A stretch of 50,160 nucleotides of DNA from an uncultured Bacilli bacterium (lineage in GTDB: Bacteria > Bacillota_I > Bacilli_A > RF39 > UBA660). Location: positions 1 to 50,160 of the forward strand of contig CANQHK010000001.1 in assembly GCA_947623645.1 (NCBI GenBank). The letters run 5' to 3'. The stretch's first letter is position 1, and the number at the start of each line of letters is the position of its first letter. Below the pieces are notes generated by a model. It had not been told where the DNA came from. It saw only the letters and a program-made list of their open reading frames with translations, and searched no databases. This document shows positions 1 through 50,160 of this stretch, in pieces. The translations under genes were made by a program, and so were the position numbers.

Positions 1-341
1 ATTTTTTCAATATCGTTATTGTTTTCCATAATTGATAGATATTGTCTACTTATATTTAGTGGTTCTATCATTCTTGTTGTAATCATTCCATTATTGGTAT
101 CCATTATTTGTTTTATAGTATCAGTAAATATTTTTGATTGTTCATTTGGATACTTTATTAATAGTTGCTTTATTGCATTAGACATAGTATTAATGTTTTT
201 TAGTTGTTCTTGCATTGGTTTTGATAGTTGATTAAGCTGTTCCTTTATTCGACTCATAGGTTCCTTTATTGAATTAATAGCTTCTACATAATTTTTAAGA
301 ACATTACTATCAATTTTATAATTGATTTTCTCTTTTTTCAT
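1..341 (-). CDS. hypothetical protein, N-terminal part (gene runs off the window edge)
   Basis: Minus-strand ATG at 341-339 follows aaaagggattaat (AAGGGA-type RBS). The frame stays open to position 1 (MKKEKINYKIDSNVLKNYVEAINSIKEPMSRIKEQLNQL...). It is absent from the ORF track because no stop lies in the window. No family recognised. Confidence 0.4.
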   Translation of the reverse strand, partial: MKKEKINYKIDSNVLKNYVEAINSIKEPMSRIKEQLNQLSKPMQEQLKNINTMSNAIKQLLIKYPNEQSKIFTDTIKQIMDTNNGMITTRMIEPLNISRQYLSIMENNNDIEK

Positions 342-377
342 ATTAATCCCTTTTCTTTATTTGACAATTACACTGAA

Positions 378-406
378 ATTATAGCATTTTTCAGTTTATT
401 TGTCAA
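378..406 (-). promoter_or_regulatory. consensus sigma-A promoter for the partial gene at 1-341
   Basis: Minus strand reads TTGACA (406-401), 17 nt, TATAAT (383-378), about 35 nt upstream of the ATG. It lies inside an imperfect palindrome TTGACAA...TTGTCAA (361-407). Confidence 0.5.
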
Positions 407-534
407 ACGATTAACTGATTCTATTATAATTATCATCTCATATAAAGGTCCTATATTTTTCTCAAAATGCTACCTAAAATTTAATTCAAAGTTTTTAGTT
501 ACTCTCTATTAATCTTTATAAAATTCAGTAATAT

Positions 535-562
535 CCAAAAATGAGAAAGCTTTTACTTTCTC
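535..562 (-). terminator. rho-independent terminator after the kinase/HIRAN cassette
   Basis: Minus strand: GAGAAAG-TAAAAG-CTTTCTC hairpin (562-543) followed by ATTTTTGG. It is about 135 nt downstream of the stop at 697. Confidence 0.55.
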
Positions 563-696
563 TTCAGGGGGAAATCTAAATATCAGTTTGTAACAATTTA
601 ATAATTACTTAAAGTCTTATAAATTATTTTTTTAATTTTAATGAATTAATTAAAGTTTATTAAACTAACATTACTTTTTACATTTAATATCTAGAA

Positions 697-1377
697 TTAA
701 ATGTTCAGAATAAGTTTAACATTAGCAGTAATTTTCTCATCGTTTAATTGTGATTCTAGATTTAAGCTTTGAATCATTGCGGAATACTGAGTTCCTTTTT
801 TTAATTCTGCTAATAATTCTTTACAATAATATCTTGGCACATAACCTAAATGATAGGATTTATTATTTTCTTTAAAAACAATTTTAATTGCATTCGGATC
901 CTTTAAATTTTCTGGTTCTGGTTCTAAATATAATTTTTTATTAACCTTAAGATAGTTTTTACATTCTTCCACATCACTGCAATGACTTGTTCCTGCTACA
1001 TCGAACTCAATTTTACTTGAATCAAAAGCTGGAACAAATTCATAATTATCCGTAAATGTTCTCCCACGTGTTGCTTTTAATATATCAAAATCATCGGAGT
1101 CTTTTTCCAAATTATAACAATTTAAAATTTCTAAATAATCTGGTCTTGTTTCATTGGGTAATCTTGTTAAAATATTTGTAAATAAATCATCACTTTCATA
1201 GGTTTTCGTTAAATCTTCAAAACCTGGAAAATATTTAAAACCTACTGTTCTAGCATCATCTAATTCTGGATTAACATAATTAAACATATACCTGTTATTT
1301 TCTTTCATTAATGATCCAATTTTATATCTTCTACGTGAAATTGGATCTTTCCAAATTAGCCATAACTCTTCTTTCAT
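697..1377 (-). CDS. HipS-like N-terminal domain fused to a C-terminal HIRAN domain (putative antitoxin/sensor partner of the upstream kinase)
   Basis: The N-terminal ~115 aa resemble the HipA N-subdomain/HipS pattern: YKIGSLMKENNRYMFNYV, DDLFTNILTRLPNETRPDYLEIL, DFDILKATRGRTFTDNYEFVP. The C-terminal ~100 aa fit HIRAN: VAGTSH..., LYLEPEPENLKDPNAIKIV, HLGYVPRYYCKELLAEL. The maximal ORF starts with GTG at 1389. The ATG at 1377 has a GGTGA RBS 8 nt upstream and is preferred. Confidence 0.75.
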   Translation of the reverse strand: MKEELWLIWKDPISRRRYKIGSLMKENNRYMFNYVNPELDDARTVGFKYFPGFEDLTKTYESDDLFTNILTRLPNETRPDYLEILNCYNLEKDSDDFDILKATRGRTFTDNYEFVPAFDSSKIEFDVAGTSHCSDVEECKNYLKVNKKLYLEPEPENLKDPNAIKIVFKENNKSYHLGYVPRYYCKELLAELKKGTQYSAMIQSLNLESQLNDEKITANVKLILNI

Positions 1378-1392
1378 TACTATCACCACTTT

Positions 1393-2247
1393 TTACTTTA
1401 TATTTAATAGTATGTTTCTACGTCGAATTAAGTACATTATTATATATTTTTTATGCTCATCAGTCAACAATTCATCGGGTATCTTATTTACTAATTCTTC
1501 TATTATCTCATCCGTAAGTTTCTTTAAATTATTAATTTCAGGAATAACATATTGTGGATAATTGTCGTGTAAATATTGAATCAATTCAAAATGTTTATAT
1601 TTGCTTTTATTATCTTCTTTGTATATTATTGTCTGACTTCTATTTATATATGCATTAAAATCTTTTATATCATCATAATATTTTTTTGCATTTTCTATAT
1701 TTCGAAACTCTCTTAGTAAACTGTCCCCATTATCATATAGTGGAGAAATAAAGTTTTTTCCTTGCTTTTCTGTAATTCCCCAATTTTCTTCATGTCTATC
1801 TTGCTCTCCTATTAATGCATCAAAAATCATTATTTTAATAAAATTACCAAATAAATCAGGATCTATATCATCTAATACAGATTTAATATTTGAAATAGTA
1901 TAATAATTATTTCGTTCCTTTGTATTTTTATTTAAATATGCAACAATATCTGTATGTGGAGCATTAAATCTGTCAGAAAAATAATAGTTTAAAACTCCTA
2001 TCTTATTATCATTATCAACTGCCAATTCAATTTTAGCACAATTATACCCCAAAACTTTGGCAATCTCATACGCTAACTTTTCAGAGCAAGCTTCACTACA
2101 ATCATAATCTTCGCGTTCATATTTGAACATAGCCATCTCTCGTTTATTCGTAATAGCTAATATCTTTTTTCTTGAACCACGCACAATAGGTTCATCTTGT
2201 ATAAATCTAAAATCAGTTCCTATTTTTTTGATTTTATATTTTTCCAT
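1393..2247 (-). CDS. short HipA-family (HipT-like) Ser/Thr kinase, putative toxin
   Basis: HipA_C signatures: Gly-rich loop VRGSRKKIL, catalytic FDALIGEQDRHEENWG, Mg-binding SPLYDNGDSL. It is only ~285 aa, so it lacks the N-terminal subdomain of full-length HipA. The maximal ORF starts with GTG at 2259. The ATG at 2247 follows GGGTGGGTGA. Its stop lies 3 nt from the next maximal ORF, indicating an operon. Confidence 0.8.
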   Translation of the reverse strand: MEKYKIKKIGTDFRFIQDEPIVRGSRKKILAITNKREMAMFKYEREDYDCSEACSEKLAYEIAKVLGYNCAKIELAVDNDNKIGVLNYYFSDRFNAPHTDIVAYLNKNTKERNNYYTISNIKSVLDDIDPDLFGNFIKIMIFDALIGEQDRHEENWGITEKQGKNFISPLYDNGDSLLREFRNIENAKKYYDDIKDFNAYINRSQTIIYKEDNKSKYKHFELIQYLHDNYPQYVIPEINNLKKLTDEIIEELVNKIPDELLTDEHKKYIIMYLIRRRNILLNIK

Positions 2248-2344
2248 AGAATCACCCACCCTACCTATTCTATTTAAATTATATCATATTTTTATGCCTA
2301 AATCGTATCTAATTTTTTTGACAGCCTTGATATTACAAATCCTT

Positions 2345-2377
2345 TTAAAATCAACAAAAGTGGAGCCTTTCGGCTCC
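2345..2377 (-). terminator. rho-independent terminator after recG
   Basis: Minus strand: GGAGCC-GAAA-GGCTCC hairpin (2377-2362) followed by ACTTTTGTTGATTTT. Confidence 0.6.
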
Positions 2378-2534
2378 TTCAGGGGGTTTTGGTTGAATTA
2401 CTCTCACTCTTTAGTTTGTAAGAGCAGCACAATGACTTCTATCATCATGCAACTTAATCATACAAGAAGAACAGAATTTTGTCAATATAAAATCTAGAAA
2501 ATTTTTCCAAAATTTTAAACACTTGACAAAAGTT

Positions 2535-4526
2535 TTAGGATTGATGAACAGACTGAATTAATTCTTGCTTTAACAAATCTTCATCTTTCGTAGAATCCAA
2601 TAAATATTTTAAAGAATCCTCCTTGGCTTGAATTAAAATTTTGTAATCTTGATTTAAAGAAGCAATTTTAAATGTCATATCTCCACTTTGTTTCGTTCCA
2701 AACAAATCTCCATGTCCTCTTAATTTAAAATCTTCTTCACTAATTAAAAAGCCATCATTCGTCTTTTCCATAACCTGTAATCTCTTTGCATCCGAATCAC
2801 TAATTAAAATACAATAAGATTGTAAATTACTGCGTCCTACTCTTCCTCTTAACTGATGAAGTGTAGAAAGTCCAAAACGTTCTGCATTAAAAATAACCAT
2901 CATCGTAGCATTGGGAACATCAACTCCAACTTCAACAACCGTTGTACTAATTAAAATATTGATGCTACCTTGTTTAAACTCATTCATAATCAGTTCTTTT
3001 GCACCACTTGCCATTTTTCCATGAACAATATCTATTTTATAATGAGCACCGAAAGCAAGACGCATTTTATCCCGAAGTTCTAACACATTAGTAAGATCTG
3101 AGTTTTCACTTTCTTCAATTAATGGAGCAATGACATAAATTTGATGATTTTGTTGAAGTTCTTTATACATATCTTCTAAAACGAGTGTAATTTCATTTTC
3201 TTTCCGAACTTTTGTCTTAATAGGCATACGCCCCTTTGGCATTTCTTTAATAATGGATACATCCATATCTCCATAAATCGTTAGGGCATAAGTTCTAGGA
3301 ATTGGCGTTGCAGACATGTAAAGAACGTCTGGAAGAATTCCTTTTTCCCGTAAATTCGTTCTTTGATTAACTCCAAAACGATGTTGTTCATCCGTAATAA
3401 CCAGTCCCAATGAATGATAAATGACATCTGTTTGAATTAGGGCATGTGTTCCAATCACAATATCGACACTTCCATCTTCTAATCCCCGATAGATTGCTTC
3501 TTTATCTTTTTTAGAAGTTGAACCTGTTAAAAGTTCAATTCGAATTGGAACATCTTTAAAAATTTCTCGAATATTATAATAATGTTGAATAGCAAGAATT
3601 TCTGTTGGAGCCATCAAAGCACTTTGATAACCACTTAAATAATTGATATACATAGCAAGAAAAGATACAATCGTTTTACCACTTCCAACATCTCCTTGTA
3701 AAAGACGATTCATCTTTGTATTTTGATTCATATCTTTTAAAATTTCAAACGTTGCTTTTTTTTGATCATTCGTAAGTTCAAAAGGAAGCGTCTTGATAAA
3801 ACTTTCCAATTCTTCTTTTGTTACATGTCTTTCAATTCCACCATCTTGCCGTCTTTTTTCTTCTTTTAAAAAGTTAATTTTAAACATAAAGGCAAATAAC
3901 TCTTCATATTTAAGACGAATGCTTGCTTCTTTTAATTTCTCCATATTGGGTGGATTATGAACAATATTAAGAGCAGTTCTTTTATTCGAAAATTTATATT
4001 TTTCGAGCAAATACTCTGGAATATAATCGGTAATTCCTTCTTTATTCATCATAATTGCCGTGTTAATATATGTAGCCATCGATTTATTGGTTAATCCATT
4101 CGTTAAATGATAAACCGCTTCAATTCTTTCATGATTTCCAAGAGTTCCAAATTTTACTTCACTCGCTGTAATAACATTTTTCTTTTTATCATATTTTCCA
4201 ATAACAATAACATTGGTTCCTATAGTTAAATTCGATTTTAAAAAAGCTCGATTAAAAACACTAATACCAACCACTCCATCTGGAGTTACAAGTCGAAAGT
4301 TTAACTTCGTCAAATTCGCTTTAAATCTTAGCAAAATAGGAACACTTTCTACTCTTCCGTCGACGATTACTTTTGCATCTTCCTCTGCTTCTTTTAAATT
4401 CGTTCTTTTTAATACTTCATAGCGAAAAGGATAATGGGTGACTAAATCATCCACTGTTGAAATTCCAATTTTAGAAAGTAAGCTAAGTGCTTTTGGACCA
4501 ATCCCTTTGACTTTCGAAACTTCCAT
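2535..4526 (-). CDS. recG: ATP-dependent DNA helicase RecG
   Basis: Walker A LLQGDVGSGKT, DEAH-type ITDEQHRFGV, motif VI HQLRGRVGRS, plus an N-terminal wedge/OB region. The maximal ORF starts with GTG at 4535. The ATG at 4526 follows GGCGGTGG. Confidence 0.95.
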   Translation of the reverse strand: MEVSKVKGIGPKALSLLSKIGISTVDDLVTHYPFRYEVLKRTNLKEAEEDAKVIVDGRVESVPILLRFKANLTKLNFRLVTPDGVVGISVFNRAFLKSNLTIGTNVIVIGKYDKKKNVITASEVKFGTLGNHERIEAVYHLTNGLTNKSMATYINTAIMMNKEGITDYIPEYLLEKYKFSNKRTALNIVHNPPNMEKLKEASIRLKYEELFAFMFKINFLKEEKRRQDGGIERHVTKEELESFIKTLPFELTNDQKKATFEILKDMNQNTKMNRLLQGDVGSGKTIVSFLAMYINYLSGYQSALMAPTEILAIQHYYNIREIFKDVPIRIELLTGSTSKKDKEAIYRGLEDGSVDIVIGTHALIQTDVIYHSLGLVITDEQHRFGVNQRTNLREKGILPDVLYMSATPIPRTYALTIYGDMDVSIIKEMPKGRMPIKTKVRKENEITLVLEDMYKELQQNHQIYVIAPLIEESENSDLTNVLELRDKMRLAFGAHYKIDIVHGKMASGAKELIMNEFKQGSINILISTTVVEVGVDVPNATMMVIFNAERFGLSTLHQLRGRVGRSNLQSYCILISDSDAKRLQVMEKTNDGFLISEEDFKLRGHGDLFGTKQSGDMTFKIASLNQDYKILIQAKEDSLKYLLDSTKDEDLLKQELIQSVHQS

Positions 4527-4552
4527 GCAATCCACCGCCTTTTTCGTTCTAA

Positions 4553-4581
4553 ATTATATCATAAATAATCGTTTTTGAAAA
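4553..4581 (-). promoter_or_regulatory. possible recG promoter (extended -10)
   Basis: Minus strand TGATATAAT (4561-4553) with a weak -35 TTTTCA (4581-4576). Confidence 0.3.
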
Positions 4582-4661
4582 GAAAAAAATGAAAAAATTT
4601 CCATAAAAAATGTAGAATTTTACCGCTTTCCAAAAATATTTTATTTTTTTTAAAAAATGCC

Positions 4662-4690
4662 TTGACAAATACCCACTTTTCGATTAATAT
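4662..4690 (+). promoter_or_regulatory. near-consensus sigma-A promoter with no ORF downstream
   Basis: TTGACA (4662-4667), 17 nt, TAATAT (4685-4690), preceded by an A/T-rich UP-like tract. Confidence 0.55.
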
Positions 4691-4696
4691 AAACAT

Positions 4697-4805
4697 CACC
4701 AATTCGAATTTAGGCGAATTGGTCGCTAGTATCACACTAGCCAACCCCTTTTTATTCTTTTTAATGGGAACTGCCCTTCAGGGGGTGCAGTTCCTTAATA
4801 TTTTA
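4697..4805 (+). ncRNA. candidate small RNA (about 105 nt) with a C-rich single-stranded segment
   Basis: The predicted TSS is ~4697. Hairpin 1 is ACCAATTCG/CGAATTGGT (4698-4723). Hairpin 2 is GCTAGT/ACTAGC (4725-4741). A single-stranded stretch CAACCCCUUUUUAUUCUUUUUAAU follows. The terminator hairpin GGGAACUGCCC-UUCA-GGGGGUGCAGUUCC (4766-4794) precedes UUAAUAUUUU. No coding potential was seen. Confidence 0.4.
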
Positions 4806-4846
4806 GACAAATAAATCCTCCCTTGATTTAGATGTTGGTTGGCAGA

Positions 4847-4878
4847 CCTCCTCAATAAATTGAAGGAGGATTTATTTT
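4847..4878 (+). terminator. second plus-strand intrinsic terminator
   Basis: CCTCCTCAA-TAAA-TTGAAGGAGG (one bulge) followed by ATTTATTTT. Only the plus strand has the U-tract. Confidence 0.5.
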
Positions 4879-4897
4879 GGTATTTCTATTACAGAAG

Positions 4898-4936
4898 AAA
4901 AGACTTGTTTGAAATTTGTTTCAACAAGTCTTTTTT
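4898..4936. terminator. bidirectional terminator at the 3' end of nifJ
   Basis: AAAAGACTTGTTTGAAA / TTTCAACAAGTCTTTT hairpin, flanked by an A-tract and a T-tract. Confidence 0.65.
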
Positions 4937-4937
4937 A

Positions 4938-7900
4938 CTAACTTTCGGAATTCTCTGCTAATTTTTCATAATATTCATAACGCATCTTTGCATGTTCCTC
5001 ATTCTTTTTTAAGAGTTCTTCACATTTTTCTTTATGAACGTATTCAAGCATTCGATACCGATCTTCTCCTTTTAAGAATTCTTGATACTTTGAAAAATCA
5101 GCTTTCGAGTCAAGGGAGAAAATCTTCGTTCTTGGATCATAATGGAAAAGTGGAAAATAACCAGAGAGAACAGCATCTTTTTCTTCTTGAATAGAGTTTT
5201 CCATTCCCTTTAAAATTCCTTGTGCAATACATGGAGAATAAGCAAGAATGAAAGATGGTCCCTCGTAAGACACTGCTTCTTCTAAAACTTTCACAGTATG
5301 TTGCATGTTGGCTCCCATAGAAATAGCACCAACATAGACATGAGGATAAGTAAGAGCAATTTTCGCAAGATCTTTTTTCGCTGTTTCTTTTCCTTTCGAA
5401 GTAAACTTCGCAACGGAAGCAGTTTTACTCGATTTTGAAGATTGCCCTCCTGTATTCGAATAAACCTCTGTATCCAATACTACAATCGTAACATCTTCGT
5501 GGTTGGCCAAAACATGGTCAATTCCAGAAAATCCAATATCGTACGCCCAACCATCTCCACCGATAATAAAGAAGTTTTTCTTTTTAATAAACATCTTCAA
5601 CTGTTGAAGTTCTATAATATTTGATTTTTCTACCAAAGAATAAAGTTTTTCACTATTTTCTGTAGTAACTTTTTCTAAATAAGAATCGACGACCTCTTCA
5701 TCAAGGAAAGTTCGATATTTCGAAATTAAAGTTCGAATCTTTTCTTTCATAACATCATCAGCAATTTTCATTCCATAACCATATTCAGCATTATCTTCAA
5801 ATAAAGAATTAGCCCATGGTACGTTCCAAGCCGTCGTTGGTAAAGAAGCACTGTAAATAGAAGAACATCCAGTTGCATTACTAATGACTAAAGAATCTCC
5901 AAAAAGTTGAGAAATCAACCTCAAATAAGGAGTTTCTCCACATCCAGCACAAGCCCCAGGGAAAGTAAATCTTGGCTTTTGGAATTGGCTTCCCTTAACC
6001 GTTGCTTTTGGAAGAACATCTTTATAAGTTACTTTTTCAAATAAATATTTCCATGCGTCCTCAAATCCCTCTTCTTGAAGATGCGCAACACTATCCATAA
6101 AAAGAGCTTTTTCTCCTTTTTTACCAGGACAAATATTGGCACATAATTTACATCCCGTACAATCTGGAATGGAAGGACACACGACAAAATATAATTTTTG
6201 ATTTGGAATGTTTGCATCGCGGGCAAGTTTTTGAACAATTTCTGGTGCATTCTTATACTCTTCTTCTGTTAATAAGAAAGGTCGAATAACCGCATGCGGG
6301 CAAACAAAAGAACAAAGATTACATTGAATACAATTTTCTGGTTTAAAGTGCGGAGCAAAGGAAGAAGTACCACGTTTTTCAATATTGGAAAGTCCCCCCT
6401 CAAAAGTACCATCGCTATGTTTTAAGAAACTACTAACAGGAAGACTATCCCCTTGTGCTTTATTCATCGCATCCATCAAAGAATCATTAGAAACCGTTAA
6501 GGCATCTCCTCCAAGAGCAGGATCAATCGAAACTTCAAAGAAAGCATCCAAACTAAGATCAATTGCTTCTTTATTTTTATCAGCTATAGAATTTCCTTTC
6601 TTTCCAAATTTAACATCGATGGTCTTTTTCATAAAGGCAATGGCATCATCAAAATTCAAAAGATTTCCGAGTTTAAAAATACCAACTTCCATGATACTAC
6701 TAATTTTATTATCAAGACCTACTTGTTTACTAATTTTTAAAGCATCAATGCAATATAGATGAGCATTTTTTTCTTTTAATAATTCGAGTTCCTCTTTGGT
6801 GAAAAGTCTTAAAATATTATCTCCTGTTCGATCGGTATTAATAAGAACAATTCCATTTTCACGAATCGAAGATACGACATCAAATTTCTTAAAATAACTT
6901 TCTTTTGTACAAACAATCATATCAGCATTTTCGATATAATATGGAGAATGAATTTCTTCTTTAGAGAATCGTAAATGACTTTTGGTAACTCCTCCTGATT
7001 TTTTAGAATCGTATTGGAAGTATCCTTGAACATAATCATCCGTATTTTCTCCAGTAATTTTCATAATATCTTTACTAGCACTAACCATTCCATCGCTTCC
7101 ATAACCCCAAATCAAAAATTCTTTTCTTTTTCCACCAATAACGATAGGAACTTCTTTTAAACTTAAATTGGTAACGTCATCTTCAATTCCTATTGTGAAG
7201 TTATGATGAATCGTATTATGAATTAAAGTTTCATAGACTCCTTGGATTTGAGATGGCGTTGTATTTTTACTCGATAGACCATATCTTCCACCATAAATTT
7301 CAATATTTCTAGAAGAAAGAGCTGCTACAACATCTTTATAAAGAGGTTCTCCACCACTTCCTGGTTCTTTCGTTCGATCTAGTACAGCAATTTTTTCTAC
7401 TGATTCTGGTAAAGAATCAAGGAGATGTTTCATGGAGAAAGGTCGATATAAATGAACCTCGATAAGACCAACCTCATCTCCTCTTTTTTCAATAACTTCC
7501 CGAATTGTATCGCAGACACTTCCCATAGCAACAATTACATATTTGCTGTTTGGACTTCCGTAGTAATTAAAGAGTTGATAATTTCTACCCAACTTTTGAT
7601 TGATTTTTTTCATATATTGATCAACAATATCAGGAATTTTATCATAGTAAGAATTTCTTACTTCTGTCATTTGAAAATAAACATCATCATTTTGAGCTGT
7701 ACCTCTTGTTACAGGATTCGTAGTAAGGCTACGATTCCGAAACTCCTGCAAAGCCTCTTCATCGATTAAAGACTTTAAAAATTCAGGATCTGGAATTTCT
7801 ACTTTTTGAAGTTCGTGAGAAGTTCTAAAACCATCAAAAAAGTGAAGAAAAGGAACTCTTCCTCGAATGGCTGAAAGATGACTCACTGCAGATAAATCTG

Positions 7901-8348
7901 CTGCTTGTTGAGGATTGGTCGATGCAAGCATAGCAAAGCCAGTCATTCTGGTTGCATAAATATCTTGATGATCTCCAAAAATAGATAAAGCATGTGTTGC
8001 AATGCTACGTGCTGCAACATGAATAACAAGGGGAAGTTGTTCTCCTGCAATTTTATACATATTCGGAATCATCAAAAGAAGTCCTTGACTTGCCGTAAAC
8101 GTCGTCGTGAGACAGCCCGCTTGAAGAGATCCATGAATCATACCTGCCGCCCCTGCTTCCGATTGCATTTCTACAACTTTTACAGGGTTGCCAAAAAAAT
8201 TAAGTCTTTTATTTCCAGACCATACATCTGTAAACTCCGCCATAGGAGAAGCTGGGGTGATCGGATAAATCCCTGCTACTTCTGTAAAATGATAGGAAAC
8301 TGTAGAACAAGCTTCGTTCCCATCCATAATTTTCTTTTCCATTTTCAT
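4938..8348 (-). CDS. nifJ: pyruvate:ferredoxin (flavodoxin) oxidoreductase
   Basis: 1136 aa. Two 4Fe-4S motifs, CIQCNLCSFVCPHAV and CTGCKLCANICP. TPP-binding GGDGWAYDIG. N-terminus MDGNEA...AGIYPITPASPMAE. Confidence 0.95.
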   Translation of the reverse strand: MKMEKKIMDGNEACSTVSYHFTEVAGIYPITPASPMAEFTDVWSGNKRLNFFGNPVKVVEMQSEAGAAGMIHGSLQAGCLTTTFTASQGLLLMIPNMYKIAGEQLPLVIHVAARSIATHALSIFGDHQDIYATRMTGFAMLASTNPQQAADLSAVSHLSAIRGRVPFLHFFDGFRTSHELQKVEIPDPEFLKSLIDEEALQEFRNRSLTTNPVTRGTAQNDDVYFQMTEVRNSYYDKIPDIVDQYMKKINQKLGRNYQLFNYYGSPNSKYVIVAMGSVCDTIREVIEKRGDEVGLIEVHLYRPFSMKHLLDSLPESVEKIAVLDRTKEPGSGGEPLYKDVVAALSSRNIEIYGGRYGLSSKNTTPSQIQGVYETLIHNTIHHNFTIGIEDDVTNLSLKEVPIVIGGKRKEFLIWGYGSDGMVSASKDIMKITGENTDDYVQGYFQYDSKKSGGVTKSHLRFSKEEIHSPYYIENADMIVCTKESYFKKFDVVSSIRENGIVLINTDRTGDNILRLFTKEELELLKEKNAHLYCIDALKISKQVGLDNKISSIMEVGIFKLGNLLNFDDAIAFMKKTIDVKFGKKGNSIADKNKEAIDLSLDAFFEVSIDPALGGDALTVSNDSLMDAMNKAQGDSLPVSSFLKHSDGTFEGGLSNIEKRGTSSFAPHFKPENCIQCNLCSFVCPHAVIRPFLLTEEEYKNAPEIVQKLARDANIPNQKLYFVVCPSIPDCTGCKLCANICPGKKGEKALFMDSVAHLQEEGFEDAWKYLFEKVTYKDVLPKATVKGSQFQKPRFTFPGACAGCGETPYLRLISQLFGDSLVISNATGCSSIYSASLPTTAWNVPWANSLFEDNAEYGYGMKIADDVMKEKIRTLISKYRTFLDEEVVDSYLEKVTTENSEKLYSLVEKSNIIELQQLKMFIKKKNFFIIGGDGWAYDIGFSGIDHVLANHEDVTIVVLDTEVYSNTGGQSSKSSKTASVAKFTSKGKETAKKDLAKIALTYPHVYVGAISMGANMQHTVKVLEEAVSYEGPSFILAYSPCIAQGILKGMENSIQEEKDAVLSGYFPLFHYDPRTKIFSLDSKADFSKYQEFLKGEDRYRMLEYVHKEKCEELLKKNEEHAKMRYEYYEKLAENSES

Positions 8349-8410
8349 TCCTCTTTTCTAATCTAATAACATTATATAATATATAAAGAAAAAATACAAA
8401 GAAAAAGCAA

Positions 8411-8440
8411 CAAAAAAAAGACAAATCTTTCGACCTGTCT
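8411..8440 (-). terminator. terminator after the 274-aa secreted-protein gene
   Basis: Minus strand: AGACAG...TTGTCT hairpin followed by TTTTTTTTG. Confidence 0.45.
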
Positions 8441-8459
8441 TTCATCTTTCAAATTATTT

Positions 8460-9284
8460 TTATTCAGTACCACTAGTACGAGTTACTTTTTGTTGATCAT
8501 CATTGGAAATTTGACGAGCAGCAACTTTTATTTTTAATGAATAAGTATAAGTTTTAGTTTCTCCATTTGCATTTGTAACAGTTACCTCTTTACCATTCTT
8601 TTCATCCTCTGATGATGTTACAGTATAACCCTCTCCACTTGTAATTGTACCAGTTCCATTGTCATCTGCATGCACATCTACGCCAATGTCGTCATTGTTC
8701 TCATAATCTAACCAAATTCTTAAGCGATATTTTTTGCTTTGATTCTGCTCAATTGCATTATTATTATCAAAATTCATTATTCCAGAATATAGAACACCTT
8801 CTACAGCATTATCCTTAAAAACATCACTCATCAAAACAGTATGATCATCGGTATCTGTTAGCATATCGGTTTCTTGTGATCCACCAGTTAATTCTGTTAA
8901 ATACGCACGAACACGATTATTTGTTAGAGCTTCCACCTCTGTCGTCGTTGCTTTAGTATTATTTACAGCAATAATATCATACCCTAATGCTGTAGATGTT
9001 TTTGCACCTGTAATATTACCTGCTATAGTAAAATCATAGGTATTCGTTAATTTTTTTCCGGTTTCAACCGTCGTAGGAAATGCATTAGATAAAGTCACAT
9101 CATCATTTGATTCAGTATAGACGAATGTAATCTTACCAGAAGCCATCTCCCCTCCCGTTTTGATATTAGATGATGTAGTACCAGTTCTTGTATAAGTGAA
9201 GAATGCGAATGATACACCAACTGTAACAATAACTAAAGCGAATACGCCAAGAACAGTCATCAACACTTGATTTTTTCTTTCCAT
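8460..9284 (-). CDS. secreted/cell-surface protein with a TasA/camelysin-like (SipW-type) N-terminal signal region
   Basis: An N-terminal hydrophobic segment is followed by VSFAFFTYTRTGTTSSNIKTGGEMASGKITF. This resembles the AYFSD...F..GTL motif of SipW-dependent substrates. The mature part is Thr/Asn/Asp-rich and beta-rich. Confidence 0.4.
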   Translation of the reverse strand: MERKNQVLMTVLGVFALVIVTVGVSFAFFTYTRTGTTSSNIKTGGEMASGKITFVYTESNDDVTLSNAFPTTVETGKKLTNTYDFTIAGNITGAKTSTALGYDIIAVNNTKATTTEVEALTNNRVRAYLTELTGGSQETDMLTDTDDHTVLMSDVFKDNAVEGVLYSGIMNFDNNNAIEQNQSKKYRLRIWLDYENNDDIGVDVHADDNGTGTITSGEGYTVTSSEDEKNGKEVTVTNANGETKTYTYSLKIKVAARQISNDDQQKVTRTSGTE

Positions 9285-9401
9285 AATTTTTATTAATCCT
9301 CCATCTCTCTATTTTTTACACTTATAATTATTACATACTCAAAAAAATTTGTCAATGAGTTTGATAAAAAAATAATTTTTTTTGTAAATTTTATGTCAAC
9401 C

Positions 9402-10427
9402 TTAGTCAGTAACAATCCAAGCGGTTGGAATATTTCTAAGTCCTTCTGCACCCCCTGCTACGGGATTCGATGCAACTTCTCCTTCTAAGATTAACGCAGA
9501 AGAACTTCCACCATCCATATTGGCAGCATTTACAGCGCCATATCTTTGCATAATTTCTGTAAGTTCTACCATTCCACAACCAATGCTAGCAGCTCGTCTT
9601 CCATCGATAATTAAGAATAAAACGATTCCATCTTTTCTTTGTCCGATCGCTGTTCTAGGAGCAATTCCCCATCCTCCATCACCTTGAACAAAGGAAGGTT
9701 TCCCATTAACAATCAAAAATGGCCCAAATTCAACGCCATCCCGAATTCCTCTTGCAATTGCTTGTTTTGCAGTCATTCTTCCAAGAACTAAAACATTGTT
9801 CTGGTCAAATCCAACCATTCCTCCTCCAACTTTAGCATCTTCATAATCCCAGACAACTTTTCCGTTTTGAATAACTGTTCCATGAGCAATCGCACCATTA
9901 CTATTCCAATCCGGATCATAAAATCCACTTGCATTAATTGCAACATGTGCATTATAATGTCTAGAAATAACTTTTACAGATTGTCCAGTAGTTCCAAGTT
10001 TTGAAGTTGTACCAATATGTACTTTGGAAGCATCATAAATTGCTACTAAATATCCTTTATAACCGGTTCCACTAACATTGATCACTTTATATAATGCATC
10101 TCTGTCTCTTTTTAAAATTTCTTCTTCATACTTGGATGCATATTTTTGTTCTTCTTGAAAATCAATTAATGTTGTATCCGTATCTTCTCCTGATTCAATT
10201 ACTTTATTATAAGCAAGAACTCTTGCAATTTCTTCATCAGAATAAAACCATGTTGCTAAATAATGATGTGTCTTCGTTGTCATTGCTGTTGTAATTAAAA
10301 GATTTCGAAATCCTGACCATGGTCCATATAATAGGAAAGTACCACCAGATATTCCAATCATTATAATTGAAAAAAACAAGATAAAGAAACGCTTAATTCG
10401 AATGTTAATTTTTCTCTTTAACTTCAT
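9402..10427 (-). CDS. phosphodiester glycosidase family protein (NAGPA/DUF2233-like), membrane anchored
   Basis: INASGF, GPFLIVNGK, PRTAIGQRKDG, LIIDGR, NMDGGSSS. An N-terminal TM helix is present. Confidence 0.7.
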   Translation of the reverse strand: MKLKRKINIRIKRFFILFFSIIMIGISGGTFLLYGPWSGFRNLLITTAMTTKTHHYLATWFYSDEEIARVLAYNKVIESGEDTDTTLIDFQEEQKYASKYEEEILKRDRDALYKVINVSGTGYKGYLVAIYDASKVHIGTTSKLGTTGQSVKVISRHYNAHVAINASGFYDPDWNSNGAIAHGTVIQNGKVVWDYEDAKVGGGMVGFDQNNVLVLGRMTAKQAIARGIRDGVEFGPFLIVNGKPSFVQGDGGWGIAPRTAIGQRKDGIVLFLIIDGRRAASIGCGMVELTEIMQRYGAVNAANMDGGSSSALILEGEVASNPVAGGAEGLRNIPTAWIVTD

Positions 10428-10437
10428 ACTCTACTCC

Positions 10438-10824
10438 TTATTTTCCCATATATTTCCCATCATCATTAAAATCTAAATAATCATAATTTTTTAAATCAAA
10501 TAATTGCACTTGCTGACTAACATCTACACTTTTATTATATAATTCTAAAAATTCATTATATTTATGGACATCTTTCCAAAATCCATATTTTCCAGCTACA
10601 TTCTCTATATATAAATCATTAATAACATCATTATAGATTAATTCTCTTTCTCCATTAAAAGATTCCATCAATTCTTTAAATTTTTTATAATTAACCTCGA
10701 TTTCTTCGATTCCACTTTTTGTATCTGAAACATCTTTTGCAAAACTTGTAACAAAAGACATAACACTTCCACTAAAAATCATCAAAACTCCCATAATTGC
10801 TACTAATAACGATTTTCTTTTCAT
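10438..10824 (-). CDS. hypothetical membrane-anchored/secreted protein
   Basis: 128 aa with an N-terminal hydrophobic helix and GGAGG RBS. No family recognised. Confidence 0.5.
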   Translation of the reverse strand: MKRKSLLVAIMGVLMIFSGSVMSFVTSFAKDVSDTKSGIEEIEVNYKKFKELMESFNGERELIYNDVINDLYIENVAGKYGFWKDVHKYNEFLELYNKSVDVSQQVQLFDLKNYDYLDFNDDGKYMGK

Positions 10825-10930
10825 GTAAATCCTCCTCTATCGTACTAATATATTTATATCATATTTTTAAATATGTGTAAAGAAAAAATTCAATCTTACG
10901 AAAGAATTCCTTGATATAAAAAGAAATTTT

Positions 10931-11515
10931 TTATTGTCTAGTAAAGAAGGAGAGGATTTTTGAAAAATGATAGAGAATTCTTGTTGAGTTATTAATAGCA
11001 ATACTTTTTCCCATTGCTTTTCCTCCAATTGTTAAGGATGCAACTAGGGCCGTTACAATCAAAGTAACAGGGAGTATGGAAATACTAAGATTCTTGGCAA
11101 TCGTTGTAGAAATTGCAACTGCAGTGGAACCACTCATAATTCCACAGATATCTCCAATAACATCATTACAAAAACTTGATGCTTTTTCACTATTTTGAAT
11201 TAGTTTACTTGCAAGACGTGCTCCTCGAACTCTTTTTGTCGCCATTGAATGAAAGGTAGAGGCATTCGCAACTGTAACACTGATTCCAATCATATCAAAT
11301 AAAATTCCAAGAGCAATAAAAAAAATGGTCATAAAACCAGCGAAAAAGAATCCTACCGATGGAATAATGGTCTCCGATAAAAAAGAAAAGATAAAAGAAA
11401 TCCAGAAAGCACTAACACTTACAATAAAAATCCAACTATAATCCGATTTTTTTCGAACTTCGTTTTTTCTTTTTACCTTTTTTGAATATTTTTCTTTATA
11501 TTTTTTGGTTTTCAA
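10931..11515 (-). CDS. oapA: OLE-associated protein A-like small multi-pass membrane protein
   Basis: 194 aa with a Lys-rich N-terminus and about four TM helices. It has conserved-looking FDMIGISV and NDVIGDICG (DxxxD). TTG start with RBS AAAGAGGTGG. It follows the large structured RNA directly. Confidence 0.6.
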   Translation of the reverse strand: MKTKKYKEKYSKKVKRKNEVRKKSDYSWIFIVSVSAFWISFIFSFLSETIIPSVGFFFAGFMTIFFIALGILFDMIGISVTVANASTFHSMATKRVRGARLASKLIQNSEKASSFCNDVIGDICGIMSGSTAVAISTTIAKNLSISILPVTLIVTALVASLTIGGKAMGKSIAINNSTRILYHFSKILSFFTRQ

Positions 11516-11537
11516 AAAACCACCTCTTTAAAAAATT

Positions 11538-12117
11538 ATGTAGAGATGGCAAGAAGCAATAAACTTTGTATCTTAGGTCAAGTTGGATTTCCCTCGCCTC
11601 TTACACATTCGTTACCAAATATGCAGTTTCCTTTTCAAAGAGTGAATAGTACATCACTGTATCTATGACTTGATTACCACTTAGTATACACTGCAATCTT
11701 GCGTTCTTAAACACTCTAGAAGTTTTCCTTAAGACACGTTTATGAATTGTTTAGACTTTTTTGCAAAAATTGTTTCAAGGAGCAATACTCATATAAAAAG
11801 ATGTACACCTTTTAATAAGCTGTCTCTATCCCCAAATTTTCACGCAAGCCAAGCTACACTATTCCAAGCTTTCACCTAGAATAGGTTCTCTCCCTAGTTC
11901 GTAAGTTTCCCTACAAAGATAGGTCTCCGCGATAACCATGGGTCGGGGTATGTATGCCATTACATATCGCCCACAGTATCTATCATTCCCAGCACTCACC
12001 CGAAACTGGGCGTAACAAGCAAGCACCAGAAGCTTCACAGATATGCTCTTCAACGATATTTTAACCTCGTCTTCACAAAACTTATGCATCAACTAGAATA
12101 GTGCGCCATCTCTACGA
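11538..12117 (-). ncRNA. ole: large structured ncRNA, best interpreted as OLE RNA
   Basis: A ~580-nt G+C-enriched block without a credible ORF. A perfect 11-bp closing helix pairs GUAGAGAUGGC (12115-12105) with GCCAUCUCUAC (11550-11540). Many internal hairpins are visible. It has its own promoter and an oapA-like gene immediately downstream. Confidence 0.6.
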
Positions 12118-12122
12118 TAAAG

Positions 12123-12150
12123 ATTATATCATATTTTAGAAAAAGTGCAA
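12123..12150 (-). promoter_or_regulatory. extended -10 promoter for the large ncRNA
   Basis: Minus strand: TTGCAC (12150-12145), 16 nt, TGaTATAAT (-10 at 12128-12123). The TSS would fall a few nt before the closing helix. Confidence 0.5.
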
Positions 12151-12172
12151 GAAAAAAAGCCATCTAGGCTTT
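12151..12172 (-). terminator. terminator after the 201-aa gene
   Basis: Minus strand: AAAGCC-TAGAT-GGCTTT followed by TTTTTC. Confidence 0.5.
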
Positions 12173-12179
12173 CTTCCTC

Positions 12180-12785
12180 TTATTGAACTTCAACAATCGA
12201 AAGTTTCATATCTTCATGAACAAGAACTAAGGTTTTCTTTTTGTCATATCCTAAATCTTTTTTATAAATAATTTTTGCATCGATTTGATAAGCAGAATCA
12301 TCTTTCACATCTTGATAAGAATAAGAAGTATTCGAAACTTTTTCAATCGATACATCTTTTACCGTTGGAAGCTGTTGACGGCGATTTCCGTAAATATTAC
12401 TTTGTACATATTTATAAAGAGTATCGGTTGCTTTATTTTTAAAATTTTCTTGAATACTCGAATGAAGAAATTGTACTCCTCCAACATCCTGATTGGTTAC
12501 TTTATTGGATAAAGTATAAAAATCGATTAAAAACATTTTACTAATAAGTTTGGCATAATTTTCTTCATCGATGTGTTGATCTTCTAATTCTTCTTCTAAA
12601 TCTCGATAATATTTTTTAAAGATTTTGGTTTGATTGCTTTCCAACTGATAAGAATAGTCTGGAATACTAGCAACAACTCGAATTACATCGCTTTTAAAAA
12701 ACTTTTGGTAAATAAGAACAGCTAGAACAACAGCAAGAACGCCAAGAAATATACGTCTATAAAAATAAACTTTTTTCTTTTTCAT
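12180..12785 (-). CDS. hypothetical membrane-anchored protein, translationally coupled to ltaS
   Basis: 201 aa with an N-terminal TM helix. Its start overlaps the ltaS stop (ATGA at 12782-12785). Confidence 0.55.
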   Translation of the reverse strand: MKKKKVYFYRRIFLGVLAVVLAVLIYQKFFKSDVIRVVASIPDYSYQLESNQTKIFKKYYRDLEEELEDQHIDEENYAKLISKMFLIDFYTLSNKVTNQDVGGVQFLHSSIQENFKNKATDTLYKYVQSNIYGNRRQQLPTVKDVSIEKVSNTSYSYQDVKDDSAYQIDAKIIYKKDLGYDKKKTLVLVHEDMKLSIVEVQ

Positions 12786-14905
12786 TCATTGATGACCCTT
12801 TCTTCAATATAATCATCACTATTCATTTTCTGTTCTTCTTCTTTCTTAATTAAATCGAAGACAATTAAGGAATTGGAAACATTTAAAAGTTTTTCTGCAT
12901 AATCACTGCACTCAGAAATATATTCTTCTTTGATTTCAGAATCTTTTAAAGTTAAATAAGCTGCTTTTTGGGCGTTATAGAAAACTTTATTTGTTACCCA
13001 GTTACCATTTGGAAAGACAACGATATTATCATCTTTTACTTGGAAGATATCTTTTCCTAATTGATATTTATTATAAAATCCAAACATATTTCCAAGCGTT
13101 GGCATAACATCATACATTCCCATAACGGTGTCGACTTCTTTATGAAGTTTGCTTTCCGTTTCATCACTATAAATAAGGAATGGTACTTTTCTTAAAATAT
13201 CATATTGATAAGTATCAATATTTATATAGGCTGGATCATCTTTATCCAAAACTCCATCGGTTTCTTTATCATAATTGTAAAGTCTTGTATAATCTGCTTT
13301 TGGAAGACGACCATCATGATCTCCATAAAGAATTAATACCGTGTTTTTCATAAGATCATTTTCTTCTAATGCCGCTAAGAATTCTCCTAAAGCTTCATCG
13401 GCATAATGTGCTGATTTAAAGTATTTTCCAAGTTTTGTTCCTTCCATATATGGATAAGTAACTTCTTCTTCTCGTCCTGTTTCAGGGTTTACAACCGTTT
13501 CTTTTAAAGTGACATCAAAATCGCTGTAGTCTCCATTTTTATCACTAAATGGCGTATGGTTACTAAGCATGATAAAGGTTCCATAATATGGTTCTCCTCT
13601 TCCAGCAATTTCTTTTAAGTAATCAACGGATTGCCGGAAGAAAGATTTATCTGAAAGTCCAAGCCCTACTACTTCATCAATTGTATAATCTGATTTAGAA
13701 TACAAACGATCGTAACCTAAACTCTTATGCATAACATCACGATTCCAGAAAGAACCATTATTCGCATGCATTGCAAAGGTATAATATCCTTTTTCTTTTA
13801 AAAGTTTTGGAATTGCAACATATTCCCGGTTAAAGTAACTAACAAAAGCAGTACCATTGTTGGTCGGCATTAGACTGGTATTTAATGTAAATTCACTATC
13901 ACTACTAGTTCCAACACTAACTTGAGAATAAAAGTTTGAAAAATAAATCGATTTCTTAACAAGTTTATTTAAATTTGGAGTAACTTCTTCTCCATTAAAT
14001 TTCAATCCAATTAAGAAGTTTTGCATACTTTCGGCATGAATAGAAATAATATTTTTTCCTTCAAAGATTCCCGTATAACGATTCTTCCAATCTTGTTCTT
14101 CAGGAACATCTTGATAATAATCTTGGAATCTCTTCATTGCTTCATCGTAACCAAAAAGAGTTGTAATTTGAGGTTCGATACTTTTTACTAAATCATTTAA
14201 ATGATAGGTATAAATACCAAAACGCATAACGATGTATTCACGGTTCCATTGTTTTGCAAAACGTCCAATCTCTAAAGTAGTAAGAGTTAAAATAACAATT
14301 GCAGCAGAAACAATAGCTCCTCCTAAAACAGCCAAAAACTTTCTTTGATCTCGAATATTTCTTCTTTTTAATTTCTTCTTTTTCTTGAGTTTATAATAAA
14401 CATAAATTAACGCAATCGGCGACCAAAGATAAAGTAAATCTTGAATTCTTAAAACATTTTCAACAATGGCATCTCCAACTGCTACAACATATCTACTTGT
14501 TGCAAGAAGAGAAATGGAAGAAAATGAAGTATAGAACGTATAGTAACAAGAATTAATAACACAGATTAGTGATAGAATAATACTACTTACTAATAAATAC
14601 GCAAATTGATGTTTTTCTTTCACTAAAAAGGAAAATGCTCCAACAACTAAAATAACCGCCAAATCAGCAAAAAATGGCTTATAGAAAAAGACATTTTCGA
14701 CCATATGAATGGTAAAATAGCGTAAAAGAACAGTATTAAATAGTACCGATATAACAAATACAAAAAATAATAGATTATTTTTAACAATTTCTTTCATCCA
14801 AGTAATAAGAGTTGTAAATTGCTTTTTGGGATTTTTCTTAAAATCTTTGAAAAATTTTATAAGTTGTTTTTGAAACTCTTTTACTTGCTTTTGAACTTTC
14901 TTCAT
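12782..14905 (-). CDS. ltaS: lipoteichoic acid synthase family protein (sulfatase-type extracellular domain)
   Basis: Five N-terminal TM helices plus HAESMQNF, SVGTSSDSEF (catalytic Thr region), LSNHTPF and YGDHDG. Confidence 0.85.
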   Translation of the reverse strand: MKKVQKQVKEFQKQLIKFFKDFKKNPKKQFTTLITWMKEIVKNNLLFFVFVISVLFNTVLLRYFTIHMVENVFFYKPFFADLAVILVVGAFSFLVKEKHQFAYLLVSSIILSLICVINSCYYTFYTSFSSISLLATSRYVVAVGDAIVENVLRIQDLLYLWSPIALIYVYYKLKKKKKLKRRNIRDQRKFLAVLGGAIVSAAIVILTLTTLEIGRFAKQWNREYIVMRFGIYTYHLNDLVKSIEPQITTLFGYDEAMKRFQDYYQDVPEEQDWKNRYTGIFEGKNIISIHAESMQNFLIGLKFNGEEVTPNLNKLVKKSIYFSNFYSQVSVGTSSDSEFTLNTSLMPTNNGTAFVSYFNREYVAIPKLLKEKGYYTFAMHANNGSFWNRDVMHKSLGYDRLYSKSDYTIDEVVGLGLSDKSFFRQSVDYLKEIAGRGEPYYGTFIMLSNHTPFSDKNGDYSDFDVTLKETVVNPETGREEEVTYPYMEGTKLGKYFKSAHYADEALGEFLAALEENDLMKNTVLILYGDHDGRLPKADYTRLYNYDKETDGVLDKDDPAYINIDTYQYDILRKVPFLIYSDETESKLHKEVDTVMGMYDVMPTLGNMFGFYNKYQLGKDIFQVKDDNIVVFPNGNWVTNKVFYNAQKAAYLTLKDSEIKEEYISECSDYAEKLLNVSNSLIVFDLIKKEEEQKMNSDDYIEERVINE

Positions 14906-14946
14906 GACAACAACCCTTTCTTAGATTCCATTATAGCACAAACAAT

Positions 14947-14975
14947 TACAAAAAAAAAGTAGAAATTCTACTTTT
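14947..14975 (-). terminator. terminator after the yihY-family gene
   Basis: Minus strand: AAAAGTAG-AATTT-CTACTTTT followed by TTTTTGTAATTG. Confidence 0.5.
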
Positions 14976-14983
14976 CAAAATTC

Positions 14984-15793
14984 TTAGGATTCTCGGTTCG
15001 TTACATTTAGAGCCATTCCAAAAACAAAGATATAGGCTAGGATATATACCCAAAGAAGCAAAATTAAAATATTGGACAAACTTCCATAAAAAAGATTATA
15101 TTTTGCAAATACATCAACGTAAATTGAATAAACTTCTGTTGCAATAATCCATCCAATCGTTGTAAATAAACTTCCATACGTTGTACTAGAACTTGGAATG
15201 GTTTCATCTGGTGCAATCACATAAAGAAGTTTTACATTGAAAAAAATTAAAATTAAAGATAATGGAAAATTTAAAATGTTATATAAAATATGTAAATCTC
15301 TAGTAACGACTTCATTTCCTGTTAAATTTCCTATTAAAGCAATAATTTTATCACCAAAAGCCGGTACAACTAAAATGAATATTAGAAGTAAAACCAAAAC
15401 AATCGTCATAAGAATTGCTTTAATTCTTCTAGATAGATAATCTTTTGCTTCAAATTTATAGAGTTCATTGGAAGCAATAATCATAGAATGGGTTCCATTA
15501 CTGGCAAGAATGAAGGCAGAAATATAGAAAATGAACATATTGAAATTAAAGTTTTGTCCAGAAAGAGCCGGAATTAACAAATCTAAAACTGCTCTTGGAA
15601 CAATATTTTCTAAAAGTTCGATAACACTTTCTGTTTGAATTCCAAAGACAATTGCTAAACTTCCTAGAAGAGCAATTAAGGGAACAACGGATAAGACAAA
15701 GAAAAAAGCAAGTTGTCCAGGTAAGACTCGCATTTCTGGTTTTTGAACAGTCTTTAAGACTTTTTTCAAAAATTTCTTTACTCTCCCCTTCAT
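14984..15793 (-). CDS. YihY/BrkB family membrane protein
   Basis: LAFFFVLSVVPLIALL and YGSLSNILILLLWVYILAYIFVFG. Six TM helices. Confidence 0.8.
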   Translation of the reverse strand: MKGRVKKFLKKVLKTVQKPEMRVLPGQLAFFFVLSVVPLIALLGSLAIVFGIQTESVIELLENIVPRAVLDLLIPALSGQNFNFNMFIFYISAFILASNGTHSMIIASNELYKFEAKDYLSRRIKAILMTIVLVLLLIFILVVPAFGDKIIALIGNLTGNEVVTRDLHILYNILNFPLSLILIFFNVKLLYVIAPDETIPSSSTTYGSLFTTIGWIIATEVYSIYVDVFAKYNLFYGSLSNILILLLWVYILAYIFVFGMALNVTNRES

Positions 15794-15806
15794 ATTCTAC
15801 ACCTTC

Positions 15807-17840
15807 TTATCTTGCTTCTTCTTTTTTCGTTTTCATATCTAGACTTGCTTCATTGATGGCATCATCAATCGTTTTAATATCATCTAAAATAATACTGTAC
15901 CCTACTGCTGCTCCAAAACCATGTGGTAATTCTTTCATTTCTTTTGTAAGTTTCTTGGTATACGTTTCAATCTGCTTTTCCGTATAACCTACTAAATAAA
16001 TTAAAAATTCATTTCCATCGGTTCGCATAATCTCACTGTTTTCAAGTTGCGTGTTTACTAGAATCGATGCTGCTTTTATAATTAATTTATCCCCTTCTTC
16101 ATGACCATAATTGTCATTTACATAACTTACATTATTTAAGTCAACAACGATCACTCCTTGTGGATAAACTTGGCTATTATCCCATTTTTCCATATTAAAG
16201 TTTAAGTAATTTCTGTTTTTAAGAGAAGTTAACATATCAGTATATTTTCTTCGATCTTCTTTTCTTACTTCTTTTACTTCTCGTTTTTTCTTAACAAATA
16301 AATATAAGAAAATAATTACTAAAATAGGAAGTAATACAAGTCCTAAAATAATTAAATAAAGTTGTGTAAAGGTTGTTCTTTCTAATAAACCAATATTCAT
16401 CGAATCAAGTCCTAATAACCGGTAATTATAATAAGAATTGGTTCCCATGATATAGTTAAATAAGTTGTAAAAATCTTGATTGGTATTTTTTACTCCAAAT
16501 CGATAATCATTGGTAATTGTTGATTCATATAGAACTTCATAATTTTTAAATTTTGAATGTTTATAATAATCATAAGTTTCTTTATCTACTGCAATTAAAT
16601 GATTATCTTCTAATAAGCCATCCAAATTATTTTTTGGAACAATGGATGCTTTTGAATTATTTTGAAAATAAGTAAATAAAAGATGATTCTGTAAAATATT
16701 TACGTTCTTTCCTTTTAAGCTTTCAAAAGAAGTAATAATCGCATCATTTTGATGGTTAGCAAGAATGACATATTTCTCAACGAAAGGAGACATGGTCATA
16801 AAATAATTAGAATTCTGAATTCCAGTCGTATCAAAATAAAAATCAACTTCACCTTTTTGAATTGCTTCATTTAAAGCTTGTAAATTTTTATATTCTTTAT
16901 AAGCAATATCAATACCTGTAAGTCTTTGAATTCTTTGAACATACTCTCCTGCAATTCCATAGGCCTTTTTATCTACGCGTACTTCATATGGTGCATTTTC
17001 AACATATCCATACGTATAGGTTTTACTAAGCATTGCTGTTTTGGTTTTATCAGAAATATTTTTCTTGCTAATATAATAATTTAATAATTCACGATTATAA
17101 GCATCAACATAGTGATCTTCCATCCAATTGGTAAAATATTTTTGTACAATCGAATTTAGTTTTTCATTTTCTTTTGTAAGTGTTAAGACAATTTTTTTAG
17201 TAAGTTCTGGAAAATAATAGTTAATATACGTATTATTTAAAGGAAGAGTTTCTCCTAAATAAAGATATTGAGGAACTAAAATCATATCAACTTCTTGATT
17301 GGTTAAAGCAGTTGTTAGACTTGTGATATCTTCATAAGTTTTGTAAGTAATACCCGCAGCAGATTTCATATAATAAGTTACTTCTGCAGCATCACTGCTA
17401 AAGGTTCCAATCGTTTTATCTCGAATCATAGAAATACTATCATATCTTGTTTGATCTCTTCCAAGTAAAATATAACCATCTTCAAATAATAATAAATCAT
17501 TTTCAGAAAGGGTTGCATCACTATTTAAAATTCGAAACTGTAATTCGTTGGAGGTTGGACTTGCTTGTTTTGAATAAGGAACTTTATTAAATTCCAAATC
17601 AGTTTCAAGTTCAAAATCGCTGGCAAAATCAAATAATACACCGGTTCCACTTTCTCCAAAAACAGGCATATCATTGATGATATCTAAGTTTACTTTTGTT
17701 GCTGAATTGTTTTCAATCCAACGTTTTTCTAAGATAGTTAAGGACGTATCTTTATCTTCGTGGTTTAAGAAAAAGTAAACTCCTAAAAAGACAAAAATGC
17801 AAACAGCAATGGGTGCAATAATTAGAACTTTCTTTTTCAT
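15807..17840 (-). CDS. membrane sensor with two periplasmic solute-binding-like domains and a degenerate GGDEF domain
   Basis: The C-terminus has LTSLKNRNYL, VVDLNNVSYVNDNYGHEEGD and RTDGNEF in place of RxGGDEF. A TM helix is present at each end of the ~480-aa extracytoplasmic region. Confidence 0.75.
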   Translation of the reverse strand: MKKKVLIIAPIAVCIFVFLGVYFFLNHEDKDTSLTILEKRWIENNSATKVNLDIINDMPVFGESGTGVLFDFASDFELETDLEFNKVPYSKQASPTSNELQFRILNSDATLSENDLLLFEDGYILLGRDQTRYDSISMIRDKTIGTFSSDAAEVTYYMKSAAGITYKTYEDITSLTTALTNQEVDMILVPQYLYLGETLPLNNTYINYYFPELTKKIVLTLTKENEKLNSIVQKYFTNWMEDHYVDAYNRELLNYYISKKNISDKTKTAMLSKTYTYGYVENAPYEVRVDKKAYGIAGEYVQRIQRLTGIDIAYKEYKNLQALNEAIQKGEVDFYFDTTGIQNSNYFMTMSPFVEKYVILANHQNDAIITSFESLKGKNVNILQNHLLFTYFQNNSKASIVPKNNLDGLLEDNHLIAVDKETYDYYKHSKFKNYEVLYESTITNDYRFGVKNTNQDFYNLFNYIMGTNSYYNYRLLGLDSMNIGLLERTTFTQLYLIILGLVLLPILVIIFLYLFVKKKREVKEVRKEDRRKYTDMLTSLKNRNYLNFNMEKWDNSQVYPQGVIVVDLNNVSYVNDNYGHEEGDKLIIKAASILVNTQLENSEIMRTDGNEFLIYLVGYTEKQIETYTKKLTKEMKELPHGFGAAVGYSIILDDIKTIDDAINEASLDMKTKKEEAR

Positions 17841-18316
17841 TCTGCCTTTTCCTCCTCAACCGTTTTTTCACGGTCTTTTGTAAAAGTGAATCCTTCACTC
17901 GTTTTTGCTTTGTATCCGATGATTGGGAAATTATTTTCTTCTTCACTCTCTTTTAACAAAAATACTTGGAAATCATAATTTGCAAGAGTCGTTTCGTCGA
18001 AACTTGCAGTTACCCCTGTTCCAATTGTTTTAGCATCTTGAAGATTAACATCATTTTGAAGAGTAATCTGAACTTCGACAATTTTTCCCTGTGTACGAAT
18101 GCTGGCATCGACAACTTTTTCGTTTCCTTTTAAAGCATCCGTTGCACTATTCATAACATCTTCTTGAATGGCTGGTAAATCTTTTAAGCGATCTCCATAA
18201 TTTTCAACACCGGAATTTGGAAAGAATAAGTTTTTTGCTTGTAATAACAATACTAATAACACCATAAAGAATACAATGATAAATATTGTAAATTTATTTT
18301 TTTTGAATAACTTCAT
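17837..18316 (-). CDS. hypothetical membrane-anchored protein
   Basis: 159 aa with an N-terminal TM helix. Its stop overlaps the start of the GGDEF gene (ATGA). Confidence 0.5.
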   Translation of the reverse strand: MKLFKKNKFTIFIIVFFMVLLVLLLQAKNLFFPNSGVENYGDRLKDLPAIQEDVMNSATDALKGNEKVVDASIRTQGKIVEVQITLQNDVNLQDAKTIGTGVTASFDETTLANYDFQVFLLKESEEENNFPIIGYKAKTSEGFTFTKDREKTVEEEKAE

Positions 18317-18370
18317 AAATTTTCAACTCCTTCTTACTTAGAAGTATTATACAATACATTCTAGAATAAA

Positions 18371-19786
18371 TCAACTTCTAGTATTCTTCAATTCTTGCTG
18401 TAAAATTTCATTTGCACGCCTTGCATCAACGCATCCTTTTGTCTCTTTCATCACTTGACCCATCAAGAATTTAAGAGCTCGATCGCGTCCTTCTTGGTAG
18501 TCTTTAACGCTTTCAGGATTTTCACCAAGAATTTTTTGAATCATCGAAACTAATGCCTCATCGGTAATATTGGATGCACTTAATTTTTCAAGTAATTTTT
18601 CTGGAGATTCATCGGTCGTAAATAAATTTTCTAACATATCTTTAAAATTCTTATGATTCATTTTTCCAGTACTTAGAAGAGATACAACTGTAATGAGTTT
18701 TTCTTTGGTAAATTTGGTGTCTTCTAAATTTTTGTTCTCTTTATTTAAATATGCTTGAATGTCTCCAAGTAGAAGATTACTTGCTATTTTTAAATCAATA
18801 TTTCCAAGTTCTAATAGATAATCACTAATTTTTTTGTTGGCAATAATTTTTTCAATGTTTCCTTCACTAATTCCATGCTCCCTGTAAACTTTTCTTCTGT
18901 CATCTGCTAAAACAGGTAAAGTTTTTCGGACATTTTCAATAAATTCATCGGTTAAAACTAAAGGAGGAATATCTCCATCTGGAAAATATCGGTAGTCGTT
19001 TCCGGTTTCTTTTCTTCGCATTAAAACCGTTTCTTGCTTCGCTTCATCGAATCTTCTCGTTTCTTCATAAATTTTATTTCCTGTTTCAAGAATTTCGATT
19101 TGCCTTTTTGCTTCTACTTCAACAACATCCCCAACATGGGTAATCGAACCAACATTTTTCGTTTCCGTTCGAACTCCTAAAGTTTCGGTATTGGAAACGC
19201 TGACGTTGACATCACAACGCATGCTCCCCTCTTCAATTTTACAATCAGAAATATCGGCATAGAATAAAATTTCTCTTAATTTTTCAACGTATAAGATGGC
19301 TTCTTCGCGTGTATGAATATCCGCTTCACTGACAATTTCAATTAAAGGAACACCACAACGATTAAAGTCCAGAAGAGTTTTTTCATGATGATGAATACTT
19401 TTGGCCGTATCTTCTTCGATATGAATATCGTGGATGCGAATTTTTTTAGGCCCTTCTTTCGTTTCTATCTCAATATAACCATTGATTCCAATCGGAGTTC
19501 TACTTTGCGTAATTTGGTAACCTTTTGGAAGATCTGGATAGAAATAATTTTTTCGGTCAAAAAACATCGTCTTATTGATTTCACAATGAAATAACATTGC
19601 TGCTTTTAAAGCAAGTTCCACTCCTTTTTTATTGATGGTGGGAAGAACCCCCGGATAAGCAAAATCGATTTCATGAATATTGGTATTAGCAATATCGGTA
19701 TAAGAATTTAGAGAAGGAGAAAACATTTTACTCTGGGTTTTTAACTCACAGTGAATCTCAATTCCAACCGTTGTTTGATAGTCCAT
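18371..19786 (-). CDS. gatB: Asp-tRNA(Asn)/Glu-tRNA(Gln) amidotransferase subunit B
   Basis: MDYQTTVGIEIHCEL..., with a GatB/YqeY C-terminal domain. The ATG at 19786 follows AGGAGGAG and lies 1 nt after the gatA stop. The track ORF extends to 19822. Confidence 0.95.
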   Translation of the reverse strand: MDYQTTVGIEIHCELKTQSKMFSPSLNSYTDIANTNIHEIDFAYPGVLPTINKKGVELALKAAMLFHCEINKTMFFDRKNYFYPDLPKGYQITQSRTPIGINGYIEIETKEGPKKIRIHDIHIEEDTAKSIHHHEKTLLDFNRCGVPLIEIVSEADIHTREEAILYVEKLREILFYADISDCKIEEGSMRCDVNVSVSNTETLGVRTETKNVGSITHVGDVVEVEAKRQIEILETGNKIYEETRRFDEAKQETVLMRRKETGNDYRYFPDGDIPPLVLTDEFIENVRKTLPVLADDRRKVYREHGISEGNIEKIIANKKISDYLLELGNIDLKIASNLLLGDIQAYLNKENKNLEDTKFTKEKLITVVSLLSTGKMNHKNFKDMLENLFTTDESPEKLLEKLSASNITDEALVSMIQKILGENPESVKDYQEGRDRALKFLMGQVMKETKGCVDARRANEILQQELKNTRS

Positions 19787-19787
19787 T

Positions 19788-21242
19788 TTATTCTCCTCCT
19801 TTCGGATTAAAGTCGAAGGCAAGTTCTTTTTCTAAGAAAGAGGCAAGTTGATAAATTTTTGCTTCTTCAAAAGAATTTCCAATGATGTGTAGTCCAATTG
19901 GCATTCTATTTGAGGAAAGTCCCATCGGAATATTTGCACCCGGTAATCCAGCCATGTTGACAGGAATAACCAAAACATCATCTAAGAACGTTTGACTTGG
20001 ATCCGTTGTATTTTCGTCCAACCGATAAGCCGTCGTCGTCGTTGTAGGTCCAATTAACAAATCGTATTGTTCGAAAACTTCCTCGAAACTCTTTTTCATA
20101 TCCTTTCGAATCTTTAAAGCTTTGGTATAATAAATCGATGCATTTTCTCCACTTAAAATGTAAGAACCGACCATAATTCTTCTTTTTACTTCAGCACCAA
20201 ATCCTAGTTGTCTTGTCCTTTTATATAAATCATCCGCACTTTTTGCATCTTCTACATGAAAACCATACCGAACTCCATCAAAACGAGCTAAGTTGCTACT
20301 TGCTTCTCCCATAGCAATAATCTGATATAACATGACTGCTTTTTCCAAATGGCGAACGTCTACATTGGATACAATTGCTCCTGCTTGACGAAGAATCTGT
20401 TTTACATTTTCGAGCCTTTCTAAGATTTCTGGTGCAACAATATCACTTTGAAAATAATTTGGAACCCCAATTTTCATTCCTCGAATATCTTTTCCAATGA
20501 GTCTCGTAAAATCTTCTGGCGTACGATTACTACTGGTTAAATCCCTTTCATCATAACCAACGAGTGTGTTTAAAAGAACCGCATTATCGTAAACATTTCG
20601 AGAAAAAGGTCCAATCGCATCCAAGCTAGATGCAAAAGCAACTAAACCATACCGAGAAACCCGACCATAAGTAGGTTTCATTCCAACGAGACCGGTGTAC
20701 GATGCTGGTTGACGAATAGAACCTCCCGTATCACTTCCAAGAGCAAGAGGAACGATGCTAGAAGCAACAGAAGCTGCAGATCCCCCGGAAGAACCTCCTG
20801 CAATTCGCGTTTTATCCCATGGATTTTTAGGAGCACCAAAATAACTTGTCTTCGAAGTAGAACCCATAGCAAATTCGTCCATGTTGGTTTTTCCGATAAT
20901 AATCATTCCTGCGTCAATAAGTTTCGTAACAACAAAAGCATCATAAACGGGAACAAAATTTTCAAGCATTTTGGATGCACAAGTTGTTCTTAAACCTTTG
21001 GTACAAATATTATCTTTAACGGCAATAGGAATTCCAAAAAGAAGAGACTCTCCAACTTCCTTTTTAGAAAGTTCCTCTGCCCTTTTTAAGGCATCTTCTT
21101 TATTTAAAGTAATAAAAGCATTTAAATCTTTATTTTCTTCAATATTGTCCATTGCTTCTTGAACCAAATCAACTGGAGTAATTGTATGATTTACAAGAAG
21201 CTCATGAATTTCTTTTAAAGAAAGAGATAAATATTTACTCAT
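19788..21242 (-). CDS. gatA: Asp-tRNA(Asn)/Glu-tRNA(Gln) amidotransferase subunit A
   Basis: Amidase signature GGSSGGSAASVAS and KDNICTKG. Confidence 0.95.
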   Translation of the reverse strand: MSKYLSLSLKEIHELLVNHTITPVDLVQEAMDNIEENKDLNAFITLNKEDALKRAEELSKKEVGESLLFGIPIAVKDNICTKGLRTTCASKMLENFVPVYDAFVVTKLIDAGMIIIGKTNMDEFAMGSTSKTSYFGAPKNPWDKTRIAGGSSGGSAASVASSIVPLALGSDTGGSIRQPASYTGLVGMKPTYGRVSRYGLVAFASSLDAIGPFSRNVYDNAVLLNTLVGYDERDLTSSNRTPEDFTRLIGKDIRGMKIGVPNYFQSDIVAPEILERLENVKQILRQAGAIVSNVDVRHLEKAVMLYQIIAMGEASSNLARFDGVRYGFHVEDAKSADDLYKRTRQLGFGAEVKRRIMVGSYILSGENASIYYTKALKIRKDMKKSFEEVFEQYDLLIGPTTTTTAYRLDENTTDPSQTFLDDVLVIPVNMAGLPGANIPMGLSSNRMPIGLHIIGNSFEEAKIYQLASFLEKELAFDFNPKGGE

Positions 21243-21528
21243 CGAAAATCACCGGTACTTCCACAAATCTACCAACTGCTTTTGGTAAATTTTCTTGTAA
21301 TTCTTGAAACTCGATAACGCTTGTATTCGTATCTTCTCTGAAAGCTGCTGTATGATCAACTGGAGTTACTAAGATTTCATCCATAGCAACATCGACATCT
21401 CGAATTTTATCAATGTCATCAAGTAAATCTTTTAATTCTACACTATATTTTTGAATTTCTTCTTCATCTACTTGTATTCTTGCAAGTTCTGCAACATGCA
21501 ATACTTCTTCTTTTGTTAATTTATCCAT
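21235..21528 (-). CDS. gatC: Asp-tRNA(Asn)/Glu-tRNA(Gln) amidotransferase subunit C
   Basis: 97 aa, VAELARIQVDEEE..., overlapping gatA by 8 nt. Confidence 0.9.
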   Translation of the reverse strand: MDKLTKEEVLHVAELARIQVDEEEIQKYSVELKDLLDDIDKIRDVDVAMDEILVTPVDHTAAFREDTNTSVIEFQELQENLPKAVGRFVEVPVIFDE

Positions 21529-21581
21529 TCTCTTCCTCCCATAAACTAGTACTATTATATCACAGATCGAAAGATTTTTAT

Positions 21582-21610
21582 AAAAAAAACATCCTGTTCA
21601 AACAGGAATG
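21582..21610 (-). terminator. terminator after the Cys-rich 197-aa gene
   Basis: Minus strand: CATTCCTGTT-TGA-AACAGGATG followed by TTTTTTTT. Confidence 0.55.
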
Positions 21611-22204
21611 TTAAATTTCTTGTAAATTTTTTTTGTAAACTCTTCCGTGTCCACCCCGAGTTGCATCGTATTCTTGATAAGAAACAGAATTATCCGGAGC
21701 AACAGAATAATATTCTTCGAGCCCTACCATCATTTCTTGATAACGCCGAACAGCTTCGTCATTCTTTTTTTCATGAACAAAACTTGCTGTTGGTAAAATA
21801 TAAAAGTTAAAAAGATAGGTAGCAAACTCGATGTCCTGAGTCTTTTCATAATCTTCTTCTAAAGCATAAGCAATTTTGGGTCCAACGATATCATACTCCA
21901 TAAGAAGTGGAAGATATTTTTCATCTTTTTGCAAAACTTCATCTCGGAAAGTACGAAGAGTATTTAAAACTCCGCAATCATCTGGATAATCCAAAATTTT
22001 GCAAACAATGGTTGTAATATAACAACTTGGTTCTGGATTTCTTGCTTCATAGTGAGAAGAACAAGAATCATCCGCCCAATAAAAGCAACGATACCAATCA
22101 CAGTAACCTTTTTCCGAGTTTGCCCAACGGGTATCAAACAATTTATAAGTGTTATCTTTATCTTTAAAATTTAAACAACCCCCACATTGATGTTCATAAG
22201 CCAT
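21611..22204 (-). CDS. hypothetical Cys-rich cytoplasmic protein
   Basis: 197 aa. N-terminal CGGC...C.W.RC....C cluster, then CYITTIVCKILDYPDDCGVLNTLRTFRDEVL. GGGGGAA RBS. Confidence 0.55.
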   Translation of the reverse strand: MAYEHQCGGCLNFKDKDNTYKLFDTRWANSEKGYCDWYRCFYWADDSCSSHYEARNPEPSCYITTIVCKILDYPDDCGVLNTLRTFRDEVLQKDEKYLPLLMEYDIVGPKIAYALEEDYEKTQDIEFATYLFNFYILPTASFVHEKKNDEAVRRYQEMMVGLEEYYSVAPDNSVSYQEYDATRGGHGRVYKKNLQEI

Positions 22205-22264
22205 AGATATTCCCCCTTAAATTTCTCTATATTTTACCACAAAATAGAAAAAATAGCAACTTTT

Positions 22265-23353
22265 TTATTTGTTTTCAACAAAATAGGCATAGTATTCTTC
22301 AAAAGTAATATCGTGTTCATAAATATACGTTGCAACATCGACTCCAACATAGCGATAATGCCAAGGTTCATAACCGTACCCTGTAATATATTGTTTTTCT
22401 TTAGGATAACGTAGGATAAATCCATAACGGTGAGCATTTTCTTTCATCCAAGGAAATTCTTTACTCGTTTCAAATTTCCCCAAAACATATTCATCTTTGA
22501 CCCCAACATCAAGAGCAAGACCTGTCTGATGCTCCGAATGTCCTGGTCGAGCACTCCATTTATCCGCCCATGTTAATCCATTACTATTTTTATAATCATT
22601 ATAAAGATTATTTTGCGTTTCATAACTTCTGTAAGCAGAATTATTTCGAATGTGGTAACCTTCTTTTTCTGCATCATCGACAAGCTTTTTAAAAGCTTCA
22701 TACGCTGTTTGATTTAATTTACTACCATTCTTATTATCGTACGCTTTTTCCATCGTAACTAATTCCCCATAATGATAATCTTTTTCTAAATAATAAAATT
22801 TATTAACAATTAAAAGAGTTTCTTTGGAGGTGTCAGAAGGCATCATATGCGTATAAAATTCATAATCCAGATTACTGTTAACATTGGTAATAATGGTATT
22901 GACATCTTCTTCTTGATAAGCCATATAGCGATCAAGACGTTCTCTTATAAAATAAGGATGTTGAACAATTTGAACCAGCTTTAAAGAATACGGATAAGAA
23001 ATATTTTCATTTACCAAATAAACAACATTTGCTAAATCATAATCCTCTTTTAAATTTTCAATATACGTTAAGTAAGAAGAAAAATTCTCTTCTTTGTATC
23101 CATCTGTTTTTAAAAGATCTTCTAAATAGGATAAATGTTCATATTCTTTTAATAAATTTAAATTTTCAACTGATAAATTCTTTTTTAAGTAGGTAATTTC
23201 TTCTTTCGTATAACCAATATCGGTAAGTTTATCTTGAAAAGCATCTCCTGTAAAATGGAAAAATAAAACGGAAAGAAGGAGAAGTGGAACAAGTAAAACC
23301 GTTAAAAATCGACCCCACCGAATTTTATATTTCTTTTTTCTTCTTCTAGGCAT
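22265..23353 (-). CDS. M15B (VanY-type) D-alanyl-D-alanine carboxypeptidase family protein, membrane anchored
   Basis: SAYRSYETQ, ARPGHSEHQTGLALD, YEPWHYRYVG. An N-terminal TM helix is present. Confidence 0.85.
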   Translation of the reverse strand: MPRRRKKKYKIRWGRFLTVLLVPLLLLSVLFFHFTGDAFQDKLTDIGYTKEEITYLKKNLSVENLNLLKEYEHLSYLEDLLKTDGYKEENFSSYLTYIENLKEDYDLANVVYLVNENISYPYSLKLVQIVQHPYFIRERLDRYMAYQEEDVNTIITNVNSNLDYEFYTHMMPSDTSKETLLIVNKFYYLEKDYHYGELVTMEKAYDNKNGSKLNQTAYEAFKKLVDDAEKEGYHIRNNSAYRSYETQNNLYNDYKNSNGLTWADKWSARPGHSEHQTGLALDVGVKDEYVLGKFETSKEFPWMKENAHRYGFILRYPKEKQYITGYGYEPWHYRYVGVDVATYIYEHDITFEEYYAYFVENK

Positions 23354-23442
23354 CGTACCATCACCTTGTCCTCATTGTACCACAAAAAAAGATTTCCTTA
23401 AAGGTAGAAATCCTCTTTTTACACAAATTGACAAATATTTCG

Positions 23443-23637
23443 TTAATCAAATAATTTATCCATAAGACCTTGTACTTCAAGCTTTTTTTTCGCTGTTTCT
23501 AAAGGATCAATCGTAATATTTACAACGTCCCCTTCTCTTCCTCCGGGAACTAAAATTTTGGGAAGATTGGCAAGGTCTTGATTTTCTGTTTCAACAACGA
23601 AATAATCTTCCTCTTCCCGGTCAATAATGACTTTCAT
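23443..23637 (-). CDS. DUF3006-like small protein
   Basis: 64 aa, MKVIIDREEEDYFVVETEN... This is the typical partner of ComEC-type MBL hydrolases. Confidence 0.6.
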   Translation of the reverse strand: MKVIIDREEEDYFVVETENQDLANLPKILVPGGREGDVVNITIDPLETAKKKLEVQGLMDKLFD

Positions 23638-23655
23638 TTATCTTTTCTCCTTTCT

Positions 23656-24852
23656 TTATGGAATTTCATAATCGATTACTTTTTGTAAAGTATCCCCTGT
23701 CTTTTTTAGAATGATTTGATATTTACCAGCATCTACCGAAGAAGAAACTTTCCATGTCCAAGAAACTTTTCCCTCCGCATCGCTTACTTTATCCTCTAAT
23801 CCTTTCGCAGTGCTTACTCCTGATTTATAAAAAACTTGAATGGAATAGGAAGTATTGGCTTCTCCCAAAATTTCAATCGTAGCATTTTCTCCTCGAACGA
23901 TGGGACTAAGAGAAAGCAATTGAATAGAGATATCTTCATTTTGTATAGATTCATTTTCCTCTGGAACTTCATCTACAAGCACCTCTGATTTTTCATTTGT
24001 AATTTGAATTCCTTCTCCATCACTTACCAAAAGAATATTTCCAGCTTCATCGGTTCGATAAACTTTTGCTCCTAAACTTTGATATCTCTCAAGAATAGAA
24101 TCACTGGGATGATGATACGAATTCCCTTTTCCAACAGAAATGATGGCATACTTAGGCTGAACTTTTTTTAAAAAGGCAAGACTGGAGGACGTATCACTTC
24201 CATGATGTCCTACTTTAATAACATCACTGGATACATCATATCCCGCTTTTAAAATTTCTTCCTCACTAACTTTTTCAGCGTCTCCCGTAAAAAGGAAGGT
24301 ACGATTTTTATAACGAATTTTTAAAACAATCGAATAATTATTCAAAGAAGAATACTCTGTGTTGTTGGGCGCAACTACATCAACAGACAAATCATCACTA
24401 GATAAAAGATTCATTCCTGCTTTCGTTGTATGAATCGAAAGGCCTTTTTCCTGAATGGCTTTCAATAAATTTTCATATGTATTGGAAGTAGCAAGAGCTT
24501 TTGGCATATAAACATTTTGAATCGACATCGATTCCACAATCTTCTCTAAACCACCGATATGATCTGTATGAGGATGGGTTCCGACCAAATAATCAATGGT
24601 TTTATATCCTAGTTTTCGAATATATTTTAAAACCACTTCCCCATATTCTTTTTCCCCTGCATCAATTAACATCGTCTCTTTATTAGGAAATTCAATAAAT
24701 GTTGAGTCCCCCTGCCCTACGTCAAGAAAATGAATGATCATTTTGTCAGAGTCTTGAGAAACAGTTTCCGAAATAGAACTTTCTAAAGGAATATTACAAG
24801 CCGTTAGAATAAAAAGAAAGCAAATCAAAAGGCCCATTTTAAAATACTTCAT
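23656..24852 (-). CDS. ComEC-type metallo-beta-lactamase-fold hydrolase, lipoprotein, with a C-terminal Ig-like domain
   Basis: HFLDVGQGDS, GTHPHTDHIGG, VGHHGS. Lipobox FILTAC. The ATG at 24852 is preferred over the track start at 24864. Confidence 0.8.
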   Translation of the reverse strand: MKYFKMGLLICFLFILTACNIPLESSISETVSQDSDKMIIHFLDVGQGDSTFIEFPNKETMLIDAGEKEYGEVVLKYIRKLGYKTIDYLVGTHPHTDHIGGLEKIVESMSIQNVYMPKALATSNTYENLLKAIQEKGLSIHTTKAGMNLLSSDDLSVDVVAPNNTEYSSLNNYSIVLKIRYKNRTFLFTGDAEKVSEEEILKAGYDVSSDVIKVGHHGSDTSSSLAFLKKVQPKYAIISVGKGNSYHHPSDSILERYQSLGAKVYRTDEAGNILLVSDGEGIQITNEKSEVLVDEVPEENESIQNEDISIQLLSLSPIVRGENATIEILGEANTSYSIQVFYKSGVSTAKGLEDKVSDAEGKVSWTWKVSSSVDAGKYQIILKKTGDTLQKVIDYEIP

Positions 24853-24936
24853 TTCTATTATCACCTAATTTATTATACCATATTTCGGTATAAATTAACA
24901 ACTAGATATCTTCTTTAAAATGCAAAAAAAGTTCTT

Positions 24937-26015
24937 TTATAAAATATTTTCTTCTACCAATTTTACAAGATCTCGTGCTGCATTTTTATTGATTATTTTC
25001 CTCTGATTTTTGATGATTTCCTCTTGCAAATTCTTATCTTCTAATAACTTTTTTGTATTTTCAATGATTTCATTCAGTGTATTTGATACTAAACTTAAAT
25101 GATTTTTTTGAAAGAAGTTCGCATTATGATTTTCTACTCCAGGAATTGGCATAATATGTATCATTGGTTTTTCTAAAACTGCAACTTCCGTACTCGTAAG
25201 TCCTCCCGGTTTGGTTAAAACAATATCACATTCTTGAATATATTCATTCATATTATTAACAAAACCATGAACCATTAAATTTGGATTCTTAATTTTTGAT
25301 AGTTTCTTGAACAATCTTTTATTATTTCCACAAATTACTGTGACATAGACATCCATGCTATTTAAAATTTTCTCAACAACATCTTTTAAATTTCCAAACC
25401 CCATACTTCCAGAAGTAACAAGTATATTAGGCTTATCCTTTTTTAAAGACAAATTTTTATTTTTTCTTGAAAGTGAGTAGAAACAGGAATTCCGATTGGA
25501 ATTAAAACTTTTTCATCAATTCCTTTCTCAGTAAATTCACTTTTTAATGATTCGTGAGGAATTACAAAATAATCCGGTGTTGTTTCATTCCAAAATGGAA
25601 TATTGGTATAATCTGTAGCAACATTGATTAATTTTATATTCATTCCATCTTTTTTTAAAGAAGTAATCGCCATCGATGGAAATAAATGTGGACAGATGAC
25701 TAAATCGTAGTGATTGTCTGTAAGAAACTTCCAGATTTTATTCTTAGCAAGTTTATTGAGTTCATAAACAGGACTGGTTAAACCCACTTTACTATAAGTT
25801 TCTCCTAGTTTATAAACTCCTTCAAAAATTTTCCCTTTTCCTTGCGTAGATTTTAAATATAATTTTTCGATTCTTTTCGATAGTTTGTTTCCAAGAATAC
25901 TAAAATAATCGATAAAATCACATTCTATATGATGAGAACGAAATTCACTTTGAATATATTTTCCACAAGAATTATGTCCTCCTCCTGTACTGCAAGATAA
26001 TACTAATACTTTCAT
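24937..26015 (-). pseudogene. GT28 MGDG-synthase/UgtP-like glycosyltransferase split by a frameshift
   Basis: ORF 25443-26015 carries the N-terminal MGDG_synth part (MKVLVLSCSTGGGHNS). ORF 24937-25452 carries the C-terminal GT28 part (ILVTSGSMGFG, TKPGGLTSTE). The downstream ORF has only a TTG start and no RBS. Adding one A to the A6 run (plus-strand T-run 25460-25465) fuses them as ...HFQEKNKNLSLKKDKPNIL... Confidence 0.7.
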
Positions 26016-26672
26016 TTAATCACTCCAACTGTTATTAAACATATTATATAAATAATCTCTATTAAACGTTTTATCTAAAAATTCTTCGTAAAAATTATGG
26101 GGTTCAATCCCCTTTTCAAATTGTTTTGCTCTTACGACTGCACTTACTGTTAAAATTAAATCTAAAAATAAAAATATCGATAAAATAACAATTAATTTTT
26201 TTCCTAATTCTTTAGGAATTTTATGAATCATTTTTTCTATTAGAGGATAAATATATTGAATCCAAAGAATTCCTAAAAATCCCCAAAGACAGGACATGAT
26301 AAAACATACTCTTCCATTTATATTTAAAAACATACTACTATAATTCCAAGCAGAAAATCCAAGCACGAGTTCCATTCCCCAACTCATAATATATTCTAGT
26401 ATAGATCCAATGAAGAAACTGATAAAGAATAAAGAACATTTTCCTTTATCTTTGTATTTGTATAATAAAAACGTTAAAACACATGCACAAATTCCATAAC
26501 AAACATCGAAGGGACCAAGAACAAGAGCAGAATGATTAATAAGTTCTCCATGTACTAATAAACTAAATATTCCTTCACAAATCCAACCAAATATGCTACC
26601 AAATATAAATAACCAAAATAAGTTATAAAATTCTAATTTTGATTTCTTTTTACTCTTTTTCACTTCCGTCAC
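26016..26672 (-). CDS. CmpB-like (putative ABC-transporter type IV) membrane protein
   Basis: 218 aa, multi-pass. FIFGSIFGWICEGIF, GPFDVCYGI. It is a paralogue of 32112-32603. Confidence 0.6.
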   Translation of the reverse strand: MTEVKKSKKKSKLEFYNLFWLFIFGSIFGWICEGIFSLLVHGELINHSALVLGPFDVCYGICACVLTFLLYKYKDKGKCSLFFISFFIGSILEYIMSWGMELVLGFSAWNYSSMFLNINGRVCFIMSCLWGFLGILWIQYIYPLIEKMIHKIPKELGKKLIVILSIFLFLDLILTVSAVVRAKQFEKGIEPHNFYEEFLDKTFNRDYLYNMFNNSWSD

Positions 26673-26818
26673 CTACTACTATTATTATATTATTACGAAA
26701 ATCGATTTTATGCAATAGTTCCTCTAAAAATCCGGCTTAATTGAACCCATCCATATTTAGCTAAAATTTAACTTTACTACTTCCAGAAATAACAATTTTT
26801 TTATTATATGAATTCTTT

Positions 26819-27802
26819 CTATTTATCATTTAATACCTTTTCAACTTCGTCAATTAATTCTTCTTTTTTAGGAATATAATAAGTATAAGTAGATGCAAAA
26901 ACATTGTTTGAAAGTCCACCTAAAGCATAGTCAATTGCAATATCATTTTTACTTTTGCAAAGAATAATTCCTATTGGTTTATTATCGCCCGGATCATTTA
27001 TTTCTTCATTATAGTAATTTAAATACATATTCATTTGACCTGCATATTCAGCTTTCATTTGTCCAATTTTTAAATCAATTAAAACATAGCATTTTAATAT
27101 TTTATTATAAAAAACCATATCTACATAATAATGATTATTTCCTAAAGTAACTCTTTGTTGTGTTCCTACAAACATAAAACCTTTTCCTAATTCAAGCAAA
27201 AATTCTTCAATATGTTTTACTAACTTTTGCTCTAATTTTTTTTCTAAAATTGGCTTGTTTTCTTTCACTCCTAAAAATTCAAATACATAAGGTTCTTTTA
27301 ATACATCTAGAGGTGTATTAAGTGTTTGTCCAACTTTCGATAATTCATAAACTTTTTTCTTATTCTTTTTTCCTTCGGAAAGTAATAGTCTTTCAAATAA
27401 AGATGTCTCTAATTGCCTTTTTAGTTCTCGTACACTCCAGTTAGAATTAATGCATTCTTTTTCGTAAAAATTTCGTTCATCAACATTCTTAATACTTAAT
27501 AATTCACAATAATGAGACCAACTCAATTTAACAGACAGTGTCTGTTGTTTTGGATATTCCAAATAAAACCTTCTCATGTATTGTAAATTTGAAACTGAAA
27601 ATCCTGATCCTAAAACTTTTCTTAATTCTTTCGATAATTCTTTTAAAATTTGTTTCCCATATTCTGCTTTAATATTCCCATTCTGTTCATTCTCAACAAT
27701 AATTCTTCCAACATTCCAATAAGCATATAACATAGCATTATTTACTTCATAAGCTACTTTTTGTCTACTACTCAAAATGACCTCTTTAATTTCTTGAATC
27801 AT
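26819..27802 (-). CDS. DUF1016/YhcG family PD-(D/E)XK nuclease-like protein
   Basis: YWNVGRIIVENEQ, FSVSNLQYMRRFYLEYP, LSWSHYCELLSI. The C-terminal core is VDMVFYN...VLIDLKIGQMK, of the D...(D/E)xK type. Confidence 0.75.
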   Translation of the reverse strand: MIQEIKEVILSSRQKVAYEVNNAMLYAYWNVGRIIVENEQNGNIKAEYGKQILKELSKELRKVLGSGFSVSNLQYMRRFYLEYPKQQTLSVKLSWSHYCELLSIKNVDERNFYEKECINSNWSVRELKRQLETSLFERLLLSEGKKNKKKVYELSKVGQTLNTPLDVLKEPYVFEFLGVKENKPILEKKLEQKLVKHIEEFLLELGKGFMFVGTQQRVTLGNNHYYVDMVFYNKILKCYVLIDLKIGQMKAEYAGQMNMYLNYYNEEINDPGDNKPIGIILCKSKNDIAIDYALGGLSNNVFASTYTYYIPKKEELIDEVEKVLNDK

Positions 27803-28133
27803 CTCAGCATTATTTTTTCTAACATTTTAATCCTCCTTCCATAATTAGTCAGTCATGATTGACTAATTCATAATATAATTCTTCTATCTAATATTTTATC
27901 ACTTATTTGTGACAAAATATAGTTTTTTTGGAAATAGTTTAGAAATAAAAGTCAAATTATATTTAAAAATTTTTCAATTATCCGGTTAAGTGATGTTCTC
28001 AAATAAACTTTATTATAATAACAAAGTAAAACTATTTTTATCATTACTATTTCCTACAAAAGAAAAAGTCCATAATATCAAGTATTACGAACTTTTACTC
28101 TTAAACACACAAGGTCGTGTGTAAAATTCACTA

Positions 28134-28210
28134 TGGGGCGGGATAAGGGAATCGAACCCTTGCATACTGGAGCCACAATCCAGCGTGTTAACCACTTCAC
28201 CAATACCGCC
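28134..28210 (-). tRNA. tRNA-His (GUG)
   Basis: Hand-folded cloverleaf. Anticodon loop UUGUGGC, T-loop GGGTTCGATTCCC, encoded G-1 pairing with C73, encoded CCA. There is one U-C mismatch at 5:68. Confidence 0.85.
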
Positions 28211-28277
28211 ATTTAAAAAACACAATGTTATTTTACCAATAAAATTGTGTTTTGACAATACCTTTTTTTATTTTTTT

Positions 28278-29378
28278 CTATTTTATGACATAAGGGTTTT
28301 CTAAACTACCATCACCTTTTACGTAAACTGTGTTTTCCGTAAGTCTTAAAACTTCCCTTATTGATCCCATAGATGATCCTCTTGTTAAGATAGCACTTGA
28401 ACTAGGTCCAACTGCATAAACTCGATAGCTAGTATTACTATCTGCAGTTAAAGTCCACCATTGATAGTCTATTACTAAATAATTATAATTTTCACAAGTT
28501 CCATGAGTTGCTGTTGTACAATTTGCGTCTAAGCTTGCATATGTATAATAACTAACTGGCAATAATCCAATAATTTGATTGTCTAGTTTTTCACTACATT
28601 CCATTCCACGGGTTACAAGTGCATCTTCAGAAACTTTTCCTACACAAAGAGAAAATGGTTCCAACATGCTTCTTTGATTGTCATTAAACGCATCCGAATT
28701 GACATAAGTAAGTAATGTATCTCGAACACGGCTTACAGAATAGTCATTAATTCCTTCATTTTGATTTCGATCTTCATTATACCGATCATCCCATACAACC
28801 CGATCTTCTCTTGTTGTTCCAATAATATCGACTGTTCCATCCTCGTTTATTTGTACAATTCTATAAGTTCTACCAGCAAAAGTAATATAATTTTTAGGAT
28901 TTTCTCCTCGGTATGCTTTTTTTCCATTTACTTCATATAGACCAGGTCCAACAATTACAGGATTTTCATGATTATTAATATAATCTGAAAGTTTTGTCGT
29001 TTTATATTTTTCTCCACAATCTAGAAATGCTTGATAGAAATATCCTTGATTAACATTTTTTACCGTTACTTTTCCTGTACAAGTAGCATCTTTAGGGGCA
29101 ATTTTTTCTAATTCTTTCATATATCCATCTTCTGCTAAACTACTACTATCAATTTCTATTTTAGCACCAATTTCTTTTGGAAGACGATCGTTATTTTTCT
29201 TGTAGTATTCTTTTGCAGCTGAAATCATTTTATCTTCTAAGTCTGCATAATTAGAAACTCTTCTTCCCATCATTGCCATGACAATAACAATAATTACTAT
29301 AACTACAATTAAACCAGCAATGACAAGTGCTAACATTTTAAATAATTTATTTTGCAATAATTCTTTTATTTTCTCCAT
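28278..29378 (-). CDS. hypothetical membrane-anchored extracellular protein
   Basis: About 366 aa with an N-terminal TM helix and several Cys pairs in the ectodomain. No family recognised. The track ORF starts at 29399; the ATG at 29378 has a GGGAG RBS. Confidence 0.5.
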   Translation of the reverse strand: MEKIKELLQNKLFKMLALVIAGLIVVIVIIVIVMAMMGRRVSNYADLEDKMISAAKEYYKKNNDRLPKEIGAKIEIDSSSLAEDGYMKELEKIAPKDATCTGKVTVKNVNQGYFYQAFLDCGEKYKTTKLSDYINNHENPVIVGPGLYEVNGKKAYRGENPKNYITFAGRTYRIVQINEDGTVDIIGTTREDRVVWDDRYNEDRNQNEGINDYSVSRVRDTLLTYVNSDAFNDNQRSMLEPFSLCVGKVSEDALVTRGMECSEKLDNQIIGLLPVSYYTYASLDANCTTATHGTCENYNYLVIDYQWWTLTADSNTSYRVYAVGPSSSAILTRGSSMGSIREVLRLTENTVYVKGDGSLENPYVIK

Positions 29379-29437
29379 AATTCTTCGCTCCCTAACCATG
29401 ATTATAACAAAAAAATAGGAAAAATCAAAGACTTTTC

Positions 29438-30487
29438 CTAAAATAACCGAAAAATATCATTAAATGTAATATAAAGCATTAAAATCATTAATAAAACAAA
29501 TCCAATTGAATGAATAATATTTTCCGTTTTAGCATCGACTGGGCTTCCTTTAATTTTTTCAATCAATAAGAATAAAATTCTTCCTCCATCAAATGCTGGA
29601 AGTGGAAGTAAATTAATAACTCCAACGTTAATACTTAAAAGTGCAACTAAATATAAGACATTCTCAAATCCTGCTGTCCTTTGTTCTCCTACAATAGAAT
29701 AAATACCAACAGGTCCGGATAATTGATCAACGCCAATTCCTCCAGTGAAGAGTCCACGGAGTGTAATAAACATCTGTTTAAATAATGCTCCTGTTTTTTG
29801 GAACATATATTGTAGAGAGGCTAAAAATCCATGATGAACTTCTTCACTTCCCATAGTTACTCCAATGTAATAGCTTTCTACTCCATCTTTTTTTTCTTTT
29901 ACTGCTTTTACTTCATAACTTATTTTCTTTTTATCTCTTAAAACTTCTATTTTGATTGGTTTTGATTTATCGATTAACTGCATATAAATAGCTAAATCAT
30001 CGCTACTGGAAATTTTATGCCCATTTAATTTGGTAACGATGTCTCCACTTTTTAGACCCGCTTCATAAGCAGGATAATTTGGGTCAACTGCAGTTAAAGT
30101 TGCATGCATATCTGGAGCACCCCAAACAAGAGCAATAGCAAATAAAATTAAAGCTGCAAAAATAAAGTTATTTCCTGCTCCAAAGAACATGACTAAGAAT
30201 CTTTGCCAAGGTTTTTTTGCATAGAGTTTCTTTTCTCTTGGAACACCATCATTTTCATCGACTTCTTCTCCTGCTAAAGAAACAAAACCACCAATCGGAA
30301 TTGCTCTTATACAGTATTCTGTTTCATCCTTTTTATTTTTTCTTTTTTTACCAAAAATTTTAGGACCCATTCCAATCGAAAATTCATGAACATAAATACC
30401 AAACATTTTCGCAAAGACAAAGTGTCCAAATTCGTGAACCAAAACAATTACCCCTAATATTAATATAAAATAAATTAATGTTACCAT
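29438..30487 (-). CDS. rseP: RIP metalloprotease RseP/RasP (site-2 protease)
   Basis: HEFGHF zinc motif, a central PDZ domain, NLLPLPAFDGG. Confidence 0.9.
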   Translation of the reverse strand: MVTLIYFILILGVIVLVHEFGHFVFAKMFGIYVHEFSIGMGPKIFGKKRKNKKDETEYCIRAIPIGGFVSLAGEEVDENDGVPREKKLYAKKPWQRFLVMFFGAGNNFIFAALILFAIALVWGAPDMHATLTAVDPNYPAYEAGLKSGDIVTKLNGHKISSSDDLAIYMQLIDKSKPIKIEVLRDKKKISYEVKAVKEKKDGVESYYIGVTMGSEEVHHGFLASLQYMFQKTGALFKQMFITLRGLFTGGIGVDQLSGPVGIYSIVGEQRTAGFENVLYLVALLSINVGVINLLPLPAFDGGRILFLLIEKIKGSPVDAKTENIIHSIGFVLLMILMLYITFNDIFRLF

Positions 30488-30498
30488 AAAATATCCTC

Positions 30499-31299
30499 CT
30501 AAATAATTGTAATAAATAAAGTATACATTAATACTACAAAAATAATACTATCGAGTCGGTCCAAAACACCTCCATGTCCAGGAATTAAATTTGAGAAATC
30601 TTTTACTTGATAATATCTTTTCATTTGAGAAAATACCAAATCTCCAAGTTGACCTACTAAAGATAAGGAAACTGTAACAATCAATAATGGAACAAGATCA
30701 ATTTGAGCATTAATGACCGTTGCATAAAATACGGTTGCAACAAAAGTTCCCATAATGGTTCCACCAATTAAACCTTCTACCGTTTTATTGGGAGATATCG
30801 TCGGACAAAGTTTATGTTTTCCAATATTTTTTCCTGTTACAAGAGCAAATGTATCGGTTATAATGGTAATCAAAAATAAATAAATTAATATATTTCTTGA
30901 ATAATTTCGAATGAGAACGAGTAAATTAAAAGAAAATCCAATTAATAAACTTGCTCCTAATAAATAGAGTCCATCTTGAAAAGAGTAACGTTTATTATCT
31001 CCAATTACAACGGATGGTATTAAAAAGGCAAAAATTAGTATACATAAAAGTCGATAATCAATGGAGAAAATAATTTCATTGGAAGTATAATTACAAAAAA
31101 CAATATAAAGAGTTGCAAGATAAGCTAATACTCTTGTTAAAAATGGAATTTCTTTTTCTTTTTGCTTAAGATTCATCATTTCGTAAAGTCCAAGGCATGC
31201 TACAATTCCCATAAAAAGAGCAAAAGGCTCTTTACCAATAAATAAAAGAGGAATAAAAATTAACAGCAATACGATGGCACTAATCACTCTTTGTTTCAC
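30499..31299 (-). CDS. cdsA: phosphatidate cytidylyltransferase
   Basis: FSQMKRYYQVKDFSNLIPGHGGVLDRLDS. The GTG at 31299 follows GGAGG by 8 nt and lies just after the uppS stop. The track ORF extends to 31344. Confidence 0.9.
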   Translation of the reverse strand: MKQRVISAIVLLLIFIPLLFIGKEPFALFMGIVACLGLYEMMNLKQKEKEIPFLTRVLAYLATLYIVFCNYTSNEIIFSIDYRLLCILIFAFLIPSVVIGDNKRYSFQDGLYLLGASLLIGFSFNLLVLIRNYSRNILIYLFLITIITDTFALVTGKNIGKHKLCPTISPNKTVEGLIGGTIMGTFVATVFYATVINAQIDLVPLLIVTVSLSLVGQLGDLVFSQMKRYYQVKDFSNLIPGHGGVLDRLDSIIFVVLMYTLFITII

Positions 31300-31303
31300 T
31301 TTT

Positions 31304-32005
31304 TTAACCTCCAAACTTTCTGGTTCTTCTTTGATATTCTTCAATTGCTAAATCAAACTCATGAGCATTAAAATCTGGAAAATAAGTTTTTGGGAAATAA
31401 TATTCTGCATAAGCACTTTGATAAAGCATAAAATTGCTAATTCTTTGTTCTCCACTCGTTCGAATAACTAAATCCAAATCTGGTAAATCTTGATATAAAT
31501 GCGAACGAACCGTTGTAAGGTCAATATCTTTAGAAGTTATTTTTCCTTCTTCTACTTCTTGAGCAATCTCTTTCGCCATATCTAAAATTTCATATTGTCC
31601 ACCATAGTTTAAACAAACATTAAAAATTGCATGTTTACAATTTTCTGTTTCTTTTGACATCTTATCCATTGCTTTTAAAACATTTGCTGGAAGATTATCC
31701 CTTCTTCCGGAAAAGATTACTCGAACATCTTTCTTCTTTAAGAAAGCAAACTCTTTTTCAAACATTTGAATAAATAAATTCATTAAATAATTCACTTCTT
31801 GAACATCTCTTTTAAAGTTTTCGGTTGAAAAAGCAAAAACAGACAAAATAGGAATTCCTAAATCGTAAATATGATCGCAAAGCTCTTTTAAGTTTTCACT
31901 TCCAGCTTTATGCCCCATACTTCTTTTCATTCCTCTCTCTGTTGCCCATCTTCCATTTCCATCCATGATAATACCAACATGTTTTGGCAAATTATTTTTA
32001 TCCAT
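31304..32005 (-). CDS. uppS: isoprenyl transferase (undecaprenyl diphosphate synthase)
   Basis: HVGIIMDGNGRWA and IRTSGEQRISNF. The start is probably the second Met (MDKNNLPKH). Confidence 0.9.
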   Translation of the reverse strand: MDKNNLPKHVGIIMDGNGRWATERGMKRSMGHKAGSENLKELCDHIYDLGIPILSVFAFSTENFKRDVQEVNYLMNLFIQMFEKEFAFLKKKDVRVIFSGRRDNLPANVLKAMDKMSKETENCKHAIFNVCLNYGGQYEILDMAKEIAQEVEEGKITSKDIDLTTVRSHLYQDLPDLDLVIRTSGEQRISNFMLYQSAYAEYYFPKTYFPDFNAHEFDLAIEEYQRRTRKFGG

Positions 32006-32111
32006 AATTAAACAACCATCCTTCACAAAAAATTATAATACAAAATGAAAGAATAAACAATATTATTACATAATTTTTTCTGGAAATGGAAAACTAAAAG
32101 TGGTGATATTT

Positions 32112-32603
32112 ATGGATTATCTCAATATCTTTTTTGTCTACTCTATTCTGGGTCACCTCTTGGAAACGATTGTAAACCCGAAAACAAACAGTGGCATTTT
32201 ATATGGATATTGGACTCCTATCTATGGAATTGGTGTAGAAATTATTATTCTTTCTTATACATTTTTAAACAATCGTCTTAAATTAAAAGGTCCTCTAAAA
32301 TTTATCTTAACCTTTCTCATTGGTTTTATTTTTTTATCCACCATTGAATTTATTGGAGGAACTTTAATCGAAATCATTTTCCACAGAACTTTCTGGGATT
32401 ACTCGAAAATGAAATTTCATATTGGAAAATATACTTCTTTAGAAATGGCTCTTCTTTGGGGACTCGCAAGTCTTTCGGTAATTTATATTATCCATCCTCT
32501 ATTAAAAAAATTTATTCAAAAGATTCCAAAATTTTTAACTTATATAGCAAGCTTTCTTTTCCTAATTGATATCTTTTTAACCATTTTTATAAAAGCAAAA
32601 TAA
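32112..32603 (+). CDS. CmpB-like (putative ABC-transporter type IV) membrane protein
   Basis: MDYLNIFFVYSILGHLLETIV, GYWTPIYGIG. It is a paralogue of 26016-26672. RBS GGTGAT. Confidence 0.6.
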   Translation: MDYLNIFFVYSILGHLLETIVNPKTNSGILYGYWTPIYGIGVEIIILSYTFLNNRLKLKGPLKFILTFLIGFIFLSTIEFIGGTLIEIIFHRTFWDYSKMKFHIGKYTSLEMALLWGLASLSVIYIIHPLLKKFIQKIPKFLTYIASFLFLIDIFLTIFIKAK

Positions 32604-32624
32604 AAAGACGTAAAAACTACGTCT
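32595..32624 (-). terminator. terminator after the rpsP-KH operon
   Basis: Minus strand: AGACGTA-GTTTT-TACGTCT followed by TTTTATTTTGC. It overlaps the KH gene stop. Confidence 0.5.
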
Positions 32625-32871
32625 AAAAACTATCAATATTAATTCGAACGGTTTTTTTATCTTGTAATGAGCTACTGGCTTGAACTAAAGTCCGAATGGA
32701 ATTTGCAATTTTTCCACCCTTACCAATCACTCTACCCATATCGAGTTCATTAACCATCACTTGAATCAAAATTGTGTTTTCTTCATCGGTTTCAAATTCT
32801 TTGACAGAAACATCTTCTTTTTCTTGAACCAATGATTTTACAATAAATTCGGTTAACTCAACTAAACTCAT
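32623..32871 (-). CDS. KH-domain RNA-binding protein (YlqC family)
   Basis: 82 aa with GRVIGKGGKIANSIR (GxxG KH motif), immediately downstream of rpsP. Confidence 0.85.
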   Translation of the reverse strand: MSLVELTEFIVKSLVQEKEDVSVKEFETDEENTILIQVMVNELDMGRVIGKGGKIANSIRTLVQASSSLQDKKTVRINIDSF

Positions 32872-32873
32872 AA

Positions 32874-33140
32874 TTACTTCCCTTGCTTTTCTTCTGCAAA
32901 TTTTTTCATAATTCCTGCTTTAGAAAATAAATTGCGAACGGTATCTGTTGGAATTGCCCCTGTTCTTAACCATTTCATAGCAAGTTCCTCATTAATTTCC
33001 GTTTCATTTAAAATTGGATTATATCTTCCGATTAATTCAAGATATTCTCCATCTCTTTTTACACGAGAGTCACTTGCAACAATTCTATAAGCTGGTCTTT
33101 TCTTTGCTCCCATTCTTGTAAGACGAATCTTTACTGCCAT
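32874..33140 (-). CDS. rpsP: 30S ribosomal protein S16
   Basis: [24 protein letters not shown] at 33140 follows GGAGGG. Confidence 0.95.
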
Positions 33141-33175
33141 AATTTTTCCCTCCATTTCATCAAATTTCTGTTCCT

Positions 33176-33204
33176 ATTATAGCGCGTCTTTTTGCTTCTG
33201 TCAA
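33176..33204 (-). promoter_or_regulatory. consensus sigma-A promoter of rpsP
   Basis: Minus strand: TTGACA (33204-33199), 17 nt, TATAAT (33181-33176). Confidence 0.6.
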
Positions 33205-33222
33205 CATTTTTTTGTTAACAAT

Positions 33223-33762
33223 TTATTTTTCTTCTAAATAATCTTCTTTTACTTCTTCATCAATTTGTTTTAAAGCATCCTCTGGTAACTCATCCTCATC
33301 TAAATTATCCCAAGGTTCCTCTTCTTCATCATATTGAATCTTTACTTTTGTATCTCCAACAATTTCTACTCCAAGTTCATTCTCAACGGTATAGATAATC
33401 TTTCCATCTTCAATAGTAGCAGATGTACAAGTTGGTTGCGTCAAACTTCGAACAATAATTTCTTCACTTGATGAATCAGAACTTTCGCGAGTTTTTACGT
33501 GAACTGTTTGCTCGTAAGTTTTTGTTTCTTTAATAACTTCTGTTGATGTATCATCTTGACAGGAATACCAAATGTTGACATCATATTTTCCTTGAATGGA
33601 AATTGCATCCCCTACCTTACTTCCAGAAAAGGAATGATTGATTACCCAACATCCTAAAACTGTTGTGGGATTACATGTAGGAACAACAGAATAAGAATCT
33701 ACGAAGGTTTTCTTCCCTTTACCAAGGACTGCTTTTGTTACAATTTCTTTATAGTTTGCCAA
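33223..33762 (-). CDS. cotE: outer spore coat morphogenetic protein CotE
   Basis: YKEIVTKAVLGKGKK, LGCWVINH, YDVNIWYS and an acidic C-terminal tail, collinear with B. subtilis CotE. TTG start after GAGGAGGG. Confidence 0.8.
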   Translation of the reverse strand: MANYKEIVTKAVLGKGKKTFVDSYSVVPTCNPTTVLGCWVINHSFSGSKVGDAISIQGKYDVNIWYSCQDDTSTEVIKETKTYEQTVHVKTRESSDSSSEEIIVRSLTQPTCTSATIEDGKIIYTVENELGVEIVGDTKVKIQYDEEEEPWDNLDEDELPEDALKQIDEEVKEDYLEEK

Positions 33763-33972
33763 ACTAATCCCTCCTCAATTTAATGTATGCAAAAACCTCC
33801 CTTTTGTTGCTAACAACTAAAAAAGAGGAGAAGAAAACTTCACCATCTTAAACTTTTTTATAACAAAATCCTCATAACATTTTCTATTTTGATTCAAAAA
33901 CTCTAAATATTTCATCCCATTCTCCTTTTGAACCAAATTCCTATAAAATTCTTTAAGAATTGAAAAATCATC

Positions 33973-34049
33973 TGGTGTCCACGGCGAGAGTCGAACTCGC
34001 GACCTTTGCCTTCGGAGGGCAACACTCTATCCAACTGAGCTACGTGAAC
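33973..34049 (-). tRNA. tRNA-Arg (CCG)
   Basis: Hand-folded cloverleaf. GTAGCTCAGTTGGATAGAG D-arm, anticodon loop CUCCGAA, T-loop GAGTTCGACTCTC, encoded CCA. Confidence 0.85.
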
Positions 34050-34071
34050 ATTTGAAAACTACCGAAGTAGT

Positions 34072-34590
34072 TTAATAAATTTCTTCTTTTTCTAAATAAT
34101 CTGCACCCTTATGCGGTTCTTCTTTGAGTAAATCTCGAAAGTTTTGTTGACGCAACACTTCATAGACACAAATCGCTGCACAGTTCGATAAATTTAAAGC
34201 TCGAACTTTATCCGTCATCGGAATACGCATACAATGTTCTAAATCTTGTTGCAAAATAGATTTTGGAATACCCGTCGATTCTTTTCCAAAAATTAAATAA
34301 ATTTCTCGAGAAGAATCGGAATAATCAAAACTCGTATGAGGCTTATGTCCATATCTTGTAAAATAATAAAAATCCCCATGATTCTTACTCTTAAAATCAT
34401 TCCAATTCTTGTAAACATCATACTTCAATTTATCAATATAATTGACTCCGCTTCTTTTTAGATAGGCATCATCCAAAGAAAATCCAAGAGGTTCTATCAA
34501 ATGAAGATGGGCATCTGTTGCAACACAGGTTCGCATAATATTTCCTGTATTTCCAGGAATTTCTGGTTCGAATAAAACGATATGAATCAT
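34072..34590 (-). CDS. trmL: tRNA (cytidine/uridine-2'-O-)-methyltransferase TrmL (SpoU family)
   Basis: MIHIVLFEPEIPGNTGNIMRTC and LNLSNCAAICVYE. Confidence 0.85.
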   Translation of the reverse strand: MIHIVLFEPEIPGNTGNIMRTCVATDAHLHLIEPLGFSLDDAYLKRSGVNYIDKLKYDVYKNWNDFKSKNHGDFYYFTRYGHKPHTSFDYSDSSREIYLIFGKESTGIPKSILQQDLEHCMRIPMTDKVRALNLSNCAAICVYEVLRQQNFRDLLKEEPHKGADYLEKEEIY

Positions 34591-35099
34591 GAAAGAATCT
34601 CGATCTCCTTTAAGAAGTCTTCAATTTTTTGAACATTCATCCTCTTTCCAGTTAAAACTTCCTTCAATGCTGCATCTTGGAAATACATGAAAGTTGGGTA
34701 ATCTCCAATTTTTGTCGAATGGTCATAGGTAGAATTCAATTCTTTATAAAATTCAGAAATATTGTCAACTTCTTTAACATCTAGGTAAATGATTGTATCT
34801 TCTAAAGAATTTTTAGTAATAAATGTCTTCATCTCTTTTTCAAGGTTTCTACAAACATCTTCATCACTTGCACACATATAAACAACTGCAGTATCTGCAT
34901 CATTAATATAATTAAAAAGTTCATTTGGATTAATTTGATGCGTAATTACTCCAGAAAGTACAGGGATTTGTCTTTCTAGCTCTTGATTCTTTAAATACCA
35001 TCTTCTTAAAAGTAATACTAAAATAATAACTGCAATACAAATTAATAATAATTTTATAACATTTCCTTTTTCTATCTTTTCTTGTGCTTTCTTTGACAT
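34587..35099 (-). CDS. hypothetical membrane-anchored protein (possibly thioredoxin-fold without CxxC)
   Basis: 170 aa with an N-terminal TM helix. Its stop overlaps the trmL start. Confidence 0.45.
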   Translation of the reverse strand: MSKKAQEKIEKGNVIKLLLICIAVIILVLLLRRWYLKNQELERQIPVLSGVITHQINPNELFNYINDADTAVVYMCASDEDVCRNLEKEMKTFITKNSLEDTIIYLDVKEVDNISEFYKELNSTYDHSTKIGDYPTFMYFQDAALKEVLTGKRMNVQKIEDFLKEIEILS

Positions 35100-35130
35100 A
35101 TATATTCACCCTTTTCCTTATATAACCATT

Positions 35131-37365
35131 TTAACATATTTTTTCTGTTTTGGTAATCCATTGTTGATACTTTTCTAAAATATTTTTAACTTCTTTTGCA
35201 TTTTCTTCAAAAAATTCAAGTCGAATATAGGAAATACCGCTTTTTATTAAAGCATCTTTCTCTTTTTCTTGAAACCATTCCTTTTGATAACTAAAGATAT
35301 GGGTGAGATTCTGTTCAAACAAAAGAGGGTAACGTTTTTTATTTCGATCCACTAAAAAGTAAGAGTTTGAGTCAGTAGAATTGTTTTCTCTTTTTATGAG
35401 AGAAAGAGGGCAATATTTCATAATCATTAGTTCCACCCTACCATAGACTAGGACTTCTAATTCTAAAGAAGTTTCTTTAGAGGCAATATTTTTAATTTGA
35501 GGAAGCGTTAATTCTTTGGAAAGAGTAACGCAGTGAACCTTTTTTTCTTTTAAGTATTGTAAAAATGAAGAATTGGTAACATTGAGATAATAATCTGTAG
35601 CAAGGGGACTTTTTTCTAGTTGCCAAAGTTCGGTTGCAACATGAGAAGAGGTTGATTTGTTATCGGGATGAATTCTTTCCATTCGATAAAAGATTCCGGG
35701 ATAATTCTTATATTTTTGATATAATTTAAAATCCGTAACATAAATTCGTTTAACAGAAAATTCCAAGGCACTTTTTAGTTGCTCTTCACTACGAACTAAA
35801 CAACAAATTTGGACATCTTTTTCATTGCTTTTCGAAATTTTTGGAACATACTTTTTCATTTCTTGAACATCTTTTCTAAACAAACGCGCTTCCGTTAATT
35901 TCTCAATAGCTTTCATTCTTAAGTGATTGATTTCTTTTTTTGGAATAAATAGATGTTCATCCATCAAAATCTTACAAGAAGATATTTGATAAGGAGTTTC
36001 TCCTAAACGATTTAATTGATTGTAAACTTCTTCTTTTGTCGTACTTAATTTTAAAGCAACTTCACTCTTTCCAGAAGATACTTGAATCAAATTTTTTCCA
36101 TCCCAAATTTCTAATTTTAACTCTTTATTCTCTCGAGCTATAAATTTCATTTCGATGGGAACTTTTCTAGGAGAAGCAGAAAGGAAGTCTTCATAGAGTT
36201 TCGAATCACTTGTTTTAACAACATCGGAACTTTTTAATAAATGAACATGATTTCGAACATAGACAGTATCTCCTTTTTTGGCTTCTCGAATAAGCTTTCC
36301 TCGTGAATCATATAAAAAGTTGACCGTCATTCCTTCTTGATTTTCTAAAAAACGAATTCCATCTCCTTGTCTTAAAGGTCTTAAAAGAGAAATTTTAATT
36401 TTCGAAGGAGTAACTGCAAGAACTTTTCCTAGTGTTATTCCGGAATGATTTGGACTTTCAATGTTCATCAAATCTTTTTCTGTCTTATTAAAAAGATGTC
36501 CTTCTGTGAATTTTCGATTATATAAAACTTGTAAAGTTTCTAAATCTTCTTTCGTTATTTCTAACTTTTCTCCCCGTTCGTACTGATCCATAAGCTTTCG
36601 ATAAATTTTGGTTACGAAATATACATAAAGAGGACTCTTCATTCTTCCTTCAATTTTAAAACAGGTAATATCGCTTTTCATTAGTTCTTCTAGTCTTGAT
36701 ACTGTACATAATTCTCTCGTACTTAATAAATAAGAACCTGGAAAAGGAATTTTAGAAGAAGAATTTTCTAAGGTATAGGGTAAACGACACATTCCACTAC
36801 ATTCTCCTCGATTTCCACTCCGATTCATTACTAAAGAGGAAAAAAGACATTCTCCTGAATAACAAATGCAAAGAGCACCATGAATAAAAGCTTCTTTTTC
36901 TAAAGGCGTTTTTATCGCTTCAATTTCTGAAAGTGTCAATTCTCTTGCTAGTACAACTCGTTTTACGCCTAATTCTTCTAATATTTGACAATTTTCTTGA
37001 CATATGTTATGAAGTTGAGTTGACGCATGAAGTTCAAAATCAGGATATCTCTTGTGAATTTCATAAATTAATCCAATATCTTGAACAATTAAAGCATCTA
37101 CATGTGATTTATAAAGAAAATAAACATATTCCAACACTTCTTCCATCTCTTCTTCGTAGACAACTGTATTTACAGTAACATACAATTTTACACCGTATAG
37201 ATGACAAAATTTTACAGCTTCTACAATTTCTTCGTTTGTAAAGTTGTGAGCAAACTTCCGTGCTCCAAATTTTTTTCCTCCGATATATACAGCATCGCAC
37301 CCTGCATGGATAGCTGCTTTTAAACATTCAAAATCTCCTGCCGGAGAAAGCAGTTCTTTCTTCAT
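35131..37365 (-). CDS. peptidase U32 family protein (fused U32 plus DUF3656-like C-terminus)
   Basis: ELLSPAGDFECLKAAIHAGCDAVYIGG and EAFIHGALCICYSGECLFS. Confidence 0.85.
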   Translation of the reverse strand: MKKELLSPAGDFECLKAAIHAGCDAVYIGGKKFGARKFAHNFTNEEIVEAVKFCHLYGVKLYVTVNTVVYEEEMEEVLEYVYFLYKSHVDALIVQDIGLIYEIHKRYPDFELHASTQLHNICQENCQILEELGVKRVVLARELTLSEIEAIKTPLEKEAFIHGALCICYSGECLFSSLVMNRSGNRGECSGMCRLPYTLENSSSKIPFPGSYLLSTRELCTVSRLEELMKSDITCFKIEGRMKSPLYVYFVTKIYRKLMDQYERGEKLEITKEDLETLQVLYNRKFTEGHLFNKTEKDLMNIESPNHSGITLGKVLAVTPSKIKISLLRPLRQGDGIRFLENQEGMTVNFLYDSRGKLIREAKKGDTVYVRNHVHLLKSSDVVKTSDSKLYEDFLSASPRKVPIEMKFIARENKELKLEIWDGKNLIQVSSGKSEVALKLSTTKEEVYNQLNRLGETPYQISSCKILMDEHLFIPKKEINHLRMKAIEKLTEARLFRKDVQEMKKYVPKISKSNEKDVQICCLVRSEEQLKSALEFSVKRIYVTDFKLYQKYKNYPGIFYRMERIHPDNKSTSSHVATELWQLEKSPLATDYYLNVTNSSFLQYLKEKKVHCVTLSKELTLPQIKNIASKETSLELEVLVYGRVELMIMKYCPLSLIKRENNSTDSNSYFLVDRNKKRYPLLFEQNLTHIFSYQKEWFQEKEKDALIKSGISYIRLEFFEENAKEVKNILEKYQQWITKTEKIC

Positions 37366-37475
37366 AATCATCCCGCCTTTAACTACAAGAGATTATACCA
37401 ATTTTCTAAATTCTTGTAAATGGGTGTATAAAATTCTTTTCAAACTCCCAATATTTTTAGTGAAAGGAGGATATT

Positions 37476-38252
37476 ATGGCACGCCACAAAGTTGAAATAA
37501 CCGGCGTGAATACTGCGAATATTAAAGTATTAAGTCAAGATGAAATAAAAAGTTTATTTCAAAAAATGAAGGAAGGAGATCCTTTTGCAAGGGAAGAATT
37601 AATTAATGGAAATTTAAAGCTTGTTTTAAGTATTTTAAAAAGATTTAATCATCGAGAAGAAAATATGGATGATTTATTTCAAGTGGGATGTATTGGTCTT
37701 GTGAAAGCAATTGATAATTTTGATTTAACCCAAGAGGTTCGTCTTTCTACCTATGCTGTTCCCATGATTTTAGGAGAATTAAAAAGATATTTACGGGATA
37801 ACTCTAGTTTAAGAATTAGTCGTTCTTTAAAAGATTTAGCATATAAGGCATTAAAAGTTAAAGAAGAAATTACAAACAATACGGGAAGAGAAGCAACGAT
37901 AAAAGAAATTGCTCAAAAATTAGAAATCGAGGAAGTAGATGTTGCAAATGCTCTAGATTCTATGAAAAATCCGATTAGTATTTTTGAACCAATCTATAAT
38001 GATGGTGGTGATACAATTTATTTATATGATCAAATTGAGGATAAAAAATTGGTAGAAAAAGATTTGGAAACCAATATGGCTGTTCATGATGCCATTGCGG
38101 ATTTAACTCCTAGAAAACGTTTTATTATTGATCAACGTTTTGTAATTGGCAAAACACAAATGGAAATTGCGGAAGAACTTGGAATTAGTCAAGCCCAAAT
38201 TTCAAGACTGGAAAAAGGTGCAATTAACTCTTTAAAAAAAGTTTTAAAATGA
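37476..38252 (+). CDS. sigG: RNA polymerase sporulation sigma factor SigG
   Basis: MARHKVEITGVNTANIKVL..., NGNLKLVLSILKRF, DDLFQVGCIGLVKAIDNFD, STYAVPMILGELKRYLRDN. Collinear with B. subtilis SigG. Confidence 0.8.
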   Translation: MARHKVEITGVNTANIKVLSQDEIKSLFQKMKEGDPFAREELINGNLKLVLSILKRFNHREENMDDLFQVGCIGLVKAIDNFDLTQEVRLSTYAVPMILGELKRYLRDNSSLRISRSLKDLAYKALKVKEEITNNTGREATIKEIAQKLEIEEVDVANALDSMKNPISIFEPIYNDGGDTIYLYDQIEDKKLVEKDLETNMAVHDAIADLTPRKRFIIDQRFVIGKTQMEIAEELGISQAQISRLEKGAINSLKKVLK

Positions 38253-38306
38253 AAGATAAGACATGAAAATTGTCTTTTTTTCATACAATAGTTTAGGTGA
38301 TTAGAA

Positions 38307-38540
38307 TTGCGTTTATCAGATCTTCAAAGTAAAGATATTGTGAATATCATGGATGGAAAAAATATTGGAAATATCATTGATGTAAAAATCAATGAAGAAA
38401 ATGGTAGTATTCAATCTTTTATTATAGAACCAAATAAGAATTTTTTATCTTTTTTAAATCGGGGAAAAGATACGGAAATTAATTGGAATTCTATTGCTAA
38501 AATTGGAGAAGATGTTATTTTGGTGAAAATTACATTATGA
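38307..38540 (+). CDS. YlmC/YmxH family sporulation protein (PRC-barrel)
   Basis: MRLSDLQSKDIVNIMDGKNIGNIIDV. TTG start. Confidence 0.8.
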   Translation: MRLSDLQSKDIVNIMDGKNIGNIIDVKINEENGSIQSFIIEPNKNFLSFLNRGKDTEINWNSIAKIGEDVILVKITL

Positions 38541-38579
38541 AAAAATGTCTTTTATTATTGCACAACAAAAAAGAAGCTG

Positions 38580-38840
38580 TTATCGAGCTTCTACAATTAA
38601 CTTAATCGCCGTTCTTTCTTCTCCATCTATTAAAATATCTGTGAAGGCTGGAATACAAACTAAATTTTTTCCACTGGGTGCTACAAATCCTCTAGCAATT
38701 GCGATTGCTTTTATAGCTTGATTGAGAGATCCTGCTCCAACTGCTTGAATTTCAACTGTCCCTTTTTCTCGAAAAGCATTTGCTAATGCTCCTGCAACAC
38801 TATTGGGATTAGACTTAGATGAAACTTTCAATGTTTCCAT
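38580..38840 (-). CDS. spoVS: stage V sporulation protein S
   Basis: METLKVSSKSNPNSVAGALA...IQAVGAGSLNQAIKAIAIARGF. Confidence 0.9.
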   Translation of the reverse strand: METLKVSSKSNPNSVAGALANAFREKGTVEIQAVGAGSLNQAIKAIAIARGFVAPSGKNLVCIPAFTDILIDGEERTAIKLIVEAR

Positions 38841-38910
38841 AATTATTAAATCATTCCTTTCTACATTTCTAATATATGAGGAATGATCAAAAAAAGAACA
38901 AAAAAAAATA

Positions 38911-38935
38911 GAGACTTTGGAAAGTCCCTATAAAA
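38911..38935 (-). terminator. terminator after the proline-rich protein gene
   Basis: Minus strand: AGGGACTTT-CC-AAAGTCTCT (one mismatch) followed by ATTTTTTTT. Confidence 0.45.
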
Positions 38936-38946
38936 TTTTCAATCAA

Positions 38947-39846
38947 TTATAATTGTTCAACATCAACTTTAGGTGCTTCTGGTTGAGCAACTGGCTGAGT
39001 AGCTGGTGGTATTGTTGCAACTTCAACAGGTGGAATTTGAACAACTGGTGTTGGTTCTGCTGGAGCTGGTTGAACTGGTGGCACTACTGGAGTTGATGGT
39101 GTAACATCCATTCCACCGCTATATGGTTCATGGTGTACATCAACTTGTGGTAAGTTCTGCGTAGCATCTAAAGGATTTGCTCCTCCATAAATTGGTCTTG
39201 CTTCTTCTTTTGGTGGGATTGTTGGTATAACAGGTTCTCCACCATAAGGAGCACTTTGAGGAACTGCATTTTCTATCGGTGGTACAGTAGGTGCTGGTCC
39301 AATTGCCTCCGTTGGAATGGTTTCTGGTGCTGGTGTAATTGGTGTTGGTATTTCTACTGCTGGAACTTCCTCAGCGATTGGTTTTGGTGCACTATCTACA
39401 TTTGAATTTACCATTGGTGGAACAGCAACATTAGTGGCAGGAGTTCCTGTTGTAATTGGCACATCTACCATTGGTACATCTGGTATTGTAGGTCTTGCAG
39501 GAGTCGGAACGACCTCTGGTGTTACTGGTTGAGGCATTGCTGATGTAACTTCCATAGGTTGTTGTACAGCTACATTTTGATCGGCAACAGTTGGCATTTC
39601 TGCAATAGGTTGTGTTTCTGGAGTTGGTTGAGTAGAAACAGCTGTACCATTTCCTGGCATACTAGGTGCTGCTTGTTGATTCAATGCTTGTGGCTGAGTT
39701 TTCTTCTTCTTTGATTTTGAAGAACTAACAACAAGCATTATTAAAGCAATAATTAGTAAAATAACTCCACCTGTAATAAGCATTCCAGGAATTGTTAAAA
39801 ACCAATCAATACTAAATGCAATTGCGCATATATTCATAAATTTCAT
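38947..39846 (-). CDS. membrane-anchored proline/threonine/valine-rich low-complexity protein
   Basis: N-terminal TM segments and a KSKKKK stop-transfer are followed by ~240 aa of P/T/V/A-rich sequence. G+C is locally elevated. Confidence 0.55.
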   Translation of the reverse strand: MKFMNICAIAFSIDWFLTIPGMLITGGVILLIIALIMLVVSSSKSKKKKTQPQALNQQAAPSMPGNGTAVSTQPTPETQPIAEMPTVADQNVAVQQPMEVTSAMPQPVTPEVVPTPARPTIPDVPMVDVPITTGTPATNVAVPPMVNSNVDSAPKPIAEEVPAVEIPTPITPAPETIPTEAIGPAPTVPPIENAVPQSAPYGGEPVIPTIPPKEEARPIYGGANPLDATQNLPQVDVHHEPYSGGMDVTPSTPVVPPVQPAPAEPTPVVQIPPVEVATIPPATQPVAQPEAPKVDVEQL

Positions 39847-39924
39847 CTCCCTTTTCTATTCTAATTTAATCATAGCAAAAAAATGTCAAAATTGCAATGC
39901 TATTTTTGACTTTTTGACATTTTT

Positions 39925-40587
39925 CTATTGAAAATATTGAAAACCACTGATATTTTTTGGGATCTCAATGGAAAATTCTAATCTTTTTTGTGTAACAGGA
40001 TGGTTAAAAGATAGGGATGTTGCAACCAATGATAATTGGGCTTTTTCTGCTTTTTGATAACGGTTCTCCCCATAAATTGGATATCCCCTACTTGCAAATT
40101 GAACACGAATTTGATGATGACGCCCTGTTTTTAAGAAAATTTCCACAAGAGATAAATTTTTATCCACATTTTTGTTTATAACTTTATAGGATAAAGCAGC
40201 ATATTTGCCCTTTTCTTTAGTCGATATGATTGTTTGTTCATCTTTTCTTTCTAAATAATCAACAAACTCTCCTTCATCATTTTTCAAAATTCCTTTGATA
40301 ACTGCTGTATATATTTTTGTAAATTTATGTTCCTGTAATTGTTTAGCGAGTCTTGATGCTGCTTTAGAAGTTTTGGCAAAGACCATAATTCCCATTGTAG
40401 GTCGATCGAGTCGATGAACTAAAGCCAAATATACATTTCCTGGCTTTTTATATTTTTCCTTTATATATTGCTTTACTATGGATAACATATCACAATCTCC
40501 AGTAGAATCACTTTGACTTAAAATATTGAAAGGTTTGACAACGACTATAATATGATTATCCTCATATAATATCTCTAGTTTATTCAT
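39925..40587 (-). CDS. RluA family pseudouridine synthase
   Basis: HRLDRPTMG (catalytic Asp) and GRHHQIRVQ. Confidence 0.85.
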   Translation of the reverse strand: MNKLEILYEDNHIIVVVKPFNILSQSDSTGDCDMLSIVKQYIKEKYKKPGNVYLALVHRLDRPTMGIMVFAKTSKAASRLAKQLQEHKFTKIYTAVIKGILKNDEGEFVDYLERKDEQTIISTKEKGKYAALSYKVINKNVDKNLSLVEIFLKTGRHHQIRVQFASRGYPIYGENRYQKAEKAQLSLVATSLSFNHPVTQKRLEFSIEIPKNISGFQYFQ

Positions 40588-41452
40588 GAAAATCTACCCT
40601 CGCAGAAATGCCACAAGGAAGTAGAAGATTATTTTCAACAATTGGAATTCCTACTTCATAAGAGAAAATTTCTCCTGGATATTTCTTTAAAACTCGAAGC
40701 TTTAAAAGATCGACCAGAACTTGTTGTGATAAACCGGAAGTATAGGAATTAATCAAGAAAAACAAAGGATGTTCAGAAAGCAATTCAGCGCAATTTTTTG
40801 CTAAGTAATCCAAATCTTTTTCAATATCCCATACTTCTCCATGGATTCCTCTTCCAAAACTAGGAGGATCCATAATAATGGCATCATATTTATTTCCTCT
40901 TCGAATTTCTCTTTCAACAAATTTTATACAATCATCTACTAAAAAACGGATTGGTTTTTCTTCAAGATGAGAAGATTTTACATTTTCTTTTGCCCAATCT
41001 ACCATTCCTTTTGAACTATCTACATGAACAACACTAGCTCCCGCTTTCAAACATGCAACACTTGCTCCTCCTGTATAAGCAAATAAGTTTAAAACTTTAA
41101 TAGGACGATCTGCCTTTTCAATAAGTTCTCTCATAATGTCCCAATTAATTGCTTGTTCTGGGAAAAGTCCTGTATGTTTAAAGCCCATTTTTTTAATATG
41201 AAAAGTAAGATCTTTATAAGAAATTTCGAAACTTTCTGGCATGCTTTTTAAATCTTCCCAATAGCCTCCTCCTTTATTGCTTCGATGGTAAACAGCATGA
41301 ATCATTCCTCGATACTTAGAAAGCAAATCTCCTGTATTCCAAACAATTTGGGGATCTGGACGAAGAAGATAAATATTTCCCCATCTTTCTAATTTTTCTC
41401 CACAAGAAGAATCAATAATTTCATAATCTTGAAAATCTTTTAAAACTTTCAT
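40580..41452 (-). CDS. class I SAM-dependent (RlmI/RlmK-like) methyltransferase
   Basis: LNLFAYTGGASVA and IIMDPPSFGRG. Confidence 0.8.
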   Translation of the reverse strand: MKVLKDFQDYEIIDSSCGEKLERWGNIYLLRPDPQIVWNTGDLLSKYRGMIHAVYHRSNKGGGYWEDLKSMPESFEISYKDLTFHIKKMGFKHTGLFPEQAINWDIMRELIEKADRPIKVLNLFAYTGGASVACLKAGASVVHVDSSKGMVDWAKENVKSSHLEEKPIRFLVDDCIKFVEREIRRGNKYDAIIMDPPSFGRGIHGEVWDIEKDLDYLAKNCAELLSEHPLFFLINSYTSGLSQQVLVDLLKLRVLKKYPGEIFSYEVGIPIVENNLLLPCGISARVDFHE

Positions 41453-41519
41453 TCTGACACCTCCATTTTTTAAGGATGTACCTATCTCATTAAAAACATT
41501 TTTATTTTTTTCTTTTTAA

Positions 41520-41552
41520 TCAAAAAAGACTTTCCCTATAAGATAAGGAAAG
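41520..41552 (-). terminator. possible terminator after pgsA
   Basis: Minus strand: CTTTCC, an 11-nt loop, GGAAAG, then TCTTTTTTG. The loop is large. Confidence 0.35.
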
Positions 41553-41564
41553 AAAAAAAGAAGG

Positions 41565-42164
41565 TTAATCTTCTTTCTTTGGAAAAATAATTTTTTTATT
41601 CATCGTAAAATACTCTACCATAGAAATTAAAGACATAATCGTTGCAAAATATAGGAAGAATAAATCTACCCGAATGTTTATCAATTCGAAAGGTAAATTG
41701 TAGAAAAACATAAGAACAATTCCAACCATTAAACTAGCTGTCTTAATTTTTCCAGATTTAATCGCTGCAACTACTTTTCCTTTTGCTGCTGCTTCCATTT
41801 TTATTGCGTTAACAACTGTATCTCTTGTAATTATAACAACTGGTATGATCGCATTGATATATCCTAAAGCTGAAAAAATAATTAAAACAGAGTTTACTAA
41901 TAATTTATCTGCTATCGCATCTAACATTTTTCCTGTATCCGTAATTAAATTATATTTTCGAGCAATTCGCCCATCAAAAAAATCTGTAATACTTGCAATA
42001 ATAAAAATAATTCCTGCGATGACATTTTTTAAATCAATTTTGATTCCAGATACTACAAAGCTTGGAAATTCAATTCCTATTGCATAAAATGGAAATAATA
42101 ATAAAATTATTAAAACAACCGATAAAATAATTCTTGTAACAGTCAATTTATTTGGCAAATTCAT
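41565..42164 (-). CDS. pgsA: CDP-diacylglycerol--glycerol-3-phosphate 3-phosphatidyltransferase
   Basis: DFFDGRIARKYNLITDTGKMLDAIADK (CDP-alcohol phosphatidyltransferase motif). Confidence 0.9.
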   Translation of the reverse strand: MNLPNKLTVTRIILSVVLIILLLFPFYAIGIEFPSFVVSGIKIDLKNVIAGIIFIIASITDFFDGRIARKYNLITDTGKMLDAIADKLLVNSVLIIFSALGYINAIIPVVIITRDTVVNAIKMEAAAKGKVVAAIKSGKIKTASLMVGIVLMFFYNLPFELINIRVDLFFLYFATIMSLISMVEYFTMNKKIIFPKKED

Positions 42165-42648
42165 ATACTGCGTCCTCCCTCATTTTTAACTCTACACTTC
42201 TCTTATTTTCTTTTTGCAAAAATATTAAAAGTAAAATCATTGCACATAAGATAAGAAGTATAATCAATATAAATTTGATTGGTTTTTTATAATCTTTTTT
42301 TGGCTTTGGAATTTTTGTGTATGGAGAAATTACTTTTTTTTCTTCTGTTTCCAGTGTTTTTTCTCGTACTTCTTTGATGTCGTCTAAAGAAATTTTGGAA
42401 GTATGTTCAAACAAAAAATCATTGAACTCTTCTACAACATCATTCACATCGACTCCTAAATATTTGGCATAATCTTTGATTAATTCTTTTAATGTATACA
42501 TATCTTTAAAAGCTCTTGTGTTTCCTTCTTCTATATTTTCAAGAGCACTTACATCAATATTTAAATCTTCTGCTGCTTCTTCTTGACTTACACCATTTTC
42601 TTTTCTTTTTTCTTTTAATAGATTGCCGATTTCCTTCAATCTTTTCAC
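42148..42648 (-). CDS. RodZ/YmfM-like HTH membrane protein
   Basis: N-terminal HTH (GVSQEEAAEDLNIDVSALENIEEGN) and a C-proximal TM helix. It overlaps the pgsA start, as in Bacillus ymfM-pgsA. Confidence 0.65.
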   Translation of the reverse strand: MKRLKEIGNLLKEKRKENGVSQEEAAEDLNIDVSALENIEEGNTRAFKDMYTLKELIKDYAKYLGVDVNDVVEEFNDFLFEHTSKISLDDIKEVREKTLETEEKKVISPYTKIPKPKKDYKKPIKFILIILLILCAMILLLIFLQKENKRSVELKMREDAVYEFAK

Positions 42649-42667
42649 CTACCTATTTAAGATCAAA

Positions 42668-43033
42668 TAAAAAATACTTTATAAGCCATGTTCTGTAACC
42701 TATTTCTAGGCGACAAACATTTATCTATTGATTTCTCAATCCTCGATTTTGTTCTTTTTCCTCCATCGAAGCTCCCCTACCAAAATTTGGGTTTCTCACT
42801 CGTGGGGCTTACCAACGTTTCACCTTTTTCTTTCGAAAAATAATCGTTCCTGTGGCACTTTACGGTTACTTTTTCCATCGCTTTACGCATTAGGAAATTT
42901 TACCTCCGTCAGAATCCTGCCTAGGGTTATTTTTTCCCCTAGCACGAACACTACTATCATCCCAGATAGTGTGAGCATGGACTTTCCTCTATATTCCAAG
43001 AATACAGCGTTTGTCAAAGTATTTTTTATTCAT
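42668..43033 (-). ncRNA. rnpB: RNase P RNA, type B
   Basis: Minus strand carries AGAGGAAAGTCCATGCTCACAC, GTGCCACAG, GAGAAACCCAAATTTTGGTAGGGG and ACAGAACATGGCTTAT. P1 pairs AAAAATACTTT (about 43031-43021) with AAAGTATTTTT (about 42680-42670). Confidence 0.9.
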
Positions 43034-43358
43034 CTTTTCCATAAACCATTTTTTCGAGATTTGAAATTCTTCTTAGAATATCCATATTTGTAACTTCTGA
43101 AGATTCCCCTTTGGCAATATCAATACTCATTTTAACATTTCTTAATTCTTGCTTTAAGTTCATAATTTCTGTAAGATATTCTTCTTTTTCTTTTTCAAGC
43201 TTTTTATTATGTTCTATAAGAGTTTCCATATCTTCTATAATCTCATCTAAATATTGGTCGACCTCTTTGATGCGATATCCTCTAGTATCAATTTTAAATT
43301 GCTTATCAAATATTTCTTGTGGCGTATGATTAAGCTTATCTTGAATCACTCCTATCAC
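43026..43358 (-). CDS. gpsB: cell-cycle protein GpsB (DivIVA-domain)
   Basis: FDKQFKIDTRGYRIKEVDQYLDEII followed by a coiled coil. Confidence 0.8.
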   Translation of the reverse strand: MIGVIQDKLNHTPQEIFDKQFKIDTRGYRIKEVDQYLDEIIEDMETLIEHNKKLEKEKEEYLTEIMNLKQELRNVKMSIDIAKGESSEVTNMDILRRISNLEKMVYGKDE

Positions 43359-43554
43359 CTTTCTTTTCTTTTTGATACATTGAGTATACCACGAAAGATA
43401 GAAAAATACAAGATTTTTATTATTAGCATCTTATTTTTCAACTTTTTTGTCAATTCTTGTCTATTTTGTAATTGCATTTTACAGAATTTTACACCTTTAC
43501 TGTAAATTTGTGTAAATTATACTTGTATTTATTAAAAAAATATGATAAAATCGA

Positions 43555-44940
43555 ATGCATTGGAAAGGAGAGAATCATATGTATTTATCTGAAATTAAAA
43601 AAGTACAAGACAAACTTCAACTACGTATAGAAAAAGAAACACCAGATGGTAATTTTGAACATGCTTTAACGACAAAAAGCAGCTTATATACTAGAGAATT
43701 TCTCAGATCTCTTCGTTACCATATTAAGAAAGCAACATTTTTTAATGATGACTTAAAGTTGGTTTTGGATGATGACGGTAGTGAAGTATATATAGAAGAT
43801 TATAATCATATTAAAACACATCCTTCCGTTCGTTCTTTAGATATTTATATTGAAAGATTTTTAAAGAAAAAACGTATCCAGCAAAAAATTCGTAATTTAG
43901 CTGTTTCTGCAAGTATTGCTATCTTAGGACTTACTGGATTTTCATTAAAGAATAAAGGAATCGATACAGTATCTTCTTTTATCAATGAAATCGCGGAAGA
44001 AGATTCAATGGAAGAACAACAAAGAGTTAGTTTAGTCAATGAAAAACTGGAAGATATGGAAAATCTAAGACAAGAATCCATTGCTAGAAAAGAATACGAA
44101 CAAGCTTATGCGGAAGATGTAAAAAGAACTCAAGGAAAAGTTGAAGAATGGAAAAAACAGGCAGAAGAAGAGGAAAAGCTTAACGCTGTTTATTCTTCTA
44201 TTCCAACTCTTGGTGAAAAAATTGATGACGGAAAACTTGAGTATGTTCAAGATCATTATAAAAATATCATTTCTGAATTATCAAAAACTTATGCAATCGA
44301 TGAAAGAATTTTGCAATGTTTATTTGCTCAAGAATCCAAAAAACATGTACCGATTGTCAATGACAATGGTGCTATTGGAATTTCTCAAATACAATATAAT
44401 TGGCATGTTAACAATAAGCACACTCTTTATAGAACCGATGGTACAATTGAAACTTTTACTGCAACAGATGATGTTCTTCGAGATTTAGTTGGAAATATGA
44501 AAACTGGTATTTCGATCTTACAACAATGTTTACAAAAATATAAAGGAAATCTATTTTTATCTCTTCAAGCATATAATTACGGAGATGGAGCAATTGATGA
44601 ATGTTTAAATATAACTTCTAGCAAAACCGGACAAACGGTTGAAGAAATTATTCGTAATCCTTATAATTTAACTTGGTTAGAAACCGTTCAAGAATACAAA
44701 GATGGACGTTATGGAGATCCTAATTTTGTAGAAAACGTTCTTAGTCGTTTTAGTAAAGATGAAATTGATGATCTTTGTAAAGTTTTAGAAAATTCCATTT
44801 GGCGAGATGAAAGTGGAACCGCTGCAGTAGGATATATGTATCAAGAAGATTCTACTTGGAAATTTGTATCAGAAGATGAAAAAATAGACATTCCAAATGA
44901 TGCCTATAGTATTACAATACAACACTCTAGTAAAAAATAA
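43555..44940 (+). CDS. lytic transglycosylase (SLT) domain protein, membrane anchored
   Basis: FAQESKKH (catalytic Glu), NGAIGISQIQ, AYNYGDGA. A central TM helix is present. An alternative start lies at 43573 (MYLSEIKK). Confidence 0.75.
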   Translation: MHWKGENHMYLSEIKKVQDKLQLRIEKETPDGNFEHALTTKSSLYTREFLRSLRYHIKKATFFNDDLKLVLDDDGSEVYIEDYNHIKTHPSVRSLDIYIERFLKKKRIQQKIRNLAVSASIAILGLTGFSLKNKGIDTVSSFINEIAEEDSMEEQQRVSLVNEKLEDMENLRQESIARKEYEQAYAEDVKRTQGKVEEWKKQAEEEEKLNAVYSSIPTLGEKIDDGKLEYVQDHYKNIISELSKTYAIDERILQCLFAQESKKHVPIVNDNGAIGISQIQYNWHVNNKHTLYRTDGTIETFTATDDVLRDLVGNMKTGISILQQCLQKYKGNLFLSLQAYNYGDGAIDECLNITSSKTGQTVEEIIRNPYNLTWLETVQEYKDGRYGDPNFVENVLSRFSKDEIDDLCKVLENSIWRDESGTAAVGYMYQEDSTWKFVSEDEKIDIPNDAYSITIQHSSKK

Positions 44941-44958
44941 AAAAGAAAAAGCCGATAA

Positions 44959-45546
44959 TTACAAGATCTCTTCTTGTGTTACCGGCTCTTCTTTATATTT
45001 CGAATCATATAAGTCCATATTTGTTGGAGATTCTGGTTCTTTAAAATCTTCAAATTTTGGTAAATCATCCATTGTAGCTAATCCAAAATAATCTAAAAAT
45101 TCATGCGTCGTTTTATATAATATAGGTCGTCCAGGCTCCTCACTACGCCCCACTTCTTTAATAAAATTCTTGGCAACTAGTTTTCGAATCATTTGACTTG
45201 AAGAAACTCCTCTGATTTCATCTACCTGAAGTCTTGTTAATGGTTCATTATAGGCAATGATGGCAAGAGTTTCTAAAGCTGCTTGAGAAAGTGTATTCGT
45301 TCCTGGAATTTCAATTAGTTTTTTATAGAACTCTTTATGTTCTTTTTTTGTGGTTAATTTAAATTTATCTCCTAAAAAATGAATTCTGATCCCTCTAGAA
45401 TCTTTTTCATACTCTTCCCTTAATTTTGTTAAAGCTATTTTTATTTCATCGAGTTCTTTTCCGGTTACTTCTACTAATTGATCTAAGGAAAGGCCTTCTT
45501 CACCAACAACAAATAAAAGTCCTTCGATAACTGCTTCTAAATTCAC
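44959..45546 (-). CDS. scpB: segregation and condensation protein B
   Basis: EAVIEGLLFVVGEEGLSL, SQAALETLAIIAYNEPLTR, EPGRPILYKTT. Confidence 0.9.
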   Translation of the reverse strand: MNLEAVIEGLLFVVGEEGLSLDQLVEVTGKELDEIKIALTKLREEYEKDSRGIRIHFLGDKFKLTTKKEHKEFYKKLIEIPGTNTLSQAALETLAIIAYNEPLTRLQVDEIRGVSSSQMIRKLVAKNFIKEVGRSEEPGRPILYKTTHEFLDYFGLATMDDLPKFEDFKEPESPTNMDLYDSKYKEEPVTQEEIL

Positions 45547-46263
45547 TTATATCCCCTCCACAATAATTTCATCAAATGCCTTCTTTTGAGAAATCGTAAG
45601 TTCTTTTTTACGGGCCATTTCTAAAATAGCTAAAAAAGTAACAACAATATATTCTTTCGTAAGTTCTTCGAAAAGATCTACAAAATTTACTTTCTTTTTT
45701 TCTTTTAAAATTTTTCGAATGGATACTCTTCTTTCATCAATGGAAAGTTCCCGTCTAGTAACTCTTGTTTGCAATGGCTCTGCTAATTTTTTCCGCTGCA
45801 AAAACTTTGCAAAAGCTTCCATTAAATCATCTAAATTAACATCTATTGCAACGTTTGTATCTTCATCAATGTAAGGTTTTAAATTTTCTGGTGTTTTGGT
45901 GTAAATTTCTTGACGAATCGCTTCCAATTCTTTAAAATTTTCTGTCATTTTTTTATATTGTTCATATTCTAAAAGTCTTTTTACAAGTTGTTCTCGTGGA
46001 TCTAAATCCTCTTCTTCTTCATCTTTTTCAGCTACTCGTGGTAATAACATCTTACTTTTTATTTCTAAAAGTTCAGTTGCCATAACTAAATATTCACTGG
46101 CTATATTTAGATTTAACTCTTCCATTCTATGAATATAATCTAGGTATTGTTTTGTAATTTCTTCTATTTGAATATCCCAAATATCTACTTTGGATTCTTT
46201 AATGAGATGTAAAAGTAAATCTAAAGGTCCTGAAAATTTATCTAATGTTACTTCATATTTCAC
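45547..46263 (-). CDS. scpA: segregation and condensation protein A
   Basis: FSGPLDLLLHLIKESKVDIWDI and VVTFLAILEMARKKEL. Confidence 0.9.
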   Translation of the reverse strand: MKYEVTLDKFSGPLDLLLHLIKESKVDIWDIQIEEITKQYLDYIHRMEELNLNIASEYLVMATELLEIKSKMLLPRVAEKDEEEEDLDPREQLVKRLLEYEQYKKMTENFKELEAIRQEIYTKTPENLKPYIDEDTNVAIDVNLDDLMEAFAKFLQRKKLAEPLQTRVTRRELSIDERRVSIRKILKEKKKVNFVDLFEELTKEYIVVTFLAILEMARKKELTISQKKAFDEIIVEGI

Positions 46264-46420
46264 GTTATCACCACTTTCAAAAATTAAACTTTTTATCTAC
46301 TTTTTTTAAACGATTTTGAGATGTTAACTATTTTGTTAACGTATATTCATTATATCATAATTCCTTTCTAATTACAAAGTGAAAAACTTGCCAAATAAAT
46401 AATTTTTTTATATAATCAAA

Positions 46421-46741
46421 ATGGTGAATGAAATGAAAAAATTTACAATGAGAGATGAAGATTTTATCTGTTTAAATTGTGGAAAAAAGGTTTCTAAACT
46501 GCATGTTACTTCCCGAGATCATTGTCCCTTTTGCCTTTATTCGTTACATGTCGATATTAATCCAGGAGATCGTCAAAATCCTTGTAAAGGTCTAATGAAA
46601 CCTATTGGAATTGAAAAGTTTAAAGATCAATATAAAATATTATATACTTGTTTAAAATGCCATAAACCACATAAAAATATTATGGCAAAAGATGATGATA
46701 TGAATAAAATCATTGAAATATCCAATATTGAAAATACTTAA
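46421..46741 (+). CDS. RNHCP domain protein (zinc-ribbon)
   Basis: CLNCGKKV...SRDHCPFCLYSLHVD...CKG...CLKCHK. Confidence 0.75.
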   Translation: MVNEMKKFTMRDEDFICLNCGKKVSKLHVTSRDHCPFCLYSLHVDINPGDRQNPCKGLMKPIGIEKFKDQYKILYTCLKCHKPHKNIMAKDDDMNKIIEISNIENT

Positions 46742-47436
46742 ATTTTATTTTCTAATACATCTTGAATTAGTTCTGATACTTTTAAATATTCTCCTTCAGC
46801 AATTTCTTTTAGCTCTTGTTTTGAATTTTTTATAGCAAAACCATGAAATTCTTGAATCATCTCTATATCGTTTAGATCATCTCCAATAGTATAAATTTCA
46901 TTAAAATCAATATTTTCTTTTCTTGCAATAAAACGGATGGCTTCAGATTTATTCGTGTTTTTAGAAATAATTTCTAAAGCACTTTTTTTGTCTACGAAAA
47001 AAGCTGTTATCGAGGAAGAATATTTTTGGTTTATGGCTTCCCATACTTCTCTAGCTATTTCTGAATTTTCATATAAAACATAAAGCTTTGTTGCATTCTT
47101 GGAATGAATATCTATATTACTTTCTTTTCCTCTGCAAGCATAAGATGCTATTACATTTTTTTGAAATAATTCTTGAATTAATTTTTCTTGAAGATTATTT
47201 TCTATGGTTATGTTATAAATTACTTCATTATTTTTCGTAATACTTGCACCATGATTAAAAATAATATAAGAAGTTGGAATATTATAATTGTTTTCTTCTT
47301 TTTTAAATCCATCAAAAGATCTCCCTGTTGCAATAACAAATAGATTATTTTCTTGAAATTTTTTCATCCATTCAATATTTTCTAGAATTTCTTTATGGTA
47401 AAAAGTTCCATCAAAATCACTTACAATCATTTTCAT
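46738..47436 (-). CDS. HAD-IIB (Cof-type) hydrolase
   Basis: MIVSDFDGTF (DxDGT) and IGDDLNDIEM. Confidence 0.8.
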   Translation of the reverse strand: MKMIVSDFDGTFYHKEILENIEWMKKFQENNLFVIATGRSFDGFKKEENNYNIPTSYIIFNHGASITKNNEVIYNITIENNLQEKLIQELFQKNVIASYACRGKESNIDIHSKNATKLYVLYENSEIAREVWEAINQKYSSSITAFFVDKKSALEIISKNTNKSEAIRFIARKENIDFNEIYTIGDDLNDIEMIQEFHGFAIKNSKQELKEIAEGEYLKVSELIQDVLENKI

Positions 47437-47488
47437 ATTTTGATTTCTCCTCTCTTATTATATTTTATCAAAAATATTCGAAAACGAC

Positions 47489-47522
47489 AAAAAATTAACT
47501 GATTTGACTCAGTTAATTTTTT
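47489..47522. terminator. bidirectional hairpin terminator
   Basis: AAAAAATTAACTGA-TTTGAC-TCAGTTAATTTTTT. Confidence 0.55.
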
Positions 47523-47581
47523 AATTAAACAGAAAAATATATCAAAGATAATCTATTCATGCAAAATATAAAAGCTTGTCC

Positions 47582-47743
47582 TTATAAATTAATAATGACG
47601 ATTTTTTCCCTTATATAATGCCATTTTGCTTTTAGGGATAGATTCAAATCATTTTCGACTTTTTTAGGAGTCAATGATTTTTCTTTTAAAAGTATAATAT
47701 ATTCCAAACCAATATTTTCTAATCTGTTCATATATTTCATCAT
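47582..47743 (-). CDS. possible small protein (53 aa)
   Basis: ATGATGAAATAT... follows AATGGAAGG and reads MMKYMNRLENIGLEYIILLKEKSLTPKKVENDLNLSLKAKWHYIREKIVIINL. The hairpin terminator lies ~60 nt downstream. It is below the ORF-track size cut-off. Confidence 0.3.
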   Translation of the reverse strand: MMKYMNRLENIGLEYIILLKEKSLTPKKVENDLNLSLKAKWHYIREKIVIINL

Positions 47744-47979
47744 CCTTCCATTTTATTCAATTTTTTAACGATCCAATAATCATTTATATGGAAGATGCCA
47801 GCTGCCACATAAATTAATTAAAAGTTCATAACAGATACTTATTCTTAGAAGTTAATTTCTTCTAAGATTTATTACTACACTTTACTTCCAAATTGCAAAA
47901 TTTAGAGTATCTTTGATATTAGTTAAGCAGTTTTTTCTAATTGAATTTACCACATATTTCATTTTCTAGAAAACAAATT

Positions 47980-48711
47980 TTACCAACTAAGTCCTGATAA
48001 AGTTGCATCAGAAGTAGATATTTCATCATAAGAATTATATAAACTGTTATCTAAAACTATACCAGCTGGACTAACAGTATAATTTTTAGACTGTTCAAAT
48101 GTAACATTACTACTTACATTGTGAGAATAGTCACCATAAGCATATAACGTATTAATTGTGGCATCAACATTCTTGTACACATAGAAATACAAAGTTTGGC
48201 TTAAAGATTTCAAACTACCAGATGGTAATTTAAAGTTAGCTCCTACTCCAGATGAAAAAGTTTTTGGCGTATAAGTTGTTGATGTTTTACATTCACCACT
48301 ACTATAACAGTATTCTTGTTTAAAATAGATTGATGTACCTGCACGTACACTAGGAATAAAACCTATTCCAATAATATCAAAATTTCTTACTTTCGGAAAG
48401 TTTTTCCAAGTTAACTTTACTTGAAATTTATAACTTTCACCATTTTTAATAATTGTTGTAGACAATCTTTTATAGGCTGTTTCTACAGAACCTGATACAC
48501 AAGGAGAAATTGACTCATTAAAATTGTCGTATTCTTCTTTGCTTACTTCTACTGTATACTCTTTTGATAAATTTGAAGAAGTTATTGTTTTAAAGTATTT
48601 ATCTGATTGTGCAACTACTTCTTCTTGTTCTTCTTTTACTGTTTCTGCAGATACAAACATAGGACTTAAGAACATACTACATAGTAAAATCATTGATATA
48701 ATCTTTTTCAC
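47980..48711 (-). CDS. hypothetical secreted protein
   Basis: Signal peptide MKKIISMILLCSMFLSPMFVSAETV. The mature part is beta-rich and Ser/Thr/Tyr-rich. GTG start after AAAGGAGGG. Confidence 0.55.
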   Translation of the reverse strand: MKKIISMILLCSMFLSPMFVSAETVKEEQEEVVAQSDKYFKTITSSNLSKEYTVEVSKEEYDNFNESISPCVSGSVETAYKRLSTTIIKNGESYKFQVKLTWKNFPKVRNFDIIGIGFIPSVRAGTSIYFKQEYCYSSGECKTSTTYTPKTFSSGVGANFKLPSGSLKSLSQTLYFYVYKNVDATINTLYAYGDYSHNVSSNVTFEQSKNYTVSPAGIVLDNSLYNSYDEISTSDATLSGLSW

Positions 48712-48889
48712 TTTCTATCCCTCCTTTCTTTATAATTTTGCAGCAACAATTTATAAATTTTCGTTGCTACATCTATTTTTTAACATACTTTAAAAACATA
48801 AAGAACAACCTAGAGGGCGATACTATGTAGCCTATAAGGCGAGATTATATTTTTTCCAAAAAAAAAGGAAACTAAAAGTCCTTAAAATT

Positions 48890-49759
48890 TTAATAAAACA
48901 ATTTATTATTTGAGTAGGTTTCAACTACATTTAATTTTATATTTAAATCTTTTTCTTCATTTTTTTCGTTTTTATATCTTATTACTAAGAATAATTCTGG
49001 AATATCTTTTTCATTTATTATATATTCATTATCTTTTTTTATTTCGTCGATTGTGATTGTCAAATCGGTTAATGCTTTATCTAATGAAATTGGCTCTTTC
49101 CAATTATGTATATTATCATCATTTCTATATACTATTGTATCTCCACACTTTAAATAAATATCTATCATCTTTACTAAAATTTTTTTATTTGTACCCACGT
49201 ATTTGTTAATATAAGTTATATCATTAAAAATCATTAAATTTCTTTCTTGATTTAACATAACATAACCTGTTAACATAAATTCTTCATTACCACTACTTAC
49301 CTTATAAACTTTAAATTTATTATAATTATTAATCATAAATAAACTTGTAAAAGCAATTACAATTATAGTTATAATCACAAGAGTAATTTTGATATACTTC
49401 TTTTTAGCTTTTTTATTATAAAGTTTGATTCCTTCAACAGCACGAGCATTAATACTTTCTACTGATTTCTCTTCTTTATCAGAAACATCTTTATTCTCCG
49501 TTGTAGATGTAGAAGATTCGCTTTGTCCTTGAGTATCCTCATTTTTAATTTTTCTTTCTCCTGCTAATAGTTCTGTTACATCAACTTCTAGTATCTCACT
49601 TAATTTGCTGAGCAAAGATATATCTGGTAAATTAATACCACGTTCCCATTTTGAAACAGATTTACCACCAATTCCTAACATTTCTCCTAATTTTTCTTGA
49701 GTTAAATTTTTATTATTTCTTAACTCAGCAATAAATTTACCAATTTTAGCTTGATTCAT
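48890..49759 (-). CDS. membrane-anchored XRE-family HTH regulator
   Basis: IGKFIAELRNNKNLTQEKLGEMLGIGGKSVSKWERGINLPD, a central TM helix, and a ~140-aa extracytoplasmic domain. The start is probably MNQAKIGKF. Confidence 0.75.
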   Translation of the reverse strand: MNQAKIGKFIAELRNNKNLTQEKLGEMLGIGGKSVSKWERGINLPDISLLSKLSEILEVDVTELLAGERKIKNEDTQGQSESSTSTTENKDVSDKEEKSVESINARAVEGIKLYNKKAKKKYIKITLVIITIIVIAFTSLFMINNYNKFKVYKVSSGNEEFMLTGYVMLNQERNLMIFNDITYINKYVGTNKKILVKMIDIYLKCGDTIVYRNDDNIHNWKEPISLDKALTDLTITIDEIKKDNEYIINEKDIPELFLVIRYKNEKNEEKDLNIKLNVVETYSNNKLFY

Positions 49760-49857
49760 AAAAATTACCACTCTCCTTACAAAATTTAAATACATTATAC
49801 CATTTTTTGGAAAAAATTTTCTTTTTTTCTACAAGTAATGATAAATGAAATTTTTAT

Positions 49858-49887
49858 TTAAAAGAAAAAAAGACTCGTGAAAGTCTT
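49858..49887 (-). terminator. terminator after spoVAE
   Basis: Minus strand: AAAGACT-TTCACG-AGTCTTT followed by TTTTCTTTT. Confidence 0.55.
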
Positions 49888-49895
49888 TTATCAAA

Positions 49896-50160
49896 TTAAT
49901 TTTTCGGTTGAAAAATCAGAGTAAATATAAATGTAAATACGATTGCTGCTGTAATACCTCCAGCTGTTAAATCAAACATTCCAAAAAGTAAACCAACGAT
50001 TCCCATGTCACTTGCTTTTTCTAAAGCACCATGGATTAAAGAATGTCCAAAGCTAGTAATCGGAACCAATGCCCCTGCTCCCACGTGAGCAATAATTTGA
50101 TCATATATACTAAATGTATCTAAGAACGCTCCAACAACTACAAAAATACTTGTAATATGC
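49896..50160 (-). CDS. spoVAE: stage V sporulation protein AE (C-terminal part; gene runs off the window)
   Basis: The frame is open to the window edge: ...FVVVGAFLDTFSIYDQIIAHVGAGALVPITSFGHSLIHGA...IFQPKN. Collinear with B. subtilis SpoVAEB. Confidence 0.75.
   Translation of the reverse strand, partial: HITSIFVVVGAFLDTFSIYDQIIAHVGAGALVPITSFGHSLIHGALEKASDMGIVGLLFGMFDLTAGGITAAIVFTFIFTLIFQPKN

What the first reader, a model, noticed from the sequence alone, without database searches (positions are those of the whole stretch)
697..2259. Short HipA/HipT-like kinase paired with a HipS-like-HIRAN fusion: an uncharacterised toxin-antitoxin/defence architecture
Seen in sequence: two tightly linked minus-strand genes lie between the recG terminator (2345-2377) and their own terminator (535-562). 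They are visibly more AT-rich than the neighbouring genes. Gene 1 (1393-2247) has HipA C-terminal kinase motifs: VRGSRKK loop, FDALIGEQDRHEENWG and SPLYDNGDS. It lacks the N-terminal subdomain of full-length HipA, as HipT does. Gene 2 (697-1377) starts with a region resembling the missing HipA N-subdomain/HipS: YKIGSLMKENNRYMFNYV, DDLFTNILTRLPNETRPDYLEIL, DFDILKATRGRTFTDNYEF. It ends in a clear HIRAN domain: LYLEPEPENLKDPNAIKIV, HLGYVPRYYCKELL. No HipB-type HTH gene is present. Established knowledge: HipA and HipT phosphorylate aminoacyl-tRNA synthetases and arrest translation. HipS neutralises HipT in hipBST. HIRAN domains (HLTF/Rad5) bind 3'-OH DNA ends. As I recall, a phylogenomic survey of Hip kinases (Gerdes, Baerentsen and Brodersen, 2021) listed bicistronic kinase plus HipS-HIRAN operons as predictions without experimental follow-up. 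Inference: kinase release may be coupled to sensing of free DNA ends, from phage replication or DNA damage. That would make it a translation-arrest abortive-infection or persistence switch.
Basis: partly seen in the sequence, partly recalled or inferred. Interest (0 to 1): 0.75.

Follow-up and report, generated by a model that had tools for sequence, protein, structure and literature searches.

The report
Known-type HipI kinase / HipS-HIRAN cassette
This is a compact two-gene mobile cassette: a short HipA-family kinase followed by a protein that joins a kinase-blocking HipS fold to a DNA-end-binding HIRAN domain. It belongs to the published but never tested "hipIN" / PADLOC PDC-M03 family, so it is a correct find but not a new kind of system.

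Summary
Two co-oriented minus-strand genes (hipI 1393-2247, hipN 697-1377) lie between two intrinsic terminators. Gene 1 hits Pfam HipA_C and keeps every catalytic residue. Gene 2 hits HIRAN. A confident AlphaFold model of its N-terminal 118 aa matches only HipS of the Legionella HipBST system. No HTH gene is present.

The pair is already named hipIN (Gerdes et al. 2021) and catalogued as PADLOC candidate PDC-M03. I found no experimental study of it.

New here:
- The kinase is closer to H. pylori CtkA than to HipT or HipA.
- The unit shared between genomic contexts is only about 1.6 kb. It sits at an ICE edge, in an integrase island next to AbiZ, and in temperate phages next to the integrase.
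- None of 80 related recG loci carries it. That flank is a defence/TA hotspot.
- Natural kinase-HipS-HIRAN fusions (HipL) fold as one packed unit (pTM 0.83).
- Every kinase-anchored locus has HipN, but about a quarter of HipN genes are solitary. These arose by kinase-only deletions and remain under purifying selection.

Most likely it is a kinase toxin held by HipN, acting as a TA or abortive-infection module. Gating by DNA ends remains inference.

The parts
2362..2377 (-). Intrinsic terminator of recG; upstream boundary of the cassette
   Evidence: Stem GGAGCC-GAAA-GGCTCC followed by a T-run. Two terminators were found in 300-2600 against 0.4 expected.
2248..2311 (-). Promoter/RBS region of the cassette: weak sigma-70-like match at 2311..2283, TATAAT-like box, GGTGA RBS
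   Evidence: 9/12 promoter-like match. Sequence read. DNA homology to relatives in other contexts begins at about 2296. A 22-nt two-copy direct repeat at 2275-2320 is of unknown significance.
1393..2247 (-). hipI: 284-aa short HipA-family Ser/Thr kinase, the putative toxin/effector
   Evidence: Pfam HipA_C E=1.6e-11. PADLOC PDC-M03A E=1e-66. Best PDB sequence match is CtkA E=7.7e-7, then HipT E=4e-3. G24, K28, K42, S55-E56-K57, D150-R151-H152, N155 and D172 are invariant in 38 homologs; Ser/Thr at position 25 in 35/38.
2164..2184 (-). Gly-rich (P-) loop VRGSRKK with Ser25
   Evidence: Its position near the N-terminus shows that HipA N-subdomain-1 is absent.
1783..1800 (-). Catalytic loop DRHEEN
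   Evidence: D150, H152 and N155 are invariant.
1726..1746 (-). Mg-binding motif SPLYDNG
   Evidence: Y171 and D172 are invariant.
1378..1392 (-). 15-nt gene junction carrying the hipN RBS (GTGGTGA)
   Evidence: In 47 paired loci the junction is always between -19 and +17 nt.
1024..1377 (-). hipN residues 1-118: HipS-fold domain, the putative kinase-neutralising module
   Evidence: AlphaFold2 pLDDT 96.8, pTM 0.87. The only real Foldseek hit is 7VKB_B, HipS of L. pneumophila: TM 0.65/0.74, probability 1.00. The domain family has 795 representatives at 50% clustering.
757..1014 (-). hipN residues 122-207: HIRAN domain, the putative DNA 3'-end binder
   Evidence: Pfam HIRAN E=7.9e-13. Profile against PDB: lp_0118 (3K2Y) E=2e-8, HLTF HIRAN E=0.01. 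D160 is conserved in 76/78 and the GYVPRYY motif is essentially invariant.
697..1377 (-). hipN: complete 226-aa HipS-HIRAN protein
   Evidence: PADLOC PDC-M03B E=5e-64. 627 close homologs, nearly all 224-230 aa.
543..562 (-). Intrinsic terminator of the cassette
   Evidence: Stem GAGAAAG...CTTTCTC followed by a T-run.
1..341 (-). Start of the next gene, cut by the window edge: weakly AbiEi-like. It is neighbouring context, not part of the cassette.
   Evidence: 113 aa are visible. PADLOC AbiEi E=6.9e-5 over residues 74-113. It resembles bona fide AbiEi genes found downstream of recG in relatives.

Best explanation
The locus is a hipIN-type module (PADLOC PDC-M03), a self-contained and horizontally mobile two-gene operon.

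Proposed mechanism:
1. HipI is an active short HipA-family Ser/Thr kinase whose uncontrolled activity is harmful. By analogy with HipA and HipT, it probably arrests translation by phosphorylating an aminoacyl-tRNA synthetase or another essential factor.
2. HipN is made by tight translational coupling. Its N-terminal HipS-fold domain binds HipI where HipA carries its own N-subdomain-1, and keeps the Gly-rich loop in an inactive state, as HipS does to HipT.
3. The C-terminal HIRAN domain makes that inhibition conditional. Binding of free DNA 3' ends would release or activate the kinase. Such ends could come from phage genome ends, replication intermediates or a degraded chromosome.
4. The result is growth arrest that aborts infection and/or stabilises the carrying element.

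Shown here: domain identities, catalytic competence at sequence level, obligatory genetic coupling of the kinase to HipN, natural fusion of the parts, and carriage in mobile or defence contexts.
Inferred: toxicity, neutralisation, the trigger and the target.
For: - Identity: HipA_C and HIRAN score above Pfam cut-offs. Both PADLOC PDC-M03 models hit at E about 1e-64 to 1e-66. PDC-M03 is described as a HipA protein plus a HIRAN protein. hipIN is defined in PMC8262856.
- HipS fold: model pLDDT 96.8. The sole structural match is HipS(Lp), 7VKB_B, TM 0.65/0.74. HipS neutralises HipT by reshaping or blocking the Gly-rich loop.
- Active kinase: all catalytic residues are invariant in 38 homologs, and Ser/Thr follows the loop Gly in 35/38.
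- Coupling: the gene junction is -19 to +17 nt in 47/47 pairs.
- Rosetta-stone fusion: HipL proteins are colinear with HipI plus HipN (E about 1e-44 for each part). About 30 full-length fusions were found. The fusion model has pTM 0.83 for 520 residues.
- Toxin/antitoxin asymmetry: 28/28 kinase-anchored places have HipN downstream. In contrast, 23/80 HipN loci have no kinase and about 6 have a degraded one. Kinase-only deletions are seen directly.
- Accessory/defence context: none of 80 related recG loci carries the cassette. L056 reads recG, integrase, hipIN, AbiZ. AbiE pairs sit at the same flank in relatives. Close relatives place it at an ICE edge. Phages carry it next to the integrase.
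- Precedent: a different HipA-family two-gene system (DS-6/HipAD) protects against phage and needs kinase activity.
Against: - No hipIN module has been tested experimentally in any paper I could search.
- The HipS-fold domain is too divergent for the Pfam Couple_hipA model. I could not establish whether the Trp65 'wedge' of E. coli HipS has an equivalent. The corresponding loop carries a different invariant motif, R72-L-P74-x-x-x-R78-x-D80.
- The kinase is structurally nearer to CtkA, which is described as an ICE-encoded pro-inflammatory effector rather than a TA toxin.
- Solitary HipN genes are common and under purifying selection (dN/dS about 0.22). HipN may therefore do something besides neutralising a neighbouring kinase.
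- The docking geometry of HipS-like domain on kinase could not be inspected.
- In HLTF a Tyr next to the 3'-OH-binding Asp stacks on the terminal base (my recollection). Here that position is Lys159, so DNA-end binding may differ.
Confidence: 0.6

Rival explanations
1. It is a pure addiction (post-segregational killing) module for mobile elements. HipI/HipN is a type II TA that stabilises ICEs, islands and prophages. The HIRAN domain replaces HipB as the DNA-binding part that autoregulates the operon, and it does not sense phage DNA.
For: There is no HTH gene. The cassette sits at an ICE edge and directly beside integrases in an island and in two phages. A two-copy 22-nt repeat lies in the promoter region.
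Against: Characterised HIRAN domains bind DNA ends rather than operators (as summarised in PMC8262856). The promoter repeat is AT-rich, has only two copies and lies largely outside the about 50 nt of upstream DNA shared between contexts. Many cassettes sit in plain chromosomal contexts such as rpoC-glyS or patatin. Neighbours include AbiZ and AbiE.
Confidence: 0.2
2. HipN is the primary functional unit: a DNA-end or DNA-damage-responsive factor with a kinase-independent role. The Hip kinase is an optional, exchangeable output (signalling or persistence switch) rather than a toxin that HipN exists to neutralise.
For: 23/80 species-level loci have HipN alone. Orphan-orphan dN/dS has a median of 0.22, against 0.18 for paired genes. 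Orphan contexts are shared between species (L059/L060/L068). HipN also pairs with a different 381-aa HipA_C/PI3_PI4-like kinase in L031 and occurs with other C-terminal additions. The cassette lies next to recG in four species.
Against: Orphans retain 13-65 nt of the 3' end of hipI, so they derive from paired cassettes by deletion. Some orphans are themselves decaying (L029, L081). No kinase was ever seen without HipN, which fits toxicity. Kinases elsewhere in the orphan genomes could not be excluded.
Confidence: 0.13
3. It is an inactive relic: a decaying horizontally acquired cassette with no current function in this genome.
For: GC is lower than in the neighbours. Related lineages show kinase frameshifts and deletions.
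Against: In the window both ORFs are full length with RBSs, a promoter-like site and a terminator. All catalytic and HIRAN signature residues are intact. Window-versus-relative dN/dS values are 0.09-0.28.
Confidence: 0.04

Closest known systems
[quoted passage not shown]
   Same: Kinase-first bicistronic operon. Short kinase (279-321 aa class) lacking N-subdomain-1, with the four Hip motifs and a Ser/Thr by the Gly-rich loop. The downstream protein is a HipS-like domain plus HIRAN. No HTH partner. Found in Firmicutes among other phyla.
   Different: Nothing architectural. This instance comes from an uncultured low-GC gut Bacilli lineage that the 2021 survey barely sampled (2 'Tenericutes' kinases in total). 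Placement in their tree was not recomputed.
PADLOC-DB phage defence candidate PDC-M03 (A = HipA-like, B = HIRAN)
   Same: Both proteins match the A and B models end to end (E about 1e-66 and 5e-64) and are adjacent. An independent genome paper describes the system as HipA plus HIRAN proteins.
   Different: PDC entries are predictions and have not been validated.
HipBST tripartite TA (E. coli O127:H6; L. pneumophila Lpg2368-2370)
   Same: The HipA architecture is split into a small kinase and a separate HipS-fold protein. The window's N-domain superposes on HipS(Lp). HipS is the experimentally proven antitoxin.
   Different: There is no HipB. The gene order is reversed, with the kinase first. 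The HipS-fold domain is fused to HIRAN. The kinase resembles HipT less than it resembles CtkA. Conservation of the Trp65 wedge was not established.
HipL single-chain kinases (kinase-HipS-like-HIRAN)
   Same: Colinear with HipI plus HipN and homologous over both parts. Same three domains. The linker length (about 9 aa) is comparable to the window's 15-nt junction.
   Different: One polypeptide, mostly in Bacillaceae and in a 33.8-kb E. coli/Yersinia phage. In the window a stop codon separates the genes. The shared reading frame there is chance.
CtkA (JHP0940) Ser/Thr kinase of Helicobacter pylori, PDB 3AKJ/3AKK/3AKL
   Same: Closest solved relative of the kinase by sequence (E=7.7e-7) and by fold via the HipL model (TM 0.77-0.82). 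It is also cargo of an integrative conjugative element, tfs3.
   Different: CtkA is described as a pro-inflammatory effector acting on host cells. I found no HipS/HIRAN partner or TA role reported for it, and its gene neighbourhood was not examined here.
DS-6 / HipAD anti-phage system (DefensePredictor, PMC13092281)
   Same: A two-gene system with a HipA-family kinase whose catalytic residue is required for phage defence. The partner is unrelated to HipB.
   Different: The partner carries DUF3037/DUF1829, not HipS-HIRAN. It is a different kinase lineage and was not compared by sequence here.
HIRAN domain of human HLTF (PDB 4S0N, 4XZF, 5BNH) and lp_0118 (3K2Y)
   Same: Pfam family membership. 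The profile aligns HipN 'N157-x-x-D160-x-x-A-I' with HLTF 'N-P-Y-D-K-N-A-I'. The HIRAN part of the related HipL model superposes on lp_0118 (TM 0.77-0.84) and on DNA-bound HLTF HIRAN (0.57-0.65).
   Different: Here it is attached to a kinase-regulating domain instead of a SWI/SNF helicase. The aromatic residue before the conserved Asp is Lys in the window protein.

Membership tests
hipIN (HipI/HipN) of Gerdes et al. 2021 | Short kinase (about 279-321 aa) lacking HipA N-subdomain-1, with the Gly-rich loop close to the N-terminus | tested here: met
   284 aa. Loop VRGSRKK is at residues 22-28. The Pfam HipA_C match starts at residue 23.
hipIN (HipI/HipN) of Gerdes et al. 2021 | Four conserved Hip kinase motifs (Gly-rich loop, activation/ATP-binding Lys region, catalytic D-x-H-x-x-N, Mg-binding D) | tested here: met
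   G24, K28, K42, D150, H152, N155 and D172 are invariant in 38 homologs.
hipIN (HipI/HipN) of Gerdes et al. 2021 | [quoted passage not shown] | tested here: met
   Ser25 in the window. Ser/Thr in 35/38 homologs. Phosphorylation itself is not testable here.
hipIN (HipI/HipN) of Gerdes et al. 2021 | [quoted passage not shown] | tested here: met
   HIRAN by Pfam. HipS fold by AlphaFold2 plus Foldseek: 7VKB_B, TM 0.65/0.74.
hipIN (HipI/HipN) of Gerdes et al. 2021 | Bicistronic, kinase first, no HTH (HipB) gene | tested here: met
   The junction is 15 nt.
hipIN (HipI/HipN) of Gerdes et al. 2021 | [quoted passage not shown] | not tested
   Reference sequences from their Table S1 were not available to build the tree. 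Indirect support: homology to HipL kinases, which are also clade XI (E=1.8e-44).
hipIN (HipI/HipN) of Gerdes et al. 2021 | Kinase is toxic and HipN neutralises it | not testable with these tools
   Only genetic asymmetry is available: 28/28 kinase loci have HipN, and 23/80 HipN loci lack a kinase.
PADLOC PDC-M03 | Adjacent genes matching the PDC-M03A and PDC-M03B profile HMMs | tested here: met
   PDLC04340 E=9.7e-67 and PDLC04352 E=5.2e-64, both near full length.
PADLOC PDC-M03 | Provides anti-phage defence | not testable with these tools
   It is only a candidate, and no validation was found.
HipBST | Separate HipS-fold antitoxin corresponding to HipA N-subdomain-1 | tested here: met
HipBST | Third gene encoding a HipB HTH protein; order hipB-hipS-hipT | tested here: not met
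   No HTH ORF is present. The kinase precedes the HipS-like gene.
HipBST | HipS wedge residue (Trp65 in E. coli O127) inserted by the Gly-rich loop | tested here: inconclusive
   The sequence profile aligns HipS only up to the residue before this loop. The HipN loop 72-80 carries invariant R72, P74, R78 and D80. No coordinates were available.
Canonical HipBA | About 440-aa kinase with N-subdomain-1 in cis, plus an upstream HipB | tested here: not met
   The kinase is 284 aa and there is no HipB. HipA structures are the weakest of the kinase matches (TM 0.40-0.47).
HIRAN domain (PF08797) | Score above the Pfam gathering threshold | tested here: met
   48.5 bits against 24.7.
HIRAN domain (PF08797) | Conserved acidic residue that contacts the DNA 3'-OH in HLTF (Asp94 by my recollection of the HLTF papers) | tested here: met
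   D160 aligns with the Asp of HLTF 'NPYDKNAIKV' and is conserved in 76/78 HipN sequences. The HLTF residue number and role are from memory.
HIRAN domain (PF08797) | Binds free DNA 3' ends | not testable with these tools
   Needs EMSA or fluorescence anisotropy.

The most novel reading that the evidence does not exclude
HipN (HipS-HIRAN) is an autonomous, widely retained DNA-end-responsive adaptor. Different kinase effectors are repeatedly attached to it and lost from it: short HipI, a 381-aa HipA_C/PI3_PI4-like kinase, and covalently fused HipL. The solitary copies, about a quarter of species in this gut Bacilli group, would then have their own function. One option is immunity against incoming hipIN-bearing phages or ICEs (anti-addiction). 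Another is a kinase-independent role at DNA ends. They would not be mere leftovers. If the HIRAN domain gates the kinase, this would be a bacterial protein kinase switched on by free DNA 3' ends.
Probability: 0.2. Interest if true: 0.7.

Novelty: new member of a known kind. Interest (0 to 1): 0.33.

Why it matters
hipIN/PDC-M03 is one of the Hip-kinase architectures that has been predicted twice independently, once by phylogenomics and once by defence-candidate mining, and never tested. If the model holds, it would link detection of free DNA ends to kinase-mediated translation arrest. That would be a sensing principle distinct from known TA triggers, and it would explain why temperate phages, ICEs and integrase islands carry the module.

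This particular instance adds no new architecture. The comparative results obtained here sharpen what to test: the HipS fold is confirmed, the kinase has CtkA affinity, the kinase depends obligatorily on HipN, kinase-only deletion is recurrent while HipN stays conserved, and the recG 3' flank is a defence hotspot. They also point to tractable relatives for the experiments, namely Bacillus HipL, C. difficile phage phiCDKH02 and E. coli phage 899.

Tried and rejected
1. Programmed read-through. hipI and hipN share a reading frame in the window, separated by TAA plus 5 codons, which suggested a HipL-like read-through fusion. Rejected: across 47 pairs the three frame relations are equally frequent (14/18/15) and all three stop codons are used.
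2. Chimera docking test. I built HipN(1-116)-linker-HipI with a paired alignment (A3), to test HipA-like docking by Foldseek against full-length HipA.
3. Mixed alignment of fusions plus separate kinases and HipNs (A4). MAFFT misplaced the kinase rows, so it was discarded. A5, made only of natural fusions, was used instead.
4. Sequence-only detection of HipS likeness. Pfam and NCBIfam gave nothing. The profile against PDB gave only E about 0.5-1. This was insufficient on its own.
5. Hidden HipB, a small ORF or an RNA partner. None was found.
6. Promoter operator. A two-copy 22-nt repeat is not convincing and lies mostly outside the conserved unit.
7. Kinase-anchored scan of viral contigs. It returned only 4 loci, too few for statistics on their own.
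8. Proximity to aminoacyl-tRNA synthetase genes in some contexts (L199, L009, L005). I considered this as a hint to the target, but judged it compatible with chance in small genomes.
9. Literature search for experimental work on hipIN, HipL, HipN or PDC-M03. None was found.
Full report
OBSERVATION. The two minus-strand ORFs are present as described. The alternative GTG starts lie inside those sites. Gene 1 is 284 aa and gene 2 is 226 aa. They are separated by TAA plus 15 nt. Terminator-like hairpins with T-runs occur at 2377..2362 (end of recG) and 562..543 (end of the cassette), 2 found against 0.4 expected by chance. All quoted peptide motifs are in place. Cassette GC is 26.2%, against 31.6% for recG, 34.9% for PFOR and 30.6% for the window. 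That is the 9th percentile of equal-size windows, so the AT-richness is real but modest. No additional small ORF, HTH gene or Rfam RNA lies in or next to the cassette.

WHAT THE PROTEINS ARE. Gene 1 matches Pfam HipA_C (E=1.6e-11, 44.7 bits, cut-off 30.5). Gene 2 matches HIRAN (E=7.9e-13, 48.5 bits, cut-off 24.7). Both match the paired PADLOC candidate models PDC-M03A and PDC-M03B nearly end to end (E=1e-66 and 5e-64). [quoted passage not shown]

The kinase's catalytic apparatus is intact and invariant across 38 homologs of 44-92% identity. The invariant residues are G24 and K28 of the Gly-rich loop, K42, S55-E56-K57, D150-R151-H152, N155 and Y171-D172. A Ser or Thr follows the loop glycine in 35/38. 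The loop sits at residues 22-28, so the about 100-aa N-subdomain-1 of HipA is absent.

By sequence the nearest solved structure is CtkA of H. pylori (E=7.7e-7), ahead of Legionella HipT (E=4e-3).

The N-terminal 118 aa of gene 2 have no Pfam, NCBIfam or single-sequence PDB hit. An exhaustive HMMER search shows they define a family of 795 representatives at 50% clustering. The domain occurs mostly in 215-260-aa HipN-like proteins. It also occurs in short stand-alone proteins, and at residues about 290-410 of 500-530-aa proteins. A profile of 60 members reaches E. coli and H. influenzae HipS only at E about 0.5-1, in a colinear register. An AlphaFold2 model from that alignment is very confident (pLDDT 96.8, pTM 0.87). 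In the PDB it resembles just one thing: chain B of 7VKB (TM 0.65/0.74, probability 1.00, all other hits TM<0.3). That chain is HipS of the L. pneumophila HipBST system. The 'HipS-like' claim is therefore confirmed structurally.

The HIRAN half matches lp_0118 (3K2Y, E=2e-8) and human HLTF HIRAN (E=0.01). The family's conserved N157-x-x-D160-x-x-A163-I164 aligns to HLTF N-P-Y-D-K-N-A-I. From my recollection of the HLTF structures, that Asp contacts the DNA 3'-OH. The aromatic residue preceding it in HLTF is Lys159 here.

IT ALREADY HAS A NAME. [quoted passage not shown] They counted 14 such modules among 1,239. They proposed that HIRAN recognises DNA ends of invading phages and thereby activates the kinase to trigger abortive infection, 'which can now be tested experimentally'.

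I found no later experimental work. A 2025 NAR paper notes HIRAN-HipA (HipI) clusters next to diDNase genes and says the link 'remains to be investigated'. The PADLOC group's preprint treats PDCs as predictions. Other HipA-family kinases have since been validated in defence: DS-6/HipAD, where the kinase catalytic residue is required, and a retron effector. Their partners are different.

DISTRIBUTION AND MOBILITY. HipN has 627 close homologs in the protein collection and the kinase 457. One kinase entry is 100% identical and lies on a 50,160-bp NCBI contig, which is the window itself. A scan of one genome per species found 133 carriers. The best 80 are mostly uncultured gut 'Bacilli', 'Tenericutes' or 'Mycoplasma sp. 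CAG' MAGs, with a few Saccharibacteria and Clostridia. These names usually correspond to GTDB order RF39; that is my inference and was not tested. A class-B RNase P RNA in the window fits Bacilli.

DNA homology between the window and relatives in other contexts spans only about 2296..695, which is about 50 nt of upstream DNA plus the two genes. There are no flanking repeats or transposase. Contexts differ widely:
- at the edge of a conjugative-element block (TraC-like, TraG, coupling protein) in the 92%-identical relatives;
- after a patatin gene;
- between rpoC and a class-II aaRS gene;
- downstream of recG in the window and in three more distant species.

In one of those species, L056, the order is recG, tyrosine integrase (Pfam E=2e-23), hipI, hipN, AbiZ (PADLOC E=1e-39).

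None of 80 recG loci from related taxa (RecG 66-77% identical) has hipI or hipN downstream, although 29 keep the PFOR-recG synteny. That flank instead holds AbiEi/AbiEii pairs (L112, L115, L153), a Schlafen-type ATPase (L113), an integrase-like gene (L121) or unrelated genes. The window's own next gene, cut by the window edge, is weakly AbiEi-like. So the recG 3' flank is a variable defence/TA hotspot and hipIN is one of its cargoes.

The module also rides on temperate phages and phage-like elements. In C. difficile phage phiCDKH02 the order is integrase, HIRAN, HipA, ImmA, repressor. In a 14-kb Vibrio element it is HipA-like, HIRAN, integrase. In the 33.8-kb Escherichia phage 899 and a Yersinia phage, a single 519-aa fusion lies between the replication endonuclease and portal genes. 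I recall this as the accessory hotspot of P2-like phages (Rousset et al. 2022). That point is inference and was not verified here.

EVIDENCE THAT THE TWO PROTEINS WORK TOGETHER, AND HOW.
(i) In 47 intact pairs the gene junction is always between -19 and +17 nt, with the RBS inside it.

(ii) Natural single-chain proteins (HipL type: P0141, P0181, P0212 and about 30 more, mostly Bacillaceae) are colinear with HipI plus HipN. They are homologous to both (E about 1e-44 for each part), with a 9-residue linker. An AlphaFold2 model of one fusion from 33 full-length sequences has pLDDT 88 and pTM 0.83 for 520 residues. This argues for a packed three-domain assembly rather than independent beads. Its kinase domain superposes best on CtkA (TM 0.77-0.82), then HipT (0.55-0.62), then HipA (0.40-0.47). 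Its HIRAN part superposes on lp_0118 (0.77-0.84) and DNA-bound HLTF HIRAN (0.57-0.65).

(iii) There is a clear asymmetry. Every kinase-anchored place examined has HipN immediately downstream: 24/24 from three kinase lineages and 4/4 viral contigs. Of the 80 HipN-anchored species loci, 47 have an intact kinase. About 6 have a frameshifted or internally deleted one, 2 are cut by contig ends, 1 has a different 381-aa HipA_C/PI3_PI4-like kinase, and 23 have none.

(iv) Near-identical syntenic pairs differ by an indel that removes essentially just the kinase ORF: L072 vs L070 (913 bp) and L053 vs L068 (851 bp). Orphans keep 13-65 nt of the 3' end of hipI (L016, L022, L068, L070). They therefore arose by deletion of the kinase.

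This pattern is what toxin-antitoxin logic predicts: the toxin is dispensable and counter-selected, and is never kept without its antidote. In HipBST the HipS protein occupies the position of HipA N-subdomain-1. It blocks the Gly-rich loop through a loop-to-helix change in Legionella and a Trp65 wedge in E. coli. The same mode is the most economical reading for the HipS-fold domain of HipN.

WHAT DOES NOT FIT NEATLY. Solitary HipN genes are not simply decaying. Orphan-orphan dN/dS has a median of 0.22 (0.13-0.40, n=15), against 0.18 for paired-paired (n=125). Some orphan contexts are shared between species. Either HipN has a kinase-independent role, or it acts in trans on kinases elsewhere or incoming, or the selection signal largely predates kinase loss. 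Whole genomes were not available to distinguish these. I could not establish an equivalent of the HipS Trp65 wedge. The corresponding loop carries the family's strongest motif, R72-L-P74-x-x-x-R78-x-D80. The kinase's affinity to CtkA, an ICE-encoded protein described as a host-directed pro-inflammatory effector, is a reminder that clade XI kinases have no known bacterial substrate.

MOST LIKELY MECHANISM AND RIVALS. Best supported (about 0.6): a kinase-toxin / HipS-HIRAN-antitoxin module carried as accessory cargo, working as a TA and probably as an abortive-infection system. The neutralisation step is moderately well supported by fold, fusion and asymmetry. I would put the DNA-end trigger alone at about 0.35. 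The translation target is analogy only.

Rivals:
- an addiction module with HIRAN as autoregulatory DNA binder (0.2);
- HipN as the primary DNA-end factor with exchangeable kinase outputs (0.13);
- an inactive relic (0.04).

COMPARISON AND NOVELTY. The locus meets every sequence or structure-testable defining feature of hipIN and of PADLOC PDC-M03. It fails the HipBST and HipBA definitions on HipB, gene order and, for HipBA, the cis N-subdomain. It is a new member of a known, predicted but experimentally untouched kind. The window's in-frame single-stop junction is coincidental. Interest is therefore modest. The added value here is the set of comparative observations listed above.

LIMITS. No coordinates or PAE are returned by the structure tool, so the interface could not be inspected. 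MAG assemblies can contain frameshift errors, so the 'degraded kinase' count is approximate. The kinase-anchored sample covers few independent lineages.

Noticed in passing
L016, L022, L034, L039, L043, L044, L048, L058-L060, L062, L065, L066, L068, L070, L073, L078, L086, L087, L090, L091 (HipN at about 6001-6680 in most): Solitary, full-length HipN genes with no kinase within 6 kb occur in about a quarter of species-level genomes. They are under purifying selection (orphan-orphan dN/dS median 0.22) and are interleaved with paired copies at up to 96% identity.
   Followed up: partly
L072:2827-3739 vs L070:2458-2478; L053:3700-4550 vs L068:5925-5943: Otherwise syntenic loci (87-97% identity) differ by an indel of about 0.85-0.9 kb that removes essentially only the kinase ORF. 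HipN and a short 3' remnant of hipI are left behind.
   Followed up: yes
L096-L175 (recG 3' flank), e.g. L112:9038-10511, L115:8979-10503, L153:3328-4014, L113:8245-9747, L121:8250-9359, L056:3983-8506: The region just downstream of recG is a variable hotspot in this bacterial group. It carries AbiEi/AbiEii pairs, a Schlafen-type ATPase, integrase genes, or integrase + hipIN + AbiZ.
   Followed up: partly
window 1-341 (minus strand): The gene after the cassette runs off the window edge. Its residues 74-113 weakly match the N-terminus of AbiEi (PADLOC E=7e-5), and it resembles true AbiEi genes near recG in relatives. A marginal Phage_Mu_Gam hit is probably coiled-coil noise.
   Followed up: partly
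window 11530-12125 (minus strand): A full-length OLE (ornate large extremophilic) RNA, 334 bits against a gathering score of 50, in what looks like a gut Bacilli MAG. Two small unannotated ORFs follow it on the same strand (10931-11515 and 10438-10824) and have no Pfam hit.
   Followed up: no
window 42677-43022 (minus strand); 28137-28209 and 33976-34049 (minus strand): A class-B bacterial RNase P RNA (272 bits) and two tRNA genes. Class B fits a Bacilli/Mollicutes-type host.
   Followed up: no
L002:7967-9634 upstream of HipN at 10001-10681: In one contig, a HipN protein identical to that of seven sibling contigs is preceded not by the kinase but by a 555-aa Schlafen AlbA_2 + HATPase_c_4 protein, with a 366-nt gap. 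In sibling L006 the same kind of gene lies downstream instead.
   Followed up: partly
L031:4844-5989: Here HipN is preceded by a longer (381 aa), divergent kinase that hits both HipA_C (30.6 bits, at threshold) and PI3_PI4_kinase. This suggests HipN can pair with more than one kinase lineage.
   Followed up: partly
L177:2601-4160 (Escherichia phage 899, PV533660.1 23624-25183): A 519-aa 'hypothetical protein' that is a kinase-HipS-HIRAN fusion lies between the replication endonuclease / exoribonuclease genes and the portal gene of a 33.8-kb phage. The same gene is in Yersinia phage GMG73.
   Followed up: partly
P0126 (425 aa); P0170, P0258, P0261, P0263 (319-351 aa); P0236 (315 aa): Other architectures of the HipS-like domain exist: HipN with a C-terminal extension of about 200 aa, HipS-like + HIRAN with extra Cys-rich C-terminal tails, and a protein with the HipS-like domain at its C-terminus. 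None was analysed further.
   Followed up: no
window 2275-2296 and 2299-2320: A two-copy 22-nt direct repeat (77% identity, 24-nt spacing) overlaps the promoter-like region upstream of hipI. It is AT-rich and largely outside the DNA shared with relatives, so it may be chance.
   Followed up: partly
L199:3791-4852; L009:14675-15679; L005:16450-20102: In several contexts hipIN lies close to aminoacyl-tRNA synthetase genes: a class-II aaRS 244 nt downstream, a class-Ib aaRS about 4 kb away, and GltX and CysS 6-8 kb away. This is probably coincidence in small genomes, but it is noted because Hip kinases target aaRSs.
   Followed up: no

Follow-up and report, generated by a model that had tools for sequence, protein, structure and literature searches.

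An OLE RNA gene and its oapA partner in a reduced-genome gut Bacilli bacterium

The minus strand of the window, a 50,160-nucleotide stretch of DNA from an uncultured Bacilli bacterium, carries an OLE RNA gene at positions 11530-12125 and, immediately downstream at 10931-11515, the gene for OapA, the membrane partner of OLE RNA. OLE RNAs are large, folded RNAs of bacteria that are located at the cell membrane. Taken as a whole, with its transcription, folding and proposed function, an OLE RNA-OapA locus is almost certainly the best explanation of this region (PMC9723947 is among the papers cited in its support), and the pair is an ordinary and already known one with nothing new in kind. The host is a gut member of the Bacilli whose genome is reduced (about 1.2-1.3 Mb, ~30% G+C); it lies within Bacillota, as expected of a bacterium with OLE RNA, and probably in an RF39-like order. 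The window also encodes an RNase P RNA of class B, the form typical of Bacillota, and the nearest OLE loci come mostly from Bacilli, Mollicutes, Tenericutes, Bacillales or Bacillota MAGs.

Using cmscan we compared the entire window with all 4227 Rfam families. The OLE family (RF01071; curated gathering threshold 50 bits) matched the minus strand over model positions 1-616, untruncated, with 334.3 bits and an E-value of 1.2e-94 in a match of 596 nt, and this is the single OLE RNA copy in the assembly. The first-pass annotation had called the block a probable OLE RNA from its appearance and had named ROOL, GOLLD and raiA as the models to set against it; the full-length match settles the identity, and no other Rfam family exceeded its threshold at 11530-12125, which excludes these three because OLE is the sole match at this place. 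It is scarcely conceivable that another large ornate RNA, one of these or of an undescribed family, occupies this place and has only its size and position in common with OLE: size and hairpin density speak for it and nothing more, while against it stand the 334-bit match and an alignment of 50 OLE RNAs, the window copy included, in which ~180 columns are invariant. The block lies where it had been placed and is enriched in G+C as described (38% versus 30.4% for the genome), with most of the rise falling in the 5' half (0.41-0.42 at 11750-12199) and little of it in the 3' half. Likewise, its sole internal ORF of at least 50 aa has no ribosome-binding site, the bases upstream being GGCGCACTATTCTAG, which contain no Shine-Dalgarno sequence. 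Although the frame is open for 77 codons, as it would be in a genuine small gene, it begins with TTG and lies entirely within conserved RNA helices, and the conservation of this region consists of covariation between paired columns and of invariant loops and is not codon-like, so that coding here is exceedingly improbable.

The features of the locus are collected in Table 1. The perfect 11-bp closing helix of the earlier description is P1, and its inner 5-6 pairs are kept via compensatory changes in 50 related RNAs. Across the same sequences 81.9% of the cells of P1 and P2 together are paired, compared with ~42% when the partner strand is slid, compensatory changes occur at 11 of the 19 pairs, and the covariation score of the two helices was reached by none of 500 shuffles. 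P2 pairs are formed in 98.7-100% of the 50 sequences, two of these pairs showing compensatory changes, and a palindrome in or near P2 is one of the mapped OapA binding sites (PMC12265935). The U-rich tail past P1 is a feature that relatives and the Rfam consensus share. Three local hairpins had also been suggested, with differing outcomes: TATGTA/TACATA corresponds to P6.1 and GCAA/TTGC stands as a pairing, within the long-range P12 helix, but TCTTAA/TTAAGA conflicts with P2 and P12. As a native helix the last was rejected, as it would enclose the P2 3' strand, and it is probably non-native because the Rfam alignment pairs TTAAGA with the 3' end (P12).

Table 1. Features of the OLE RNA-oapA locus, in the order of transcription (window coordinates). 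P numbers for the P4/P4a region are our own mapping onto the published numbering.
Feature	Position	Strand	Basis or remarks
Terminator-like hairpin and T-run of the upstream 201-aa gene	12149..12179	-	13-pair stem and T-rich tail, directly past the stop codon at 12180
Predicted OLE-oapA promoter	12123..12150	-	TTGCAC at 12145-12150, 16-nt spacer, extended -10 TGATATAAT at 12123-12131
OLE RNA gene	11530..12125	-	Rfam match; start probably near 12115-12117, from the position of the -10 element; folded core ends with P1 at 11540
P1 5' strand GTAGAGATGGC	12105..12115	-	Perfect pairing with 11540-11550; inner pairs covary
P2 5' strand CACUAUUCUAG, CUAG palindrome	12093..12103	-	Pairs with 11712-11719
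Spurious 77-aa ORF, TTG start	11859..12092	-	No Shine-Dalgarno; wholly inside conserved paired RNA
Hairpin with A-rich loop, P4/P4a region	12052..12071	-	Rfam positions 55-74
Conserved J4a/5 segment ...CUGUGAAG, k-turn region	12033-12048	-	Precedes P5/P5.1
P5/P5.1 hairpin, loop ACGCCCAG (12006-12013)	11986..12032	-	Rfam positions 94-138
P6/P6.1 hairpin, loop AAUGGCA (11955-11961)	11931..11980	-	Rfam positions 143-190
P7, shortened	11892..11923	-	13 model positions deleted in the Rfam alignment
P8 hairpin	11859..11885	-	Rfam positions 250-278; 27 nt versus median 28
P9 long arm, palindromic loop UGUACA (11802-11807)	11754..11850	-	Rfam positions 287-385
P2 3' strand CUAGAGUG	11712..11719	-	Pairs with the P2 5' strand
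P13 hairpin, GUGA tetraloop (11654-11657), one-base bulge, OapB-type site	11646..11666	-	Rfam positions 479-498
P14.1 hairpin, GUAA tetraloop	11603..11624	-	Rfam positions 521-541
P1 3' strand GCCATCTCTAC, then U-rich tail	11540..11550	-	Pairing with 12105-12115
Shine-Dalgarno AGAGGTGG for oapA	11520..11527	-	4 nt before the TTG start
oapA, 194 aa, TTG start, Lys/Arg-rich N-terminal tail, four long helices	10931..11515	-	ORF, Pfam, alignment, model, fold search
DxxxD codons (D118 V I G D122)	11150..11164	-	Coordinates derived from the ORF start

Within the closed molecule the loop bases GCCCA of P5.1 are invariant in the 50 relatives, and this loop is a dimerisation contact in cryo-EM models (PMC12265935). 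The loop of P6.1 is likewise invariant and complements that of P5.1 (GGC to GCC), and the core of the P9 loop is a 4-nt palindrome (GUAC, GGCC, AGCU or GAUC) in 45 of the 50, which is what the published P9-P9 kissing loop leads one to expect. The features by which we compared P13 with known OapB sites are those of PMC7936274. The shortened P7 is the sole structural departure of this OLE RNA, its segment measuring 36 nt against a median of 54 (range 19-65) in the 50 relatives; a small hairpin that the model has at positions 425-436 is absent.

These two reductions, together with the failure to find OapB and OapC in the assembly, could be read as signs of a decaying, non-working relic in a shrinking genome that has lost its protein partners. 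Furthermore, 15 of 36 other genomes of the family have no OLE match and some of the copies present are only ~390-490 nt, which indicates that loss and reduction are under way in the lineage. However, the remaining helices, the invariant loop bases, P1 and P2, and the predicted promoter are all retained, and oapA is intact, in one uninterrupted frame, with its DxxxD motif invariant. Neither P7 nor P8 makes dimer contacts, and naturally occurring variants can do without them (PMC12265935, PMC11332333). We therefore consider a relic very unlikely, and a working OLE RNA remains the preferred reading.

The 194-aa membrane protein with a TTG start and the motifs FDMIG (D74) and NDVIGD (D118 and D122) is present as the first-pass annotation had described it, and its proposed identity as OapA is supported by four lines of evidence from sequence, modelling and gene position. 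Its CNNM match (PF01595) scores 25.8 bits, below the cut-off of 28.4; OapA proteins are known to cluster as the next-best CNNM matches below MpfA (PMC11332333). No NCBIfam family was found for the protein, and membership of the MpfA family was rejected, this sub-threshold CNNM match being its sole Pfam match. D74, D118 and D122 are invariant in 46 homologues with 41-79% identity to the window protein, and 13 of its first 26 residues are Lys or Arg, a basic tail that is present in all OapA homologues inspected. The AlphaFold2 model (mean pLDDT 82.9) contains long helices at residues 26-53, 56-82, 109-143 and 147-175, which are probably membrane-spanning. The top four matches of this model in a Foldseek search of the PDB were MtCorB 7M1T (two chains), 7M1U and CorC 7CFG, with a probability of 1.00 each, and the remaining matches had a probability of 0.21 or below; 7M1U is reported among the top matches for the OapA of Halalkalibacterium (Bacillus) halodurans (PMC11332333). 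A PDB sequence search with OapA gave no match and no OapA structure. Finally, among 80 loci located through OapA homology, OLE RNA lies upstream on the same strand in 76.

MtCorB and CorC can be superposed with the model in their transmembrane domain and, with the weak CNNM similarity, this likens OapA to the MpfA/CorB/CorC proteins; in contrast to them it is 194 aa long, has neither a CBS pair nor a CorC/HlyC domain, and possesses the DxxxD motif and a fourth long helix that we read as membrane-spanning.

Transcription of the pair can be predicted from sequence. The extended -10 promoter that had been placed after the terminator of the upstream gene is present, and the distance from TATAAT to P1 is the same in most of the 50 related loci (alignment columns 1-8), which is consistent with promoter activity. 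A consensus scan missed it because the -35 element matches the consensus at 3 of 6 positions only. No terminator-like site was found between OLE and oapA in a terminator scan, and this one promoter would drive both the RNA and oapA, with 12 nt from the end of P1 to the Shine-Dalgarno sequence and 25 nt to the oapA start. A single promoter, a short spacing and the lack of a terminator are also what a mainly cis-acting RNA would display, that is, a long 5' leader controlling the translation or stability of oapA in place of a trans-acting part of a particle. Nonetheless, in two related genomes the oapA homologue is on a different contig from the sole OLE match and in several other loci the two are 0.5-2 kb apart, which indicates that the RNA persists where oapA is not its direct neighbour. 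In addition, H. halodurans OLE RNA is processed, abundant and OapA-bound (PMC12265935), and a 600-nt RNA with ~25% near-invariant bases far exceeds the needs of a leader. A leader role is thus highly improbable, and we retain an RNA that would act in a particle with OapA.

The first-pass annotation had found no oapB or oapC candidate in the window, and this absence extends to the whole assembly. L7Ae/YbxF (OapC) was not found in the assembly, nor was MpfA or a second CNNM protein. The search for OapB was confined to Pfam models, KOW above all, sequence motifs and the junction between map and infA. Across the whole genome the Pfam KOW model (E up to 10) returned NusG and L24 only, with no OapB candidate, and no KOW or OapB-like family turned up when about half of the 182 small ORFs, concatenated in bins (1-10 of 20), were scanned with Pfam; regular expressions for KOW-like and YbzG-like motifs in all six-frame ORFs, a weak test as regards YbzG, likewise gave nothing beyond NusG and L24. 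The map-infA junction, the site of ybzG in B. subtilis, is without an intervening ORF. OapB is unlikely to be present in this assembly; with a completeness of 89%, however, the lack of OapB, OapC and MpfA must be taken as provisional. The genome does contain bS21, and MgtE was not found in it.

In comparison with the OLE RNAs of H. halodurans and Clostridium, the full covariance model, the closure by P1 and P2, the P5.1 and P6.1 loops, the palindromic P9 loop, the GNRA-capped P13 and P14.1 and an oapA with DxxxD immediately downstream are all shared. The locus differs from H. halodurans OLE-OapA in having its own predicted promoter and lying among envelope genes and not in a long isoprenoid/DNA-repair/translation operon, in its short P7, in that OapC and MpfA were not found and there is no OapB candidate, and in its host, a small-genome gut commensal and not an extremophile. 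A cell-envelope neighbourhood is not new for OLE, as the genes already reported around ole include some for the cell wall (PMC12265935). The absence of OapB and OapC has been described for reduced-genome clades by Fernando and Breaker 2024 (PMC11332333), and the present locus shares the reduced genome, the missing proteins and the short P7 with the reduced gut-clade OLE RNAs. Two variants are recognised: variant 1, commonest in TANB77, has shorter P7, P8 and P9, often lacks the OapB site at the P13 tip and scores 310-390 bits, while variant 2, commonest in RF39, wholly lacks P7 and P8 (PMC11332333). Our score of 334 bits falls within the band of variant 1, although that band comes from the authors' model and our score from the Rfam model. 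However, P8 and P9 have clade-normal lengths and P13 keeps its GNRA loop and bulge, so this is not a typical variant 1, and the presence of both P7 and P8 excludes variant 2.

How the locus would work can be proposed by analogy with H. halodurans and with the OLE RNAs of Clostridium acetobutylicum and C. botulinum, partly solved by cryo-EM (PMC12265935). P1 and P2 would close the molecule, P4 to P9 would form the compact domain 1, and the RNA would dimerise via the P5.1 and P6.1 loops and the palindromic P9 loop. The RNA would be kept at the membrane by OapA dimers, by way of palindromic sites close to P2 and P4a and of the basic tail at the N-terminus of the protein. OapA would serve as a CNNM-like transporter core, with OLE RNA standing in for the CBS and CorC domains, which are regulatory in MpfA-type proteins. 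A role of the particle in controlling envelope stress and the balance of divalent cations, Mg2+ above all, is a proposal that we regard as evenly balanced, carried over as it is from H. halodurans genetics. Noted beside it is that the genome has a CorA importer, with no MpfA found.

The locus appears to be a minimal two-part form, RNA and OapA without OapB or OapC, as already described for reduced-genome gut Bacillota. The OapB-type P13, with its GNRA loop and one-base bulge, and the k-turn J4a/5 are retained though OapB and OapC were not found. Tentatively, and with considerable doubt, we suggest that the lineage runs a minimal two-part OLE particle in which P13 and J4a/5 have roles independent of OapB and OapC, or in which an unrecognised protein substitutes. 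If so, P13 and J4a/5 might serve, for example, in a tetraloop-receptor folding contact or in bS21 binding, and the small pair would be a convenient minimal system for working out the role of OLE RNA. Envelope genes in the neighbourhood are one further anecdote for the proposed cell-wall connection, and the linkage to a phosphodiester glycosidase gene, which is conserved, would be in keeping with the contact that has been proposed for OLE domain 2 with the cell wall. The value of the locus lies in being a clean and compact example, in which a single predicted promoter serves an RNA of 596 nt and a partner protein of 194 aa in a non-extremophile, and minimal pairs of this kind lend themselves well to reconstitution in a heterologous host as a way to the biochemical function of OLE RNA.

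Using cmscan we compared the whole window with all 4227 Rfam families and detected OLE (RF01071) at 11530–12125 on the minus strand with 334.3 bits (E 1.2e-94; gathering score 50), with model positions 1–616 all covered and no truncation. No other family reached threshold over this stretch, which rules out ROOL, GOLLD and raiA, the alternatives named in the first-pass annotation. The observation made there from sequence alone is confirmed, and its interpretation as an OLE/oapA pair is supported. The assembly holds a single OLE copy, that of the window.

On the minus strand between 10700 and 12500 the end of a 201-aa gene is followed, in order, by a hairpin, a predicted promoter, an ORF-poor block, a Shine-Dalgarno sequence and oapA. 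As described previously, the sole ORF of at least 50 aa in the gap (11859–12092; 77 aa, TTG start) has no ribosome-binding site, and the block is enriched in G+C, at 38% versus 30.4% for the genome, with the enrichment concentrated in its 5′ half.

Features of the OLE–oapA locus and other annotated elements of the window
Feature	Position (nt)	Strand	Basis
201-aa gene end (stop)	12180	minus	ORF reading
Terminator-like hairpin	12149–12179	minus	directly after 201-aa gene
Predicted promoter: TTGCAC, 16-nt spacer, TGATATAAT	12123–12150	minus	sequence reading
Stretch without credible ORF	~590 nt	minus	between promoter and oapA Shine-Dalgarno
P1, perfect 11-bp closing helix	12105–12115 with 11540–11550	minus	sequence pairing
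Shine-Dalgarno AGAGGTGG	11520–11527	minus	upstream of oapA
oapA, 194 aa, TTG start	10931–11515	minus	ORF reading
Phosphodiester glycosidase (NAGPA)	9402–10427	minus	Pfam
Pyruvate:ferredoxin oxidoreductase	4938–8348	minus	downstream of NAGPA
Class B bacterial RNase P RNA	42677–43022	minus	Rfam scan, 271.6 bits
tRNA gene	33976–34049	minus	Rfam scan
tRNA gene	28137–28209	minus	Rfam scan

The extended -10 promoter that had been assigned to the RNA, after the terminator of the upstream gene, is present in the sequence and was missed by a consensus promoter scan because its -35 matches at only 3/6 positions. Most of 50 related loci (first columns of A2, our alignment of the window RNA with 49 OLE RNAs of related loci) carry TATAAT at a constant spacing upstream of P1, which supports a dedicated OLE promoter. 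A terminator scan found no terminator-like site between OLE and oapA, and therefore the two are likely to be co-transcribed; in H. halodurans, a longer transcript is processed to give OLE RNA (PMC11332333, PMC12265935). The 14-nt string AAAATATGATATAA of the extended -10 region (12124–12137, minus strand, upstream of OLE) recurs at 10854–10867 (minus strand), upstream of the 128-aa gene next after oapA, and this gene is therefore probably served by a separate promoter of that type.

Helix names come from an inferred mapping between the Rfam model and the published numbering, based on published positions for P5/P6 (PMC9723947) and P13/P14.1 (PMC7936274). On this mapping the window RNA is predicted to contain a P4-region hairpin with an A-rich loop, P5/P5.1 with the invariant loop ACGCCCAG, P6/P6.1 with the loop AAUGGCA, P7, P8 and a long P9 arm, a small GGAAAA hairpin, and a P12–P15 domain with a GUGA-capped P13 bearing a one-base bulge and a GUAA-capped P14.1. 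The RNA departs from the consensus at two places: P7 is shortened, with thirteen model positions deleted in the Rfam alignment (36 nt versus a median of 54 in relatives), and the small hairpin at model positions 425–436 is absent. A P7 tip motif (GCCUAUACA ... GAYGGAC; A2 columns about 250–290), conserved in roughly half of the relatives, is absent from the window RNA and its nearest relatives. The TCTTAA/TTAAGA pairing, earlier listed as a local hairpin, is probably not native, being incompatible with P2 and P12.

The perfect closing helix noted previously corresponds to P1. Across the 50 RNAs of A2, 81.9% of P1 and P2 cells were paired, versus 38–45% with the 3′ partner slid, and the observed covariation score was reached by none of 500 shuffles. 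Compensatory changes affect two pairs of P2 and the inner pairs of P1; one P1 pair is CG in 24, UA in 8 and AU in 2 sequences, and one P2 pair is UG in 25, CG in 10, UA in 8 and GC in 7. Conservation is lower in the outer five pairs of P1 than in the inner ones, and the 11-bp length is therefore a local feature. The P9 loop of the window (11802–11807) is the palindrome UGUACA, and 45 of the 50 RNAs have a palindromic 4-nt loop core (GUAC 19, GGCC 20, AGCU 5, GAUC 1), which fits the P9–P9 kissing loop seen by cryo-EM (PMC12265935). Different palindromes are found in different lineages, a covariation of a self-complementary kissing loop.

The only Pfam match of the 194-aa protein was CNNM (PF01595), at 25.8 bits just below the cut-off of 28.4; OapA proteins are reported to cluster as the next-best CNNM-model matches, below MpfA (Fernando and Breaker, PMC11332333). 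A search of a large protein collection gave 4014 relatives, with lengths of about 192–206 aa in all of the 120 matches listed. Three aspartates, D74, D118 and D122, do not vary across an alignment of 46 relatives (41–79% identical to the window protein), and D118-V-I-G-D122 forms the DxxxD motif that defines OapA. Lys/Arg make up 13 of the N-terminal 26 residues, and this basic tail was present in all OapA homologues inspected. An AlphaFold2 model on the 46-sequence alignment (mean pLDDT 82.9, pTM 0.72) has four long helices, which we read as putatively membrane-spanning. Its four best PDB fold matches, each with probability 1.00 and TM-scores of 0.42–0.51 (normalised to query), were to MtCorB, an archaeal CNNM transporter (7M1T chains B and A, 7M1U), and to the transmembrane domain of bacterial CorC (7CFG); the remaining matches had probabilities of at most 0.21. 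7M1U is also a top structural match reported for H. halodurans OapA (PMC11332333), and no OapA chain was found on searching our PDB copy with the window protein. Together with the OLE linkage, the sub-threshold CNNM match, invariant D118/D122 and CorB/CorC-like model support the proposal that this DxxxD protein is OapA.

OLE lies upstream on the same strand in 76 of 80 loci recovered through OapA similarity, and one of the other four is too short to tell. The remaining three (L031, L057, L068) have an oapA homologue of 46–50% identity and no OLE within about 6 kb upstream; in two of these genomes OLE is on a different contig (408–411 bits), a genome search found none in the third, and each homologue may be either a second copy of oapA or half of an unlinked pair. 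In eight loci (L021, L071, L054, L035, L055, L081, L032, L041) the gap between OLE and the oapA homologue is 0.5–2.2 kb, indicating that something is inserted between them. Nearer loci keep the downstream order OLE, oapA, phosphodiester glycosidase (PF09992; in 22), pyruvate:ferredoxin oxidoreductase (in 14), and the upstream 201-aa protein and LtaS-type sulfatase-family enzyme recur as a pair only in the same-genus genome. The envelope setting recognised earlier, with the LtaS-type enzyme upstream and NAGPA downstream, is compatible with the literature rather than new, since cell-wall genes are published frequent neighbours of ole and OLE domain 2 has been proposed to contact the cell wall (PMC12265935).

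The assembly (1.20 Mb, 134 contigs, 30.4% G+C) has a completeness of 89% and a contamination of 3.6%. Gut MAGs titled Bacilli, Mollicutes, Tenericutes or Bacillales, obtained from rabbit, goat, mouse and human samples, supply the nearest loci; same-family relatives have genomes of 0.8–1.6 Mb, and we infer a reduced-genome, RF39-like host. The RNase P RNA is of class B, the Bacillota type, which fits this assignment. Several loci (L004, L021, L022, L023, L027, L032 and others, and L009) are in records that bear the names Muribaculaceae, Bacteroidaceae or Candidatus Scybalousia, the last placed in Bacteroidales by NCBI; they are syntenic with the Bacilli MAGs, and the titles seem to reflect faulty labelling or binning, not transfer to Bacteroidota. 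Small ORFs of the assembly outside the window include CotZ-like spore-coat, YqfQ-like, collagen-repeat and bAvd-like proteins in Pfam, bAvd being an accessory protein of diversity-generating retroelements. Among 36 other same-family genomes searched 21 have OLE, with matches of about 390 nt in one, 480–500 nt in six and about 535–615 nt in the rest, and the window RNA belongs with the long ones.

The earlier remark that the window has no oapB or oapC candidates extends to the whole assembly, provisionally given its 89% completeness: no L7Ae/YbxF protein (OapC) was found, the only KOW proteins are NusG and L24, and no gene lies at the map–infA junction, where ybzG (oapB) sits in B. subtilis. 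With the same proviso, neither MgtE nor a CNNM protein besides OapA, and hence no MpfA, was found in the genome; CorA and bS21 are present. This partner set is the pattern reported by Fernando and Breaker, in which the clades RF39 and TANB77 largely lack OapB and OapC, and MpfA is anticorrelated with OLE (PMC11332333). The one feature of mild interest is the retention of the OapB-type P13 hairpin and k-turn region, though neither OapB nor OapC was found.

The locus is an ordinary example of a class already known, and both the occurrence of this class in the clade and its reduced set of partners have been published. Our observations comprise sequence identity, conserved helices and loops, OapA features and genomic linkage. 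By analogy with H. halodurans and Clostridium work, the OLE RNA would dimerise, bind OapA dimers through palindromes close to P2 and P4a and sit at or across the membrane, and the particle may help the cell tolerate excess Mg2+, alcohols, cold and poor carbon sources. We consider the chances about evenly balanced that in this genome the OLE/OapA pair supplies MpfA-like Mg2+ efflux and its control, with CorA as the opposing importer; the RNA would then take the place of the missing cytoplasmic regulatory domains.
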